From assembly GCA_963835575.1 (NCBI GenBank), contig CAWIGG010000004.1, positions 96,001 through 160,000 of the forward strand: a stretch of 64,000 nt of DNA, given 5' to 3'. The translations under genes and the position numbers were made by a program. The DNA is from an uncultured Spirochaetota bacterium. Lineage in GTDB: Bacteria; Spirochaetota; Brevinematia; Brevinematales; JAOACQ01. Shown here piece after piece: positions 1 through 64,000 of the stretch; position 1 is the first letter of the stretch, and each line of letters opens with the position of its first letter. Under the pieces are notes generated by a model. That model worked only from the letters and a program-made list of their open reading frames with translations, was not told the origin of the DNA and made no database searches.

Positions 1-279
1 CGAGGCAGTCATCAATGTGATGGGAGCAAAACTTTTAAGAAAACGGTTAGTAAAAAAGACAAGGAGCCCTCCAAAGCCTATCCCAAAAAGGGCCACGGAG
101 AGAATGATAAACCCGAAGTGGTACCAGAACGTCAGGGAAAACATTCTTGTGAGGATCACTTCCAGGCAGAGAATGGAAAGCGATACCAGAAATACGCCGC
201 CGTAAAGCGGCCATTTCGGCTCCTGCTTCATCGTCTGTTTTTCAACCGGTTTCTGATTCGGCATATTTTTGGGTTTCAT
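1..279 (-). CDS. Multi-pass membrane protein, spermidine-synthase-like/methyltransferase-fused family (N-terminal part; runs off the window edge)
   Basis: Manual minus-strand translation from ATG at 279 (AAGGTG RBS): MKPKNMP...LYGGVFLVSLSILCLEVILTRMFSLTFWYHFGFIILSVALFGIGFGGLL, typical N-terminal TM signature of this family; not in ORF track. Confidence 0.7.
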   Translation of the reverse strand, partial: MKPKNMPNQKPVEKQTMKQEPKWPLYGGVFLVSLSILCLEVILTRMFSLTFWYHFGFIILSVALFGIGFGGLLVFFTNRFLKSFAPITLMTAS

Positions 280-373
280 ATTGTCATCACCTTTAAGTTA
301 AAATTTATAATCTTCTATAATAATAGTTTTTATATTTATGGCTTATTGAAAAACTTGAAATTTCAGCACAAAG

Positions 374-547
374 GCCGTCATTGCGAGGAGTCAAACATCT
401 ACTTTGCCGAAAGCCTTCACCCGAAGCAATGGTTCGACAAGCTCACCACGGCGTCTGTCAGTTCATTAAGCTTTCTTTATATGCAGACAGATTGCTTCGC
501 ACAGGAGAAATCATCGAAGGATAAAACCGGTCGCTCGCAATGACGGC
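374..547. repeat. Palindromic MITE/REP-like element, family B copy 1 (contains a 24-nt nested insert)
   Basis: GCCGTCATTGCGAG...CGAAGCAAT...GATTGCTTCG...CTCGCAATGACGGC; other copies at 19168, 37699, 40596. Confidence 0.85.
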
Positions 548-602
548 TTTACTATATCAAAACTATTTGTCATGCAAAATCAGTACAATTTAAATTACCC
601 GA

Positions 603-1646
603 TCAATCATCAAACCTGTGATACTTGACAGTCGCTGAATTCTCGTTCACATTAAAACCGAGGCGCGTAAAAGGCCAGTAACGGAAAAGCGGCCTGCCGA
701 AAATATTCTTTTCCGGAATAAAGCCGAAATAACGGCAATCCTCGCTGTAATCGCGGTTGTCGCCCATGCAGAAATAATAATTGTCATTTATTTTCCATTC
801 ATTTATTTCTTTTCCGTCAAGGTAGAATTTACTATTGCTGAATGTGACGGTTTTGCCGGTTTCCCTTTCAATCAATAGCTTGATCAAATATTTATAGTAG
901 CCGTCCGCTTCAATTAAATTAATGACATCTCCCTTTTTCGGGATCCGGATATCCGGAAAATGGCTGAAGAGGTAAAAGCGGTACATGTCAAAATTATTAA
1001 CGACATCATCAGCCTTCATTTTGATCATGGCTTCTTTATAATCCCCTCCGACTTCCCTGTCAAATCCGTAAATATGCTGAATGATCCTTTCCCTGCCGTC
1101 AAACTTCTCGCTGAACAGATTAAAATCCCTGTCGTTTTCCCTTCTCATCATGTTATAAATCGCCTGATGGGAGATCATGACAAAATCCGTCTGAACAATC
1201 TGATGGTTGATATAAAGGTTTTGATTGGACATGGATATCACATCGCCTGGTTTCCCCACAAGGCGCTTGACCAGATTTTTCGGCATATCAAACGTATTGT
1301 CCAGGTTAATCAAAGAAAGCGTGAATAAAGAGATCAGCTCCTGAGCAATACCGGGGCTTTTCCATGCCGGGGAAACGAAAACAACCACATCATTCCGCTC
1401 AGGGCGGAGCAGACCTGGAATTTTCCAGTTTAAGATCGGTATCCGTGAACCCATTGTCCCTTTTTCCACCATCAGAATATCCTTGACCAGAAGGCTGGGG
1501 ACCATGGATTGAGAAGGTATCTGATAAGCCTCAATGAGCAATAACCGGATGACAAACGCTATCACATAAGCGGATAAAAACACGTTGATATTCTCAATTA
1601 CTTTTTCTTTAAACGTCATGTTTTTTTTGTCTTTTTTCTGCTTCAC
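603..1646 (-). CDS. lepB: Signal peptidase I
   Basis: IPSQSMVPSL (catalytic Ser), LVKRLVGKPGD (Lys), MGDNRDYSEDCRYFG motifs. Confidence 0.95.
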   Translation of the reverse strand: MKQKKDKKNMTFKEKVIENINVFLSAYVIAFVIRLLLIEAYQIPSQSMVPSLLVKDILMVEKGTMGSRIPILNWKIPGLLRPERNDVVVFVSPAWKSPGIAQELISLFTLSLINLDNTFDMPKNLVKRLVGKPGDVISMSNQNLYINHQIVQTDFVMISHQAIYNMMRRENDRDFNLFSEKFDGRERIIQHIYGFDREVGGDYKEAMIKMKADDVVNNFDMYRFYLFSHFPDIRIPKKGDVINLIEADGYYKYLIKLLIERETGKTVTFSNSKFYLDGKEINEWKINDNYYFCMGDNRDYSEDCRYFGFIPEKNIFGRPLFRYWPFTRLGFNVNENSATVKYHRFDD

Positions 1647-1674
1647 AAAATACTCCTTTAAACTAAATATATTC

Positions 1675-1878
1675 TTACATCGCCAGACTTTTCAATAAAA
1701 GTACCAGGATCGTTTCCGCCGTGGCATATTTTAATATCCCGATAAATAAGGATTTCCATCTTCTGAATAATTTAATTTTTAAAACAACCTGCCCGGTCAA
1801 ATCCTGAGGGACATGGAAATCCAGCCATTTTTCATTATTATCGATAAATCCTATCAATGCCTTTCCCTTTTTATTCAA
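1675..1878 (-). CDS. Small membrane protein, possible anti-sigma factor
   Basis: TTG start overlapping the sigma-factor stop, GGAGG RBS, hydrophobic C-terminus, position directly after an ECF sigma. Confidence 0.45.
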   Translation of the reverse strand: MNKKGKALIGFIDNNEKWLDFHVPQDLTGQVVLKIKLFRRWKSLFIGILKYATAETILVLLLKSLAM

Positions 1879-2413
1879 TGCCTTCCTCCAGCAGCTTTTG
1901 CTTAAACCTGTCTTTGGCCCGGAAGATCCCGACCCGCACCTGATTTTCACTTTTCTCTTTCAGGGCGGCGATCTCTTTGATGTCGAGCGACATTATAAAG
2001 CGGAGTATCAGCAGATGTTTATCTTCTTCATTCAAACTGTCCAGCGCTTTTAAAAAAATGATCTTATCTTCTATTGATAACGTTCCCTTATCAAGATAAA
2101 CGGCATATTCCAGGACATCCTCATAAACAATCTCTTTCCTGTCTTTTTTAAGCTTCAGAAAATTCCTGATGATATTAAGCTCGATCGAATAAAGCCATGG
2201 AAAGAAATCCTTTGTTTCTTTAAATCCCCTGAGATATTTATAGGCCCGGAAGAAAACCTCCTGCGCAATATCTTTCGCGTCCTCGCCGTTATGAAAATAA
2301 GAAAAAGCCAGGGCAAATACCCTTTTTTCATATGTTTTTAAGATATATTCAAAAGCTTTTATATCTCCCTTTTTTGCCTTCATTATTGCTTCGCTTTCGT
2401 TCATCCCGTTCAA
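1871..2413 (-). CDS. ECF (sigma-70 group 4) RNA polymerase sigma factor
   Basis: DAKDIAQEVFFRAY and FFPWLYSI region 2; region 4 HTH IKEIAAL...VRVGIFRAK. Confidence 0.92.
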   Translation of the reverse strand: MNGMNESEAIMKAKKGDIKAFEYILKTYEKRVFALAFSYFHNGEDAKDIAQEVFFRAYKYLRGFKETKDFFPWLYSIELNIIRNFLKLKKDRKEIVYEDVLEYAVYLDKGTLSIEDKIIFLKALDSLNEEDKHLLILRFIMSLDIKEIAALKEKSENQVRVGIFRAKDRFKQKLLEEGIE

Positions 2414-2545
2414 TCCTTTTCACTTTGCCCTATTTCCTGTTAATAGGTATACCATAAAGGAGGCAAAATTATTACATCAGGAAAAAATATTTTATTTGAT
2501 CCTGAGCGATGCATTTTTCTTAAAAAAGAACAATTATATGCTCTT

Positions 2546-3004
2546 TTATATATCCAATAATGAAACAACATAACTCTCAACAGTATTTGAGCGGGTGTTT
2601 TCAGTCGTTTTTCCTTTGATCCCGATCTGGTTTTCTGAAATTCCGAGGATCGCAGACAATTTCTTTTTCATATCAGGAACAAATTGGGAGATTTTCGGGC
2701 TGTCCAATATAATCACACCGTCAATATTTAAAATCTTGATGTTTTTAAAAAACCTTTGTATGACTTCTTTTAGAATATCTGTACTTTTTATTCCTTTAAA
2801 TTTTTCATCAGTATCCGGGAAAAGTTGGCCGATATCGGGAGCTCCGACTGGAGAAAGAAGCGAATCAACAAGCGCATGAATAAAGACATCCCCGTCGGAA
2901 TGCGCTTCAGATCCGTAAGGGCTTTCTATTTTAATTCCGCCCAATATGAAATCCCTGCCCGGCACAAGCCGGTGCAGGTCATATCCAAGCCCAACCCTCA
3001 GCAT
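2546..3004 (-). CDS. ispF: 2-C-methyl-D-erythritol 2,4-cyclodiphosphate synthase
   Basis: RVGLGYDLHRL, HSDGDVFIHAL, DIGQLFPDTD, IKGKTTE motifs. Confidence 0.96.
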   Translation of the reverse strand: MLRVGLGYDLHRLVPGRDFILGGIKIESPYGSEAHSDGDVFIHALVDSLLSPVGAPDIGQLFPDTDEKFKGIKSTDILKEVIQRFFKNIKILNIDGVIILDSPKISQFVPDMKKKLSAILGISENQIGIKGKTTENTRSNTVESYVVSLLDI

Positions 3005-3005
3005 A

Positions 3006-4019
3006 CTACCTCTTCGGTTCCGTAAAGATGATCCTGCCCGCGGAAGTCTGGAGTATGCTCGTTACCTTGACGTTTATCTTTTTGCCGATATAATTGATGC
3101 CGTTGGCGACGACAACCATTGTTCCGTCGGAAAGATACCCGACGCCCTGATTATTTTCCTTGCCTTCCTTCAACACATCAAGCTCCATTTCCTCGCCGGG
3201 CAGAAGCACAGGCTTCATGGCGTTGGCAAGGTCATTCAGATTAAGGATTTGAATACTGTCGAGTTTGGCGACTTTATTGAGATTATAATCGTTAGTTATA
3301 ATACTGGCGGTCATTTCCTTAGCAAGGGCGATCAGCTTGGCATCCACGCCTTTTATTTCCGGATAGTCCCTTGAGAAAATCTTGAGGTCAAGCGTCTGGA
3401 TCTCTTTTAATTTATTCAATACATCCAGCCCCCGCCTTGCCCTGCTCCTCTTGATCGGGTCTTTGGAATCCGCCAAGGCCTGGATCTCATTCAATACAAA
3501 CTTGGGCAGAATAAGTGTGCCGCAGATAAAACCGGTCTCGGCGATATCCGCGATGCGTCCGTCGATGACAACGCTCGTGTCCAGCAGCTTGATATCATCG
3601 CTTTTCCTCTCGCTTTCGCCGCCGAAAGCCAGATTCAGGGCAGAACCGCCGTATTTCTGCGATGCCATGGTCGGCAGAAAAAAGCCCAGGTATGAAAAAG
3701 TGAGTATAAAATAGGGCTTGATCTGCTCGGCGATCGTCTTGATCGGTCCGGCAAATATCGACGGCATCATCTGGCTGAAAAGCTCATACAGGAAATTGCC
3801 GCTGTAATAACCGGCGATAAGACCGAGAAGGGAATACAAAAACACGCCTCTTTTCGAATAAAACATCGCTTCCAGCAGAATCGTCATCAATGCGAGAACC
3901 ACCGCGTAGACAAAAACAAAAGCGCTGCCGCCGCTTACATAGTTAAGCATGCTGAAGACTAAAAAGACAAGGACTATAAACAGCCTTCTTTTTAATGTTT
4001 TGGACATAAAAAACTCCAT
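3006..4019 (-). CDS. Membrane-anchored PIN/TRAM domain protein (YacL-like)
   Basis: N-terminal TMs, LLDTSVVIDGRI PIN motif, GYLSDGTMVVV...LQTSAGRIIF TRAM domain. Confidence 0.92.
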   Translation of the reverse strand: MEFFMSKTLKRRLFIVLVFLVFSMLNYVSGGSAFVFVYAVVLALMTILLEAMFYSKRGVFLYSLLGLIAGYYSGNFLYELFSQMMPSIFAGPIKTIAEQIKPYFILTFSYLGFFLPTMASQKYGGSALNLAFGGESERKSDDIKLLDTSVVIDGRIADIAETGFICGTLILPKFVLNEIQALADSKDPIKRSRARRGLDVLNKLKEIQTLDLKIFSRDYPEIKGVDAKLIALAKEMTASIITNDYNLNKVAKLDSIQILNLNDLANAMKPVLLPGEEMELDVLKEGKENNQGVGYLSDGTMVVVANGINYIGKKINVKVTSILQTSAGRIIFTEPKR

Positions 4020-4215
4020 ATATAAAATTTATAATCAGGTCTTTTATAAAAAACCCGAGCATCTATTTTAAAGTAAACCGGGAATATTATCAATTAAGAG
4101 CGCTCCTATTAAACGGAAAAAACTTTTAGCAGCAAAAATTCTTTATTCCTTAATGCAATATTTATTACTGTCCCAAAAAATCCGCATAATTTATAGAATT
4201 ATTTTATTACCGCCC

Positions 4216-4983
4216 TTAATCCTTTTTCTTTAATAATTTATTCAATAATTTCATGTCTCTCACGAAATCATCCAGATTCTCCGGCGAATCCTTGACAGCC
4301 TCATTTGTCACATGCGAATCGGCAGGAATGAGCTGCAGCAGCCTTTCGAGGGGAAAACTGCCCTGCCCGTAGTGGTCATGCCTGTCATATAGGCCGTAGT
4401 AATCGCCGTCGGTCAAATGATACATTTTCGGCTTTAATTCAATAAATTTCTCCAGATATTCAATGGGATTATGATCAATGGCGTTCGCGGCGCATATGGC
4501 ATGGCCGATATCCAGGCAGAAGCCTGCCCCTGTTTCTTCCATAATATAAAGAATATCTTCCGGGGACGATCCGTTGCAGATAAGGTTTTCCCCCAGGCCG
4601 TAATAGGGCTTGTTCTCAATAATGATTCTTTTATCATTCAGTTCTTTGATCTGCCTGGCTGTTTCTTTAATGTCCCCGTTTACCCCGGGATGAAAAATGA
4701 CAATCCCTGCCTGGACCGAGTCGGCGAACCGGAGAGCTTCATGGGCCATGAGAAAATTGCCTTTTTTATCTTCCTGCCGGGCGAAATTCAATCCGTCTTT
4801 AAAATGAGGGCCATGAATAATAAAAGGAATGCCGACATCCTTCCATAATATATGAAAATCATCATAAGACCCCGGTACGGTATAAAGCTCAATATAATGG
4901 AATATTTCCTCCTGATAGAGGCGCACGGCGTGAGAAATATAATTCTGATTCGTCGACCAGAGCTTTAAACCGAAAAAATACAT
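4216..4983 (-). CDS. Xylose-isomerase-like TIM barrel / AP endonuclease 2 family protein
   Basis: IHGPH, VIFHPG, IIENKP, CLDIGHA, YHLTDG metal-binding motifs. Confidence 0.8.
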   Translation of the reverse strand: MYFFGLKLWSTNQNYISHAVRLYQEEIFHYIELYTVPGSYDDFHILWKDVGIPFIIHGPHFKDGLNFARQEDKKGNFLMAHEALRFADSVQAGIVIFHPGVNGDIKETARQIKELNDKRIIIENKPYYGLGENLICNGSSPEDILYIMEETGAGFCLDIGHAICAANAIDHNPIEYLEKFIELKPKMYHLTDGDYYGLYDRHDHYGQGSFPLERLLQLIPADSHVTNEAVKDSPENLDDFVRDMKLLNKLLKKKD

Positions 4984-5022
4984 GAATTTCTCCTCTATAA
5001 TAATATTTATTTTTAAGATTTA

Positions 5023-5058
5023 TTTATTAAATTTTTATTATAATAAAAATTTAATAAA
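5023..5058. repeat. Perfect 36-bp all-A/T palindrome
   Basis: TTTATTAAATTTTTATTA|TAATAAAAATTTAATAAA. Confidence 0.85.
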
Positions 5059-5264
5059 CTACCATATAATATAATAAAATATTTCAAAATAATAAAGTCT
5101 TTATCCAAAATTAAATTGCCGGACGTCAAAACAAACAATTTATCAGAAGTGTTATAATTGGATATAAAATGGATTTTCAGGAAAACCGGACAAAATCATA
5201 TGAAGGCTTTGATTATAAAGCTTTATTGAAAGGATATTTTTGATTAAAATTTTTTATTATTCAA

Positions 5265-6942
5265 GTTGCCTGTCGGTTATTTCATTTTCGGAGTCAAACC
5301 AGCCCCTTACAATAAGCGGGCAAATAAAAATTTTGTCAGCTTAGCTGATTTTAATAATAAATTTCGAATAATCGATACTCAGACTATACAAAATCCTCTC
5401 TATTTTCTCAAATATTGGGCATATTTCATAAAATTATGCGCAAGGGATACCCAGCATAGCTCCAAATTCACTTTCCGTTGACCTCTGTAAACTGTCTGAA
5501 CATAACCCTTCTGTGTTTTGATGTTTGAAAATACGTGTTCTTTACCTATCCTGCGGTTGTATATCTTTTGCCCTTCTTCGCTGTAAAGTTTTGTTAAATA
5601 AGCATCAATCTTAGACCGATTATTCAATTCAAACTCACTGAAAATTACTGTCTTTTGCTGTGTTTTCGGTTTGATGTTTTTATAACACTCACTGAAAAAT
5701 GGACATCTTTCACAGCCCTTCCGTGAATACAAAAATGTATATCTTTGGTTATTTCGATCTAAATACCCATTTTCCTTACGGCCGCCCCGGCATCCCAGGA
5801 TATATTCGTCATCAATCTTTTCCAGTTTAAAGTCTCTTCGCTTCTGTGATTTATCACTGAAATCCCGCTCTTTCGTATCCACATAAAGGTCTTTTCCTTC
5901 CTCCACCATCCGGATTGTCTCTTCCATGTCCCTGAAAACCCGAATCAAAAAGGTATTTGCTAGCCTTATCAACTTTTAATTCCGCTTTTTTCTGTTCCAC
6001 CCTCTTTACCATTTCTTCCGTATGCTGTTTTTCCGGTGTTGTGATTGCTTCAAAATCTATAATCACATCATTATTACTGACCATCATCGCCGAATTATAT
6101 CCCTGTATAAACACACTATGCGGATTTCCAGACATCAGCTTGCTTTCGGGATCAGTCAGGTTGGTGAATTCTTCGTCTGTCTTTTCCCCTCTCTCTACCT
6201 GTTTTTTGTATTCATCGATTTGGTTCAAAACACTATCGTAAATCTTTTTCCGCCTTGATACCCGCTTCTTCTCCGCTTCGTAATAAGGCTGCTCCAGCTT
6301 GCCTTCCCGGTAAGATTCTTCCAGTTCCAGGTCTTGTTTCACAATCTTTTCCGCCATCTTCTGGTAAGTGTCCATCAGCTTCCGGGTATGTTTCTTTCCC
6401 ACATTCTTATTCTTACTCGCGTAGGCCTTGATCTTTGTGCCGTCACCCACTACCATGTCCCAATCTATAGACCCCATTTCGTTGAGTATATATAAAAGCT
6501 GGCTGAACAACTCCTCGATCTTTTCCTGAAAAAGTACCTTGAACTCGCAAATTACCGAATGGTCAATTTTCAGCCGGTTTGAAACATACATAAACCCAAT
6601 GTGTTTTTTCAGCAAATCTTCTATCTTTCGGCTGATACGATTTCCCGTAATGTAACCGTAGAGTACCGCACAGATCACATCCCGAGGATTTTTAATCTCT
6701 CTGCCTCTATGGTTGTTCTTATAGTAAGCCGCGAAATCCTCCAGTTTAATACGGTTTTTGATGAATTCTTTTAGTATAAATTCTCTGGAATTCTCATCAA
6801 ACTGCTCGCCTATATTGATCGCGAGGAACTCACCCTGCTCCAGGCTGTTCTTTTCAAATCTTGCCATCTTTTTCTCCCGTTTTATTTTAACGGGAACCCT
6901 GCCGTATGTCCATGAAGCATGTTATAAAAACCGACAGGCAAC
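5265..6942 (-). mobile_element. IS1182-like insertion sequence
   Basis: 14-bp perfect terminal inverted repeats GTTGCCTGTCGGTT (5265-5278) / AACCGACAGGCAAC (6929-6942) around a transposase; no target duplication seen. Confidence 0.8.
5400..6867 (-). pseudogene. IS1182-family DDE transposase, split by a +1 frameshift near 5931-5933
   Basis: LYGY...SRKIE...DHSVICEF (DUF772-like), GDGTKIKAYAS, TDPES, QGYN, FDSGF, YNRRIGKEHVFSNIK; removing one G from CAGGGAC joins ORFs 5854-6867 and 5400-5972. Confidence 0.8.
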
Positions 6943-7210
6943 GGCATTAAAACAAAAGAATCCCGGCTGAGGATCATTTTCTTCCTGGCCGGTTTTATTT
7001 GTTTTCTGATTCCCTGGTTAAACATTTTATTGTTACATTAATCCGGTTTATATATTATAATAAATTATATAAAAATCTTTTCCGGGTCATGCACTGATTT
7101 TAACTGTGATAAGATTAGATTTTTAATTAAAAGTTTATATATTTATTTATAATGGGTTTATTGACTGCCGGTCCCGGTTTTTATTAATTATTTGAGTAAA
7201 GGGCTAATAT

Positions 7211-7888
7211 ATGAATAGGGTACGCAAAGGATTTTATAATCTTTTTAAAAATGTAATTAAATTATACTTAAATACTTTTCTGGAATTTAAGGTCTGGGGG
7301 AAGGAAAACATCCCGGAAGGGCCTAAAATATTCTGCTCGAACCATTTTTCCTCAACGGACCCTTTTTATATGATAACCATCATGGATGAACCGATCCATA
7401 TGATCATAGGCCCCGGATTTTCCGTTCCAGTTTTTAAACACGTATTGAAACTCGGGAAACAAATCAACGCGTTGTCTGAAAACAGGGACAAAGTAATTCC
7501 CACTGCGGTTGAATATCTAAAAAAGAATGAATCGATCTATATTTTCCCGGAAGGGGACCTGAATGATCAGAAAGTACTGAAGACCTTTTACCCCGGCCTT
7601 GCCCGTATTTATCTGTCCTATCCAGTCCCGATAGTTCCAATTGGGATTATCTCTCCGATACGGTATGTCAAAGAAAAAGAAAAAAACATTAAAATCGGCG
7701 AAACCATTTATAAAACATTGACAGTATTGACCGGGAAATTTTATGCCAATATCGGGCAGCCGATGACTTTTCCGGAATTTGAAAAAAAAGGGCTGACGCG
7801 GAATGCCGTCGATCAGGTTACGGGCGATGTAAAAAAAAGGATTGAATTATTAATCCATGATATCAAAGTAAATAAATTCTGGAGTTAA
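7211..7888 (+). CDS. 1-acyl-sn-glycerol-3-phosphate acyltransferase (PlsC-like)
   Basis: SNHFSSTD (HX4D) and IFPEG motifs. Confidence 0.88.
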   Translation: MNRVRKGFYNLFKNVIKLYLNTFLEFKVWGKENIPEGPKIFCSNHFSSTDPFYMITIMDEPIHMIIGPGFSVPVFKHVLKLGKQINALSENRDKVIPTAVEYLKKNESIYIFPEGDLNDQKVLKTFYPGLARIYLSYPVPIVPIGIISPIRYVKEKEKNIKIGETIYKTLTVLTGKFYANIGQPMTFPEFEKKGLTRNAVDQVTGDVKKRIELLIHDIKVNKFWS

Positions 7889-7898
7889 GGAGAGTGTT

Positions 7899-8102
7899 AT
7901 GGTTTTAAAAGACGAGATCAAAGAGCTGTTCAATCTGATAAACAGCCATACGGAAGAAATTGAGTTTTTAAACTTTTTTATCAGAATGCAAAATGGTACG
8001 ATCTTTAAATATAAAATGGACAAAAAAAAAGAGTTTAGAATCAAACTCAGGGATGAAGTCAGGAAATTGGATAAAAAAAAGAAACTTGAAAAGATTAAAT
8101 AA
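7899..8102 (+). CDS. Small hypothetical protein
   Basis: AGGAG RBS, directly downstream of the acyltransferase, 67 aa. Confidence 0.55.
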   Translation: MVLKDEIKELFNLINSHTEEIEFLNFFIRMQNGTIFKYKMDKKKEFRIKLRDEVRKLDKKKKLEKIK

Positions 8103-8180
8103 CCGCCGGGGCTGAGCAAGTCCTGTTTATTGCATACCTTATACTGGACGGAATTATCATATTATAACCGGGAGGAATTT

Positions 8181-9026
8181 ATGGCCTCGATAATTGAAGT
8201 GATCGACAATAGATTTTCGAATAGGGCCTATTCGGAAAAGAAAGTGGAAGAAAGTAAAAAAAAGATCCTGATGGAATATATTACCCGGCATAATAAAGGA
8301 CCTTTCGGCAATACCGTCCGCTTTCAATTCGTGGAAATACCGGAAGGCGATATGAGCGGGCTGAGGAGTCTGGGAACTTACAGCATGATCAAAGGCGCCG
8401 TACTTTACCTTGCCGGCGCAGTAAAAAAGAATGAAAATTCAATGGAAGACTTCGGATACTGCATGGAAACCGCGGTCCTCAAAGCGACCGAATTGGGAAT
8501 CGGCTCCTGCTGGCTGGGAGGCACCCTCAACCGCGGTACATTTGCCGGGAAAATAGACCTGGGCCGGGATGAAGTCATTCCGGCGGTGACCCCGCTGGGA
8601 TACCCCGGAAATAAGAGTTCGTTCATTGTCGGCCTGCTGGGAATGGCCAGAGGCTCCCGCAGCCGGAAGGGATTTGAGGAGATTTTTTTTAAAGGCGCCA
8701 TAGATAATCCGCTTAATAAACAAGAACTGGGGCCATATGAAACGGTCCTGGAATGCGTCAGGCTGGCCCCGTCGGCCTCGAATAAACAGCCCTGGAGGAT
8801 TATCCGGGAGAAAGATAAAAATGTCTTTCATTTCTTTTTAAATGAGGACAAATTCTACAACAATGCTTTTAAGGGAATAAAGATGCAGAATATTGACATC
8901 GGTATCGCTCTGTGCCATTTTGAATTAACCGCTAAAGAGTTGGGCTTAAAAGGCTCATGGGAAACCAAAAATCCGGTCCTGGATTCAGGAAGTCTGGTTT
9001 ATATTACCTCGTGGTCCGGTAAATAA
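8181..9026 (+). CDS. Nitroreductase family protein (tandem domain, TM1586-like)
   Basis: GGAGG RBS before ATG 8181; GIGSCWLGGT, RLAPSASNKQPW, IDIGIALCHF motifs. Confidence 0.88.
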   Translation: MASIIEVIDNRFSNRAYSEKKVEESKKKILMEYITRHNKGPFGNTVRFQFVEIPEGDMSGLRSLGTYSMIKGAVLYLAGAVKKNENSMEDFGYCMETAVLKATELGIGSCWLGGTLNRGTFAGKIDLGRDEVIPAVTPLGYPGNKSSFIVGLLGMARGSRSRKGFEEIFFKGAIDNPLNKQELGPYETVLECVRLAPSASNKQPWRIIREKDKNVFHFFLNEDKFYNNAFKGIKMQNIDIGIALCHFELTAKELGLKGSWETKNPVLDSGSLVYITSWSGK

Positions 9027-9053
9027 CCGCTGTGATTTCAGATCCTACCGTCC

Positions 9054-11891
9054 TTACCCCATATCCATCAAATCCCTCAGATCGTCCCATGTCATATTTT
9101 TAATGAAGGTATGGCTCTGGGTGACCAAGTTGTCAAACATATCTTTTTTATAGAATTGAAGCTTCTTGATCTTTTCCTCGATGGTGCCGGCTGTCAGCAG
9201 CCTGTAGACATGCACAACGCTCTTCTGGCCGATGCGGTGCACGCGGTCGATGGCCTGGTTTTCCACTGCCGGGTTCCACCATGGGTCGAACAGGATGACG
9301 GAATCGGCGCCGATGATGTTGAGGCCCGTTCCGCCGGCTTTTAAGGAGATGAGAAAGACCGGTATTTCCGAGGCGTTAAAATGCTCGACGAGCTCAAAGC
9401 GGTTTTTTGTCTGCCCGTCAATATAGGAATATTCGATATCTTCCTTTTTAAGCTCCAGGCGGATGATCTTGAGCATTTCCACGAACTGGCTGAAAACCGC
9501 GACGCGGTGGCCGCTGTCGATGGATTCGAGAATAAGCTCCATCAGGGCCTTGAGCTTGATCGAGATATCGGGAACGTCCAGCAGGCTCCTGTCAAATAGG
9601 CCCGGGTGCAGGCAGAGCTGGCGCAGGCGGGTGAGCGCCGCCAGGACATCGATGGCTGAACGTCCGATGGAACCGAACGCCTGCAGGGCCTGATAATTCT
9701 TTTTGACGGAAGAGAGCGTTTCCAGGTAAAGGGCTTTCTGTTTTTCCGTCAGCTCCAGAAGGATTTCCTGTTCTATCTTCCGGGGCAGTTCTTTTAAGAC
9801 GGTGTCTTTTGTACGGCGGAGTATAAAAGGCTTGACAAGGGCTTTCAGCTGACGCATCGCGGTATTCCTTTCCTCCGCATTAAAACTTGAGAGCGGGTTT
9901 TCAAAGCGTTTTTTAAAAGCGGGATGGCCGCCGAGAAAATCCGGCATCAGGAAATCAAAAATAGACCAGAGCTCCGTGATGGTATTTTCAACGGGCGTTC
10001 CCGTGAGCGCCAGCCTGTATCGCGACCGGATGCCCTTGATGCTGTGCGTCCGTTTGGCCTGCTTATTCTTGATATGCTGGGCCTCGTCTATAATACAGTA
10101 ATGAAAAAAGAACTCTTGATATTCCCTGTTGTCGGCATGGAGCAGGGGATAGGAAGTAATGGCCATGTCGTAATCCGGTATCTTTTTTATTTTTTCCAGT
10201 CTTTCCTTTTTTGTGCCGTCGATGATGATATATGAAAGGCCGTCCCCGATAAATTTCCTGATTTCATTGACCCAGTTGTAAACAAGAGCCGTCGGGCAGA
10301 CAATAAGCGAATAACCTGTCCCTTTTATAATAAGAAGAAAGGCAAGGACCTGGACTGTTTTTCCCAGGCCCATTTCATCGGCCAGTATTCCGCTGAACCC
10401 GGTCCGTTTAAGAAAATCCATCCAGTAGATCCCTGTTTTCTGATAAGAGCGCAGGAGACTGCCCGGATGCTCCGGAATGGGAATCTCCCTCAGCACTTTC
10501 CTGTTCTGTCCGGAGTATTCGATAAATTCGGAAAGACCCGTCAAATTTTCATTTATTTTAATATTCATACCGTCCTTTACAAGATACGGGAGGCGGAAGG
10601 GCTGGATGGAAAGCTCCTTATTTTCTTTCTGGAAATTCAAATCCTCCAGGAGCTGTTTGAGAGAACTGATTTCGCTCTGAGAGGGCGCGATGATCGCGTT
10701 GTCTTTTTCCAGAAAGCCCTGCCTGGCAAGCGCAGAAAGTTCGGCCAATGAGAGAACAATATCCCGCATCCTGTAGCGGAAATTCACTTCAAGCCAGTTT
10801 ATCCCGGCATAGCTTTTTCTGCCCGACGGCATGATTTCGACGCTTCTTTCATCGAAGTCTCCCGGCAGAAATTCAAGCTTTGAAGAATCCGTCCTTATCT
10901 CAATATACGGCATTACGGAAGGGAGGAATTTATGAAAGAGGGTTTCGCTGTCAGACGTGGCGATCTCATTTTTTTGAAACTCATTCAAAATCTCATAGAA
11001 TGAGTTTTTAACCGCCTCGGCGGTATGCTGAAGTTTTTCATAAAAAGGAGTGTCGGGCCTGGAAAGAAGAAGCCTGTTCTTGTCAACCGGGATAAGGATA
11101 TCTTCGCGGAGCAGGACGCTTTTTCTGACCTCGCTGAAATAGAGAGGGTGTTTAATACTGCTGTTGCCGGTTGAAGCAGAAATAAAAGCCTTTATTTGAA
11201 AGTCGGAAGGGTCCTTTCTGCTGAAATAAAAAAGTATTTTAGCGTCTGTTATTTCTATTATCTCGGGAATTTGAAAATGCCTGCCGAGAGTGTTTTTATC
11301 AAACCCGGAAGGTGAAGTCAGCCTCTTTTTCAAACCATACTCGGCGTGGATGCTGCCGGATTTAAAAAGTTCCCGCAGGATTTCCTGATTGAGAGTAAAC
11401 GGGACCGGATAAAGTGTTTTTTTATCTGTGATATAATTTTCATAAGAACTTTCAAAAAGATAAAAGCCTTCAATCCCCGGCAGATGAATATTCTCAAAGG
11501 AATCATCAAAGCCGATCTTTAACGGATAATAATTTTCCGACTTTTTCAGAATAAAACTTTCTCCGTCCAGTTTGAACAGGCATTGCATTTCAATCAGTTT
11601 CCTGAAAAAAAGAGTGTCGGCGGGCATCAGGATCGTGATTTCATTATTCTGCCTTTCGGCAATATTGAAGGAATAGGTTTTAAATAGAAGTATAAAATCC
11701 CTTGTTTCCGGGGAAAGGGAAGAAAAGTCTTCTATGATGTCAAAACCGAAAAATTCCCCCTGCATATTGAGGGAAAGGAGCCTTTCGGCCAGAGGATTTT
11801 CCGCCTGGATTGACACAACCATTCTGCTGATAAAGCGGCCTTCCGCCGTTAGCCCGGCGGAAACAGCGATGTCTGACCCGCTTTTCTGCAC
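9054..11891 (-). CDS. SNF2-family (SWI2/SNF2) helicase/ATPase
   Basis: LADEMGLGKT, DEAQHIKN, LTGTPVEN, FSQF, SLKAGGTGLN, DPWWNPAVENQAIDRVHRIGQ. Confidence 0.95.
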   Translation of the reverse strand: MQKSGSDIAVSAGLTAEGRFISRMVVSIQAENPLAERLLSLNMQGEFFGFDIIEDFSSLSPETRDFILLFKTYSFNIAERQNNEITILMPADTLFFRKLIEMQCLFKLDGESFILKKSENYYPLKIGFDDSFENIHLPGIEGFYLFESSYENYITDKKTLYPVPFTLNQEILRELFKSGSIHAEYGLKKRLTSPSGFDKNTLGRHFQIPEIIEITDAKILFYFSRKDPSDFQIKAFISASTGNSSIKHPLYFSEVRKSVLLREDILIPVDKNRLLLSRPDTPFYEKLQHTAEAVKNSFYEILNEFQKNEIATSDSETLFHKFLPSVMPYIEIRTDSSKLEFLPGDFDERSVEIMPSGRKSYAGINWLEVNFRYRMRDIVLSLAELSALARQGFLEKDNAIIAPSQSEISSLKQLLEDLNFQKENKELSIQPFRLPYLVKDGMNIKINENLTGLSEFIEYSGQNRKVLREIPIPEHPGSLLRSYQKTGIYWMDFLKRTGFSGILADEMGLGKTVQVLAFLLIIKGTGYSLIVCPTALVYNWVNEIRKFIGDGLSYIIIDGTKKERLEKIKKIPDYDMAITSYPLLHADNREYQEFFFHYCIIDEAQHIKNKQAKRTHSIKGIRSRYRLALTGTPVENTITELWSIFDFLMPDFLGGHPAFKKRFENPLSSFNAEERNTAMRQLKALVKPFILRRTKDTVLKELPRKIEQEILLELTEKQKALYLETLSSVKKNYQALQAFGSIGRSAIDVLAALTRLRQLCLHPGLFDRSLLDVPDISIKLKALMELILESIDSGHRVAVFSQFVEMLKIIRLELKKEDIEYSYIDGQTKNRFELVEHFNASEIPVFLISLKAGGTGLNIIGADSVILFDPWWNPAVENQAIDRVHRIGQKSVVHVYRLLTAGTIEEKIKKLQFYKKDMFDNLVTQSHTFIKNMTWDDLRDLMDMG

Positions 11892-12002
11892 TTTTACCCC
11901 CTAAAAAAATTGATGCCGTATAAAAATCATTTTTTAAGCAACTCTACATTATATCTGCCTTGACCGGCTATATCAAGGAATCAGGACAATTATTGAATTT
12001 AT

Positions 12003-13522
12003 GTAACTATCCAGCCACTAAAAAATAGTCACATGAAATATTTGCATTGAGCATGAAACCATGCTATTCTATAGCATGAATGAAGATAGAAGAGAAAAAG
12101 ACTGTGCGGCCTGCTTAAAACGATTTGAAGGCATCATTGCTGATTTACAAAACCAGATAAAGGAGCAGGGTTTAATCATTCAAAGACAAGCGGAAAAGAT
12201 TAAGAAATTGGAAGAACAGCTTAATAAGGACAGCCATAACAGCAATAAACCGCCGTCTTCCGATAATCCATTCCAAAATACAGTAAAGAATTTACGGAAA
12301 AAGAGCGGTAAAAAACAAGGCGGCCAGTTTGGACATAAGGGAAATACTCTGAAGAAAGTAGAAAGCCCTGATAAGATCATAGAACATCAGGTTGAAAAAT
12401 GTTCCTGTTGTGGAATTGATTTAAGTTCCGAATCAGTTAAGCGGACGGAAAGAAGGCAGGTGTTCGATATACCTCCGATAAAAGTGGAAGTTACCGAACA
12501 TCGCTCGGAAGTAAAAGATTGTCCGCATTGCGGTGCGAGAGTAACGGCGGAGTTTCCGGAAGGCATAACCAATAAGGCACAGTATGGAAAAAACATTAAA
12601 GCGCATCTGGTCTATATGAAAACATATGGGTTGATACCCTATGAAAGGCTTTCGGAATACGCCGAATGTTTATTGGGAGTGCCGCTCAGCAAGGCAACGA
12701 TTGAAGGATTTATCCGGGAGACCTACAATAAATTAGAAGAGTATGAACAGAAAGTCATAGAACTGATACTAAAAGAAGTGGTTCTTCACTGTGATGAAAC
12801 CGGTATTCGGATAAAAGGGTTATTAAAATGGCTCCATGTTGCCTCGAATGAACGTTTTACCTATTATTTTTCTCATGACAAACGCGGCACAGAGGCGATG
12901 CGTGCGATGGACATTCTCACAAGATTTACCGGTATTATTATCCACGATGGATGGAAAAGTTATCTGGAATTCTTATGCCGTCATGGATTGTGTAATGTAC
13001 ACCATTTGAGAGAGCTAATCTGGATACATGAGGAAATGGGTCAGGAATGGGCTAAGGAGATGGGTAATCTTCTTATAAGGATTAAGAATGATAAAGAGGC
13101 AAGTTTTCCAATACCGGCGGAAAGGATTATAGAATATGATACGGAATATGACCGGATCATCGCGAAAGGATTTGCTGTAAATCCAACGCCTGAAAAGCCG
13201 GAAGGACTTGTTAAACGCGGCAGAAAAAAGCGGGGCAAGGTTTTATGCCTATTAGACCGATTAAGAAAATATAAAGAATCTGTCCTTTTATTTATGCGGG
13301 AAAAAGATGTTCCATTCAGCAACAATTTGGCGGAACGGGATATCAGAATGATAAAAGTCCAGCAGAAAATATCAGGTACATTCAGAAGCTGGAATGGAGC
13401 GGCTGCCTTTTGCAGAATCAGGGGTTATATATCTACAGTAAAAAAGATGGGCGTCAGTGTTTATCAAGCCCTTATTGACGCGTTGAACGGCTCCGCTATT
13501 AAATATGCGGCTGGATAGTTAC
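12003..13522 (+). mobile_element. IS66-family insertion sequence (single-ORF type)
   Basis: TIRs GTAACTATCCAGCC (12003-12016) / GGCTGGATAGTTAC (13509-13522); 8-bp target duplication GAATTTAT (11995-12002 and 13523-13530). Confidence 0.95.
12061..13518 (+). CDS. IS66 transposase
   Basis: NSNKPPSSD, zinc finger, HCDETG, HDGW, CNVHHLREL, FSNNLAERDIRMIKVQQKISG; start may be ATG 12076. Confidence 0.95.
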   Translation: MLFYSMNEDRREKDCAACLKRFEGIIADLQNQIKEQGLIIQRQAEKIKKLEEQLNKDSHNSNKPPSSDNPFQNTVKNLRKKSGKKQGGQFGHKGNTLKKVESPDKIIEHQVEKCSCCGIDLSSESVKRTERRQVFDIPPIKVEVTEHRSEVKDCPHCGARVTAEFPEGITNKAQYGKNIKAHLVYMKTYGLIPYERLSEYAECLLGVPLSKATIEGFIRETYNKLEEYEQKVIELILKEVVLHCDETGIRIKGLLKWLHVASNERFTYYFSHDKRGTEAMRAMDILTRFTGIIIHDGWKSYLEFLCRHGLCNVHHLRELIWIHEEMGQEWAKEMGNLLIRIKNDKEASFPIPAERIIEYDTEYDRIIAKGFAVNPTPEKPEGLVKRGRKKRGKVLCLLDRLRKYKESVLLFMREKDVPFSNNLAERDIRMIKVQQKISGTFRSWNGAAAFCRIRGYISTVKKMGVSVYQALIDALNGSAIKYAAG

Positions 13523-13740
13523 GAATTTATAATTATTTTTAATCTTTTTTTTATCCGCAAATTATATGAGTGGTCCGTCCTTATAAAACCTTAAAAGACT
13601 TCATGAATATTGGTTAAAAAGGCGGAAATGGTGTAAAATTACTTCCGGGAAATAGTAAGGCGCATGGATGCATTTAAACATGAAAATGAAATCCAGAGGG
13701 AAATAAAAACAGGCGATGACAGCAGAGGGTATTTTAAAGT

Positions 13741-16467
13741 ATGAACCGTTATAAATTGAGGCTGAAATTTCTCCGGCAGATATGTTTACTGATTCTGTTG
13801 ACTCCGGCTTTATTCCAGCCGCTCTATTCTTTGAGTATGTACGGCAGCCTGTATGATCCCGGCAGGGAGTTATTTACCATACAGACCCGGTACTTTGATA
13901 TCATCTATCCGGCGCAGTCGCGGAATTCAGCCTGTTACCTGGCTTCTTTCGCGGATGAAACCTATGAAAGGATCCATGCCCTTCTCGAGTCGAAGCATCC
14001 CGACCATATTACGGTCGTCATTACCCCCGATGCCGAAATACAGAACGGGATGTTCTCGCCGCTTCCCTATTCGCATATCATTATTATGGATTACCAGAGC
14101 CAGGCGGGACTTTTTAACGAAAAGGAATACCTGAAGGACGAGTTTACCCATGAACTGACGCACGCGGTTTCACTGAATATCAGGAGCGGTTTTTATGAGG
14201 GTTTCTCGGCGGTTTTCGGGAACTGGAGCCCGAACTACAGCATGCCGCTTTTTATGGATGAGGGGGCCGCGGTCAGCTTTGAAAGCCTGAACGGATGCGG
14301 GAGGGTGAACGACCCGGCTGCCCGGGAAGAGATCCGGCAGGACATCCTGGAAAACTCCTTCAAAGACCCGGCGATGGCCGACGGCGACTTTGACGACTAT
14401 CCCTACGGATATATCTATTACCATTACGGCGGATTATTCAACCATTACCTGCAGGCCGAATACGGCATGCATGCCTATGCGGACCTCTGGAAGGAAAACG
14501 GCGGGGCGCTGCCGTTTACCCTCATCTTCAATTTTGAAAAAGTTTACAGCAATTCTTTTTACAAAGAATGGGTAAAGTTTAAAGATTCCATCGCATTAAA
14601 GGCGCCGGTTGAAACCAATACGAATATCCTCTCGCCGGTCATGCAGTGGAGAAGGGAGATCGATTCCAGCGTCTTTGCGAACGGAAAAATTTATTTCAGC
14701 AACGGTGGGGCCAGAAGGATCAGTGTTTATGATATGGACAGTAAAAAATATTACTATCTTCTGGAAACAATGGCCGATCTCAGCATTTCGGAAAAAGGGG
14801 ATATCCTGTACCTGACTTCAGAAACCAAAGAGAACGAGGTGATCAAATCCCGGACGCAGGAATATAACATCAGGGAAAGAAAATTCAGCGGCAGGCAATG
14901 GAAGAAGCTGGGCAGTATCGCCCGGATGGGCGGCGGGATCGCCGCGGTCAGGGCGGACGGTCACAAAATGGACCTGGTTTATATCCATGACAATGGAGAA
15001 GAAGAAGTTATCCTCCGGGGCGGGGAATCTGTCAGTTTTGACAGCCTGGCAAAGTTGAATGATAAGGAAATTGTTTTTATTCTGTTTGAGCAGGGCAGGA
15101 GAAAAATCGCGTTTTATAATTTTGAAACAAGGCAGGTTTCTGTACTGGACGCCGCCGCGGATTATATCCGGGACCTCGCCGTTTATGAGGGTAAAATCGT
15201 ATTTGTTTGCAATAACGACGACACCCTCTACAAAATGGGAATAGCGGACAGCGGGAAACTCTACCTTCAGACAAACCTGGTCTACGGCGGCGTGTTTTCA
15301 CCCTTTATTTACAGGGACAGGATTTATTACAGGGGGAAATTCTCCACCGGGGATGTGTTTCTCCCGTACCCCTGTCAGCTGACCAACTGGAACGGCAGTA
15401 TCACCAATTATTCCCTCAAGGCCTGGCAGATGCCGGCCGAAACGGCGGAAACCGCTCCTCCGGATTTGCGGGAAAAGCCTTATAACGGCCTGCCGTACCT
15501 TCTGCCGCGGATGTGGGCGCCCTATGCCACGGTAAGCGGAAGCAGTTTCATCCCTGACAGCGTCGGCATTTATACCATGATGTGGGACCCGGTTTACCAG
15601 AATATATTCACTATCTATTCCACTTTTAATTATATGAAATATTTTGCCAACGCCTGGGGAAAATGGGAGAATTCGGCCCTCCCGGTCAACTTCAGCTTGA
15701 ACCCGTATGACCTGCTGCTCTACTTTTCCGGAGTCAACAGCTATGTCAGGCAGAGCGGGGTCAATATCGACCTGAACCACACCTTTTACTTTGCGCCCTA
15801 TTATTTTTATTACATCACCCTTGGGCTGGGGGCATCCTATTTCCAGATCGCGCCGGATGATAAAAAAGGTTCTCCCTATGCCTGGAAGTACTATTATGAA
15901 TCGCTCGTGCTGTCGGCCTATACAAAATTCCTGTTTTCATCGGATTATATTCCTACCTATGAAATCAACAATAGAAATAATGCCGTTTATCTGGATTATT
16001 TTCCCGGGAAGTCTGTTTATAAAGCCGAGGCCAATATCAATTATTATCCGTTTATTATAAATGCCGGATTGAAGCTGTACGGCGCGTACAGTCCGTCAAA
16101 AATTTTCAATATGGCCTCTCAAAGCTTTTATTTCGGAGGGGACCATTATCCGGCCTATAACGAATACCGCTCATTGACGAACACATCCGGCTATTACCTC
16201 AGCGGCGAACTGAATTACCTGGTCTATTTATGGGAGATCCAGCAGGGGTTCTGGCTTCTGCCTTTCTATGTCCGCCGGCTGAACCTGATCGCCGGCTACC
16301 GGGCCGCTTACCTGGACGGTTCCTACTTTCATTCTCTCTTTGCCAGGCTTTACCTGGAAAACTCCCTCTTTTACGGCAAGTCCTATGGAAACGCTTACGT
16401 GGAAGGCACCTATGCCTTTAACACCGGCGGATGGGGGATTTTATTCAATGTGGAGTATGGGTTGTAA
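13741..16467 (+). CDS. Exported protein with gluzincin-like HExxH domain, propeller-like middle and probable C-terminal outer-membrane beta-barrel
   Basis: Signal peptide; FTHELTHAV plus MDEGAAV; aromatic-rich alternating C-terminal strands. Confidence 0.65.
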   Translation: MNRYKLRLKFLRQICLLILLTPALFQPLYSLSMYGSLYDPGRELFTIQTRYFDIIYPAQSRNSACYLASFADETYERIHALLESKHPDHITVVITPDAEIQNGMFSPLPYSHIIIMDYQSQAGLFNEKEYLKDEFTHELTHAVSLNIRSGFYEGFSAVFGNWSPNYSMPLFMDEGAAVSFESLNGCGRVNDPAAREEIRQDILENSFKDPAMADGDFDDYPYGYIYYHYGGLFNHYLQAEYGMHAYADLWKENGGALPFTLIFNFEKVYSNSFYKEWVKFKDSIALKAPVETNTNILSPVMQWRREIDSSVFANGKIYFSNGGARRISVYDMDSKKYYYLLETMADLSISEKGDILYLTSETKENEVIKSRTQEYNIRERKFSGRQWKKLGSIARMGGGIAAVRADGHKMDLVYIHDNGEEEVILRGGESVSFDSLAKLNDKEIVFILFEQGRRKIAFYNFETRQVSVLDAAADYIRDLAVYEGKIVFVCNNDDTLYKMGIADSGKLYLQTNLVYGGVFSPFIYRDRIYYRGKFSTGDVFLPYPCQLTNWNGSITNYSLKAWQMPAETAETAPPDLREKPYNGLPYLLPRMWAPYATVSGSSFIPDSVGIYTMMWDPVYQNIFTIYSTFNYMKYFANAWGKWENSALPVNFSLNPYDLLLYFSGVNSYVRQSGVNIDLNHTFYFAPYYFYYITLGLGASYFQIAPDDKKGSPYAWKYYYESLVLSAYTKFLFSSDYIPTYEINNRNNAVYLDYFPGKSVYKAEANINYYPFIINAGLKLYGAYSPSKIFNMASQSFYFGGDHYPAYNEYRSLTNTSGYYLSGELNYLVYLWEIQQGFWLLPFYVRRLNLIAGYRAAYLDGSYFHSLFARLYLENSLFYGKSYGNAYVEGTYAFNTGGWGILFNVEYGL

Positions 16468-16498
16468 TGTGATCAGAACTCGAAGGATAAAACCGGAT

Positions 16499-16529
16499 CT
16501 TCCGCTAAGCCACGCGAATTCACGCCAAT
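16499..16529 (+). repeat. Family A repeat (left boundary of protease cassette)
   Basis: CTTCCGCTAAGCCACGCGAATTCACGCCAAT; inverted copy at 18139-18168. Confidence 0.85.
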
Positions 16530-16653
16530 AATTTTTATTCCCATATTTGTAAGCCGAATAAGCAAATTTGATTATTTTCTTGATTTATTTTATTTTTAAC
16601 TATTGAAAAATATCGATTTAGTATTATAATTATATTAAAAATAGGAGGTTTTT

Positions 16654-17826
16654 ATGAGTTTATTGGGTGAATATATTAATAAAAAAATGGGCCCAATGGA
16701 ACTTGAAAATGAATTATTACAATTGATCAATCTTTATAATAGCAAAACAAATTCTTTTTTGTTTGTTTATGCGGCTTCATTTACAAAAAATATTCCTGAT
16801 ATTCCTATCAATATGGATGATTATTTCATAATAAGCGATATCTTGAAATCTACAAACTCAGAAAAACTAGATTTTTATGTTGAATCTCCTGGAGGTAGTG
16901 GTGAAACTGTAGAAGAAATCGTAGAATGTATCAGATCAAAATTTAAAGATGTTAATTTTGTTGTTTCTGGAGAAGCAAAAAGTGCGGGTACAATATTAGT
17001 TTTATCTGGAAATGAAATATCAATAACAGATTCAGGCAGCCTTGGACCCATCGACGCTCAAATTAAAATAGGCAGAGGAGTAGTATCAGCCTACGATTAT
17101 ATGGAATGGGTTGATGAAAAAAGAAAGGAAGCAAGCAAAAATTTAAAACTCAATCCTTTTGATGCTACAATTATCGCACAAATAAGTCCAGGTGAATTAA
17201 ATGGTGTCGACCAAGCTCTTAATTTTGCTACTGATCTTATTAAGGACTGGCTTCCAAAATATAAATTTCGTGATTGGAATAAAACAGAAACTAAAGGAAA
17301 GACAGTTACTGGAAAAATGAAAAAAACAAGAGCATCTTATATTGCTAATGAGTTAGTTAATCATTCAAAATGGAGAAGTCATGGCCGTTCACTTAAAATA
17401 GATGATTTAAAAAATTTATTGAAAATCAATAGGATAGACGATGATCCTAAATTAGCGGAAATAGTATATCGAATCCAAACAGTCATAAAGTTATTGTTTC
17501 AATTAACTTCTATTTATAAAATATTTGCAACGGCCACAGAAAAAATATTCCGAAGTGCAGTGTCTCAAAATCAGGCAAGTAGTTTAATGCCAAAACCCAA
17601 AAAAATTGATGCTATAGAGTTAGAGGTTAAATGTCCTCAATGCGGTCAATCACACGAACTATACGGTAAAGTTAAAAATGATCCGAAAATAGATATGGAC
17701 TTTAAAAATAAGGGAAAAAAGCCTATTGTTGGACAGGATAAAATAATTTGTTCTTGTGGATTTGCTATAGATATAATAGGTATAAGAAATGATCTTGAAA
17801 ATAAAACCGGAGCAAAATTTGTCTAA
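16654..17826 (+). CDS. ClpP/SppA-class (SDH_sah-like) serine protease with C-terminal zinc ribbon
   Basis: ESPGGS, AKSAGT, LGPIDAQ, WRSHGRSL motifs; CPQC...CSC; AGGAGG RBS; visibly AT-rich relative to flanks. Confidence 0.85.
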   Translation: MSLLGEYINKKMGPMELENELLQLINLYNSKTNSFLFVYAASFTKNIPDIPINMDDYFIISDILKSTNSEKLDFYVESPGGSGETVEEIVECIRSKFKDVNFVVSGEAKSAGTILVLSGNEISITDSGSLGPIDAQIKIGRGVVSAYDYMEWVDEKRKEASKNLKLNPFDATIIAQISPGELNGVDQALNFATDLIKDWLPKYKFRDWNKTETKGKTVTGKMKKTRASYIANELVNHSKWRSHGRSLKIDDLKNLLKINRIDDDPKLAEIVYRIQTVIKLLFQLTSIYKIFATATEKIFRSAVSQNQASSLMPKPKKIDAIELEVKCPQCGQSHELYGKVKNDPKIDMDFKNKGKKPIVGQDKIICSCGFAIDIIGIRNDLENKTGAKFV

Positions 17827-17876
17827 ATATTAGTGAAATATTATAATATAAGGCTTTTTTTTATATTGGAGGAAAT

Positions 17877-18065
17877 ATGAGTACGGTTTTATTAAATAAG
17901 GAAACCTCTCAAAACACAGATCTCAAAGCCATGATTAAATTTCTTAAGATTACTAAAGAAGGTGGCTATTCAGAGATTGAACAGTCTTCGCTCGATTATT
18001 CTCGATCAAATTATGTGCCTGAAACTATTGATACTGAAGAGAGCTTTTTCTATAGCTTATCTTAA
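17877..18065 (+). CDS. Small 62-aa peptide with acidic Ser/Tyr-rich C-terminus
   Basis: GGAGGA RBS; same AT-rich cassette as the protease. Confidence 0.6.
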   Translation: MSTVLLNKETSQNTDLKAMIKFLKITKEGGYSEIEQSSLDYSRSNYVPETIDTEESFFYSLS

Positions 18066-18138
18066 TTTTATACCTTTAAAAACTCTCAAAATTACCCTAA
18101 ACAAGAAATATCTTCCCGCCTCTTCCTGTTAATTTTCA

Positions 18139-18168
18139 ATTCGCGTCCCTTCGCGTGGCTTAGCGGAA
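18139..18168 (-). repeat. Family A repeat (right boundary of protease cassette)
   Basis: Reverse complement TTCCGCTAAGCCACGCGAAGGGACGCGAAT; 19-bp perfect match to 16500-16518. Confidence 0.85.
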
Positions 18169-18187
18169 AACCCAATTCCAGTAATTT

Positions 18188-19075
18188 TCACGCATGCGGA
18201 TGGAACTTATCATAGCTTTCCTTCAGTTTTTCGATGGTCAGGTGAGTATAGACCTGCGTTGTGGAAAGGCTTTCATGCCCCAATATCTCCTGGATGACCC
18301 TTATGCCGGCGCCGTTCTGGAGCATATGCGTGGCGAAAGTGTGCCGCAGGGTATGGGGAGAGATGTGCTTCTGTATGGAAAGTTCATGGATGTACCGGTT
18401 GATGATATAGCGCACCATCCTGTCCTGAATTCTATGGCCGCTTTTTGTGAGGAACAGAGCCTCCCTGTCGCCCTTCGGCGCGTCCAGGTCCCTCCGGTAA
18501 TTCAGGTATTTAATGAGCATTTGCCTGGCTGTATTCCCCGTTGGGACCATCCTCTGTTTTGAGCCTTTACCTATAACTGACAGGATTCCTTCTTTAAAGT
18601 CGATGTCTTTCATATTAAGCCCGGTCAGTTCGGAAATCCTGAGGCCGCTCGCGTATAAAAGCATGACCATGGTTTTATTACGGACCGAAAGCGCGTCTGT
18701 TTCCGGTATTGAAGAAATCAGGCTGATGACCTCCCCTTTTTCTAAAATGGAAGGAAGCCTTTTTTCTTTTTTCGGGGATGAGATAAGCGAGGCGGGATTT
18801 TTTTCTATCGCGTCAATCTTTCCCAGGTATTTGAAAAATGATTTGAGAGAGGCGACTTTCCGCTCGATTGAAGAAGCCTTGAGCCCGCTTTTTCCCAGGT
18901 CCGCAATATAAAGATGAAGGATTTTATAGGAAATGGACTCCAGGCTCCGGATGTTCTGCCTGGAAAGAAAAGCCAGGAAATCGACGAAATCATTTTTATA
19001 CGATTCGATCGTATGGACGGAATAGCCTTTTTCATAACGGATATAGTTGAGAAACTGGTCTATTAACTTTTCCAT
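18188..19075 (-). CDS. xerC: Tyrosine recombinase XerC/XerD
   Basis: N-terminal SAM-like domain, LYASGLRISEL, GKGSKQR, HTLRHTFATH, LGHESLSTTQVYT, C-terminal HPHA; XerC versus XerD not separable by eye. Confidence 0.85.
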   Translation of the reverse strand: MEKLIDQFLNYIRYEKGYSVHTIESYKNDFVDFLAFLSRQNIRSLESISYKILHLYIADLGKSGLKASSIERKVASLKSFFKYLGKIDAIEKNPASLISSPKKEKRLPSILEKGEVISLISSIPETDALSVRNKTMVMLLYASGLRISELTGLNMKDIDFKEGILSVIGKGSKQRMVPTGNTARQMLIKYLNYRRDLDAPKGDREALFLTKSGHRIQDRMVRYIINRYIHELSIQKHISPHTLRHTFATHMLQNGAGIRVIQEILGHESLSTTQVYTHLTIEKLKESYDKFHPHA

Positions 19076-19167
19076 AATTATTTCCCGCCGGCCGTATATT
19101 TAATTCTCGGTATTTTTAATTGAAATAGTATCCGCATGAAGGCTATCCTTGCATTTTAATATAAGAA

Positions 19168-19228
19168 GCCGTCATTGCGAGTGCCCGGCTTTTTCTTCGC
19201 CGATGGACTTAATACGAAGCAATCTGTC
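19168..19228. repeat. Family B palindromic element, half copy
   Basis: GCCGTCATTGCGAG...CGAAGCAATCTGTC abutting the tatB stop codon. Confidence 0.8.
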
Positions 19229-19569
19229 TATTCAATAAAATTACTTTTTCTTAATAGTCCTTTTTTTTTCTTTGCCCGTTTTATTATTTTATTATTTGTG
19301 TTTCTGTACGGTGATTTAAATTTACCCCGCCCTTTTTTCCCGTTAAGGAAAGGTTTCTGCAGATCCGGAAGAGCGATGTCTTTTTTGAATTCGTCCACTC
19401 CCAGCGATTCTTCAAGCTCATTCCGTAACCCTCTCGCCTGTTCCTGGAATTTATTCAAGGTCGCCATCCATTTTCCGATTTTCCGCAGGATCTTCGGGAT
19501 GTCCTGCGGGCAGATAAAAAATATCAATATAAGGATCAGGAGTATTTCTCCGAACCAGTTTTCCAGCAT
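19228..19569 (-). CDS. tatB: Twin-arginine translocase subunit, TatB-like
   Basis: FGEILLILILIFFICPQDIPKILRKIGKW followed by amphipathic helix; adjacent to tatC. Confidence 0.7.
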   Translation of the reverse strand: MLENWFGEILLILILIFFICPQDIPKILRKIGKWMATLNKFQEQARGLRNELEESLGVDEFKKDIALPDLQKPFLNGKKGRGKFKSPYRNTNNKIIKRAKKKKGLLRKSNFIE

Positions 19570-20279
19570 TATCCGGCTCCTATCTTAAAAATGGACGCCG
19601 CCGCCAGGGTCAGAAGATAAAGGCCGATCATCGGCAGCGCAAGGGATATCTGTGATATAACATCCGGGGCAAATACGGCCGCGATAATAAATATGATGAT
19701 CACGACATATTTAAAATTTTTTATCAGCATTTTGACAGTCAGTATATTCAGCTGGACCAGTACCAGCAGAACAACCGGAAACTCAAAACAGAGCCCGCAG
19801 CAGAGAAGGAATTTGAAAAAGAATTCAATAAATTTGGAATAATTTATCAGCAAACCGACATTGCCCGGAAAAAATCCTTCCGTCTTAAAAAAACGGACGG
19901 AAACAGGAAGGATTGATTGAAATGAAAAGAAAACACCGACGCTAAAAAGTACGAAAGCCGAAATGATTGAAGCCAGGACAATCCGTTTTTCTCCGGCGGT
20001 CAGACCGGGGAAAATAAAAAGGCAGATTTGAATAATAAAAACAGGCAGCGCGCAGATACAGCCGAAAATAAGGGAAACGTTCATCCGGGTCAGGAAGCCT
20101 TCCACAATAGTGTTGATATAGAGCTTTTCCCCAAGGATCGAAGATACGATTTGAATGAAATGGGGGAAAATGATATATCCGATAATGGCGAACGCCATAA
20201 TAGCCGCCAGAACCCACAACAGGCGGTTCCGGAGCTCGATAATATGCCCGATAAATGGAAGTTCCCCGGCTTTTTTCAT
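19569..20279 (-). CDS. tatC: Twin-arginine translocase subunit TatC
   Basis: HIIELRNRL, FIFPGLTAGEK, FEFPV, APDVISQISLALPM. Confidence 0.93.
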   Translation of the reverse strand: MKKAGELPFIGHIIELRNRLLWVLAAIMAFAIIGYIIFPHFIQIVSSILGEKLYINTIVEGFLTRMNVSLIFGCICALPVFIIQICLFIFPGLTAGEKRIVLASIISAFVLFSVGVFFSFQSILPVSVRFFKTEGFFPGNVGLLINYSKFIEFFFKFLLCCGLCFEFPVVLLVLVQLNILTVKMLIKNFKYVVIIIFIIAAVFAPDVISQISLALPMIGLYLLTLAAASIFKIGAG

Positions 20280-20282
20280 ACT

Positions 20283-20549
20283 TTACTTTTTAGAGGCCGC
20301 TCTTTTCTTTACAGGGGCCTTTTTTACCGATCTTTTTTGAGCGGCTGAAGTCCTTTTCCCTGTATTTCTTTTCGGCCTGGTCCCGGTGGGCTTTTCACGG
20401 GCGGTCTGGTCCTCTTCTTCCGCCTCGCGCAGTCCTTTCTTTAATTCTTTAAAACCTTCGCCGATCGCTTTGCCCAACTGGGGAAGCCTTGCCGCTCCGA
20501 AAATCAGGACCACCACAAGGACAATCAGTAATATTTCGCCTAATTTCAT
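20283..20549 (-). CDS. tatA: Twin-arginine translocase subunit TatA
   Basis: EILLIVLVVVLIFGAARLPQLGKAIGEGFKELKKG. Confidence 0.92.
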   Translation of the reverse strand: MKLGEILLIVLVVVLIFGAARLPQLGKAIGEGFKELKKGLREAEEEDQTAREKPTGTRPKRNTGKRTSAAQKRSVKKAPVKKRAASKK

Positions 20550-20707
20550 AAAATAAAAAAACCTCTCATCTGTTATATTTCTTTTACCAAATCCGGCGGC
20601 TTTTAATCACAGGAGATATTATTTATAACTTGTTCCGGAGTTTCCGTCAAGTTAGGCGGCGCCTTTAGTTTTTTTAATTATGTCCAATGGAATATAGTAA
20701 ATTTGCG

Positions 20708-20932
20708 GGCAGTTCCTGAAATATTGGATTAATGGGATTGCCGGATAGCTAAGTTTCACGGATAAAAAAATATAAAAAAACACTTGCAATATAATAGTTA
20801 TTAATTAACATGTGGCAGTTCTGAAAATGATAAAAAATCAAGGAATTTAGAACATCTTATTCTTCAAGTACAAGATTTTAGGCATTTCCAAAAACACCAA
20901 TTTGATTTTTATGGTAGTTTTTTGGAAATGCC
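20708..20932. repeat. Cluster of family C hairpins (GGCAGTTC.../GGCATTTCC...)
   Basis: Three related inverted repeats; the last is a perfect 14-bp IR GGCATTTCCAAAAA/TTTTTGGAAATGCC (20881-20932). Confidence 0.7.
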
Positions 20933-20960
20933 CATGTTGTAAGAGTTCGGGAGGGTTAAT

Positions 20961-22151
20961 TTGACCGAAAGGTTCCTGTCTTTAACCGTTCTGCTGATTA
21001 TTTTTACCGCACCGGCTTACGCGGATAGTCTCTATTATGCCCAGAAGATCGGGATTTCATACGATAAGAAAAGCGATGCCGCCGGAATTTGCGCCATTCT
21101 TCAAAAAAACATTCTCGCGTTTTCCGAGGGCGATACGAATATCCTTTTATATCCCGGTGAAAAATCCGACCTCGAAACCATCGGGTTGAAAGAAATAAAC
21201 GCCGGTGTTATGATTACATTGGCGAAAAAAGGGGTGAATTACAAAGTCAGCCTTTACCAGACCGGCGACAAAACGGTCCTTCTTGACGATACCGTGGAAA
21301 TTGGAGGCAAGGACATTGTGTCTTCAGTACTGACGGCGGCTCGGAAGCTTTTCGATATTTTGAAAGCCGATTTTCCCCTGAAGAAAAAAGAAGAGCTCAA
21401 AACGGTTGAGGTTGTCAAGGTCGGCGTGAGCGAGTTTGAATCCGCCATTCCTGTTTTCAGCGTCCGATTGATCCCGGGATTCAGCGCGGTCAGCTCAGGG
21501 CTGGGTTTTTCGAGTAATGAAATAGGCACTAATTTAAGCGGCAATGGCTTTTCCCTCCAGCTGGAAGGGATTTTCAGCTGCCTCGAGTGGAACGCCTGGC
21601 TTGGCGCCGGTATGTTCCATTACGGAGAATACGGCGACACATACCGTTTTCACACAGGGGCGGGTTACGGAATATTCGGCAGTCTGATCATCCTCGGCCT
21701 GGACGCGGATTTTTTCTTTTCCCGATTCAAACCAGGCGGCGGGCAAACTGTAACACCGAATATCAATTTTCCTTCTGCCGATATCTTTACATTTACAATC
21801 GGTCCGGTTTTTCAGTTTAACATTACAAAGACTTATTACATACAGGTTTCAGCGGGCATTCCTCTGGGCACGGCTTCCGCGGACCTGAATTTCAACCAGC
21901 AGGGCATTACAAATTATAAAATCAAACTCACTAACCCCGCAGGTCCTCCCTTCCTGCATTTTCTTTTTAATTTTGAGGTCGCCCCGAAATGGAGAATCGG
22001 CCTGGATTATTTTATGTATTCGGCCGGGTTGGATTTTGATTTACAGCAGGATTGGATAAACGCGGGCTATGACATCACAGGCGGAACATATATTAAAGCT
22101 TATAAGTATAGCCTGACTCAAATAGGTCTGGGAATCGAATATGAATTATAG
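20961..22151 (+). CDS. Exported protein, probable outer-membrane beta-barrel
   Basis: Signal peptide (AYA-D); amphipathic C-terminal strands ending GLGIEYEL. Confidence 0.6.
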   Translation: MTERFLSLTVLLIIFTAPAYADSLYYAQKIGISYDKKSDAAGICAILQKNILAFSEGDTNILLYPGEKSDLETIGLKEINAGVMITLAKKGVNYKVSLYQTGDKTVLLDDTVEIGGKDIVSSVLTAARKLFDILKADFPLKKKEELKTVEVVKVGVSEFESAIPVFSVRLIPGFSAVSSGLGFSSNEIGTNLSGNGFSLQLEGIFSCLEWNAWLGAGMFHYGEYGDTYRFHTGAGYGIFGSLIILGLDADFFFSRFKPGGGQTVTPNINFPSADIFTFTIGPVFQFNITKTYYIQVSAGIPLGTASADLNFNQQGITNYKIKLTNPAGPPFLHFLFNFEVAPKWRIGLDYFMYSAGLDFDLQQDWINAGYDITGGTYIKAYKYSLTQIGLGIEYEL

Positions 22152-23406
22152 ATATTTTATTTTGATTTTATTGCTGTTATGCGCGGCAGGCCGGGCTTTA
22201 CCGGCTGAAAAGTGGAACGTGCTCGTCGCCTCCTGGGATGACCAGTCGCTGAAGCGCGACAGGAATGTCGGGCTCATACTCAGGAAATCCATTTCCGCGG
22301 AACTCGGCAGGCAGGAAAATTTCAGGGTGGTCCCGGGACTGCTTACAAATGTTCCCGTAGCGGGATACAGCGAGGCCGTTTCCCTCGGCCATGACGCAAA
22401 GGCCGACATTATAGTCTACGGCAGTTATTTTATCGAGAAAGATAAACTCCTGGTAACCGCCGAGGTTTACGACATACTTGAGAACAGGCTGAAAATGCGC
22501 CGAGTATATACGGGCGCAGTCACTGTCGATATTTTCGATACCATCGATTCGATGGCTTCCGATATAGTAGACAAAATAAAAGAAGTCCTGCCGGAAATGA
22601 CCGCCGAGAACGAAACAAGAGTTAAAAAGATCCGGAAGACCCTTTATGAAAAGGAAAAGGTGAATATTAAAAGACAGCTCTATACCCGTTTCGGTTTTTT
22701 GACTGATATCGGAAGTAAAAACTTGAATTGGAACCTGCAAAACGGCGGGTCCAGCAACAGTATTAATGGGAGCTGGCCCATCACTTCAATGGAAGTAGGG
22801 CTTGCCTTTCGTTACTGGAACATCAGGTTCGACTTTGATATTTCGGGTTTGCCCGGACTGCCGTATTACGACTGGAACCTCGGTAATGCCGGTTTTACGG
22901 AGACGGTGCCGAACATTGTATCTTTTTTCTTTTCATATTATCTCCCCTGGTGGGGCGAATCCTTTGCCGCCGGATTTGGGTTTTTATTTCAAAACGAGCT
23001 ATCAGCGACAAATAAGGACAGCGGTTTTCACAAGCAGTTTTACACAACGCAAATGTCCAAGGGTTTGCCGTACGGCTTCATCCTCATCTGGAACCCGGTG
23101 CATGAGCTTGAATTGGCCCTCCAGTTTTCACCATTATTCGGCTTGAGCGGCGAGAATTATTCGAGCGGCAGCGGCAGCGACGCGATGTCTTATGATTTTC
23201 CTCCCCTGACAATCGGCGCGATCTATTTCTTCGGGGACCTCGGCCTTTCGATAAGATTTTCGTTTGCCAGCGGGCATTACTACGAATGGAATATTAATGA
23301 CGGCTGGAAAGATTTTAACAATAATATTAACCAGCTGGAAGTAAACTCGGCTTTCCAGGATATGTTCATCAGCCTCGGAGTGGTCTACAGGGTGGATTTC
23401 CTGTAA
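22141..23406 (+). CDS. Exported protein with TolB-N/FlgO-like N-domain and probable beta-barrel
   Basis: Signal peptide; ADIIVYGSY...VTAEVYD; C-terminal SLGVVYRVDFL; overlaps the previous gene. Confidence 0.6.
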   Translation: MNYRYFILILLLLCAAGRALPAEKWNVLVASWDDQSLKRDRNVGLILRKSISAELGRQENFRVVPGLLTNVPVAGYSEAVSLGHDAKADIIVYGSYFIEKDKLLVTAEVYDILENRLKMRRVYTGAVTVDIFDTIDSMASDIVDKIKEVLPEMTAENETRVKKIRKTLYEKEKVNIKRQLYTRFGFLTDIGSKNLNWNLQNGGSSNSINGSWPITSMEVGLAFRYWNIRFDFDISGLPGLPYYDWNLGNAGFTETVPNIVSFFFSYYLPWWGESFAAGFGFLFQNELSATNKDSGFHKQFYTTQMSKGLPYGFILIWNPVHELELALQFSPLFGLSGENYSSGSGSDAMSYDFPPLTIGAIYFFGDLGLSIRFSFASGHYYEWNINDGWKDFNNNINQLEVNSAFQDMFISLGVVYRVDFL

Positions 23407-23496
23407 TTAGTTAAATATAAATAGAAGCAATCCTTTTTATAAATTTTTAGTCTTAAAAACAAACTGTGTTATAAAAACCGGGTTGGAAGTTTCATA

Positions 23497-24075
23497 TTAT
23501 TTGCTAAACCACATTGCAATTTCGTTTAACTCTTTTCTCGGCCTGGCGTCCGGCGTCTCATCCGCATAACCTAAAGCAACCGCGGCAATCAGTTCAAGTT
23601 TTGTTTTTAAAAAACGGCATATTTCCCTGTCCGTATAGTATATATCGCAGATCCATAATGTGCCCAGGCCCAGGTCTTCCGCAGCTAAAAGCATTGTCTG
23701 CACCGCGGCGCCGATTGATTGAATACCGGACAGACTACTGTAATCCGGGATGATATTAAAAAGCCTTTTAAACTTTCTGCCGGAATTAAATACCAGTATG
23801 ACCGCCGGGGCCTGTTTCATTATTTCCGCTGAGTTTTTACCGCTTCCGGTATTAAGTCCCAGTTTATTCAATATTTTCAATTTATTAAGCATACAATCTG
23901 TCACTTCTTCCTTCTTTTTCCCATCAAGGACGGCAAAGAACCATGGCTGAGTGTTTTTACTGGAAGGGGTTTTTCCCGCGGCAGTCAATATTTTTACAAT
24001 TAATTCACGGGGGACCGGTTTGTTTTTAAATTTCCTTATGCTTCGCCTTTGATTGATGGCATTGAGAGTATCCAT
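23497..24075 (-). CDS. Nitroreductase family protein
   Basis: RRSIRKF, PSSKNTQPW, LLAAEDLGLGTLW, VALGY. Confidence 0.92.
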   Translation of the reverse strand: MDTLNAINQRRSIRKFKNKPVPRELIVKILTAAGKTPSSKNTQPWFFAVLDGKKKEEVTDCMLNKLKILNKLGLNTGSGKNSAEIMKQAPAVILVFNSGRKFKRLFNIIPDYSSLSGIQSIGAAVQTMLLAAEDLGLGTLWICDIYYTDREICRFLKTKLELIAAVALGYADETPDARPRKELNEIAMWFSK

Positions 24076-24104
24076 TAATTAACTCCTTATATGATGTTTG
24101 TTGA

Positions 24105-24132
24105 AAAAGAGGGCGGCAAATAAGAACCGCCC
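24105..24132 (-). terminator. Intrinsic terminator after the AraC gene
   Basis: Minus strand GGGCGG-loop-CCGCCC followed by TCTTTTT. Confidence 0.55.
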
Positions 24133-24154
24133 GCAAAAATCATGAAGCGCTTGT

Positions 24155-25021
24155 TTATTTAACAGGAATATAAATATCCACTTCCGGCTTCTTCAGATTT
24201 ATCCGTCTTTCCTCATACAGCTCAAAATCTTCCGTTTCAGCCCGTTCATACCCTGATTTTGCCAGCCATTCGCCATAGATATAACGCTGAATTTCTTGTA
24301 TTTTATCAGGGATTTTGCCTTTGGCCGTGAAAACGGCATAACGGGATGCCGGAATCACTTTCCCTGTCAATCCTGCCGGTATTTCATCCAGGCTGGGAAC
24401 CTCGCATGCGATCATATAGGCAAATCCTTCCCTCTTATCGTCATAATCGGCGCAGATCCCGTAACAGACGCCCGGGACTATATTTGTAATCTTTTCAAGT
24501 GTTTTTTGTTTCATCACCTTGTCCCAGAACCCGGGTATCTCAATTAAACCCTGATTGTTTTCCGATGTTGTCCTTAATTTAGGCCCCAATACTTTAAAAG
24601 CTTCTTTATAAACTATTTTCGGTTCCATGGTAATTCCTCCAAAATAAAATTTAATTCCGCCTTTCAGAAAGTTCTTCTTTTCATACAGACAGAGCTTTTC
24701 ACGATTTCTTCGGCATTTCCCGGGTGTGATGCCGAAGACTTTTTTGAACGCCCGTGAAAAAGATTCCTGCGATTCGAACCGGTAGTTCAGGGCGATATCG
24801 ATGATCTGCCTGTTTGTGCCGGTCAATTTTTCCGCGGCCGCAGAGAGGCGCCTCTTCCGGACATATCCCATCACAGAATCCCCTGTCATTGTGTGAAAGA
24901 TCCTGTGAAAATGATAGGGCGAAAGATATCCCTGCATCGCGATATCCGCCACAGTCAGATCCTCAGTCAGGTTTGATTCGATATAATCGATCGCTTTCTG
25001 AACACGGTCGAGGTAATACAT
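24155..25021 (-). CDS. AraC-family regulator with GyrI-like effector domain (Rob-like)
   Basis: AIDYIESNL...SPYHFHRIF...FESQESFSRAFKKVFGITP; C-terminal YAVFT...DFELY; GGAGG RBS before ATG 25021. Confidence 0.93.
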   Translation of the reverse strand: MYYLDRVQKAIDYIESNLTEDLTVADIAMQGYLSPYHFHRIFHTMTGDSVMGYVRKRRLSAAAEKLTGTNRQIIDIALNYRFESQESFSRAFKKVFGITPGKCRRNREKLCLYEKKNFLKGGIKFYFGGITMEPKIVYKEAFKVLGPKLRTTSENNQGLIEIPGFWDKVMKQKTLEKITNIVPGVCYGICADYDDKREGFAYMIACEVPSLDEIPAGLTGKVIPASRYAVFTAKGKIPDKIQEIQRYIYGEWLAKSGYERAETEDFELYEERRINLKKPEVDIYIPVK

Positions 25022-25205
25022 GTTTGATCCTCCGGAAAGCTTATGCATTAATTATATCATATATTCCGGTGTTTTTTTTGACCCGTTTTGCTATAATGTA
25101 TTTTCAATTCCGATCAATAAACTGTATATACAGGTTAAAAATGATTTTAATTGATATATCTTTTTTTATGGATTATTATTAATCGGTTTTATTTAAAGGG
25201 AATTT

Positions 25206-26978
25206 ATGCTTATTACTTTAATTTTATGGATTTATATCTCTTTTTTATCAATTGTCTGGGGCCTCATTTTTATTGATATTATTAAAAGGCTTTTCAATTT
25301 AAAGGAAGAAAGCGCGGTGTCCCTTCCTGTTTTATGTTTTATCGGCCTTGGTATGATGAGCCTGATAGCCTTGTTTTTATCCATTTTTATTTCCATCGGG
25401 CTTGCCGCGCATTGCGCCGTAGTATTGCCGGCCGTTATCACTATTTTTATCCGCCGCCGTTTTGTCCTGGATGAGATAAAAAAGCAATTCTTAATTTTTA
25501 AAAATTACAATGCCCTGACAATCATAATGATCGCTTTTTTCGCGCTGATCCTGCTTCTTGAAACTTCGTTGTTCTATCCGGGGAGTTTTGACACGGCCCT
25601 TTATCATGCGCAGGCCATCCGCTGGATAGAGCATTATCCCGCCGTTCCCGGCCTGGGGAATTTTAATATGCAGATGGGATACAACAGCGCCTGGTTTATT
25701 TCCCAGGCGCTCTTCAGCTTTTCATTTATCCCTGGAATGTCGTTTCATATCTTAAACGGCCTATGCTTTTTCTGGACCGTCGTTTTTTTTCTGGACGGCA
25801 TGGACCTGTTCTTCAAAGGAAAAATTTCTTTTTCAGGGATTCTAAAGGCCTTATTGCTGCCGGTTTCCTTTTATCTTTACGCTTCGCTGTCCTCTTCGCC
25901 TTCAACGGATATGCCCGCGGCGCTTTTAACCTGGATTTTGTTTCTCCTGTTTTTAGATAACGCTTCAAATGAAAAGGTTTTCGGGAGCGGTATGACAGGC
26001 TTTGCCGCAGTCTTTTTGACGGCATACCTCATTATCATAAAGCTTTCCGGGCTTCCGCTGGTCCTGTTATTTTTTTATGTTCTCATCCGCCAATATAAAG
26101 CCGGGAATAAAAAAGCTGCTTTTTTTTCAGCGGGCGTTTTTTTATTATTCCTTCTGCCGTGGCTGGCCCGGAATGTCATCCAGACGGGATATCTCATCTA
26201 TCCGTTTGAAAAGATCGATCTTTTTTCCTTTGACTGGAAAGTCCCGCCGGCGGCGGTGCAGTACGATGCCCAATGGATCGGCTTCTGGGCGTTCAAAAAG
26301 CCGGCAGGTATGGGGCTAATAAAATATATTACCGATTGGTTCGGGAGGCTGCCCCTGGAAAATAAAATACTGTTTTATCCTCTAATGATACTGGGGGGAT
26401 TGAGCTTAATTATTACGATCTGCCAGCTGTTTAGAAAGCGGCTTATGCCCGGCCGGATGAATTGGAATAGCGCTGCTCTCATTGTCCTGGCAGTGGACAT
26501 GACAAGCGTCATTTTCCTGTTTTTGACAGCGCCGGCCTTCCGGTTCGGCGCCGGCGTTCTTGTTTTTATCTGCATTTTTTTCATTGCCGGGGCACTCCGT
26601 CATGCCGGGATGCGATTTGGCAGGTATATCGCCCCGGCTGTGAAATCCGCGGCAGTTGTTTTAATTCCCCTTCTGCTCCTCATAGAGGTATTCTCGGTAT
26701 TGAGGTATTTCCCGCGGACAGACGCCGCTTATTTTTATATTGAGGATAAACCCGCAAATCTGTTGAACAGGTTTATTCTGCCGGCGCCGTATCCAGAGAA
26801 CGATAAAAATAAAATGGTCTCTTTTAAATTTCCATCGAATATGACGCTTTATGTTCCGAAAATAGGGGATGGCGCTTACAGCTGGTACGATCCCTTCCCT
26901 TCCAGCGCCTACTATTATCAGGATATTCAATTGAGGGGAGCGTCGCTCCGGGAAGGTTTCCGGCGCCCATTAAGGTAA
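25206..26978 (+). CDS. Polytopic membrane protein (GT-C glycosyltransferase-like, LIC_10190-type)
   Basis: Many TMs; DTALYHAQAIRW...VPGLGN, SSPSTD, RNVIQTGYLIYP, APAFRFG. Confidence 0.65.
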   Translation: MLITLILWIYISFLSIVWGLIFIDIIKRLFNLKEESAVSLPVLCFIGLGMMSLIALFLSIFISIGLAAHCAVVLPAVITIFIRRRFVLDEIKKQFLIFKNYNALTIIMIAFFALILLLETSLFYPGSFDTALYHAQAIRWIEHYPAVPGLGNFNMQMGYNSAWFISQALFSFSFIPGMSFHILNGLCFFWTVVFFLDGMDLFFKGKISFSGILKALLLPVSFYLYASLSSSPSTDMPAALLTWILFLLFLDNASNEKVFGSGMTGFAAVFLTAYLIIIKLSGLPLVLLFFYVLIRQYKAGNKKAAFFSAGVFLLFLLPWLARNVIQTGYLIYPFEKIDLFSFDWKVPPAAVQYDAQWIGFWAFKKPAGMGLIKYITDWFGRLPLENKILFYPLMILGGLSLIITICQLFRKRLMPGRMNWNSAALIVLAVDMTSVIFLFLTAPAFRFGAGVLVFICIFFIAGALRHAGMRFGRYIAPAVKSAAVVLIPLLLLIEVFSVLRYFPRTDAAYFYIEDKPANLLNRFILPAPYPENDKNKMVSFKFPSNMTLYVPKIGDGAYSWYDPFPSSAYYYQDIQLRGASLREGFRRPLR

Positions 26979-26985
26979 GATTAAA

Positions 26986-27264
26986 TTATTTCCAGATAAA
27001 CCTTATTTCCACCCGCCTGTTTTTGGCCCGGTTTTCATCGGATGTGTTGGGGACAAGCGGTTTTTCCTTGCCCCAGCCTTTGTATGAAATCTGGGAACTC
27101 GACATGCCGTAGGCGATAAAAAGATCGGCGGTGATGAAGATACTGAACCGGAATTATTATTGAGCAGCTTGTTATTCACCTCTTCAATTGAAGTGCAGGA
27201 AAATAGGAAGTCAACCCCCTATAAAAAATATTAAGAATTTGATATTAACGATTCTGATTCTCAT
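26986..27264 (-). pseudogene. Degraded OmpA-domain gene remnant (possibly fused to a lipoprotein N-terminus)
   Basis: MRIRIVNIKFLIFFIGG*, then in another frame FLFSCTSIEE (lipobox-like), then ISYKGWGKEKPLVPNTSDENRAKNRRVEIRFIWK* (OmpA C-terminus). Confidence 0.7.
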
Positions 27265-27287
27265 CTCATTCTTCCAGCATCTCTTAG

Positions 27288-28526
27288 TTAATTTGTGTAA
27301 TGGTGAAGATTTCCCTGGGGTGCACTGTAGCCGCTTCTCATGGTTGAGTTCGTAGCTACGACCATATACCAGAGTTGGCCATTCATGAGAAAAACATTGC
27401 CATCATAATCAGGATAATTTGTTATAGATACGTTTGCTATTTTAGTATAATCTGCCGGCCCGGTTGGCATTATCGAAGCGGAATTTGTATATCGGTATAC
27501 TTCATAGCCGTCAGCCCCGAGCACTACTGACCAGTTCAACTGAGGATTGCCGAGCCAGAAGGATATATCTCCCAGGTCCAGAACCGGCGCGTCCAGGCTT
27601 TTGCCCAGATTGCCAACAACATTGTCGAAGGTTTTAGTGTTATAGCGGTAGAGATCGTAATTGCCTTTACCGTAGCGGTCGGAAGCGAAATAGATCTTAT
27701 AGCCGTCCGCTGTATCGACAAAAGGCTGGATGTCATGATAACCGGATGAATAGCCGGAAAAATCCAGATACTTGATATTCTGGTTTTGATCGATAGCGAA
27801 TCCGGCCAGCAGAAGGCTTCCGCTGCCTGAAATATAGCATTGTATTGGACCGACGGGAATCTGATAACCGTTGGCCGATTGAACCGGCGAAGCTATAGTT
27901 ATGTTGGAAGTCAAACTCCAGGTAACAAAACCTGTTCCGTAATCAAAATATTCTTTTACAACGACAGTCCCATCGCTTATTAGCAACATGTTGCTGAATA
28001 AATTCCCGGTGTCTAAAAGACCGATTTGGATTGCGCTCAAGTTGCTGAAAGCCTGTTGGAACCCAGCCGTCTGCAGTGAGGAATTCAGCTTATAAGTGAT
28101 AATATTTGTGGAATTGCCCAGAGTTCTTATGAAAGAAATATAAGTATTGGTAGAGCCTCCGTAATACCATTTGTATACAACGGGTGAAATCTCATTACTG
28201 ATTGTATTAATATTCGTGTCCATCATCACAGGCTTGCTGAATTTCCCGGCGCTGTCCATTTCGGCAAAATAGATATCATACCCGCTGCTGCCGCCCGGCC
28301 TGTCCGAAGCAAAAAAGAGCCATGCCTTCCCGCCCTCATGGTAAACAAACGGCGTTATTTCGTTATAACTATCGGAGCTGAGATAACCGCTCCCGTCGGC
28401 GAGGGCCAGAAAATCGGCTCCGCTGTCCACGTTATTATTTTGATTATTAAAATAGCCCGAGCAGGCGGCAAGGACCGCGATAAATAGCGCCGCCGCGAAT
28501 AGGGTTAAGATGATGGTCTTCCGCAT
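27288..28526 (-). CDS. Lipoprotein with PD40/TolB-like repeats and FN3-like C-terminus
   Basis: LAAC lipobox; LFFASDRPGG...YDIY and IYFASDRYGKGNYDLY; LNWSVVLGADGYEVYR. Confidence 0.75.
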   Translation of the reverse strand: MRKTIILTLFAAALFIAVLAACSGYFNNQNNNVDSGADFLALADGSGYLSSDSYNEITPFVYHEGGKAWLFFASDRPGGSSGYDIYFAEMDSAGKFSKPVMMDTNINTISNEISPVVYKWYYGGSTNTYISFIRTLGNSTNIITYKLNSSLQTAGFQQAFSNLSAIQIGLLDTGNLFSNMLLISDGTVVVKEYFDYGTGFVTWSLTSNITIASPVQSANGYQIPVGPIQCYISGSGSLLLAGFAIDQNQNIKYLDFSGYSSGYHDIQPFVDTADGYKIYFASDRYGKGNYDLYRYNTKTFDNVVGNLGKSLDAPVLDLGDISFWLGNPQLNWSVVLGADGYEVYRYTNSASIMPTGPADYTKIANVSITNYPDYDGNVFLMNGQLWYMVVATNSTMRSGYSAPQGNLHHYTN

Positions 28527-28835
28527 ATTGTCCTCCTGAAATGGTCCTTTTAATTATTCATTAAGAGACACGCTCAATATTTTAAGAACATTTTTAAGGA
28601 GAAGCGCGAGATTATTCTTTTATAAGATTATATTCCCTGAAATTACAAAAGTCAAATCAGGTTTATTGCCGGACAGGGAGTTTATGCGGTCTTTTATCCG
28701 GAAAAAGGCATATATTAAAATATAACACAAAAAAATGTAAAACAAGCTGTCCGCTAACCATAATTTAAAATATTCCGAAAATTTATATAGTGAATGACAA
28801 TGAAGAATAGTGTTTTAATATAATGGAGGGCAGAA

Positions 28836-30584
28836 ATGGGAAAAGTCATCGGTATTGACCTGGGAACGACATTTTCAGCCGTCGCGTGCTTAACGGAAAA
28901 AGGAAAACCTCAAATTATAACCGACCGGCATGGGAATAAAACCATGCCTTCCATAATAGCCTTCGGCGAGAACGGCATTTTGACCGGACAGGCGGCTTCG
29001 AATAAAGAGCTGACAGCTCCGGAATCGGTCGTGAAAAGAATAAAAAGAAAAATGGGCACGGACTATAAATTCTCTTATCAGGGCAGGGAATATTCCCCCG
29101 AGGAGCTTTCATCCTATATTATCAAGGAGCTGAAACAGCAGGCGGAAGAATACCTGCATACAAAGGTCAATGACGCCATCATTACCGTACCGGCCTATTT
29201 TAACGACAATCAGCGCCAGGCGACAAAAACGGCCGGCAAACTGGCGGGCCTGAACGTCCTCAGGATCATTAACGAGCCCACGGCGGCCTCTCTTTCTTAC
29301 GGCATAGAGCCGGGCGATGATGTGAATATCATTGTTTATGATCTGGGCGGCGGCACTTTTGACGTGTCCGTTCTGAATGTCGCCGAAGGCGTTTTTGAGG
29401 TGATCGCGACGGCCGGCGATAATAACCTCGGCGGGGAGGATTTTAATAAACGAATCATGGATGTACTCCTGAGTAATTTTAAAAAGGAAAACGGCATCGA
29501 CCTTTCCGAAGACCCGCTGGCGATGGCTAAAATATACGGCGCCGTCGAGAAGGCGAAAATTGAGCTTTCCACTCAGGAAAAGGCGAGGATTTTTCTTCCC
29601 TTTGTGACGGCCGATGAAAAAGGCCCGAAAAATATCGATTTTGAGCTGAACAGGTCAGAGTTTGAGGAATTGATCAATGATTATGCCGGAAGGACAATAG
29701 AGCTCTGTTCCCAGGCCGTTTCTGACGCGGGCTTGAAAATAAAAAATATCGACAAAGTAATCATGGTAGGCGGTTCTTCAAGGATCCCGCTCTTTCATAA
29801 GAAGCTCGAGGGGCTTTTCGGCCAAAAAGCCGAAGGGGTCCTGAATCCCGAGGAAGTCGTCGCGTGCGGCGCAGCCATCCAGGGCGGGATCGTGGGAGGC
29901 GATGTCAGCGGGGTTGTGCTCGTGGATGTCACTCCGCTCTCCATGGGCATTGAAGTGGAGAACGGTTATTTTGTTCCCATCATCGAAAGGAACACGCCCA
30001 TACCCACATCGGCGAGAAGGGTTTTCACAACCATATCGGATAACCAGAAAAACGTCGATATTCATGTTATGCAGGGCGAAAGCATGTACAGCCGGAATAA
30101 TATATCGCTCGGGAAATTCCGCCTGGAAGGGATCAGGAACGCTTTGAAAGGCGAGCCGAGGATTGAGGTCAATTTCGAGCTGGACGTGAACGGGATACTT
30201 CTGGTGAACGCGATGGACCTCGATACGAAAAACACCCAGCAGGTCACGATTGTCAATGAAAACCGTATGTCGGACAGGGAACTGGAGCGCATACAGAAGG
30301 AATACATAGAAAAATTTGATCAGGAAATAAAAAAGCGCGATGTGCTGGATACGATCCTGAAACTGAAAACAAAGGCGGAATCCATGATCACAAAATTGGA
30401 CCATGTCCTGCCGCCGGTTTATAAAAAAGCCCTGCTTAAAAATGAGATTGACGAGATCCAGAGGACCATCAGCCAGTCGGTGAAAGAGCTTGACCCGAAT
30501 AAAATAGAAAGGTCCATTGAAAGGCTTGATTTTCTTATGAATGAGAGCCTGGCGGGAAGCTACCATGGAGATATGACGGCATGA
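28836..30584 (+). CDS. Hsp70/DnaK-family chaperone (paralog with divergent C-terminus)
   Basis: GIDLGTT, TVPAYFND, RIINEPTAA, DLGGGTFDVS, VGGSSRIP, DVTPLSMGIE. Confidence 0.93.
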   Translation: MGKVIGIDLGTTFSAVACLTEKGKPQIITDRHGNKTMPSIIAFGENGILTGQAASNKELTAPESVVKRIKRKMGTDYKFSYQGREYSPEELSSYIIKELKQQAEEYLHTKVNDAIITVPAYFNDNQRQATKTAGKLAGLNVLRIINEPTAASLSYGIEPGDDVNIIVYDLGGGTFDVSVLNVAEGVFEVIATAGDNNLGGEDFNKRIMDVLLSNFKKENGIDLSEDPLAMAKIYGAVEKAKIELSTQEKARIFLPFVTADEKGPKNIDFELNRSEFEELINDYAGRTIELCSQAVSDAGLKIKNIDKVIMVGGSSRIPLFHKKLEGLFGQKAEGVLNPEEVVACGAAIQGGIVGGDVSGVVLVDVTPLSMGIEVENGYFVPIIERNTPIPTSARRVFTTISDNQKNVDIHVMQGESMYSRNNISLGKFRLEGIRNALKGEPRIEVNFELDVNGILLVNAMDLDTKNTQQVTIVNENRMSDRELERIQKEYIEKFDQEIKKRDVLDTILKLKTKAESMITKLDHVLPPVYKKALLKNEIDEIQRTISQSVKELDPNKIERSIERLDFLMNESLAGSYHGDMTA

Positions 30585-31213
30585 AAACTTTTTATGACAT
30601 TCTCGACGTTCCGCGGGATGCGGACGGCAGGGCGATCAAAACGTCCTACAGGAAGCTGGTCAAAAAATTCCACCCCGATGTGAATAAAGGCGTTCCGGCG
30701 AAGACCTCAAAAAATTTTGAGGAGATAACCGGGGCCTACAATGCGCTCATCCATCCTGAAAAAAGAAAAGCGTATGATCAGAAGCTCGCCAATAAATCCG
30801 GCGGCCTCTCCATGCTGTTGTTCCCATTCAGGGAATTAAGGAACTGGATTTCATCCTCTTCCATTCTCCGTTTATTATTCTCAAACAAAAAAGTCTCTAA
30901 AGATATCCGGCCGGTCGATCCTTCCATAATAGAGCTTTCCGTCGATGAGCTTTTACAGAGGATCATCTATTCGAAAAATGTGCATGTCCAGATCCACGCT
31001 GTCCGGGCGCTGATCGCGAAAGGCAGGCATTATGCCGTGCATGATCTCCTCAGGATACTCTATTCCAGCATCCATGAGGATGTTAAAATTGAGATCGTCG
31101 AAGGATTGAAAAAATATCATGAATCCAGGATCAAGAAAGTGCTCCGCGAGATTTATGGTATTGAGAAGAGCTATAAGGTCAGGGAAGTCATAAGAAACTT
31201 TATAAAAGTTTAA
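30581..31213 (+). CDS. J-domain protein with HEAT-like C-terminus
   Basis: FYDILDV...YRKLVKKFHPDVN; ATGA overlap with Hsp70. Confidence 0.88.
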   Translation: MKTFYDILDVPRDADGRAIKTSYRKLVKKFHPDVNKGVPAKTSKNFEEITGAYNALIHPEKRKAYDQKLANKSGGLSMLLFPFRELRNWISSSSILRLLFSNKKVSKDIRPVDPSIIELSVDELLQRIIYSKNVHVQIHAVRALIAKGRHYAVHDLLRILYSSIHEDVKIEIVEGLKKYHESRIKKVLREIYGIEKSYKVREVIRNFIKV

Positions 31214-31421
31214 CAAAAATATTTTCTCTTCTTTTTGACCGGCAATAATTGCCGGGGATTCTTCTTAACTTTTATTTTCTTTGGAAATGCAAATGGAGTT
31301 TTTGTCACGACTGGCAGCCGGGGCATCGCTTTCCTGGTATTTTGTTTAGACAAAAGGGAATGAGGTTGCCTAGCTTGTCGAGGCATTTTTTTAAAAAAAA
31401 GAAAGAAAGGACACTGAACCC

Positions 31422-32090
31422 CTACCTGTGTTTCGTCACCCCTATCTTCGGACAGTAAGTTTCGACTGGGCATGTGGAGCAGAGCGGCGAGATGGGCCTG
31501 CAGATCGTCTGGCCGAAGGCGACAAGGATGTCGTTATACTCGATCCACCATTCCGCGGGAAGCTTTTCACGCAGCCTGAATTCAGTCTCGTCCGGCATTT
31601 TAGTTCTGACATAACCCCAGCGGTTGGATATCCGGTGCACATGCGTGTCCACACAGATGCCCGGCTTATTATAGCCGAGCGTAATGACAAGGTTCGCCGT
31701 TTTCCTGCCGACGCCCGGCAGCTTGAGAAGCTCGTCCAGGTCGTCCGGTACTTTTGAATGGTATTCCCCGATAAGTATCCTCGATATCTGAATGATCCTC
31801 GCCGCTTTCACTTTATAAAAACCGACGGGATAAATGAGCTTCCTTATTTTTTCCTCCGGAATCAGGACCATTTCCTCCGGCGTTTTTGCCGCATCGAAGA
31901 GCTTTTTGACCGCTCCGGCCGTTGTCTCATCCTTTGTCCGGAGGCTTAATAGAGTTGAGATCAGGATTTTATACGGCGTTCCCCGGGAATTTTTCACATA
32001 TGTGACAATGGGCGCATGCCATGAAGGGTATTCCTTTTTTAACAGGGACAACATCGCCGTTACAGTTTCCGTAGAAGTCAGGGCGCGCAT
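31422..32090 (-). CDS. nth: Endonuclease III
   Basis: [12 protein letters not shown]h[11 protein letters not shown]6-C-X2-C-X5-C FeS motif. Confidence 0.95.
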
Positions 32091-32099
32091 ATTTCTTTC

Positions 32100-33287
32100 C
32101 TATAATCCATGAATGATCCTATTGAAAGTGTCGATTTGATGCTCTTCCATTATCCTCTTCACCACATAACGGGTGTAATCACCCTCAAGATCAATCTGGA
32201 GCGGATGTTTGGCAAGCTTATCAAAACCCCTTTCCTTTGTTTTAGGGGAAAGGAATATATTGACAATCGGGCGCAGGGTATAGGGGCTGAGCCTGTGCCC
32301 TATGACATAAGCGATTTCGCCTGTATTCAGTATAACAAATGAATTGACAGGATAGATCGGTTCTTCATTGATCTTTTTGGCCATATCCCTCAAAAAAACC
32401 TGGGCGACAGTGGGATTGAATTTTTTGCCGGAGTTTTCCATAAAGAATGTAAAGGAATCATGGAACGGGATCGGTTCTTTATAAGGCCTTCTGGAAGTCA
32501 TGGCGTCAAACACATCGGCTATGGAAATGATCTGCGAATAAATATTCTGCTTCTCATGATCAATCCCGAGGGGATATCCGCCCCCGGTATAATTCTCATG
32601 ATGGCAGAGAATGGCTTTTTCCACCAGGCTGCCGAATGTATTCGCGCCGCGGATGATATTATAGCTGTAAACCGGATGGTTCCTGACGATTTTCCATTCC
32701 TCGACGTTCAGATTGGCAGGTTTTTCTATTATTTTTTCCGGGATCATTATTTTGCCGATATCATGGAGCAGACCCGCCACGCCGAGAATGCGGATTTTAT
32801 CCCCTTCCATATTAAGCGAAAGCCCCAGAAGCATGGACAGGGTCGCGACGTTAATGGAATGCGTATAGGTATAGTCGTCATACTGGTAAAGGTCCAGAAG
32901 GTTGAGATAGGCATCGCTGTTCTGTTTGATATCACTGATAAAACCGGTTATAACCTCATCAATTAGTTTTTCCGGGATCTGCCCGCGGCTCCCCTCGTTT
33001 TTGATCATGCCGTGTATGTCTTCAACAAGAGACACGGCCTTTTCCAGATGAGTATCGGAAACCATTGACCTGGACACTTTCTTCTTAAGTTTAAGTCTTT
33101 CCCTTGTGTACTGGATTGTTTTTACTCCCCTTTCCTTGAGATCGATTATCAATTCCTGTGTGAGCGGGGAATCTTTCTCAATGACCTTATTGCCCTTTTC
33201 ATCATAACCGTCGCCTTTTAAGATCATTCCCGGGTATAGAAAATTCGCATAGACCTGCACTCTCATCAGATCGTTTCTATAGTCCAT
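32100..33287 (-). CDS. HD-GYP domain c-di-GMP phosphodiesterase
   Basis: YTYTHSINV, LLHDIGK, HHENYTGGGYP, IADVFDAMTSRRPYK. Confidence 0.92.
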   Translation of the reverse strand: MDYRNDLMRVQVYANFLYPGMILKGDGYDEKGNKVIEKDSPLTQELIIDLKERGVKTIQYTRERLKLKKKVSRSMVSDTHLEKAVSLVEDIHGMIKNEGSRGQIPEKLIDEVITGFISDIKQNSDAYLNLLDLYQYDDYTYTHSINVATLSMLLGLSLNMEGDKIRILGVAGLLHDIGKIMIPEKIIEKPANLNVEEWKIVRNHPVYSYNIIRGANTFGSLVEKAILCHHENYTGGGYPLGIDHEKQNIYSQIISIADVFDAMTSRRPYKEPIPFHDSFTFFMENSGKKFNPTVAQVFLRDMAKKINEEPIYPVNSFVILNTGEIAYVIGHRLSPYTLRPIVNIFLSPKTKERGFDKLAKHPLQIDLEGDYTRYVVKRIMEEHQIDTFNRIIHGL

Positions 33288-33312
33288 ATGAAACTCCCCC
33301 ATCAACAAAATC

Positions 33313-34683
33313 CTATTCTACTTCCTCTCCTCCGCTATTAACGCCGTATTCCTCCAGCTTCCTCAAGAGGGTCTTCCTTCCAATACTTAAAATTTTCGCT
33401 GCTTTGGACTTATTCCAGTTTGTATAATCAAGCGTTGTCAAAATCGCCTTTTTTTCTATTTCATCCATTGTTGAGCCGATTTCCATAATCATGGCCTTTT
33501 GATTAACGCTCCCCGTGATATTATCCGGAAGCATCTCGACCGTAATCAAATCGCCGCGGCACAGCACAACCAGGTTTTCAATCAGGTTTTGAAGCTCCCG
33601 CACGTTCCCCGGCCACGTATAAAACTCAAGGAACTTCAGCGCGTTCGGCTGGATCCCTTTCACGCTTTTGCTATGTTTATGAGAATAATACTTGATGAAA
33701 TATTCGCAGAAAATGGGAATATCATCCTGCCTTTCGCGGAGGGGCGGAAGATGGAGATTGACAATATTGAGGCGGTAAAAAAGATCTTCCCTGAATTTGC
33801 CTTCCTCCACCAGTTTTTTCAGATTTTTATTAGTCGCCGTTATAATCCGGATATTGACCTTTAATGTTTCCTCGCCGCCGACCCTTTCAAATTCCTGCTC
33901 CTGCAGAACGCGCAGAAGCTTGACCTGCATGTTCAGGGTAATATCCCCTATTTCATCCAGAAATATCGTGCCGCCGTCGGCAAGCTCAAACCGCCCTTTT
34001 TTCCGGGCAATAGCTCCCGTGAATGAGCCCTTTTCATGGCCGAAGAGCTCGCTTTCAAGGAGCGTTTCCGGCAGAGCGGCGCAGTGCACTTTAATAAAAG
34101 GCCCCTTGGAGCGCTTGCTGTTTATATGAATGCTGTTGGCTATCACTTCCTTTCCTGTACCGCTTTCGCCCGAAATGAGTACTGAGGCGTCCGTCGGGGC
34201 AACCTGCCGGACAATCTGCAGGACTTTTTGAAAGGACTTTGAATTTCCGATGATATTTTTAAAACTGAACCTTTCGTCAAGCATTTCCTCAAGCTGGTTC
34301 TGCCGCTGTTTAAGACGCGTTTCCCCGATGGCGCGATTCAGGACAAGAGACAGCCTGTCCAGATTGACAGGCTTGGTCAGAAAATCATAAGCGCCGCGCT
34401 TCATCGCCTCGACGGCTTCATCCACGCCGCCATGGCCGGTTAAAATCAGTATCGGGGCTTCATTGCCCAGCGCGTGGGCCTGTTTTAAGAAATCCATACC
34501 GCCGAGCCTCGGCATTTTTAAATCCAGAACAACTGCGTCGGCGCCGATCGTTTTCAGCTTTTCAAGGCCGTCCGCCCCGTCCTCGGAAGCGTATACGTCA
34601 TAGCCTTCCATCTTCAGTCCGCTCTTAAGGGCTTCGCGTATGTTCTTTTCGTCGTCAATAACCAGGACCAGAGGTTTTTCCAT
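33313..34683 (-). CDS. Sigma-54-dependent response regulator (NtrC family: REC-AAA-Fis HTH)
   Basis: VIDDE...LDLKMP REC; GESGTGKE, GSFTGA, FLDEIG, WPGNVREL; start at ATG 34683 with GGAGG. Confidence 0.95.
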   Translation of the reverse strand: MEKPLVLVIDDEKNIREALKSGLKMEGYDVYASEDGADGLEKLKTIGADAVVLDLKMPRLGGMDFLKQAHALGNEAPILILTGHGGVDEAVEAMKRGAYDFLTKPVNLDRLSLVLNRAIGETRLKQRQNQLEEMLDERFSFKNIIGNSKSFQKVLQIVRQVAPTDASVLISGESGTGKEVIANSIHINSKRSKGPFIKVHCAALPETLLESELFGHEKGSFTGAIARKKGRFELADGGTIFLDEIGDITLNMQVKLLRVLQEQEFERVGGEETLKVNIRIITATNKNLKKLVEEGKFREDLFYRLNIVNLHLPPLRERQDDIPIFCEYFIKYYSHKHSKSVKGIQPNALKFLEFYTWPGNVRELQNLIENLVVLCRGDLITVEMLPDNITGSVNQKAMIMEIGSTMDEIEKKAILTTLDYTNWNKSKAAKILSIGRKTLLRKLEEYGVNSGGEEVE

Positions 34684-35097
34684 GGGCCTTCCTCCCTCTC
34701 TTATTATAGTAGAATGAAGAAAAAAAGTCATACCTTTTTTCATTTAATAATTTAATTAAAAAATTCACACCTTCTGATGATGCAGCGCTTATCATTTACC
34801 GCAGAGAGCGCAGAGATATTGAAAAAATAGATTAATTTTTTCATTCCGAATTAAACTCTAAATCAATCAATATTTTGAAATATATATTTAGAATATTTTT
34901 TATAAGCACCGATTGAAGTTAAGCAGGCGGCTTGAAGTATAACTAAATCCTTATAAATCCGTCTCATCAATGCAAATCGTGTGAAATTGGGGTCAAAACA
35001 GAAAACTTTTTGTAAAAGCATTAAAGTCATTTAATTCAATATTTTTTGTATTATAAATTAGAATTTAGATAGTTCTCTGCGGCTGATTCAGCTTCAT

Positions 35098-36057
35098 TCA
35101 GTTATTCGTCATGGAAGCAACATATTGAAAATAGTCAAAAACATCCCGGAAGACAATTTTTTTTTCTTTGAAAAGGTCGGCATTATTTGTTAAAAAACGG
35201 GAGAAGGCCTGAACTTCGGGAGCGGCGTTCCCGTTGGAATGGACAAGAAGTATTTTCCAGTTCCGGATTTTATTCCCCATCCAGACATTGGCGTCAAGGG
35301 CAAGAATATTGATGGAACTTAATGCCCGTATATCCTCCCGGGAATGTTTAAACCCCGGAAAGCGGAAAATATAAGAAGGAAGAAGCCCGTTTTCCAGCAT
35401 GACCCTCTCGTTATTAGTAACCTCGGCAGTCAATAAACCGGAGGTATGGCTGTTTGTCAGGATAATATGTCTGTAAGAATGATTGCCCGCTGTAAATGAG
35501 AAGGGATAGCTTTTAATCTTTTCCAGGTCAAGGGAATGCTTTTCAATCCATTTTCCCGAAAAAAACAGGATAAGAGGTATATTTGTGCCTGCCTGACTAT
35601 TAAAATTGCTGATGCTGTCATAAAACAACCTTGCATAGCGGGGGTTTGCCGGGCAGAGGTCCGACGTCAAAACAAGGTTTGTATAAGATCCGGCTGGAAA
35701 TTTCTCCGCGCTGTTCCCGAAAGGCAGCTTCCGGTCAAGTTGAATTTTCATTAATTTAAAGAACATGGCGTTTGAAGACGCGGCGTTGGTCCATGCAGTC
35801 ATGTCCTGTTCTTTCCATTCATCTGTTAATCCATACTGCAATGTGCCTGTATTGATATAATAGTAGTTTGTCTTATTTTCAGGACCTAAAAACTCTCTTG
35901 TAATGATAATGGAAGGGTTGTTCTTTAAACAGTATTGAACGGTTTTATAAGACCGTACCGGTTTGATCGGACTTATGATTGAATTATTATAATTAAAAGT
36001 AAAAGACCGCCCGGTAAAAATAATGATTAAAACCGCGGCAAGCGCCGGCCTTATCAT
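35098..36057 (-). CDS. Exported polysaccharide-deacetylase-like protein
   Basis: LTSDLCP, FFSGKW, GNHSYRH, FRFPG motifs; signal peptide. Confidence 0.7.
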   Translation of the reverse strand: MIRPALAAVLIIIFTGRSFTFNYNNSIISPIKPVRSYKTVQYCLKNNPSIIITREFLGPENKTNYYYINTGTLQYGLTDEWKEQDMTAWTNAASSNAMFFKLMKIQLDRKLPFGNSAEKFPAGSYTNLVLTSDLCPANPRYARLFYDSISNFNSQAGTNIPLILFFSGKWIEKHSLDLEKIKSYPFSFTAGNHSYRHIILTNSHTSGLLTAEVTNNERVMLENGLLPSYIFRFPGFKHSREDIRALSSINILALDANVWMGNKIRNWKILLVHSNGNAAPEVQAFSRFLTNNADLFKEKKIVFRDVFDYFQYVASMTNN

Positions 36058-36671
36058 ACGGTGATTCCCGCCTTACTCAACCCGTTTTTGATATCATCGA
36101 GCGATTGGACCAGCGTGCTCTGGATCCCCATTCCGGACGCTATTTCAATATTGCCGCTGTTATCATCAAAAAAGAGGATGTCGGACGGATTGATTTTAAA
36201 GTATTCCATGACTGTTTCAAATGCGGCTTTTTCCGGCTTGCGCGAGCGGATCTTATGGGATAAAAACAATTTGTCAAAATAGACAAGCGCTTTATTATAA
36301 TGTTCCAGGAAAAACTTCTCATGGATCTCGTTTGTGTTGCTGAGCGCCGCGACATAATAATAAGGCTTAAGGCACTGGAAAATATTCTCTATTCCGGGCA
36401 TCACATCAGTGAACATCGCGTTAAAGCTCGATTCGAATTCCCGGTCGGTAAACGAATAGCCTATTTTTTTGGAAATATATTTCTTAAAGCGGTTTCCGGA
36501 AATTTCACCCCTCTCGAATTTGTGAAACATCTCGCCGGAGAAATCAAACCTGGACAGGATCACATCTTCGGGAATACCGCTGTATTCCGACCATTTTTTT
36601 AAAGTTTTTCCCGTTGAATACTTTATGACCACATTCCCCAGATCAAAAAGCATTAATTTAGGCAATGTCAC
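36054..36671 (-). CDS. HAD-family phosphatase (YihX-like)
   Basis: FDLGNVV, ALSNTN, RKPE, FFDD; GTG start after GGAGG. Confidence 0.9.
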   Translation of the reverse strand: MTLPKLMLFDLGNVVIKYSTGKTLKKWSEYSGIPEDVILSRFDFSGEMFHKFERGEISGNRFKKYISKKIGYSFTDREFESSFNAMFTDVMPGIENIFQCLKPYYYVAALSNTNEIHEKFFLEHYNKALVYFDKLFLSHKIRSRKPEKAAFETVMEYFKINPSDILFFDDNSGNIEIASGMGIQSTLVQSLDDIKNGLSKAGITV

Positions 36672-36711
36672 TTTCTTCCTCCCAATTATTAAGGCAATTA
36701 TTATAACACTT

Positions 36712-37461
36712 TTATTTCCTATTAGCAAAAAGCCGGCCGATATCTTTTTTCATCCGCTCATAATGCGTCCCTTTCCAGTAAACTTTTCCGCATGACGAGC
36801 ACTGGTAAAAATCATTGAAATATTTTTTTGTGTTCTCTTCCAGGACTTCTTTTACAGTCTCCGCCGGGACGCTGACTATCTCGCCGTTGCATTCCAGACA
36901 GCGGATCAGCGGATAGAGCGAATCCCATAAATCAAACCTGTCCAGTACCTGCCTGAGCTGTTCCTGCGGATAGATTGAGCGGACGAGATACCCGAAACGG
37001 ACCAGGCCGTTCTTTAAAATACCCCTGTCCCGCGTCAATATGATCCTTTTTTCCCTGTTAGAAAGTTCTATGATGGTATTGTCATCCCATTCCGGATTAT
37101 AAGAGGCGTCAAAACCGAGGATCCTGAGATGCTTGACAAGCCGGCCCAGATGGACATCCAGAATAAAACGGCCGGCCGGATAACCTTTTTCGAGGACTTT
37201 GCTCAGATTATTTATTTCTATATTCTTAAAGAATGGATAGACCGCGATCTGGTCATTATTCTGAAGCCTGTACTTCCAGCCGGCGGAAAGCCCGTTGACT
37301 ATGATAAGCCCGACCTCCGTATGAGGGACCCCTTCGGACTCAATCACGTCCTTTATCCCCGGCGATACTTTAAAATGGACATCATACCGGATTCTTTTTG
37401 AAGGTATGATAAGGTCCTTCAAATTGCCGTAAAAGCGAATGGAACAAACATTTTCATTCAT
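36712..37461 (-). CDS. Ubiquitin-like + Mut7-C RNase (PIN-fold) domain protein
   Basis: KDVIESEGVPHTEV, FILDVHLGRLVKHLRILGFD, LTRDRG, RCLECN...CSSCGKVYWKGTH. Confidence 0.88.
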   Translation of the reverse strand: MNENVCSIRFYGNLKDLIIPSKRIRYDVHFKVSPGIKDVIESEGVPHTEVGLIIVNGLSAGWKYRLQNNDQIAVYPFFKNIEINNLSKVLEKGYPAGRFILDVHLGRLVKHLRILGFDASYNPEWDDNTIIELSNREKRIILTRDRGILKNGLVRFGYLVRSIYPQEQLRQVLDRFDLWDSLYPLIRCLECNGEIVSVPAETVKEVLEENTKKYFNDFYQCSSCGKVYWKGTHYERMKKDIGRLFANRK

Positions 37462-37698
37462 ATAAACCTTTATTTTATTATTAATTTTATGAGACTTTAA
37501 AAACCATTACTTCAAATTATTATAAATCCATACAGTTATAATTAAATCGGCTTTTAGTTTTTTGCTTTCGCCTGTTTAATCCTTATTTCGTCATTCATGA
37601 TTTAAAATATAAACCTGTTTCATAAGATTTTCCAGATAAATCCGATAAAAGTATATACAAACAGAGTTACTGCAAAATGCTCTTGTTTATGCATAACA

Positions 37699-37847
37699 GC
37701 CGTCATTGCGAGCATTTCGCATTATACTTCGTTACTGATTATAGCGCGAAGCAATCTGTCGATTCATTAGGTTGCTTTATTTGCAGACAGATTGCTTCGC
37801 ATTATGGTTTTCGGCAGAGTATAAAGCCGGGTGCTCGCAATGACGGC
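37699..37847. repeat. Family B palindromic element, copy 3
   Basis: GCCGTCATTGCGAG...CGAAGCAATCTGTC...GACAGATTGCTTCG...CTCGCAATGACGGC. Confidence 0.88.
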
Positions 37848-37868
37848 TTTAAGACAAGGAGTCACTGA

Positions 37869-40550
37869 ATGAAAAAAATCGTTATCTTTTTAATATTTTT
37901 ATCGATTATAATCCCTCTTTTTGCCGTTGTTGACGGCAGCCAGTGGATCTATACGGGCACATCGCCCGCCGGAACGGCTAAAGCCTACACCGGCGTATCT
38001 CTTCAGCAGTACGCGGGCGACTTTCTCTACAATCCGGCCGTTCCCGCCCTGATCAACAGATTCACATTTTTCGGGAATACCGGATTTCTCTCAAAAGACC
38101 TAATCGTGAACGCCGGCCTGACCATACCTATGCCGAACGGCATCATGACTTTTGCCGGGAAAATGCTGAACAGCACACGAGCTGTCGGCAGTATCAGCGG
38201 TTTTGACATCGGCTTCGCGAAATCCATTACAGAGTCTTTTTCCTTCGGGTTCAAAGGCTCATTCCTCAATCAGACTATACGGACCACAAACAATGGTAAT
38301 GAAGTCTTATCGTCCGATATTGCCGTCACTCTGGACGCCGGGGCGATTTTCACACTCAGGAACCTGGTCCCTTTCGACAGGGGCTTCGGTATCAGGAATA
38401 ATACAATCGGCCTTGTGATTCTGGGGCTGGGAAAACCCTCCGTTCTTCAAAATAATTCCTCCATCCCGGGGATGGGCCTAAAAGGCGGAGTCAGTTTCGA
38501 ATGGATGGACTTCGAAAACGTCAAGGCCCTCTCCTCGATCGAACTGACATCCTATTTCTTTCCCTTATGCTATTCAAGCGCTGCCGGTTTAACATTAAAT
38601 CTTTTTAATATATTTAATCTCAGGGGCGGTCTCATCTACGGCAGCAACGGCCTGGGCAGCGCCTCAGACGGCCTTTTGTTTTATACTTTAGGCGCGTCGC
38701 TTGCCTATCAGTTCGGCGAAACACCGGTGGAAATATTTTATTCCTACAATCCGCACCAATTCCAGGGCGTTCCGGAAGCCACTCATTTTATCGGGATGGA
38801 AATCGGCTTCGGATCGATCGATAAAAACCCTCCTACAATTGAAATATCTTTTGACGGGGTAAAAACCAACCTGGCTTATTTTTCGCCGAATTACGACGGG
38901 GCCCAGGATGTTGTTTCCATCGATCTGGATATCCGGGATGAAAGCCTGATCGCCGACTGGGATATTTCCATCTATAACAGCAAAGGCGAAAGGGTCCGCC
39001 ACAGGGAAGGTGAAAAGGAAAGGGATGTGTCCCTGGATTTCGACCTCTTCTGGAAAAAGCTCTGGGCTAATAAGGAAAGCGTTCCGGTCCCTAAAAAAAT
39101 CGTGTGGAACGGCACTTCCGACAGCGGCGCGATCCTGCCTGAAGGGACTTATTATTTCATTGTGACAGCGCGGGACGAATTGAACAACCTGGCCGTTTCA
39201 AAAACCAATACGATCATACTCGACGTGACGCCGCCTTCCGGCTCCCTGTCGCTCTACGATTCCGTCTTTTCGCCCAACGGCGACGGGAAAAAAGACATTA
39301 TCATCATTTCACAGACCTTATCATCCAACGATTTCTGGAGGGCCGAGATCCGCGATGTGAACGGAAAGAAGGTCAGGGAATGGAACTGGGGCTTGAACCC
39401 GCCGATGCAGCTTGAATGGGACGGAAGGAATGACGCGGGAGTACTTCAGCCCGAAGGCACCTATGATTACATCGCGTACGGATGGGACAGGGCCGGCAAC
39501 AAAGCGGTCCTTCCCATGCCCGGCATCAACCTGTCGCTAAAAAAATATTCTGTATTTCTTGCCCTTGACAGGAACGGCATTTCGCCCAACGGCGATTCGG
39601 TCAATGATACGCTCAGATTGGTCCCGTCTGTCTCGGATTCAAACGGCCTGGTTTCATGGGCCTTAAGAATAAAAGACAAAAATCATGCTGTGATCAGGGA
39701 AATTAAAGGAAAAAACCTGCCTTCTTTCATACAATGGGATGGAAAAGACGCCGGCAATACAACAGTCAGGGACGGGCATTATCTTTGTTCCCTCTTGTGT
39801 GAATACGCCAACGGTGAAACGCCCGTATCCCAGGAATATCCCGTCACGGTCGATACAACGCCTCCATCCGTGGAATTTTCAGCGGAACCGGCGCTTTTTT
39901 CGCCGGACAATGACGGTGAAAACGACACGCTTTTCATTCACTTTAACGCCCAGGATGAAGAGGGCATAAAAAAATGGAGGATCACGATTTTAGACCCGGA
40001 TAATAAGCCGTTCAAGATATTCGAAGGAAGCGCGAACCCGGCCGATACAATTCAATGGGACGGCCGTTCTGAAAACGGCGAACTGGTCGAAAGCGCGCAG
40101 GACTACAGGGTCAGAGTGTACGCTGAAGACAGCCTGGGTAATATTACAGAAAAGGAAATAGATAAGCCCATTTCCGTCGATGTTCTTGTCGAAAAAACGG
40201 ACCGCGGCCTGAAGATCCGCATCAATAATATCGAGTTCGACTTCGCCAAAGCGTCGCTGAAGCCGAAGAAGGCCTTTATTCTGGACCGCGTGGCGCAGAT
40301 CCTTCAGAAATACGGCGGTTATAAAGTGGAAATCCAGGGACATACGGACAACATCGGATCGGAGGAAAAAAACCTGAAACTTTCCCGGGAAAGGGCGCAG
40401 ACGGTTTATGACTACCTGGTTAAGAAAGGGATATCCGGAACAAGGCTTACCACGGCAGGCTTCGGGTTCCAGTTTCCTGTCGCGAATAACAGCTCTGAAG
40501 AGGGAAGAAGGAAGAACAGGAGAGTGGAGTTTATTCTTCTCAAGAATTGA
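37869..40550 (+). CDS. OmpA-family protein: N-terminal barrel-like region, FlgD-type Ig repeats, C-terminal peptidoglycan-binding domain
   Basis: Repeats FSPNYDG/FSPNGDG/ISPNGDS/FSPDNDG with WDG motifs; IQGHTDN, LSRERA, NRRVEF. Confidence 0.85.
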   Translation: MKKIVIFLIFLSIIIPLFAVVDGSQWIYTGTSPAGTAKAYTGVSLQQYAGDFLYNPAVPALINRFTFFGNTGFLSKDLIVNAGLTIPMPNGIMTFAGKMLNSTRAVGSISGFDIGFAKSITESFSFGFKGSFLNQTIRTTNNGNEVLSSDIAVTLDAGAIFTLRNLVPFDRGFGIRNNTIGLVILGLGKPSVLQNNSSIPGMGLKGGVSFEWMDFENVKALSSIELTSYFFPLCYSSAAGLTLNLFNIFNLRGGLIYGSNGLGSASDGLLFYTLGASLAYQFGETPVEIFYSYNPHQFQGVPEATHFIGMEIGFGSIDKNPPTIEISFDGVKTNLAYFSPNYDGAQDVVSIDLDIRDESLIADWDISIYNSKGERVRHREGEKERDVSLDFDLFWKKLWANKESVPVPKKIVWNGTSDSGAILPEGTYYFIVTARDELNNLAVSKTNTIILDVTPPSGSLSLYDSVFSPNGDGKKDIIIISQTLSSNDFWRAEIRDVNGKKVREWNWGLNPPMQLEWDGRNDAGVLQPEGTYDYIAYGWDRAGNKAVLPMPGINLSLKKYSVFLALDRNGISPNGDSVNDTLRLVPSVSDSNGLVSWALRIKDKNHAVIREIKGKNLPSFIQWDGKDAGNTTVRDGHYLCSLLCEYANGETPVSQEYPVTVDTTPPSVEFSAEPALFSPDNDGENDTLFIHFNAQDEEGIKKWRITILDPDNKPFKIFEGSANPADTIQWDGRSENGELVESAQDYRVRVYAEDSLGNITEKEIDKPISVDVLVEKTDRGLKIRINNIEFDFAKASLKPKKAFILDRVAQILQKYGGYKVEIQGHTDNIGSEEKNLKLSRERAQTVYDYLVKKGISGTRLTTAGFGFQFPVANNSSEEGRRKNRRVEFILLKN

Positions 40551-40558
40551 ATCGGGCC

Positions 40559-40580
40559 TTCCGCTAAGCCACGCGAAGGG
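40559..40580 (+). repeat. Family A repeat, solo copy
   Basis: TTCCGCTAAGCCACGCGAAGGG, 22-bp match to the reverse complement of the 18139-18168 copy. Confidence 0.85.
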
Positions 40581-40595
40581 TTAATAACAAAAGAT

Positions 40596-40744
40596 CGTCA
40601 TTGCGAGTCACAAGAATTAAACCTCGCCACTATTCATGGTACGAAGCAATCTGTCTATAAATAAAGAATTCTAAATAAATTAACAGATTGCTTCGTGCGG
40701 CAATAATCGGCATAGTATAAAGCCGGTTTTCTCGCAATGACGGC
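40596..40744. repeat. Family B palindromic element, copy 4
   Basis: CGTCATTGCGAG...CGAAGCAATCTGT...ACAGATTGCTTCG...CTCGCAATGACGGC between convergent genes. Confidence 0.88.
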
Positions 40745-40746
40745 TA

Positions 40747-41439
40747 TTATTTACCGTAAGAATAGCTTTTTATTTTTTTGACCCATCCGCGGGGATTTCT
40801 GTCTTCAAAAAAAGCATACCCGATAACAAGAATATCAGCTCCGTTCTGAAGAACATTCCCATAAGTAAGCCTGTTAATTCCGCCGTCAACCTGAACGGCA
40901 ATGGAACGGCCTTTGATCAATTCCCTGAGTTTTTTCAAACGTCCGAGGGTTTCCGGAATAAATTTCTGCCCTGAGTATCCCGGCTCAACGCTCATCAGAA
41001 GGACCAGGTCGATAATGTCCAGGAAAGGACTCAGCGCCTTAACAGGCGTTTTCGGCCGGATTGAAAGGCCAATGGTTTTTCCGCTCTTTTTAACAGCCTT
41101 TATATACTCATTTATACTGCCGTTCATGGATTCCAGATGAAGAGTAATATGATCAACAGGCAGTTCAAGAAAAGGTTTAAGCCCGGCCGGCTTTTCCAGA
41201 TCGATCATAAGATGAACATCCGCCGGGATCCTTGTTTTTGAATTGATATCCCCGATCAATTTAGCGCCGAAGGAAATATTCGGGACAAAATGATTGTCCA
41301 TCACGTCATAGTGGATCATATCAACTTTAGCGGCCCCGCAAACGGCCGCGGCTTTTTTCAGGTTATAAAAATCGGCCGCGAAAATCGAAGGCGCGGCGCA
41401 TGGGCCGCTGACCGGCAGAAAAGGCCTGCTGTTATTCAT
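40747..41439 (-). CDS. rpe: Ribulose-phosphate 3-epimerase
   Basis: APSIFAADF, HYDVMDNHFVPN, DVHLM, LMSVEPG, VDGGI. Confidence 0.95.
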   Translation of the reverse strand: MNNSRPFLPVSGPCAAPSIFAADFYNLKKAAAVCGAAKVDMIHYDVMDNHFVPNISFGAKLIGDINSKTRIPADVHLMIDLEKPAGLKPFLELPVDHITLHLESMNGSINEYIKAVKKSGKTIGLSIRPKTPVKALSPFLDIIDLVLLMSVEPGYSGQKFIPETLGRLKKLRELIKGRSIAVQVDGGINRLTYGNVLQNGADILVIGYAFFEDRNPRGWVKKIKSYSYGK

Positions 41440-42541
41440 ACGGAAATTCCTTCACAAAGCTGTTGTCGATAAAAAGGGTCAGTTTTGCCTTGCCGTAGGC
41501 TTTAAAGCAGAGGATGATATAATCACCGTAATTCTGCATTTTATTGAAAACCTCCTGCTGATCATTCACTTCGTCTGAAAGCATGATCTTAATATTCGCC
41601 TGATTTTTCGCGAGCGATTCATCCATTACAGCGGCCTCATTGGATGATACAGATGATATGCTTTCAAGATGGTAGCTGAAAATCCGGTATCTGGCTTTCT
41701 GTTTTTTTACATCATTGTCCTCAAAAATCCCGACTTTCAGCCGGATTTCGGAGTTTTTCGGCACAATTGTATTGGATTGAACGCTCTGAGATAATATCAA
41801 TCCGTCTTCATCCGCGTTCTGGACAGGAGTTTCTTCAATAACAGGCTGGATTGAATTGACGATCAGGGTCCTGGCGACCAGTTCCAGCGCCTGTCTTGAA
41901 TAATCCGCGACCCTGAACTGGCCCTCGCCCACATCCGAATTGACCACAATCTTCATTTTAACGTTCCTGTCCTCTTCCTGGTTCGGCGGGATGTCCTGGC
42001 TGATCACAGTATCAACCTGATAATCCGAACTCTGGATTATGGTGACCTCATAGCTGATATTTAATTTTGTCAAAAGCTGTTCGGCTTCCTCGCGTTTCAA
42101 GCCGGTTAATGCCGGGGCAGTATAAACGTCTTTTCCCATGCTGACTAATAGCGTCACAGTTCGCCCCTTCCTGACAGCAGAGCCCTGTGAAGGGAACTGC
42201 TCAAGCACAAAGTATTTCTGTGAATTCGTGTCAAACTTGCTGTCTAATTCCACAACAAGCCCTTTATCCTGCAGTTCAATGGACGCTTCAATAACATTCA
42301 GGCCGGCAACCGAAGGCACCTTTACCACCGGGGCCGCGATGCTGGATATAATCAGCACCATAAAAGCCACAAAAGCGGCCGCGGCGCATGCTAATATAAA
42401 AACAAAAAACATCCTTCTCACAAAACGGGTGTATATATCAGCCCCCGAGGCGCTGAAATAATCCCTTGTTTTTTTCTCGAATTTAAAAATCGTGATTTTA
42501 AGCTTCTGAAAAAGCGCGCTTGCCGCCTTCGGTTCATTCAT
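41432..42541 (-). CDS. Membrane-anchored PASTA-domain protein
   Basis: Single TM then VPSVAGL...VLEQFP, APALTGL...VISQD repeats; usual def-fmt-PASTA context. Confidence 0.85.
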   Translation of the reverse strand: MNEPKAASALFQKLKITIFKFEKKTRDYFSASGADIYTRFVRRMFFVFILACAAAAFVAFMVLIISSIAAPVVKVPSVAGLNVIEASIELQDKGLVVELDSKFDTNSQKYFVLEQFPSQGSAVRKGRTVTLLVSMGKDVYTAPALTGLKREEAEQLLTKLNISYEVTIIQSSDYQVDTVISQDIPPNQEEDRNVKMKIVVNSDVGEGQFRVADYSRQALELVARTLIVNSIQPVIEETPVQNADEDGLILSQSVQSNTIVPKNSEIRLKVGIFEDNDVKKQKARYRIFSYHLESISSVSSNEAAVMDESLAKNQANIKIMLSDEVNDQQEVFNKMQNYGDYIILCFKAYGKAKLTLFIDNSFVKEFPYE

Positions 42542-42552
42542 ATATAATCTCC

Positions 42553-43518
42553 TTAAAAAATCCTTCCTGCAGCCGGTTTATAGCCGTTGATAAAAGCCGG
42601 ATAATCCATTTCCTTTTTGCCCCATGGCTTTAATTTCAAAAGCGAGAGGCATCCCTCTCTGCACTGCACAATCAGGCCTTTTTTATCCGCCTCCAGTATG
42701 ACCCCGGCCTTTTGAACAGGCCCGCATTGTTCAATCAGCTTTATTTCCATTAATGCCACATTGATTGCCGGGCCCTGAAGGGCGCTTCCATCGGGCAGAT
42801 TGCGGTATTCGGTATAAACGCCGGGCCAGACAGCGTAAGCCCTTCTTTTATTATAGATCTCCGCGGCGGTATGGGATTTAAAGCTGACCCGCCCGTCCTC
42901 TTTTTTTATCAGTTTCGTGAAAGTGGCCGCCGAATCGTCCTGCTTGATGCGCTTAACGCTTCCATCTTCTATCGCGTGAACCGCCTCTCTTAAAATGAGC
43001 GCGCCTTCCCCGGCCAGCCTGGGAGAGAGGGTTGTGTAATCATCCTCCTGAGCTATCCCGACTTCCTTCTGCATAATGATATCGCCTTTGTCCAGCTCTT
43101 TTGCCATATACTGTACGGTAACGCCGGTAACACTGCCGCCATGCTCCAGGACCGCCTGGATGGGAGACGCCCCTCTATATAAAGGAAGAAGAGAAGCATG
43201 GAGATTGACCGAATGGCGCTTCGGTATTGATAAAACCGCCTCGGGAAGGATCATGCCGTAAGACACAACAACGGACAGATCCGGATTCAAAACTCTCAAA
43301 GACTCTATCACTCCCTCATCCTTCAGACTGCAGGTTTGAATAACCGGAATATTATGCGCAAGAGCGAATACCTTGACCGGAGTCTGGCGCAGTTCCTTCA
43401 AACCGCGCCCGCAGGCGGAATCCGGGTTTGTCACTACCGAGATAATCTCATGCTCTTTAAATAATATTTCCAGAGAAGGAACGGAAAAGTCAGAGCTTCC
43501 CCAAAACAGGACCCTCAT
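42553..43518 (-). CDS. fmt: Methionyl-tRNA formyltransferase
   Basis: VVTNPD, VVSYG, NLHASLLPLYRGASPIQ, LDKGDI. Confidence 0.96.
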   Translation of the reverse strand: MRVLFWGSSDFSVPSLEILFKEHEIISVVTNPDSACGRGLKELRQTPVKVFALAHNIPVIQTCSLKDEGVIESLRVLNPDLSVVVSYGMILPEAVLSIPKRHSVNLHASLLPLYRGASPIQAVLEHGGSVTGVTVQYMAKELDKGDIIMQKEVGIAQEDDYTTLSPRLAGEGALILREAVHAIEDGSVKRIKQDDSAATFTKLIKKEDGRVSFKSHTAAEIYNKRRAYAVWPGVYTEYRNLPDGSALQGPAINVALMEIKLIEQCGPVQKAGVILEADKKGLIVQCREGCLSLLKLKPWGKKEMDYPAFINGYKPAAGRIF

Positions 43519-44051
43519 AAACAGACATTCCCGAACTTCTTTCTGTTCTTCTCAAGAATATCCTCGATTTTATCCTTATTCTTCACCCTCTCTTCAAAAG
43601 ACAGGTAATCAATAAAAAGTTTGCCGTTCAGGTGGTCCATTTCATGCTGGAGGACCCTGGCAAAGACATCGTCAGCGTCTAAGAGAATTGTCTTCCCGCC
43701 GGGCAAAGTCCCCTTCAACTTTATTGTTTTAGGACGGCTGACGGTCCCCCAGACATCCGGTATGGAAAGACAGCCTTCTTCATTCTCTTCTTCATCAAAA
43801 GACCTGTAAATAATTTTCGGATTGATCAGGGCTATTCTTCTCTCTTTTTCTTCCTTCGATTTTGTCAGGTCGATGACCAGGATTTTCTTTGTTATACCAA
43901 CCTGGGTCGCCGCCAGGCCTATTCCGCTTTCTTCGAGAGTGTCCATCATATCATGGACAATCCTCATAATATCTTTATCAACTTCTTTGACTTCCTCGGC
44001 TTTTTTCCTTAAGACAGGGTGGCCGTAAGTCAGAATTTCCAGTTTTGCCAT
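43515..44051 (-). CDS. def: Peptide deformylase
   Basis: GIGLAATQVG, EGCLSIP, QHEMDHLNG. Confidence 0.97.
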   Translation of the reverse strand: MAKLEILTYGHPVLRKKAEEVKEVDKDIMRIVHDMMDTLEESGIGLAATQVGITKKILVIDLTKSKEEKERRIALINPKIIYRSFDEEENEEGCLSIPDVWGTVSRPKTIKLKGTLPGGKTILLDADDVFARVLQHEMDHLNGKLFIDYLSFEERVKNKDKIEDILEKNRKKFGNVCL

Positions 44052-44287
44052 TGTTTTATTGACCTCGCTCTTATTAAGCATAATATTTTAAAGAAAAAAA
44101 CCAGTTAAGCCAATATTTTGAGTACTTATTTTTATTCTCATGCCGTTTTTTTTCAATTCAACCCTTTCTATTAAAAAAATAATAAAATTTCATCAAATTT
44201 CAAAATAACCTGAGCTGAGAATTTATCTATGGCGAATTTATTTGACAAAACGGCTCAATTCAAGAATTAAAATTATCCTGAAAAATA

Positions 44288-44314
44288 TAAGGCATTTTAA
44301 AAAACTGCCGATTT
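44288..44314 (+). promoter_or_regulatory. Putative sigma-28 (FliA) promoter of flaA
   Basis: TAAG-N15-GCCGATTT upstream of flaA. Confidence 0.45.
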
Positions 44315-44373
44315 TTAATATAAGATTGAAAGCTTTATATTTAAAAGCAAAAAACTCTCAAAGGAGCGGGAAT

Positions 44374-45345
44374 ATGAAAACTAAAATAGCGGTATCAAGT
44401 ATCATACTTATATTCTCCATTTTAACGGCTTTACAGGCTACCATCAACAGGACTTTGATCGATTTCGCCAAATATGATGAATCTGTCAAAGCCCAGTACC
44501 CTGAACCGGCTGAAAGCTACATCTCGAATGTTGACGGCAGTCCAAGGGTTGTGGTCGGTTACAAAGACTATATGCTGGAAAACTGGAAGGTTGAGCTGAA
44601 TGAATCCGCCGATATGATCGATAACAGGATCAACAGCTTCTGCAAGCCGGTTGACAGCCAGCGCTTTAAAACCACCCTCGGCATCAGGGTCCATTTTCCA
44701 AAATGGAATAACAACAGCTACGCTGTGATAAAACCGCCTTTCCCCATAAAAATATATGACACAAACAGCCAGTTTGCCAACGCGGAAAACGGCGTTATGC
44801 CGAACGCGTCGGAAATCAAAAGCCTTTCGGTCTGGGTGAACGGCAGGAATTTCCGTTTCGGGCTGGCAGTGCGCCTGAGGGACCGTTATGAAGTGGTCCA
44901 CGAATACTTTTTAGGCTGGCTCTGGTTTGACGGATGGAGAAAGCTTGTTTTCCTCAATTCGAACTACACGGAAAGGATCTCGGCAAAAACCCTTTCCAGG
45001 GAACCGCTCTATCCTTTTGACATTCCCTATTATGTGTTTGATTCCATTGTCATATACCGCCCGGCCGATCAGATCGGGGGGGATTTTGTAACATATATTA
45101 AATCCATCGAAATGGAATATAATCCTTACGTAATCGACGAGGAAGTCACGCAGGACATCAAGGACAAACAGGTATGGGGCATTATTACTGCTAAGACAAA
45201 ACAAAAAATGGATTTTGAAAACAAGAACCTGACTGAAAATCTTTACCTCTATCAGCAGGAAAAGAAAAGAATGCAGTCCAACAAGGATTCGGCTGTAACA
45301 TCATCAGCGCCTTCGACGCCGTCAACAACATCAACCAACAAATAA
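44374..45345 (+). CDS. flaA: Periplasmic flagellar filament sheath protein FlaA
   Basis: Signal peptide, TLIDFAK, LGIRVHFP, IKSLSVWVNGRNF, LWFDGWRKL; AAGGAG RBS before ATG 44374. Confidence 0.88.
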   Translation: MKTKIAVSSIILIFSILTALQATINRTLIDFAKYDESVKAQYPEPAESYISNVDGSPRVVVGYKDYMLENWKVELNESADMIDNRINSFCKPVDSQRFKTTLGIRVHFPKWNNNSYAVIKPPFPIKIYDTNSQFANAENGVMPNASEIKSLSVWVNGRNFRFGLAVRLRDRYEVVHEYFLGWLWFDGWRKLVFLNSNYTERISAKTLSREPLYPFDIPYYVFDSIVIYRPADQIGGDFVTYIKSIEMEYNPYVIDEEVTQDIKDKQVWGIITAKTKQKMDFENKNLTENLYLYQQEKKRMQSNKDSAVTSSAPSTPSTTSTNK

Positions 45346-45364
45346 TCATAGGTCCTTATAAAAC

Positions 45365-45399
45365 AAAAAAGAGACGCTCTCCGGAGCGTCTTTTTTTTT
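45365..45399 (+). terminator. Intrinsic (likely bidirectional) terminator after flaA
   Basis: AAAAAAGAGACGCTC-TCCG-GAGCGTCTTTTTTTTT. Confidence 0.9.
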
Positions 45400-45417
45400 A
45401 TTCCGCGCCGACTTTTC

Positions 45418-45446
45418 TTGATTATCCGGCTGAAAATTAGTATAAT
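45418..45446 (+). promoter_or_regulatory. Sigma-70 promoter of the first binding-protein gene
   Basis: TTGATT-N17-TATAAT; same architecture at 47444 and 59148. Confidence 0.7.
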
Positions 45447-45479
45447 TTTCCCGAGTTTGTAAATTATTGAGGTGGCATT

Positions 45480-47234
45480 ATGAAATTTCAAAAATCAAAT
45501 TTACTTTTTATCATGATCCTTCTGTTTCTTTTTAACAGCGCTCAGACATGGCCGGCCGGTAAAAGCGCCGAGCCGTTCGGCTCGAAAGACGCCGTCAGGG
45601 GCGGGGAACTCTCCCTCCGGGTCAATGATTTTCCCAAATCATTCAATTATTTTGTCAATAACGCCTCTGACGCCTCTGAGGTTTTTGCCGCAGTCTACGA
45701 TACGCTTTTAGAAATGGACCCGACAACACTTGAATTCCAGCCTCTTCTGGCAAAATCCTGGACCATCTCAAAAGATAAAAAGGAATTCACTTTTATATTG
45801 GACCCCTCGGCAAAATGGGCCGACGGAAAGCCCGTTACGGCAGAGGATGTAAAATTCACCTATGATGTCATCATGGACACAAACAACATGACCATTGTCC
45901 AGCGTATGGGGTACAGCCGGTTTTATCCGCCGGTCATTCTAGATTCCCATTCCATAAAATTCACGGCAAAAATGGTCCATTTCAACAATTTTGTCAACCT
46001 GGCCGGTTTTACCGTACTGCCGAAACACCTTTTTGAAGGAAAGGATTTCAACAAGAGCTTTAATATGAACCTGCCGGCCGGCAGCGGCCCTTATATTTTA
46101 AGCGAGGTCCGTGAAGGCCGCTATTACACGCTCACTCGCCGGAAAGACTACTGGGCAGATTCCCTGCCGTCGCACCGCGGCACTTATAATTTCGAGAGGA
46201 TCAAGTACAAAGTCATCCGTGATGACAACGTGGCATTCGAAGGCTTTAAAAAAGGCGATTTCGACATGATCGCAGACGATATATCGGCCAAGCGCTGGGC
46301 AACCGAAACCGGATCGGAACCCTTCCAGAAAAACTGGATTGTCAAGCATAAGGTCTATAATTATTATCCGCGCGGTTTTTCCGGCATCGCGCTGAATTTA
46401 AGAAAGCCGCTCTTTCAGGATATCCGTGTCAGGAAAGCGCTCTTTATGCTGTTAGACAGGAAGGACCTGATTGAAAAGATCATGTATAACCAGTATGAAC
46501 CTCTTTCGTCCTACTGGCCGTCTTTATACGGTCCGAAGGGCGGGAATAATCCGGTCAGCTACGATCCGGAAAAAGCCAAAAAACTCCTCCGTGAAGCGGG
46601 TTATACAAAATTGGACAGGGAAGGCTATCTCATCAATAAAAAGGGCGAAAGGATGGAATTCACTTTGTCCTATTCAGGCGATAGCTTTGAGAAGCACCTG
46701 ACGCTTTATGCCGATTCTTGCCGGCAGGCGGGGGTTAAAATCAATCTGGAACTGTTGTCATGGGCGACACTATTAAAGAAGATGGAACAGTACAATTTTG
46801 ACTCTCTGATCATAGCCTGGAGCACATCCCTTTTTGAAGACCCTGAACAGCTCTGGCATTCCCGGTACGCTGACGTACCGGGCGGCAGCGACCTTCCAGG
46901 ATTTAAAAACAAAAAAGTGGACGCCTATATCGATTCCCTGCCCCCCCTATTTGATGCGGATGAAAGAATAAACATCATTAAGAATATTGATAAAATCATT
47001 TATGAGGAAACCCCATACATCTTAATGTGGGGCGCGAATTACTCACGCCTGCTCTACAAAAACATCTTCGGGATGCCGAAAACATTCCTTTCAAAATACG
47101 GCTCCACACACGACGTCATCAACTACTGGTGGTTTGACCCGGAAAAAGAAAAAAAATACGATGAAGCGAAAAAGAATAACATCCCGCTTCCCCCCGAACC
47201 GGTTGAAGTGTATTACGATAAACTGGCGAAGTAA
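45480..47234 (+). CDS. Peptide ABC transporter substrate-binding protein (OppA/YejA-like) 1
   Basis: Family 5 SBP: PLLAKSW...WADGKPVTAEDVKFT, GSGPY, LFQDIRVRKAL. Confidence 0.92.
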   Translation: MKFQKSNLLFIMILLFLFNSAQTWPAGKSAEPFGSKDAVRGGELSLRVNDFPKSFNYFVNNASDASEVFAAVYDTLLEMDPTTLEFQPLLAKSWTISKDKKEFTFILDPSAKWADGKPVTAEDVKFTYDVIMDTNNMTIVQRMGYSRFYPPVILDSHSIKFTAKMVHFNNFVNLAGFTVLPKHLFEGKDFNKSFNMNLPAGSGPYILSEVREGRYYTLTRRKDYWADSLPSHRGTYNFERIKYKVIRDDNVAFEGFKKGDFDMIADDISAKRWATETGSEPFQKNWIVKHKVYNYYPRGFSGIALNLRKPLFQDIRVRKALFMLLDRKDLIEKIMYNQYEPLSSYWPSLYGPKGGNNPVSYDPEKAKKLLREAGYTKLDREGYLINKKGERMEFTLSYSGDSFEKHLTLYADSCRQAGVKINLELLSWATLLKKMEQYNFDSLIIAWSTSLFEDPEQLWHSRYADVPGGSDLPGFKNKKVDAYIDSLPPLFDADERINIIKNIDKIIYEETPYILMWGANYSRLLYKNIFGMPKTFLSKYGSTHDVINYWWFDPEKEKKYDEAKKNNIPLPPEPVEVYYDKLAK

Positions 47235-47252
47235 AGGAATCTTTTAGTAAAG

Positions 47253-47360
47253 GCTTCACCCCCATCCGTTCTCCATCCCTCGGCAGACGACAGGCTCACT
47301 GCAAGCTTCGCTCGGGAACCGTTGGAGAGGGGTGCCGAGCCTTGCGAGGCGGGGTGAGGC
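47253..47360. repeat. Composite nested palindromic element
   Basis: Outer GCTTCACCCC...CTCC...GGAGAGGGG...GGGGTGAGGC enclosing CCCTCGGC[AGACGACAGGCTCACTGCAAGC]TTCGCTCGGGA. Confidence 0.7.
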
Positions 47361-47443
47361 ATGCCGGTCCTGCCTTATTGGGATTGTCCTAATAAAGGAT
47401 AGATAATTCAAATTCATTTTCATTCATATAAACACTACATTTC

Positions 47444-47472
47444 TTGATTATCACAATAAGTGCGGCTATAAT
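47444..47472 (+). promoter_or_regulatory. Sigma-70 promoter of the second binding-protein gene
   Basis: TTGATT-N17-TATAAT. Confidence 0.7.
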
Positions 47473-47502
47473 TTTTCACTTCTTAATACCGGGAGATTTT
47501 TC

Positions 47503-49266
47503 ATGAAAGCCAGCGATGTAAAATATTTTCTATATGTTTCTTTTTTCCTATTACTTTACGCTGTCATCTGGAGCAACCCCGCCGGGATCAGGACAGCCGG
47601 CGATCCGTCAGCCGTCCGCGGCGGGACGCTGAACCTTCATTCCCCGGAATTCCCGAAATCGTTCAATCTTTTTGTCAATAACGCGGCGGACGCGGCGGAC
47701 GTTTTTTACCTTGTCTATGACACGCTTCTTAATGTCAATCCCGGCACCCTGGAATTCGAACCGCTGATCGCGAGCGCCTGGAACGTGTCCGCCGACAAAA
47801 AAGTTTTTACCTTCACCATCGACAAACGCGCCCGCTGGTCCGACGGCAAACCGGTTACGGCGCAGGACGTTCTTTTTACATACGACACGATCATGAATAA
47901 AAGCAACCTGACCTCGGTCCAGCGCCTCAGCTTCAGCCGCTTTGAGGAACCTCAAATCATCAGCGACCGGATAATCCGGTTCAAAGCTCTTACCGTCCAC
48001 TATAACAACCTGGTCACCCTGGCTGAAATGAATATACTTCCTAAGCACCTTTATGAAGGAAAGGATTTTAATAAAAGCTTCAATATGGAACTGCCGGGGT
48101 CCAGCGGGCCTTACAGCCTTTCCGAAGTGAAGGAAGGCCGCTACTATGTCCTTGCCAGGCGGAAGGATTACTGGGCCGATGTCCTTCCATGCCGGAGATA
48201 TATGTTCAATTTCGATTTAATCAAATACAAAATCATCCGGGACAATAACGTTTCGTTCGAAGCATTTAAAAAAGGGGAATTCGACGTCTACTCAAAGGAA
48301 GTTTCAGATGTCACCCCCAAGCGCTGGGTAACGGAAACAGATTCCGAAAAATTCAAAAAAAACTATATCATCAAACAGAAAATATATAATCATGCTCCCC
48401 GCGGGTTCCGGGGACTGGCACTCAATATGAGAAATCCCCTTTTCAAGGACATCAGGGTCAGGGAGGCCCTTTTCAGGCTGCTGGACAGAAAGACCATAAC
48501 GGAGAAACTCCTCTACGGTTTTTATAAGCCCCTGACCTCCTACTGGCCGAACATCAGCGAAAACAGGGAAGTCCCTTACGACCCGCCAGTGGCCCGGAAG
48601 CTCCTCAGGGATGCGGGCTATACAAGGCTCGATAAGGACGGATATCTATTGAACGGACGGGGAGAGAAACTGGAATTTACGGTCCTTTCCAGAATGGATG
48701 AAAACAGAGAAAAATACCTGACTTTTTTCGCCGAGTCATGCAGAAAGGCCGGAGTGAAAGTAAACCTTGAATTGACATCATGGTCCACTCTGATAAAAAA
48801 AATGGACGAGTACAAATTCGACGCCGTTGATATAGCCTGGACCGGCACGCTTTTCGATGACCCTGAACAGCTCTGGCATTCCAGGCATAAGAACGAGACC
48901 GGCGGCAGCGACCTGCCGGGATACAGCAGCCCTCAGGTCGACGCCCTGATCGATTCCCTCCCGTCTGTTTTCAGCGCGAAGGAAAGAGAAAAAAAAACAA
49001 GAATGATCGATAAGATCATTTATAATGACGTCCCGTACCTCCTTTACTGGTGGCAGGATTATTATGCCCTGTTTTATAAAAACGAGTTCGGCATGCCCAA
49101 AAACGCAGTATCCAGGTTCGGTTCCGGTACATACATGATCGAAACGGAGATCATTAATTACTGGTGGTTTGATCCTGCCCGGGCGGAAAAACTTCGGGAA
49201 ACTGAAAAAACCGGCGCGGCGCTGAACCCCGAACCGCCGGAAATATATTATGATAAAATAAGATAA
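47503..49266 (+). CDS. Peptide ABC transporter substrate-binding protein 2 (paralog of 45480)
   Basis: Colinear similarity to the previous gene (FPKSFN, EGKDFNKSFNM, DPEQLWHSR, GGSDLPG). Confidence 0.92.
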   Translation: MKASDVKYFLYVSFFLLLYAVIWSNPAGIRTAGDPSAVRGGTLNLHSPEFPKSFNLFVNNAADAADVFYLVYDTLLNVNPGTLEFEPLIASAWNVSADKKVFTFTIDKRARWSDGKPVTAQDVLFTYDTIMNKSNLTSVQRLSFSRFEEPQIISDRIIRFKALTVHYNNLVTLAEMNILPKHLYEGKDFNKSFNMELPGSSGPYSLSEVKEGRYYVLARRKDYWADVLPCRRYMFNFDLIKYKIIRDNNVSFEAFKKGEFDVYSKEVSDVTPKRWVTETDSEKFKKNYIIKQKIYNHAPRGFRGLALNMRNPLFKDIRVREALFRLLDRKTITEKLLYGFYKPLTSYWPNISENREVPYDPPVARKLLRDAGYTRLDKDGYLLNGRGEKLEFTVLSRMDENREKYLTFFAESCRKAGVKVNLELTSWSTLIKKMDEYKFDAVDIAWTGTLFDDPEQLWHSRHKNETGGSDLPGYSSPQVDALIDSLPSVFSAKEREKKTRMIDKIIYNDVPYLLYWWQDYYALFYKNEFGMPKNAVSRFGSGTYMIETEIINYWWFDPARAEKLRETEKTGAALNPEPPEIYYDKIR

Positions 49267-49269
49267 ATC

Positions 49270-49500
49270 CAAACACCAAGATCACCAAGTGCAATAAGAG
49301 CCACGAACGAGGTAAAGGGAACCACAGATTGCACAGATTTCACTGATATTTCTTTGTTGTACAGACCCCAATAAGGCAGGATAGACGGCAGGCTCACTAC
49401 AAGTTTTCAGGATATGACAGGATTCTCAGTATATTGTTATCTGGAATTTTTGGAAGAAAGGTCAGCCACGGAATGACACGAAAGCACACGAAAATAAAAA
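49270..49500. repeat. Cluster of short periodic/REP-like repeats at the left boundary of the metal island
   Basis: ACCACAGATTGCACAGAT, GACCCCAATAAGGCAGGAT...CAGGAT...CAGGAT, GCCACGGAATGACACGAAAGCACACGAAA. Confidence 0.6.
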
Positions 49501-49717
49501 TTTAATAATAATCCACTATCCTTAATATTCCGAATCGTTATTATGGGGAGATATGAGTAGAAAAAGAACATTGCTTCTCCGCAAAAAGGTTGCCGGTTTT
49601 TTCCCGGCAAAAAAAAGATACTGCCATGTTCTCGTATTTTGCCGTGTCTTATTTGCAATTTTAGAGTAAATATTTTACACTTGAAACAGCCGTACTGATT
49701 CGCTCTAAAATAACAAT

Positions 49718-50152
49718 ATGCCTTCCAGGCAGAAATTGGTAAAAGAAAAGATGCCGCATAAAAAATTTATCAGTAAAGTATACAAAACCACTCGCAGTTT
49801 TTTCAAGGTATATTTTAAAAAAATTGTCCTTCTCATTACTTTTATTGCTTTCATTTCGATTTCCGTATTTTCACATCACACTCACCATGATGAGGATCTT
49901 CAAATAAAGAATTACACCGCCCATTGTCTTAAAGTGCAAAGCGCGTCTCTTCAAGACAAAGATGGGGATTTTTGTATCGCCTGTTTCTGGCAGAGCATTG
50001 CCCAATCGACTGGCATTTTCGACAAGATCGTATTACCCTATGAAAACCCTGTTCAGAATATTTTCAAACCTTCACTAAAATTCCATTCTGAAAAAATTAT
50101 TCTATCATTCCAGAACAGGGCCCCTCCGGCCCGGGTTTCCGCCGGCTGTTAA
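49718..50152 (+). CDS. DUF2946/CruR-like leader protein, putative metal-responsive ribosome-arrest peptide
   Basis: TM segment, SHHTHH, CIAC, C-terminal QNRAPP; start could be 49751. Confidence 0.7.
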   Translation: MPSRQKLVKEKMPHKKFISKVYKTTRSFFKVYFKKIVLLITFIAFISISVFSHHTHHDEDLQIKNYTAHCLKVQSASLQDKDGDFCIACFWQSIAQSTGIFDKIVLPYENPVQNIFKPSLKFHSEKIILSFQNRAPPARVSAGC

Positions 50153-50347
50153 AAAATCAATGAATATTTCATTTTCCTGCTTCGCTGTCTACAGGTCAGC
50201 TTATTCATGATCTATTAATAGTAGCGGCATAAATTTAAATATGCACTGACTGCTGTTCACTGAATAAAAAGCGGTGAATTGCGCGGGAAAAAGGCCGTTT
50301 TATGAACAGCCTTTCAAACCTAATAAATACTTTGGAGGATTACAACT

Positions 50348-51664
50348 ATGAAAAGAAACAGGATCGTTTTTACAGCCGCCGGCATCTTGATGCTTTCAGT
50401 CCTTTTTACGGGATGCGCGGCGAAAAAGCAGCCGTTCGGGTTTCAAGCCCTCAAGATAAACGGCCGGTTCGTGGATGTTTCCATTTTTAACCAGGAATAC
50501 CAGAGATTTTTCGAAAATAACCGGAGAAACGCCCTGGTAATGCGGACGCCGGATGACGAGCGCAGGGCGGAGGTCCTTGATACTGTCATTGAAAGGGAAA
50601 TCGTTGAAAATTACCTGACCAACCGCAGGGATATAGAAGTCACCGACAAGGAAGTAACGGATTTTCTCAACCGCTATGTCAAGCCGAGCATGTGTATGAA
50701 TATCAATGAGGATGATCCGGTTCTCTTGAGTATTCAGGATGTTGTTGTCAGCCAGCAGACGTTTTCCTCTATAAAATCCTACCTGCTGAGTCTGAAAATC
50801 ATACCTGAAATAGCCGCGAAGTATAATATTAAAGCCGATCCGAAAGAAGTAAAGAAGGAATATAAGCGTCAGTTTAAGGATAATTATCTTGTCTTGGGGA
50901 GGCATATAGTCCTGCCGAAATGGCAGATAAAGCTCTCCGGTGAGCTTGCGGAAAAGATGAAGAAAGAAACAGATATCGGGGACCTTGTCCGGAAATATTC
51001 CATTGATCCTTACTCTAAGAATAAAGGCGGAGCGATGGGAAACATCGCCCTTGCCGCGATAACGCCCGATTTTGCGAAAAAAATGCGGACCGTCAGGCCC
51101 GGGGAAATACTCGGACCTTACCAGGTTTCATACGGAATAGAGATCATCCGGATTGATGATGTTATCCATTTTAATCATCCTGAAAATGAGATAGAAAAAA
51201 CCATTCTGATGAAAAATTTTCATTCTTCACCTGTTTATCAAGACTGGGTTGGATCGCTGAAAGCCGGGGTTAATATAGAAATCACCGACCCGGTTTTAAA
51301 AGCATACTATTTTTTCAAAACCGGAAAATACGCGGAGGCCGCTCCCCTGTTCATTAAATTATATCAGTCCGGGAAATCACGCGATGCGCTGGACCTGGCA
51401 GCGGCCTGCTTTAAAAAAGCCGGCGACGGGGAAGAGCTTGTCCGCTGGAGCGGGGAAGGAATAAGAACGTTTCCCGGGTTCAGTCTGAATTATTATTTGT
51501 CCCAGGCCTCCGGTTTTATGATGCTTCAAAAAACAAATGAATGCCTTCTTGCCATGAAAAACGCGGAGAAAGCGGCCGGCGGACAAATCCTGAAGGAAAT
51601 AGCCGATCAATACTTTGAATTGGGTTTGACCAATGAAGGAAGTAAATATACTAACAGAAGATAA
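50348..51664 (+). CDS. Lipoprotein, SurA/PrsA-like parvulin peptidyl-prolyl isomerase with TPR-like C-terminus
   Basis: FTGC lipobox, RHIV, KYSIDPYSKNKGGAMG, GPYQVSYGIEII. Confidence 0.75.
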   Translation: MKRNRIVFTAAGILMLSVLFTGCAAKKQPFGFQALKINGRFVDVSIFNQEYQRFFENNRRNALVMRTPDDERRAEVLDTVIEREIVENYLTNRRDIEVTDKEVTDFLNRYVKPSMCMNINEDDPVLLSIQDVVVSQQTFSSIKSYLLSLKIIPEIAAKYNIKADPKEVKKEYKRQFKDNYLVLGRHIVLPKWQIKLSGELAEKMKKETDIGDLVRKYSIDPYSKNKGGAMGNIALAAITPDFAKKMRTVRPGEILGPYQVSYGIEIIRIDDVIHFNHPENEIEKTILMKNFHSSPVYQDWVGSLKAGVNIEITDPVLKAYYFFKTGKYAEAAPLFIKLYQSGKSRDALDLAAACFKKAGDGEELVRWSGEGIRTFPGFSLNYYLSQASGFMMLQKTNECLLAMKNAEKAAGGQILKEIADQYFELGLTNEGSKYTNRR

Positions 51665-51758
51665 TATCCGGCTGACTATTAAGCCTTTAGACGATAACTG
51701 TTAATTCAAAGCTTCCGCCGGAAGACAAAGAGAGGGACGGTAAAACAAAGAATTATTT

Positions 51759-51791
51759 GGCAGTTCTAAAAATGTGAGTTTTAGAACTGCC
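51759..51791. repeat. Family C hairpin between convergent genes (possible terminator)
   Basis: GGCAGTTCTAAAA-N7-TTTTAGAACTGCC perfect 13-bp IR. Confidence 0.75.
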
Positions 51792-51957
51792 CTTGATTTT
51801 GTTTCAGGAATAATAACCTTTGATGATTCAAATATGCGTGTGCCCTAAAAGACAATGATCCAGGCAATTGTACGCCTTTTTTATTAACATGCAGATTATT
51901 CGTTTCAGAGCCGCTCCCTTTCTTAACCCGGCACGAGCATTCAACAAATCAGACTAA

Positions 51958-52692
51958 TTAATATACAAACGGTTCCTTCTCTTTAAAATCGGACATAAAA
52001 GGGTTATCAGGCTCTTTGTCCGGAATTATTTTATCCGCCGCGAACATAAAATCTTCCTTGATTTCAGTGTTCGGAGTGTCCGCGATTACCGCATCCTTTT
52101 CCAGATTGTCCGGCTTAAAAGGGACAAAGTGTCCATAAACTTTCACCCAGTCTCCCATCTTATATTGACTGATATCATCCTGTTTTATCCTCAGGCCGTA
52201 AGCGCAGGAATCGTAAAAACAGCAGACCATCACGACCCTCGCGACAACAATATTACTGATTTGATCCAGTTTGCTGTTTCTGTAAATAGAGCCCCTGAAA
52301 ACGTAGTTATTTTTCCGGATGATCCCGTCCAGTTTTTTCGGCGGATTATTATAAAGTATCATAAATAGCTCGCCTAAATTGACCGGAATGTATTCCTTTC
52401 CATTCAAATTTTCCCGGGCGGCCTTTTGTACGGCATGCGATTTGACAGCCGGCGCGATTAGACAAATGATAATAAAAACTATCATCGCCAGGATCGCTGA
52501 AAATTTGACTTCAAACCGCCTGAAAAGCGTTATGACGCCGAAGAGTATCAGGAGCGCTCCGCTTCCGCCGGTCAAGAGCAAAAACTTCGGACTCAGCAAG
52601 CGGCTGTAAAATCCGCTGAAAATCAAAAATAAAATATAACCTCCCAGGACCAGAAAAGAAATGCTGCCGATAATCGATAAAAATTTTTTCAT
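51958..52692 (-). CDS. DUF1980/TIGR03943 (YcgQ-like) putative metal permease partner
   Basis: Three N-terminal TMs, VARVVMVCCFYD, GDWVKVYG; paired with a DUF318 permease. Confidence 0.8.
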   Translation of the reverse strand: MKKFLSIIGSISFLVLGGYILFLIFSGFYSRLLSPKFLLLTGGSGALLILFGVITLFRRFEVKFSAILAMIVFIIICLIAPAVKSHAVQKAARENLNGKEYIPVNLGELFMILYNNPPKKLDGIIRKNNYVFRGSIYRNSKLDQISNIVVARVVMVCCFYDSCAYGLRIKQDDISQYKMGDWVKVYGHFVPFKPDNLEKDAVIADTPNTEIKEDFMFAADKIIPDKEPDNPFMSDFKEKEPFVY

Positions 52693-52696
52693 AATT

Positions 52697-53632
52697 TCAC
52701 CTCAGGATTAAACCCAGTATATTACACACAAAGAAAATAAGGATAAACGGTATAACTGTTATGAGCGCCAGCGCCTTCTTTTTAAAAGTACCGGAATACA
52801 TCAATAGAAGCTTTAAATCCACCACCGGACCGATGGTTACAAAAGCCAGTTGAGAAAACGGCGAAAATTTCATGAAGGAAGCCGCGACAAAAGCGTCCGC
52901 CTCAGAACAGATCGAGAGCAATACCGCCAGGACCATCATAAACAGGATGGAAAGCAATGGATTCAACCCCCAGAGCATGACTACGCTTTTCGGTACAAGC
53001 ACGCTGAAGGTTGAAGCGAGGATCGCGCCCAAAATCAGATATTTCGACATCTCCAGAAATTCCCGGGAAGAATGCCTGATGATCAACAGGATTTTTTCCG
53101 GCCATGTCCGCGCTTCAATGTCCTCACAGAGGCAAAGGCCTTCATGACGCTTATGGCCGTGTTCATGTTCATCTTCTCTATCATGGTCTTTTAGTTTATC
53201 GCTATCCAGAAAGATATTGCCCTGCCCGGAAAGAACAAGACCTACTACTAAAGCTGTCAAGGCCGAAATACCGATCCTGCCCAGGACCATCCAGATATTG
53301 TAGCGGAAAGCGACATAGGTCGCCGCGATGACTATCGGATTGATAACAGGCGCTGAAAACATATAAACTACTGCAAGATAAGACGGCAGACCTTTCTTAA
53401 CCATCTTCTTCGCGATCGGAATAACTCCGCATTCGCAGGTAGGCAGCAAGAACCCCAGAAAGATGCTGATGAATAAGCCGGAAGCCTTCCTCTGAAACAG
53501 TTTTCCCCGGAACAGCTTTTCCGGTAAAAACACCTCTATAACCGATCCCAGTATCGAACCGATCAGCAGAAACGGCAGCGCTTCCAGGACTATAGCGGCT
53601 ACATCAAAAATAAATATATTGAATTTCAACAA
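52697..53632 (-). CDS. DUF318/ArsP (YcgR-like) permease with His-rich loop
   Basis: LEALPFLLIG, LPTCECGVIP, APVINP, HEHGHKRHE, SICSEADAFVA, GPVVDLK; TTG start after GAGG. Confidence 0.9.
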   Translation of the reverse strand: MLKFNIFIFDVAAIVLEALPFLLIGSILGSVIEVFLPEKLFRGKLFQRKASGLFISIFLGFLLPTCECGVIPIAKKMVKKGLPSYLAVVYMFSAPVINPIVIAATYVAFRYNIWMVLGRIGISALTALVVGLVLSGQGNIFLDSDKLKDHDREDEHEHGHKRHEGLCLCEDIEARTWPEKILLIIRHSSREFLEMSKYLILGAILASTFSVLVPKSVVMLWGLNPLLSILFMMVLAVLLSICSEADAFVAASFMKFSPFSQLAFVTIGPVVDLKLLLMYSGTFKKKALALITVIPFILIFFVCNILGLILR

Positions 53633-53797
53633 ATTTAACCTCAACCTGCCAAGGATAAACTCAAAACAATCAGTTTTTAGAATTATCCCGGCTTTTAAAT
53701 TATTTAACTGTTTCAATGAATTTAGCGGCGGCAAATACCGGCGCCCGGATGGCAGTTCCAGTTCCGGAAATACGGATTTCTGGAGCTGACCTCATTT

Positions 53798-54154
53798 TCA
53801 AACAAGCGGAGGCGCCCTCATCTGAAAATCAAAGAAATGTTTTTGAAACTGATAGGACTCTGTAATTTTAATAAAATGCTGACCTGGATTTTCATAACTT
53901 AAAAGGATTTTGTTAAAACCGCCTGTTGAAACAACGATACCGGCCCATAAACAGGCAATACAGATATGATCATCGGCGTCTTCATAAGCGGATGCTGTTT
54001 TTTTAAAAACAGCCGTTTTATTCAAATTGGAACAGCCATAACAATGCTCATGGCAGGTGTGTTCAGAAAAAACTGAAAGGGTTATGAAAGAAAACAACAA
54101 GAACAGGAGAAGGAATTTATTTAAAATAATCTTAACTGGCATATATTTCCTCAT
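53798..54154 (-). CDS. Second DUF2946/CruR-like leader protein, putative ribosome-arrest peptide
   Basis: TM segment, EHTCHEHCYGC, HICIAC, C-terminal QMRAPPLV; paralog of 49718. Confidence 0.72.
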   Translation of the reverse strand: MRKYMPVKIILNKFLLLFLLFSFITLSVFSEHTCHEHCYGCSNLNKTAVFKKTASAYEDADDHICIACLWAGIVVSTGGFNKILLSYENPGQHFIKITESYQFQKHFFDFQMRAPPLV

Positions 54155-54231
54155 TTCCGCTGAACTTAATCCCTAAGGAAAAACCGGCCCGGAAAGCCTT
54201 TGGGTCGTGCAATTACTTCCTATTTAAGACT

Positions 54232-54260
54232 ATTATAATTTTGGGTAATTGGAATGTCAA
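54232..54260 (-). promoter_or_regulatory. Consensus sigma-70 promoter for leader-permease-DUF1980
   Basis: Minus strand TTGACA-N17-TATAAT. Confidence 0.8.
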
Positions 54261-54377
54261 TGATTTAAGAGGAGTTCTAAAAACTTCGGTTTTAGAAATG
54301 TCCTTAAATCAGTATCTCAGTATCTCAGTATCTCCGCGCCTTGCGGTTAAATAATTGCTCATTTCAGGAAAGTTCAA

Positions 54378-54451
54378 AACGCCAATTGTTTGCATTTTAC
54401 TTGACACCAGGGGAATTTTTAAATATAATTATAATGCGATTGATTTGCATT
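54378..54451 (+). promoter_or_regulatory. Consensus sigma-70 promoter with flanking putative Zur/Fur operators
   Basis: TTGACA(54401)-N17-TATAAT(54424); AATGCGATTGATTTGCATT (54433-54451) and AACGCCAATTGTTTGCATT (54378-54396). Confidence 0.7.
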
Positions 54452-54529
54452 TTGATTTAGCATTCTGGAGGGCTTGTTCTATGCTAAACGCGAATGATAG
54501 ACAAACTAAAAATGAAAGAGAAGAGCGAC

Positions 54530-54784
54530 ATGAAAATTAAAAATGCATTGGAACATTTAAATGAATTATTGCCGTTAAAAGAAAGGCAAATACAGCTTGC
54601 TCAACCGTCCAAGGGTATTCATAGAGCAATATTACGATTATTTGTAGAACGGGGACATATTTTGAATAAAAAGGAAATATCCGATATGCTTGGCGGAATT
54701 GATGCCATACAAGTATTAACCCGGCTAAGCGAGGATGATTTAATTGTATTGGATGAAACTACCAATGAACCAATTTTAAATTAA
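54530..54784 (+). pseudogene. Truncated MerB (organomercurial lyase)-like N-terminal fragment
   Basis: LNELLPLKERQ...HRAILRLF...LSEDDLIVLD resembles the winged-helix N-terminus of MerB-like proteins; stops before the expected GAYP/Cys catalytic region. Confidence 0.5.
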
Positions 54785-54803
54785 AGATTAAGAGGAGTTT
54801 GTC

Positions 54804-55520
54804 ATGAAATGTATCCTTTATTTCTACGCGGTTATAGTGCCTTTATTGTTAGCAGCTGCGGTCCGCGCTTTTCCTTATTCGTTTAATGCGTATAACGGCA
54901 TGACGGGTAAAGGGGTCGTATCATTCGACCCCACATTGTCTTTTCCCATCTCACCGAAATTCGGCACGGCGGCCGACATTATCGGTTCCTATGGTCTTAC
55001 TCCCAATTTCGACCTCTTTGCGGACGTTGCGGACTTCAATCTTGCGCCGGAAGCGGGTTATGCCTATTCCTGGATTATGCCTCGTTTTGAGTTTTTGCCG
55101 AACAACATTATTGCCTTACAGTTGCAGTTTAATAACACACAGCCTATGAGCTACAACATTATGCCGCAGTACCACCTGTTTTATGAAAATGATTCTATGG
55201 CGTTTGAATTCAATGGTATCGCCACGATTCCCATAAATAATCCGTATTCTTCAACGGCCATAAGCGGAATTATCGCTCCCGTATGGAAGGCTGTTAAAGG
55301 TATTCTTTATCCTTTCATCGAAATTGATCCATCTTACGTTTTTGGTGATAAAGGCGGCTTTCACCTGAATATCGTGCCGGGAGTCTGGCTGGGCATACCG
55401 GATACCCCGCATCAGTTTTGCCTCGCGTTTACCTTGGCAGATGTTACTTCCGGGGCTTTAGGTTTTGGTGTTAATTTTTGGTATTCCATATCGTTTGTAC
55501 CGGATACAACTAACAAATAA
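54804..55520 (+). CDS. Exported protein, probable small outer-membrane beta-barrel
   Basis: Signal peptide, alternating aromatic strands, C-terminal GVNFWYSISF. Confidence 0.6.
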   Translation: MKCILYFYAVIVPLLLAAAVRAFPYSFNAYNGMTGKGVVSFDPTLSFPISPKFGTAADIIGSYGLTPNFDLFADVADFNLAPEAGYAYSWIMPRFEFLPNNIIALQLQFNNTQPMSYNIMPQYHLFYENDSMAFEFNGIATIPINNPYSSTAISGIIAPVWKAVKGILYPFIEIDPSYVFGDKGGFHLNIVPGVWLGIPDTPHQFCLAFTLADVTSGALGFGVNFWYSISFVPDTTNK

Positions 55521-55535
55521 AACGGAGGAAAATAT

Positions 55536-56438
55536 ATGAAAAGATTAGTTATCACATTACTCGGTGCGGGTTTACTTCTGCTTGCCGGTCAGTCGTTTGC
55601 GGAAGCGCAAAAAAAGACAATAGTCGTCACCTACACGGTTTTGGGTTCGCTGGTCAAAGAACTGGTCGGCGATTCTTTTGAAGTAAAAACATCCATCCCC
55701 AACGGACTCGACGTCCATGATCGGGAACCGTCGGCAAAGGACATCGAAACAATCACTAAAGCCGATCTTATTGTACAGAACGGCCTGGACCTGGAGGGTG
55801 GCTTGCAGAAGGCTCTCAAGCAGGCTAAAGATGCCGGGGTAAAATTTTTCACGGCATCTGACTACATAACCGTCAGGCATGTCGGGCAGGGAGAGGGTAT
55901 CCCCGGAGACGATCCTGATCAGGCCCTTGGAGCGGCAGATCCCCATATCTGGCTGGATCCGGTCAATATGAAATCTGTAATCCTGGCTCTGACCAAATAC
56001 ATAAAGGATAACTACTCCATCGACCTCTCTAAAAACTCATCGAAACTTACCGCAAAGCTTGATTCTCTTGATGATTCCATTAAAAAGAAAGTGTTGTCCA
56101 TTTCCCCGGGAAAAAGGAAACTGGTCACGGGACATGAATCCATGGGATATTTCGCTCAGCGTTACGGCTTTAAACTGGTGGGGGCGGTCATTCCGAGCCT
56201 TTCCACCGAAGGCCAAGTATCGGCCTCTGATATGACGGCCCTGAAAAAGCTCATCGCGGAAAACAATGTATCGGTCATTTTTATTGAATTAGGAACTCCT
56301 GAAAAAGTAGCTAAAATACTCGCCAGCGAGGCGCACGTAAAATCAGTACCGTTGATTACCCACTACCTTCTTTCGGATAATAATTATTTCACCTTAATGA
56401 ATACAATGGTTGATAAGATTACCCAGAGTTTAAAATAA
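55536..56438 (+). CDS. Zn/Mn ABC transporter substrate-binding protein (ZnuA/AztC/TroA-like)
   Basis: DVHD.EPS, NGLDLE, DPHIWLDP, VTGHESMGYFAQRYG. Confidence 0.93.
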   Translation: MKRLVITLLGAGLLLLAGQSFAEAQKKTIVVTYTVLGSLVKELVGDSFEVKTSIPNGLDVHDREPSAKDIETITKADLIVQNGLDLEGGLQKALKQAKDAGVKFFTASDYITVRHVGQGEGIPGDDPDQALGAADPHIWLDPVNMKSVILALTKYIKDNYSIDLSKNSSKLTAKLDSLDDSIKKKVLSISPGKRKLVTGHESMGYFAQRYGFKLVGAVIPSLSTEGQVSASDMTALKKLIAENNVSVIFIELGTPEKVAKILASEAHVKSVPLITHYLLSDNNYFTLMNTMVDKITQSLK

Positions 56439-56449
56439 AATCCAGATAC

Positions 56450-56485
56450 GGCTAATTCTTTCATGAAAGAATTAGCCATGTTTTT
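56450..56485 (+). terminator. Perfect 28-bp palindrome plus T-run after the binding-protein gene
   Basis: GGCTAATTCTTTCATGAAAGAATTAGCC then ATGTTTTT. Confidence 0.6.
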
Positions 56486-56537
56486 ATTGCCGTATTGAGG
56501 ACACAGGTTGATATTATTAACGGGAGTTTGAAATAAT

Positions 56538-57416
56538 ATGGAACAATTCATCACGCCTTTTTTATCGAATCAATTTATGATCAACGCCCTTCTTGCCGGA
56601 ATTTTGGTATCAATAGCCTGCGGGATCGTGGGCACCTTTATGATACTGCGCGGCCTGGCGTTCATAGGAGACGCGCTGGCCCATGGAGTGCTTCCCGGAG
56701 TCGCCGGAGCAATGCTCCTGGGTTTTCCAGGGCTTTTAGGCGCCGCCGCCGGAAGCCTGCTTATGATCGGAGGGATCAGCCTCATTACCAGAAAGACCCG
56801 CTTATCATCGGATTCCGCCATAGGGCTCCTCTTTGTCGGAATGCTCGCGCTGGGCGTTGTGATAGTCTCCCGTTCCAACTCCTTCTCCGGCGATCTGATC
56901 AATGTGCTTTTCGGTGAAATATTGGGTATATCGCGCAGCGATATTTTCATCCAGCTGGGAGCGACCGTTTTCCTGGGGATAACGGCTTACATTTTCCGGA
57001 GGCCTTTTCTTCTCCTCTGCTTCAGCCAGGAACAGGCCCAGGTTTCCGGTTTTTCCGCGAAGCTCTATCATGGCATCATGCTCCTGATGATCGCGCTGAC
57101 GGTCATCGTATCATTCCAGACAGTCGGCACGCTTCTGGTCTTCGGTATGCTGCTGGCTCCGGCCGGCACCAGCGCCCTGTTTTCAAGGCGTATGGGTACT
57201 ATGATGTTTCTGGCGTCGATCACCGGAATGGTATCGGTCTATCTGGGACTCCTGGCAAGTTATCATTTTAATTTCGCGGCCGGCGCGTCCATTACTCTGA
57301 CAGCGACGGTTATTTTTTTTATATCGCTCATTCTGACCCAGGTTTTCCGCCCAAAAAGAAAAACCCGGCCGGATAAGGCGGATTCTCAATCAGAAACCCT
57401 GGAGGCAAAAGAATGA
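56538..57416 (+). CDS. Zn/Mn ABC transporter permease (ZnuB/AztB-like)
   Basis: AFIGDALAHGVLPG, LFGEILG, QTVGTLLV. Confidence 0.93.
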   Translation: MEQFITPFLSNQFMINALLAGILVSIACGIVGTFMILRGLAFIGDALAHGVLPGVAGAMLLGFPGLLGAAAGSLLMIGGISLITRKTRLSSDSAIGLLFVGMLALGVVIVSRSNSFSGDLINVLFGEILGISRSDIFIQLGATVFLGITAYIFRRPFLLLCFSQEQAQVSGFSAKLYHGIMLLMIALTVIVSFQTVGTLLVFGMLLAPAGTSALFSRRMGTMMFLASITGMVSVYLGLLASYHFNFAAGASITLTATVIFFISLILTQVFRPKRKTRPDKADSQSETLEAKE

Positions 57417-58198
57417 ATGAATCTTTCATAACGGCCCGGGATTTGACCATCGGTTACGGCCGCCAGGTGATTATATCCGGTATCAACTTCACGCTTGAGC
57501 CTGGTAAAACCCTGGCCCTGGTAGGGGTCAACGGCTCCGGAAAATCCACGCTCCTGAAAACAATAGCCGGGCTTTTGCCTAAGATAGAAGGAAATATTAC
57601 CGTATTCGGCCGGGAGCCGGGCAAAACTCCTGTCCGTATTGCTTATTTAAGTCAGTTCAACCCCGCCGGTTTTCTATTGCCGCTGCGCGCCATTGATGTG
57701 GTGCGGATGGGACGATTTTCCGCGTTAGGCCTTCTGGGCCGGATGAAAAAAGAAGACGAGGATATAGTACGGAATTCAATGGACTTTATGGGCGTGCCGC
57801 ATCTGGCGGACAAAGCATTGAGTACGCTGTCCGGCGGACAGCGCCAGAGGGTCTTTCTCGCTCATGTCCTGGCCCGGCAGGCTGATCTGTTCCTTCTGGA
57901 CGAACCGGCATCCGGCCTGGATGTGCCGGGGAACGAGCTCTACAAAAAAGCCGTCGCCGCCATACTGAAACGGGGAGCCTCGCTGGTCATAGCGACCCAC
58001 AATATCAAAGAAGCAAGCATTTGCGATCAGGCCATGCTTTTAGCCCAGCGGGTTGTGACATATGGTCCAGGTAATTCTGTTTTAACTCCGGAAACGCTAT
58101 TATCGACTTTCGGCATTATCGCGAGGATGGAAGCCGGTCAGGTTGTTGTAGTTGAAAAGGAACATGGATGCGATCACGGCGAGGATAATTGCGATTGA
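57413..58198 (+). CDS. Zn/Mn ABC transporter ATPase (ZnuC/AztA-like)
   Basis: GVNGSGKST, LSGGQRQR, LLDEP, ATHN; His/Cys tail EHGCDHGEDNCD. Confidence 0.93.
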   Translation: MNESFITARDLTIGYGRQVIISGINFTLEPGKTLALVGVNGSGKSTLLKTIAGLLPKIEGNITVFGREPGKTPVRIAYLSQFNPAGFLLPLRAIDVVRMGRFSALGLLGRMKKEDEDIVRNSMDFMGVPHLADKALSTLSGGQRQRVFLAHVLARQADLFLLDEPASGLDVPGNELYKKAVAAILKRGASLVIATHNIKEASICDQAMLLAQRVVTYGPGNSVLTPETLLSTFGIIARMEAGQVVVVEKEHGCDHGEDNCD

Positions 58199-58578
58199 CG
58201 GCATTTTTCACATATACCGGTGAAATAGAGCGAGTGATGAAGGATCCGGTAGTGATATTTCTCTTCAATAGAATGAACGTAATTTTCTATAAAGCACTCG
58301 TCGAGCCGGATAAACTGATGACAGTTTTCACAATGAATGAAATGAATATGCCTGTCGTTTGTCGCGTAATAATACCGCATGTTCTCCTCGGTACTGCATT
58401 GGATCGAAAACCCTTCGATTAACTGCTGCGATTCCAGATATTTTAAAGCGCGGTATATAGTCGATAAATCGACTTTTTTACCATAAAGCTCATCTATCTC
58501 ACCGGCACTCAGAGGATTTGTCGACTTATTCAAGATATCCAGGATTTCTTTTCTGATATTGGTAAATGGTTTCCTCAT
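58174..58578 (-). CDS. Fur-family regulator, probably Zur
   Basis: VDLSTIYRAL, HIHFIHCENC, GICEKC; adjacent to the metal ABC operon. Confidence 0.9.
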   Translation of the reverse strand: MRKPFTNIRKEILDILNKSTNPLSAGEIDELYGKKVDLSTIYRALKYLESQQLIEGFSIQCSTEENMRYYYATNDRHIHFIHCENCHQFIRLDECFIENYVHSIEEKYHYRILHHSLYFTGICEKCRQSQLSSP

Positions 58579-58808
58579 TTTGCTCCCTCTTTCGGATGAA
58601 AGTCCGGTTCTTTTTTGTTTAATTTATCTTAAAGTTCTTTTTGATAAATTTCAAGGCCTGTTCTCCCCACTTTTTGAGCAGCCCCTTATTAATACAAGCT
58701 TTATCAATCCTATAATTTAACAAAAAGTGTTTTATACTGACATTCATAGGGTAGAATATCAACATTCAGGATTTTTTCTCCACTCGCATATATACACATG
58801 AGGTCATT

Positions 58809-59090
58809 CGGCAAGCCTCCAAGTTTTCAAGACAGAGTAGGATTCGCGAGATTAGTTTACCACGGAATGTCGCAGAAGTTCATGGAAATTATAAATTAAA
58901 TCTTTTACAAATATTTAACTTCATTAAACATTCAGTGTCATCCCGTGTAATTCTATGGCCGTTTTTTTACATCCTGTAAATCCCGATTAATCCTACCAAT
59001 CCTGCGGAACTTGTGCTGAGCCCATTCGCGAAGTTTATCCTGAGTGAAACGAAGGACTCAGGGCAAGCTCAGCCGAAGCATTGGGGTCAG
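58809..59090. repeat. Composite nested palindromic cluster at the right boundary of the metal island
   Basis: CCACGGAA...TCCCGTG, ATCCTG-type repeats, nested GCTGAGC/CTCAGGGC/CCTGAG units, ATTGGGGTC. Confidence 0.65.
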
Positions 59091-59147
59091 CCTAATTAAG
59101 TATTTTCATTTCAAGTTCTTTCTTATTCCATGTAAATTCAGGTTTTC

Positions 59148-59176
59148 TTGATTATCCGGTTATTAACAACTATAAT
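59148..59176 (+). promoter_or_regulatory. Sigma-70 promoter of oppBCDF (homologous to the binding-protein promoters)
   Basis: TTTTCTTGATTATCCGG...TATAATTTT, TTGATT-N17-TATAAT. Confidence 0.7.
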
Positions 59177-59261
59177 TTTACACCTTATTTACAAGTGGTT
59201 ATATCCAGTAAAAAAGGCTTCAATTTGACATATAATGAATTCTTGATTGGAGTATATTGTC

Positions 59262-60294
59262 ATGCGGGCTTATTTTTTAAAAAGGCTTCTGCTCATCATC
59301 CCGACAATGTTCGGCATAACAATAGCGTGCTTTCTGATCATGCAGGCCGTACCCGGCGGGCCTGTCGAACAGGCGATCCAGAAAATGCGGCGCCTCTCGC
59401 AGGGCGAGGGCGGGGCATCGCCCGGCACAGGCACCGTCCAGCAGAATATGACGCAGGAAGAAATAGAGAATATAAAAAAATACTATGGTTTTGATAAACC
59501 CATCCTGGTCCGCTATTTTCTCTGGCTGGGAAAGCTTGTCCGGTTCGACCTCGGCACTTCCTACTCCTATGAAAAGCCGGTTGCGGACGTCATTTTCAGC
59601 CGTCTTCCCATTTCGCTCACTTTCGGCATCACAAGCCTGTTTTTCACATACCTGATCTGCATCCCGCTCGGTGTGAAAAAAGCCCTTTCGCATGGGCTGA
59701 TCTTCGATCAGGTTTCGAGTGTTCTTGTTTTTATAGGCTATTCCATCCCGTCGTTTGTTCTGGGAGTTGTTCTGATCGTCCTTTTCGGAGGCGGCAGCTT
59801 CCTTAATATATTCCCCATCAGCGGCTTTGTGTCCGATAATTTCGAACAGCTTTCCTTTTTCGGCAAGATCGGCGATTATATCTCCCATATGTTCCTGCCT
59901 GTTCTGTGCTACACGGTCGGCAGTTTCGCCACCATCACGCTCCTGATGAAAAATTCCATGATGGAACAGCTCAACCAGGACTATATGCGCACGGCGCTTG
60001 CCAAGGGCCTGTCGTACCGCCAGGCAGTTCTGCGCCACGCCCTGAGGAATTCCCTGATCCCGATCGCCACCAATATCGGCATGATCATCGGCGTGATACT
60101 TTCCGGCTCTTTTTCTGATCGAAACAATCTTTACAATAGACGGCATGGGCCTCCTGGGCTACGAATCGATCATCAACCGCGATTATCCCGTGGCGCTGGG
60201 TTTGATCGTGATATCCAGCCTTCTTGTTCTCGTCGGCAGGATCATTTCCGACTTCTGCCTCGTGCTTGTCGATCCCCGCATCAGGTTTCAATAG
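59262..60294 (+). CDS. oppB: Peptide ABC permease OppB/YejB-like; +1 frameshift in T-run at ~60110-60114
   Basis: LKRLLLIIPTMFG, PGGPVE, DYMRTALAKGL...HALRNSLIP; removing one T restores GSFLIETIFTIDGMG...RDYPV...VDPRIRFQ. Confidence 0.88.
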
Positions 60295-60303
60295 GAGGCG
60301 GAC

Positions 60304-61341
60304 ATGCAGATATCACCGGTCACTCTTAAAAGGCTCCAGAAATTCCAGAAGATGAAGCGGGCTTCCGTTTCATTCTGGATATTGATTGTCCTATTTGTCA
60401 TTTCCCTTTTTGCCGATATTCTTGCCAACGACAAGCCTGTTTTTTTAAGTTATAAAGGAAAGCTTTTTTTCCCTATTTTCACATTTTATTCCGGCGATCA
60501 TTTCGGGTTGAAGACGACAGACGTCCCGAATTACAAAGAGCTCAATAAAAGCGCGGACTTTGAAAAGGGCAGCGGCAATTTTATGGTTTTCCCGCTGATA
60601 CCCTACGGATATAACGAGTCCCTTCTTTCTCTGCCCGGCAATCCCCCGACTCCGCCGACCTGGCAGAACCCGCTGGGGACCGATGACCGCGGGCGGGACA
60701 TCCTGACGCGGCTTCTCTACGGCTTCCGCATCAGCTTCAGCTTCGCGCTTCTCATCACGTTCGCCAGCATGGCGCTCGGCACTTTCATCGGGGCGATCCA
60801 GGGATTTTTCGGCGGGGCTTTCGATATCACAATGCAGAGGCTGATCGAGATCCTCTCGGCCCTGCCTTTCCTCTACATCGTCATCATCATCGGCAGTTCA
60901 CTGGGGACAAGCTTTGTGATACTCCTGTTCCTCTTTACCATTTTTGACTGGATCGATATCTCTTATTTTATCCGCTCCGAGTTTTATAAACTCCGCGAGG
61001 TCCCTTTTGTTGAGGCATCGCGGTCGCTGGGCGCGAAAAACGCGCAGATCATGTTCGGGCATATCCTGCCCAACGCCCTGACGCCGATCATTACCTTTCT
61101 TCCTTTTTACCTGATCGGGGCGATATTCTCGCTTTCAGCCCTGGATTTCCTAGGATTCGGACTGCCCGCGCCGACGCCGAGCATCGGAGAGCTCCTGCGC
61201 CAGGGCATGTCGAACCTCACAAGCTACTGGCTGTCGCTTTACCCGGCCGCGTTTTTATTTTTCATTCTTCTTCTCATAGCCTTTGTCGGCGAGGGCGTAC
61301 GGGACGCTTTCGACCCGAAGGAATATTATAGGATGGAGTAA
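60304..61341 (+). CDS. oppC: Peptide ABC permease OppC/YejE-like
   Basis: LGTDDRGRDILTRLLYGFR, FVEASRSLGA, HILPN, GEGVRDAFDP. Confidence 0.93.
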   Translation: MQISPVTLKRLQKFQKMKRASVSFWILIVLFVISLFADILANDKPVFLSYKGKLFFPIFTFYSGDHFGLKTTDVPNYKELNKSADFEKGSGNFMVFPLIPYGYNESLLSLPGNPPTPPTWQNPLGTDDRGRDILTRLLYGFRISFSFALLITFASMALGTFIGAIQGFFGGAFDITMQRLIEILSALPFLYIVIIIGSSLGTSFVILLFLFTIFDWIDISYFIRSEFYKLREVPFVEASRSLGAKNAQIMFGHILPNALTPIITFLPFYLIGAIFSLSALDFLGFGLPAPTPSIGELLRQGMSNLTSYWLSLYPAAFLFFILLLIAFVGEGVRDAFDPKEYYRME

Positions 61342-61377
61342 GACATAGAATTTGGAACATAATTAGAAACGGGGTAA

Positions 61378-61874
61378 TCCGCTAATACACGCGAATAAAC
61401 GCGAAGTAAAAAGAAGGAATAATTAATGCCTGATGAATTGATATTCAAAGATGAAGTGTTCAAAATAATCGGTTGTGCAATAGATGTCCAGAATGAATTG
61501 GGAATTGGTTTTTTAGAAGCAGTTTATCAGGAAGCTCTTGAGATCGAATTAAAAAAGCAACATGTGCCTTTTGAATCTCAAAAACGAATAAAAATTATTT
61601 ATAAAGAACAGATTCTTCAGAATGAATATATTGCTGATTTAGTATGTTTCAGCAATATTATAATCGAGCTTAAGGCTGAAGAAAAGCTGACATCCATAGA
61701 TAAATCTCAATTGCCGAATTATTTGAAGGCAACCGGCTTGCCTTTAGGACTGTTGATAAACTTTGGGGCAAAAAATAAATTGGAATGGAAAAGATTTGCC
61801 CGCACTAATTGCAGTAAGAATAAACAGTAAATTTAAACATATTATTAGCGTGACTTCGCGTGGCTTCGCGGAAG
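61378..61874 (+). mobile_element. GxxExxY gene bracketed by family A inverted repeats, inserted between oppC and oppD
   Basis: TCCGCTAATACACGCGAATAAACGCGAAG (61378-61406) and inverted ATTAGCGTGACTTCGCGTGGCTTCGCGGAAG (61844-61874); AT-rich interior. Confidence 0.65.
61426..61830 (+). CDS. GxxExxY protein (PD-(D/E)XK nuclease superfamily)
   Basis: LGIGFLEAVYQEAL, YIADLV, IIELKA, NYLKATG...GLLINFG. Confidence 0.92.
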   Translation: MPDELIFKDEVFKIIGCAIDVQNELGIGFLEAVYQEALEIELKKQHVPFESQKRIKIIYKEQILQNEYIADLVCFSNIIIELKAEEKLTSIDKSQLPNYLKATGLPLGLLINFGAKNKLEWKRFARTNCSKNKQ

Positions 61875-61893
61875 ACCTCACAAAGGAATTGTT

Positions 61894-62866
61894 ATGGAAA
61901 AAAACATCCTGGAAATACAGGACCTGACGGTCGAATTCGAGCTTGAGAACAGTTCTATCCGCGCCGTCGATGATGTGACGCTTGACATCGGCCCGTCCGA
62001 AGTGCTCGGTTTGGTCGGCGAATCCGGCTGCGGAAAAAGCACAACCGCTTTGTCAATTTTAAGGCTTATTCCATCGCCTCCCGGCAGAATTTCCGGCGGC
62101 AGAATACTCTGGAAGAAAAATGACCTCCTGGAACTTCCGATTGACCGGATGCGCGCGGTCCGGGGCCGTGAAATCAGCATGATCTTTCAGGAGCCCCTGT
62201 CCAGCTTTAATCCGGTCCAGAAAATCGGGAAGCAGGTTGAAGAGACTCTCTTGATCCATGAAAATATTGAAAAAGAAAGCACCCGGGACAGGGTCATCAA
62301 GATGTTCGGGCATGCGGGCCTCAAAAACCCGGAGCAGGTTTATGAATCCTATCCCCATGAACTATCCGGCGGCATGCGCCAGCGCGCCATGATCGCCATG
62401 GCCCTGATCCTGCAGACCCGAGCTCCTTATCGCCGACGAGCCGACAACGGCGCTGGATGTCACCATCCAGGCCCAGATCCTGAGCCTTATCAAGGACCTG
62501 CAGGAGGAGAACAGAATGTCGGTCCTTCTGATCACGCATAACCTGGGCATCGTCGCGCAGGTGGCTGACAGGGTGGCCGTGATGTACACGGGAAAGATCA
62601 TTGAGAACTCTCCCGTTTCCGATCTCTTTAAAAATCCCCTGCATCCCTATACGCAGGCGCTCCTGAAATCCGTCCCCAACCCGAACAGGAAGGGAAAACT
62701 GTATGCCATACCCGGAACCATCCCGAACATGGCCGATCTGCCGGGCGGCTGTCCGTTCCATCCCCGGTGTGAATCCGCCATGCCGGTCTGCAGGGAAAAA
62801 TTCCCGGACACAAAAGAAATGGAGAAAGGGCACAGCACGGCCTGCTGGCTTTACCTGGAGAATTGA
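61894..62866 (+). CDS. oppD: Peptide ABC ATPase OppD-like; +1 frameshift at ~62409-62410
   Basis: [16 protein letters not shown]; removing one C restores [19 protein letters not shown] and joins the C-terminal [15 protein letters not shown]. Confidence 0.88.
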
Positions 62867-63835
62867 ATGCAGAATATTATTGAGGTTAACAATTTAAAAA
62901 AATATTTCCCTATCCGCTCAGGGCTTTTCGGCCGTACGAAAAAATGGGCCGCGGCTGTGGATGATATCAGCTTTGCCGTCAGGGCGGGGGAAACGCTCGG
63001 CCTTGTCGGGGAGTCCGGCTGCGGAAAGACGACCGCCGCGCGCTGCATCCTGAGGCTTCTGGAAGCGACAGGCGGAGAAGTGATTTTTGAAGGCCGGAAT
63101 ATTTTAGAGCTCAAAGCCTCAGAAATGCGCCGGCTGAGGCGGAAAATGCAGATCATTTTTCAAGACCCGTATTCCTCGCTTAATCCGCGCCGTGTTATCC
63201 TCGATATCATCGGCGAGGGGCTGGAAATCCATAAAATGATAAAAGATAAAAAAGAGCTCCATGAAAAAGTAGCCGCTCTTCTTGAAAAGGTCGGCCTTTC
63301 TTCAGACATCATCTACCGCTATCCCCATGAGTTTTCCGGCGGCCAGCGGCAGAGGATTTCCATAGCCAGGGCCATATCGCTGTCGCCTTCATTTATTGTC
63401 TGCGACGAGCCGGTCTCTTCCTTAGACGTTTCCATACAGGCGCAGATCATCAATCTGCTGATGAAGCTCCAGGAAGAAATGAATATCACCTATCTATTTA
63501 TCGCGCACGACCTGGCGCTGGTCAAACATATCTCGCACAGGATCGCCGTGATGTACCTTGGGCAGATTGTTGAAACGGCGCCTTCGGAAGAGCTTTTTAA
63601 AAACCCCCTTCATCCTTATACCCTGATGCTCCTCTCATCCATTCCTGTGCCCGATCCGGAGATCAAACAGAAACGCGTCATCATGAGCGATGAGATCACA
63701 AAATTGCCGGAAGGAAAAAAGGGATGCGTCTTCGCTCCCCGCTGTCCCGAAGCGTCGAAGGAATGTTCGGAAAGCGGGATTGAGGATAAGTTTGTGACAA
63801 AAGACCATATGGTGAAGTGTTTGAAATTTAAGTAG
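62867..63835 (+). CDS. oppF: Peptide ABC ATPase OppF-like
   Basis: GESGCGKT, FSGGQRQR, CDEPVSSLDVSIQAQ, HPYT, GCVFAPRC. Confidence 0.94.
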   Translation: MQNIIEVNNLKKYFPIRSGLFGRTKKWAAAVDDISFAVRAGETLGLVGESGCGKTTAARCILRLLEATGGEVIFEGRNILELKASEMRRLRRKMQIIFQDPYSSLNPRRVILDIIGEGLEIHKMIKDKKELHEKVAALLEKVGLSSDIIYRYPHEFSGGQRQRISIARAISLSPSFIVCDEPVSSLDVSIQAQIINLLMKLQEEMNITYLFIAHDLALVKHISHRIAVMYLGQIVETAPSEELFKNPLHPYTLMLLSSIPVPDPEIKQKRVIMSDEITKLPEGKKGCVFAPRCPEASKECSESGIEDKFVTKDHMVKCLKFK

Positions 63836-64000
63836 AGTGTGCCGCAGAGGCATCCTTTGCCCTCCCTTCAAAAGACTTTTTGAAAACTTTTTTATTAACC
63901 ACAAAGTACACGAAGAACACGAAGTTTTTAATAATTGGACAAACTTTTTTGTTTAATTATCGTTGAACTTCTTTAATGAAGTTATAAAATGAAAATATTA

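What the first reader, a model, noticed from the sequence alone, without database searches (positions are those of the whole stretch)
51958..54260. Second paralogous RAPP leader with identical 44-aa spacing heads a DUF318/DUF1980 permease pair
Seen: EHTCHEHCYGC...HICIAC-(44 aa)-RAPPLV, colinear with the first leader (SVFS.HT, CIAC.W, STG.F.KI...YENP, FQ.RAPP) but richer in Cys. It has a consensus promoter with no visible Zur-like box, and an imperfect hairpin (53751-53791) just after its stop. The two leader units face each other. Inference: two diverged sensors, perhaps tuned to different metals or redox state, giving translational control alongside the Zur-controlled ABC operon. This combination appears undescribed.
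Basis: partly seen in the sequence, partly recalled or inferred. Interest (0 to 1): 0.82.

Follow-up and report, generated by a model that had tools for sequence, protein, structure and literature searches.

The report
Ribosome-stalling leader gating a permease pair
A small gene ending in a known ribosome-stalling motif sits under its own promoter in front of a two-gene permease in a spirochaete and likely works as a metal switch like the copper sensor CruR, apparently standing in for the repressor site that likely controls this permease in a close relative; which metal and which direction are untested.

Summary
53798-54154(-) encodes a 118-aa protein: predicted export signal, His/Cys cluster, CxxC, exactly 44 residues, RAPP, stop. 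It has a 12/12 promoter and lies 165-168 nt before a PF03773 (DUF318) + DUF1980 permease pair. All 8 family members found keep the 44-residue spacing; chance gives 0 in 8 shuffled genomes against 3 real copies.

This is the published CruR/CutF (DUF2946-like) architecture (45-residue spacing; CruR 162-nt gap), although PF11162 does not match. The class is known. The coupling to this permease was not found in print and is rare: 2 of 92 other permease loci, on unrelated branches. None of five relatives in the family has the leader; three place the pair in a zinc-ABC operon, one with a clear Fur-family-type box that this promoter lacks.

CruR-type Rho attenuation (on when metal, probably zinc, is scarce) fits better, but this leader has only a weak C-rich Rho site. 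Nothing is tested at the bench.

The parts
54232..54260 (-). sigma-70 promoter of the leader-permease unit (TTGACA-17-TATAAT); transcript start inferred near 54225; no full Fur-family-type box
   Evidence: 12 of 12; best box score 4.8, chance level
53798..54154 (-). leader 2 ORF, 118 aa (114 aa if the second ATG at 54142 is used)
   Evidence: homologs; ESM Atlas nearest clusters DUF2946, 0.96
54065..54154 (-). predicted export signal or membrane anchor, residues 1-30, ending S-V-F-S
   Evidence: hydropathy up to 2.8; helix 5-32 in a low-confidence model; no signal-peptide predictor was available, so cleavage is inferred
54032..54061 (-). His/Cys cluster H32-C34-H35-H37-C38-C41 with a second CxxC 71 residues before RAPP; H32 invariant in the family, second CxxC also in P0002
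53951..53962 (-). CxxC (C65-C68, followed by invariant W70), 44 residues before RAPP
53807..53818 (-). RAPP arrest motif (R113-P116), two residues before the stop
   Evidence: arrest by RAPP shown for other peptides in PMC10951233 (passages), not for this one
53794..53829 (-). hairpin enclosing the RAPP codons and the stop codon; a stalled ribosome would melt it
   Evidence: -13 kcal/mol, z -2.68; not conserved as such in the other leaders
53751..53791 (-). imperfect hairpin after the stop, no U tract; candidate polymerase pause site (inferred)
   Evidence: -18 kcal/mol, z -3.07; single copy in genome
53633..53797 (-). 165-nt structured intergenic region; no Rfam family reaches a meaningful score
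   Evidence: z -3.30 for 53600-53860; one match, 22.8 bits against a cut-off of 50
53596..53651 (-). hairpin pairing the permease Shine-Dalgarno (53638-53642) and start with its first codons; also forms in the leaderless ortholog
   Evidence: z -2.67; opening 8.4 here, 9.5 in L005; 35% of 300 background genes reach 8 or more
52697..53632 (-). DUF318/ArsP_1 permease (YcgR/ScfA-like), 310-311 aa, His-rich loop
   Evidence: PF03773 E 5e-54; start from ortholog in L005
51958..52692 (-). DUF1980 partner subunit (YcgQ/ScfB-like), 244 aa
   Evidence: partner present in 22 of 23 spirochaete and 50 of 80 metagenome permease loci
49718..50152 (+). leader 1, paralog, CxxC-44-RAPP, heading a SurA/PrsA-like rotamase gene (50348-51664); duplicated with that gene on contig C5
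   Evidence: dN/dS 0.28 between the two copies
54376..54453 (+). divergent 12/12 promoter (54401-54429) of the ZnuA/B/C-type operon, flanked by two palindromic boxes (54376-54398, 54431-54453); context, not part of the leader unit
   Evidence: two boxes at the same operon in L005; an independent site scoring 19.1 at the znuC promoter of G002

Best explanation
The small gene is a likely CruR-type attenuator: its ribosome would stall at RAPP while metal (most likely zinc) is scarce and so let transcription run on into the permease pair, and would be released when the nascent CxxC binds metal, letting Rho end the transcript in the 165-nt gap. Shown directly: the promoter, ORF, motifs, 44-residue spacing, gap, hairpins, downstream genes, a rho gene, and the absence of a repressor box. 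Inferred by analogy: stalling, metal binding, Rho termination and its direction. Inferred from gene neighbourhood: zinc as the signal and an uptake-side role for the permease pair. The leader appears to have replaced repressor control: the nearest relatives carry the pair without a leader, three of five inside a zinc-ABC operon.
For: Architecture equals CruR/CutF: CxxC 45 residues from RAPP, spacing functionally required, 162-bp gap, first gene of operon (PMC9426467 passages and sections 10, 11); here 44 residues in 8 of 8 family members at 25-64% identity to the query and 165-168 nt. ESM Atlas best hits are DUF2946-named clusters at 0.96, 172 of 256 features. RAPP is the rarest kind of motif in proteomes and marks arrest peptides (PMC12992588 sections 13, 15). 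The paralog pair is under purifying selection, dN/dS 0.28 against 0.21 for the adjacent enzyme. rho is present, 649 bits over a 509 cut-off. No U-tailed terminator on the transcribed strand of the gap. The stall does not open the permease start. Leader 1, its C5 copy and the independent L060 leader have a C-over-G, weakly folded stretch just before RAPP (top 0.3%, 1.4%, 3.1% of 2380 gene ends), the CruR rut signature. Zinc: pair lies directly after znuC-znuB in G001, G002, G003, with a box scoring 19.1 in G002; ZnuA, ZnuB or Fur lie beside it in 8 of 23 spirochaete and 22 of 80 metagenome loci; in this window it is back to back with the ZnuA/AztC-type operon. The same layout (12/12 promoter, leader, 232-nt gap, permease, DUF1980) recurs in L060.
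Against: Leader 2 itself lacks a clear C-over-G bubble near RAPP (C 12, G 11; 27% of gene ends do as well); that stretch is only weakly folded (weakest 5%), and the one C-rich patch is at the 5' end, 54107-54047. Strong hairpins follow the stop at once and could hinder Rho. Characterised PF03773 relatives are exporters (SO_0444 and SaoE models match below cut-off; Shew_3410 zinc resistance, bioRxiv 10.1101/072470 passage), which would favour the opposite direction. The closest ortholog (G006, 77%) follows PCuAC and SCO copper-chaperone genes, and the two tested leaders sense copper. PF11162 does not match any of 7 aligned members. The coupling is absent from all 5 relatives of the family that have the permease and from 90 of 92 loci surveyed. 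What lies downstream of the five outside homologs is unknown.
Confidence: 0.45

Rival explanations
1. CutF-type translational switch: metal (copper or zinc) bound outside the membrane prolongs the stall, the stalled ribosome refolds the gap, the permease start is exposed, and the pair acts as an exporter.
For: Export signal and a second His/Cys cluster 74-83 residues from the P site, long enough to reach the periplasm; Shine-Dalgarno and start are in a hairpin, z -2.67; known PF03773 proteins export metals or metalloids; weak rut signal in this leader; L027 has only a 40-nt gap.
Against: The start hairpin is about 150 nt from the stall and local; opening cost moves only 10.1 to 8.1 kcal/mol; the same hairpin forms in the leaderless ortholog and is not unusual among genes; PMC9973294 (passage) holds that stem-loop unfolding is likely limited to short gaps; co-transcription with znuCB in relatives argues against induction by metal excess.
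Confidence: 0.2
2. Same attenuator, but the signal is copper, another thiophilic metal or disulfide formation rather than zinc, so the two paralogs may read different cues.
For: CruR responds to Cu far more than Zn (PMC9426467); G006 places the pair after PCuAC-SCO; leader 2 has an extra CxxC that leader 1 lacks; RAPP leaders with Cys pairs also precede thioredoxin/DsbA genes (PMC12992588); leader 1 heads a periplasmic folding catalyst.
Against: Most informative neighbours of the pair are zinc-type ABC and Fur genes; the core CxxC-W and His32 are the same in both paralogs, and three outside homologs lack the extra CxxC.
Confidence: 0.2
3. The gene is a recently inserted or duplicated small exported metal-binding peptide (or an idle leader) that does not gate the permease; the pair is simply read through from the strong promoter.
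For: No relative in the family has it before the permease; three copies in one genome, one next to transposase genes; weak rut signal; palindromic repeats flank the unit.
Against: Exact 44-residue spacing and a terminal R/KAPP in 8 of 8 members makes sense only for a nascent-chain function; RAPP is selected against in ordinary proteins; an unrelated leader occupies the same position in L060; the model is mostly unfolded (pLDDT 47, shallow alignment).
Confidence: 0.15

Closest known systems
CruR (Bp2923), Bordetella pertussis, DUF2946/PF11162 uORF (PMC9426467: abstract, introduction and start of results, passages, sections 10 and 11; 3 supplements searched)
   Same: Small first gene of an operon; predicted export signal; CxxC about 45 residues before a C-terminal RAPP; long structured gap (162 against 165-168 nt); poorly structured protein; metal-handling genes downstream.
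   Different: No PF11162 match; spirochaete host; target is a DUF318/DUF1980 inner-membrane pair, not a TonB receptor; extra His/Cys cluster; weak C-over-G bubble at the 3' end; context points to zinc rather than copper.
CutF, Rhodobacter capsulatus (PMC9973294: passages and first part of discussion; bioRxiv 10.1101/2025.02.05.636593: abstract and outline only)
   Same: Sec-type signal, Cys motif 45 residues before a Pro-rich stall motif, control in cis of the next gene. Its survey lists 5,334 CutF-like proteins, with Spirochaetota scarce, and proposes non-copper members.
   Different: CutF has CxxxC and opens a stem-loop over the next ribosome-binding site when copper is present; here the gap is long and the modelled stall does not open the start.
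RAPP/RGPP arrest-peptide class: ApdA, ApdP and the Streptomyces metal-gene leaders SLIV_16130 and SLIV_18480 (PMC10951233 passages; PMC12992588 abstract, sections 13 and 15, supplements searched in part)
   Same: C-terminal RAPP in a small exported protein upstream of a functionally linked gene.
   Different: DUF318/DUF1980 is not named among the downstream groups in the text read; in the stored part of the uORF list all 21 'permease' rows are RND subunits.
YcgR-YcgQ / ScfA-ScfB / SMU.746-747 two-gene permease (PMC5584981 passages)
   Same: Linked PF03773-type plus DUF1980-type genes; substrate not demonstrated. Equating ycgR/ycgQ with these two Pfam families is recalled, not from a call.
   Different: No leader peptide or metal control is reported in the passages read; B. 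subtilis genes are described as under ECF sigma factors.

Membership tests
DUF2946 (PF11162) / CruR family | match to the Pfam profile PF11162 | tested here: not met
   no match at E up to 1 or 10 for the leader, 7 aligned members, or the whole genome
DUF2946 (PF11162) / CruR family | CxxC and C-terminal RAPP, spacing 45 plus or minus 1-2 | tested here: met
   44 residues in 8 of 8 members; RAPP in 7, KAPP in P0006
DUF2946 (PF11162) / CruR family | N-terminal export signal or membrane segment | tested here: met
   hydropathy and helix, residues 5-30; no dedicated predictor run
DUF2946 (PF11162) / CruR family | remote similarity by language-model features | tested here: met
   top clusters named DUF2946, score 0.96, 172 of 256 features; PF11162 on only 36% and 12% of members, so a lead rather than proof
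DUF2946 (PF11162) / CruR family | first gene of an operon of metal-homeostasis genes, long gap | tested here: met
   own promoter, 165-168 nt gap, PF03773 + DUF1980; metal role of the pair is inferred
CruR-type Rho attenuator | C-over-G unstructured rut site spanning leader end and gap | tested here: inconclusive
   weakly folded but not C-rich in leader 2; clear in leader 1, its C5 copy and L060; rho present
CruR-type Rho attenuator | metal-dependent release of arrest and bicyclomycin-sensitive termination | not testable with these tools
   needs reporter, toeprint and Term-seq work
CutF-type translational switch | stem-loop over the next ribosome-binding site within reach of the stalled ribosome | tested here: not met
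   hairpin exists but 150 nt away; opening energy 10.1 free, 8.1 stalled
RAPP arrest peptides | [quoted passage not shown] | not testable with these tools
   motif present; PMC12992588 section 15 notes that RAPP alone is not sufficient
ArsP_1 (DUF318) permease | PF03773 over its cut-off | tested here: met
   183.9 bits against 32.3
SO_0444 Cu/Zn efflux and SaoE equivalogs | NCBIfam cut-off | tested here: not met
   96 bits against 300; 80 against 325
DUF1980 / TIGR03943 subunit | profile cut-offs | tested here: inconclusive
   DUF1980_C 41.2 against 25.9 met; TIGR03943 55.9 against 88.8 not met

The most novel reading that the evidence does not exclude
A portable zinc-sensing arrest leader has been plugged in front of the YcgR/YcgQ-type permease in place of the Zur-type operator, as it has independently in other lineages, and its extra His/Cys cluster reads metal on the far side of the membrane while the CxxC reads it at the tunnel exit. 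That would extend nascent-chain metal sensing from copper to zinc, give paralogous leaders with separable specificity determinants in one locus, and identify the unknown substrate of this widespread permease as zinc.
Probability: 0.25. Interest if true: 0.7.

Novelty: new variant of a known kind. Interest (0 to 1): 0.42.

Why it matters
Only copper has been shown to act through such leaders. A zinc-responsive member would show that nascent-chain sensing can replace a Fur-family repressor, and the paralogs (same core, different His/Cys cluster, different targets) are a ready pair for swap experiments on what sets specificity and direction. The leader plus the znuCB linkage also gives a testable substrate for the DUF318/DUF1980 (YcgR-YcgQ, ScfAB) permease, whose streptococcal homologs matter for fitness in infection and have no demonstrated substrate in the passages read. 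The interest is tempered: the mechanism class is published, thousands of such leaders are listed, this scan has noted a dozen similar zinc-context leaders, and the host is an uncultured-type spirochaete, so tests must be heterologous.

Tried and rejected
Pfam and NCBIfam scans of the leader: nothing meaningful. Leader searches in 40 relatives, 400 phylum genomes and 42 class genomes: only weak hits (E 1.6e-5 or worse) in frames of other lengths, not followed up as homologs. Metagenome scan with the leader alignment: 141 candidates, none confirmed. Plasmid tblastn: no match. Rfam: one sub-threshold match. AlphaFold model of the leader: pLDDT 47 on 7 sequences, too poor for a fold search, none run. 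Sequencing runs: no RNA holder listed; the DNA contigs laid did not cover the leader; neither is evidence on expression. Nitrospirota survey: 2 of 251 genomes had the permease at the threshold, no leader. A loose palindrome search was too permissive and was replaced by a matrix built on four sites; scores of training sites are circular, only the G002 site is independent. Intrinsic termination was rejected: no U tract follows the hairpins on the minus strand. A 31-codon ORF in the gap starting 2 nt after the leader's stop was seen and set aside as probably chance; not tested. Screen hits in L046, L055, L066, L099, L103, L119 and L124 were rejected (no export signal, wrong spacing, long ferredoxin-like frames or GC-rich shadow frames). 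The third rotamase paralog on C2 and two in relatives have no leader. No complex prediction was run, since no binding claim is made.
Full report
OBSERVATION. The minus strand at 53798-54154 encodes 118 residues: a hydrophobic N-terminus, EHTCHEHCYGC, then CIAC, 44 residues, RAPPLV and a stop. It aligns with the first leader at 49718-50152 at 39% over 109 residues, E 3e-26. A 12-of-12 sigma-70 promoter lies at 54260-54232, back to back with an equally perfect promoter at 54401-54429 for a ZnuA/AztC, ABC-3, ATPase operon that ends against a Fur-family gene. Downstream are a PF03773 permease and a DUF1980 protein. The permease ortholog in L005 starts at TTG-AAA-TTC after a GAGG site, which puts the start here at 53629 or 53632 and the gap at 165-168 nt. 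The host is a spirochaete: the window has a FlaA gene and the two closest permease hits are labelled Spirochaetota and Brevinematales MAGs.

IS IT MORE THAN CHANCE. The full pattern occurs 3 times in the genome's six frames (the two window leaders and a copy on contig C5) and 0 times in each of 8 shuffled genomes. The C5 copy is part of a 2-kb duplication of leader 1 and its rotamase gene, 84% identical; dN/dS between the leader copies is 0.28, close to 0.21 for the enzyme, so the family is read as protein. Searches of 5.8 billion and 1.84 billion proteins gave five outside homologs (P0002, P0004, P0005, P0006/P0007, P0009). All 8 members have exactly 44 residues between CxxC and RAPP (KAPP in P0006) although identity to leader 2 falls to 25%. 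S27, H32, C65, C68, W70 and APP are invariant among the 7 aligned. The second CxxC, 71 residues up, is shared only with P0002 (P0006 has one at 77).

WHAT IT IS. Pfam finds nothing, and PF11162 does not ring anywhere in the genome, but the nearest ESM Atlas clusters are named DUF2946 (0.96; PF11162 on 36% and 12% of members). The layout is that of CruR, where CxxC and RAPP are 45 residues apart, the spacing is required, and the gap to the next gene is 162 bp (PMC9426467), and of CutF, also 45 residues (PMC9973294). RAPP arrests ribosomes with RAP in the P site (PMC10951233) and small exported RAPP proteins precede many metal genes (PMC12992588). So it works like a CruR/CutF leader; membership of DUF2946 by profile was tested and not met.

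IS THE COUPLING CONSERVED. Mostly not. The permease is in 23 of 400 other phylum genomes, including 4 of 4 congeners and G006. I screened 107 permease loci; 94 had at least 450 nt upstream. Removing the window's own locus and two duplicates (L005 = L022, L006 = L023) and adding L138 leaves 92, of which 2 have a leader: L060, a metagenome contig with a 12-of-12 promoter, an 86-aa HHH...CLIC-44-RAPP ORF, a 232-nt gap, permease and DUF1980, and L027 from spirochaete G111, 111 aa, CPLC-43-KDPP, 40-nt gap, a weaker case because KDPP is not a tested arrest motif. On a tree of 40 permeases (chosen from the loci held; near-identical rows, partial genes and most lower-ranked metagenome loci were left out) the three leader-bearing genes do not form a clade (p-AU 4e-56), and this genome's gene sits in a fully supported group of six whose other five members have no leader. 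Repeated gain is the simplest reading; repeated loss is not excluded. In G001, G002 and G003 the pair directly follows znuC-znuB (with a fur gene between in G002), in G004 it stands alone, and in G006 it follows PCuAC and SCO genes beside the same divergent zinc operon. ZnuA, ZnuB or Fur lie within the fetched flanks in 8 of 23 spirochaete and 22 of 80 metagenome loci.

THE BOX. Two palindromes (consensus about ATGCAAnTnAnTTGCAT) flank the ABC-operon promoter here and in L005. A matrix from these four sites finds a site of 19.1 just after the -10 of the znuC operon of G002 (0.0001 expected), a weak one in G003 (8.3), none in G001 or G004, and none at the leader-2 promoter (4.8, chance). Calling it a Zur box is an inference from its position; the genome has four Fur-family genes. 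So in at least one congener the permease pair is likely under the repressor, while here it has a boxless promoter and a leader.

HOW IT MOST LIKELY WORKS. Blocking the bases a stalled ribosome would cover changes the cost of opening the permease start only from 10.1 to 8.1 kcal/mol; the same start hairpin forms in the leaderless ortholog, and 35% of 300 background genes are as closed. Direct unmasking as in CutF is therefore unlikely. No U-tailed terminator lies on the transcribed strand and rho is present. I therefore commit to CruR-type attenuation: stall when metal is scarce, read-through; metal bound at the CxxC just outside the tunnel (47-50 residues from the P site), release, Rho termination near the pause hairpin. 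This direction fits co-transcription with zinc uptake genes in relatives. The weak point is the Rho site: leader 1, its C5 copy and L060 show a clear C-over-G stretch running over RAPP into the gap, whereas leader 2 does not and has only a 5' C-rich patch. Known PF03773 proteins are exporters and the closest ortholog has copper-chaperone neighbours, so direction and metal stay open. I put about 0.8 on a functional arrest leader acting in cis, and 0.45 on the whole chain with Rho and zinc.

NOVELTY. Seven literature searches found no paper joining such a leader to DUF318/DUF1980 or showing a zinc-sensing RAPP leader. Limits: the library holds open-access papers only; in PMC9426467 three supplements had no hit; in PMC9973294 only 8,054 characters of supplements were held, so its neighbour table was not seen; in PMC12992588 the uORF list was cut when stored, four files were too large, and figures are not held. 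The pairing could be listed there. Earlier notes of this scan hold 13 findings in at least 12 genomes with RAPP leaders before metal permeases, two of them involving DUF318-type genes; these are unchecked leads, but they suggest the theme is common.

Noticed in passing
L001 6531-8437 (G000:C5:250530-252436): Third leader plus rotamase gene, a duplicate of window 49647-51675 at 84% identity, next to transposase and AAA-ATPase genes; its promoter region has a TTGCA-N7-TGCAA palindrome (matrix 7.8, 0.04 expected) that has decayed in the window copy. A ZIP-like and a cation-diffusion-like ORF lie about 7 kb on (named by eye, not scanned).
   Followed up: partly
window 49718-51664: Leader 1 heads a SurA/PrsA-like rotamase with TPR tail, an unusual target for a metal leader; it has a strong C-over-G stretch over RAPP and the gap, so it fits the Rho model better than leader 2. 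The third rotamase paralog (C2:260680) has no leader.
   Followed up: partly
window 51759-51791 and 54272-54304; degenerate copy near 53660-53690: Genome-wide palindromic repeat (TTCTAAAA...TTTTAGAA core, 19 exact-core copies) between the convergent units, between the divergent promoters and, by eye, inside the leader-permease gap.
   Followed up: partly
window 54494-54784 and 54804-55520: Two genes without Pfam or NCBIfam family head the zinc-type ABC operon; the 238-aa one looks like an exported beta-rich (porin-like) protein and is present, split in two frames, in L005.
   Followed up: no
L005 3222-4829 (G006): Fur-family gene, PCuAC and a SCO gene interrupted by a stop sit between the zinc operon and the permease pair, where this window has the leader.
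   Followed up: partly
window 53765-53795 onward (minus strand, ATG at 53795): A 31-codon ORF begins 2 nt after the leader's stop and spans the two hairpins.
   Followed up: no
window 59247-60329 and 61894-62866: Peptide-ABC permease and ATPase genes appear frameshifted (reading frames shift near 60120 and 62500).
   Followed up: no
window 54310-54335: Short tandem repeat CAGTATCT x3 between the two divergent promoters.
   Followed up: no
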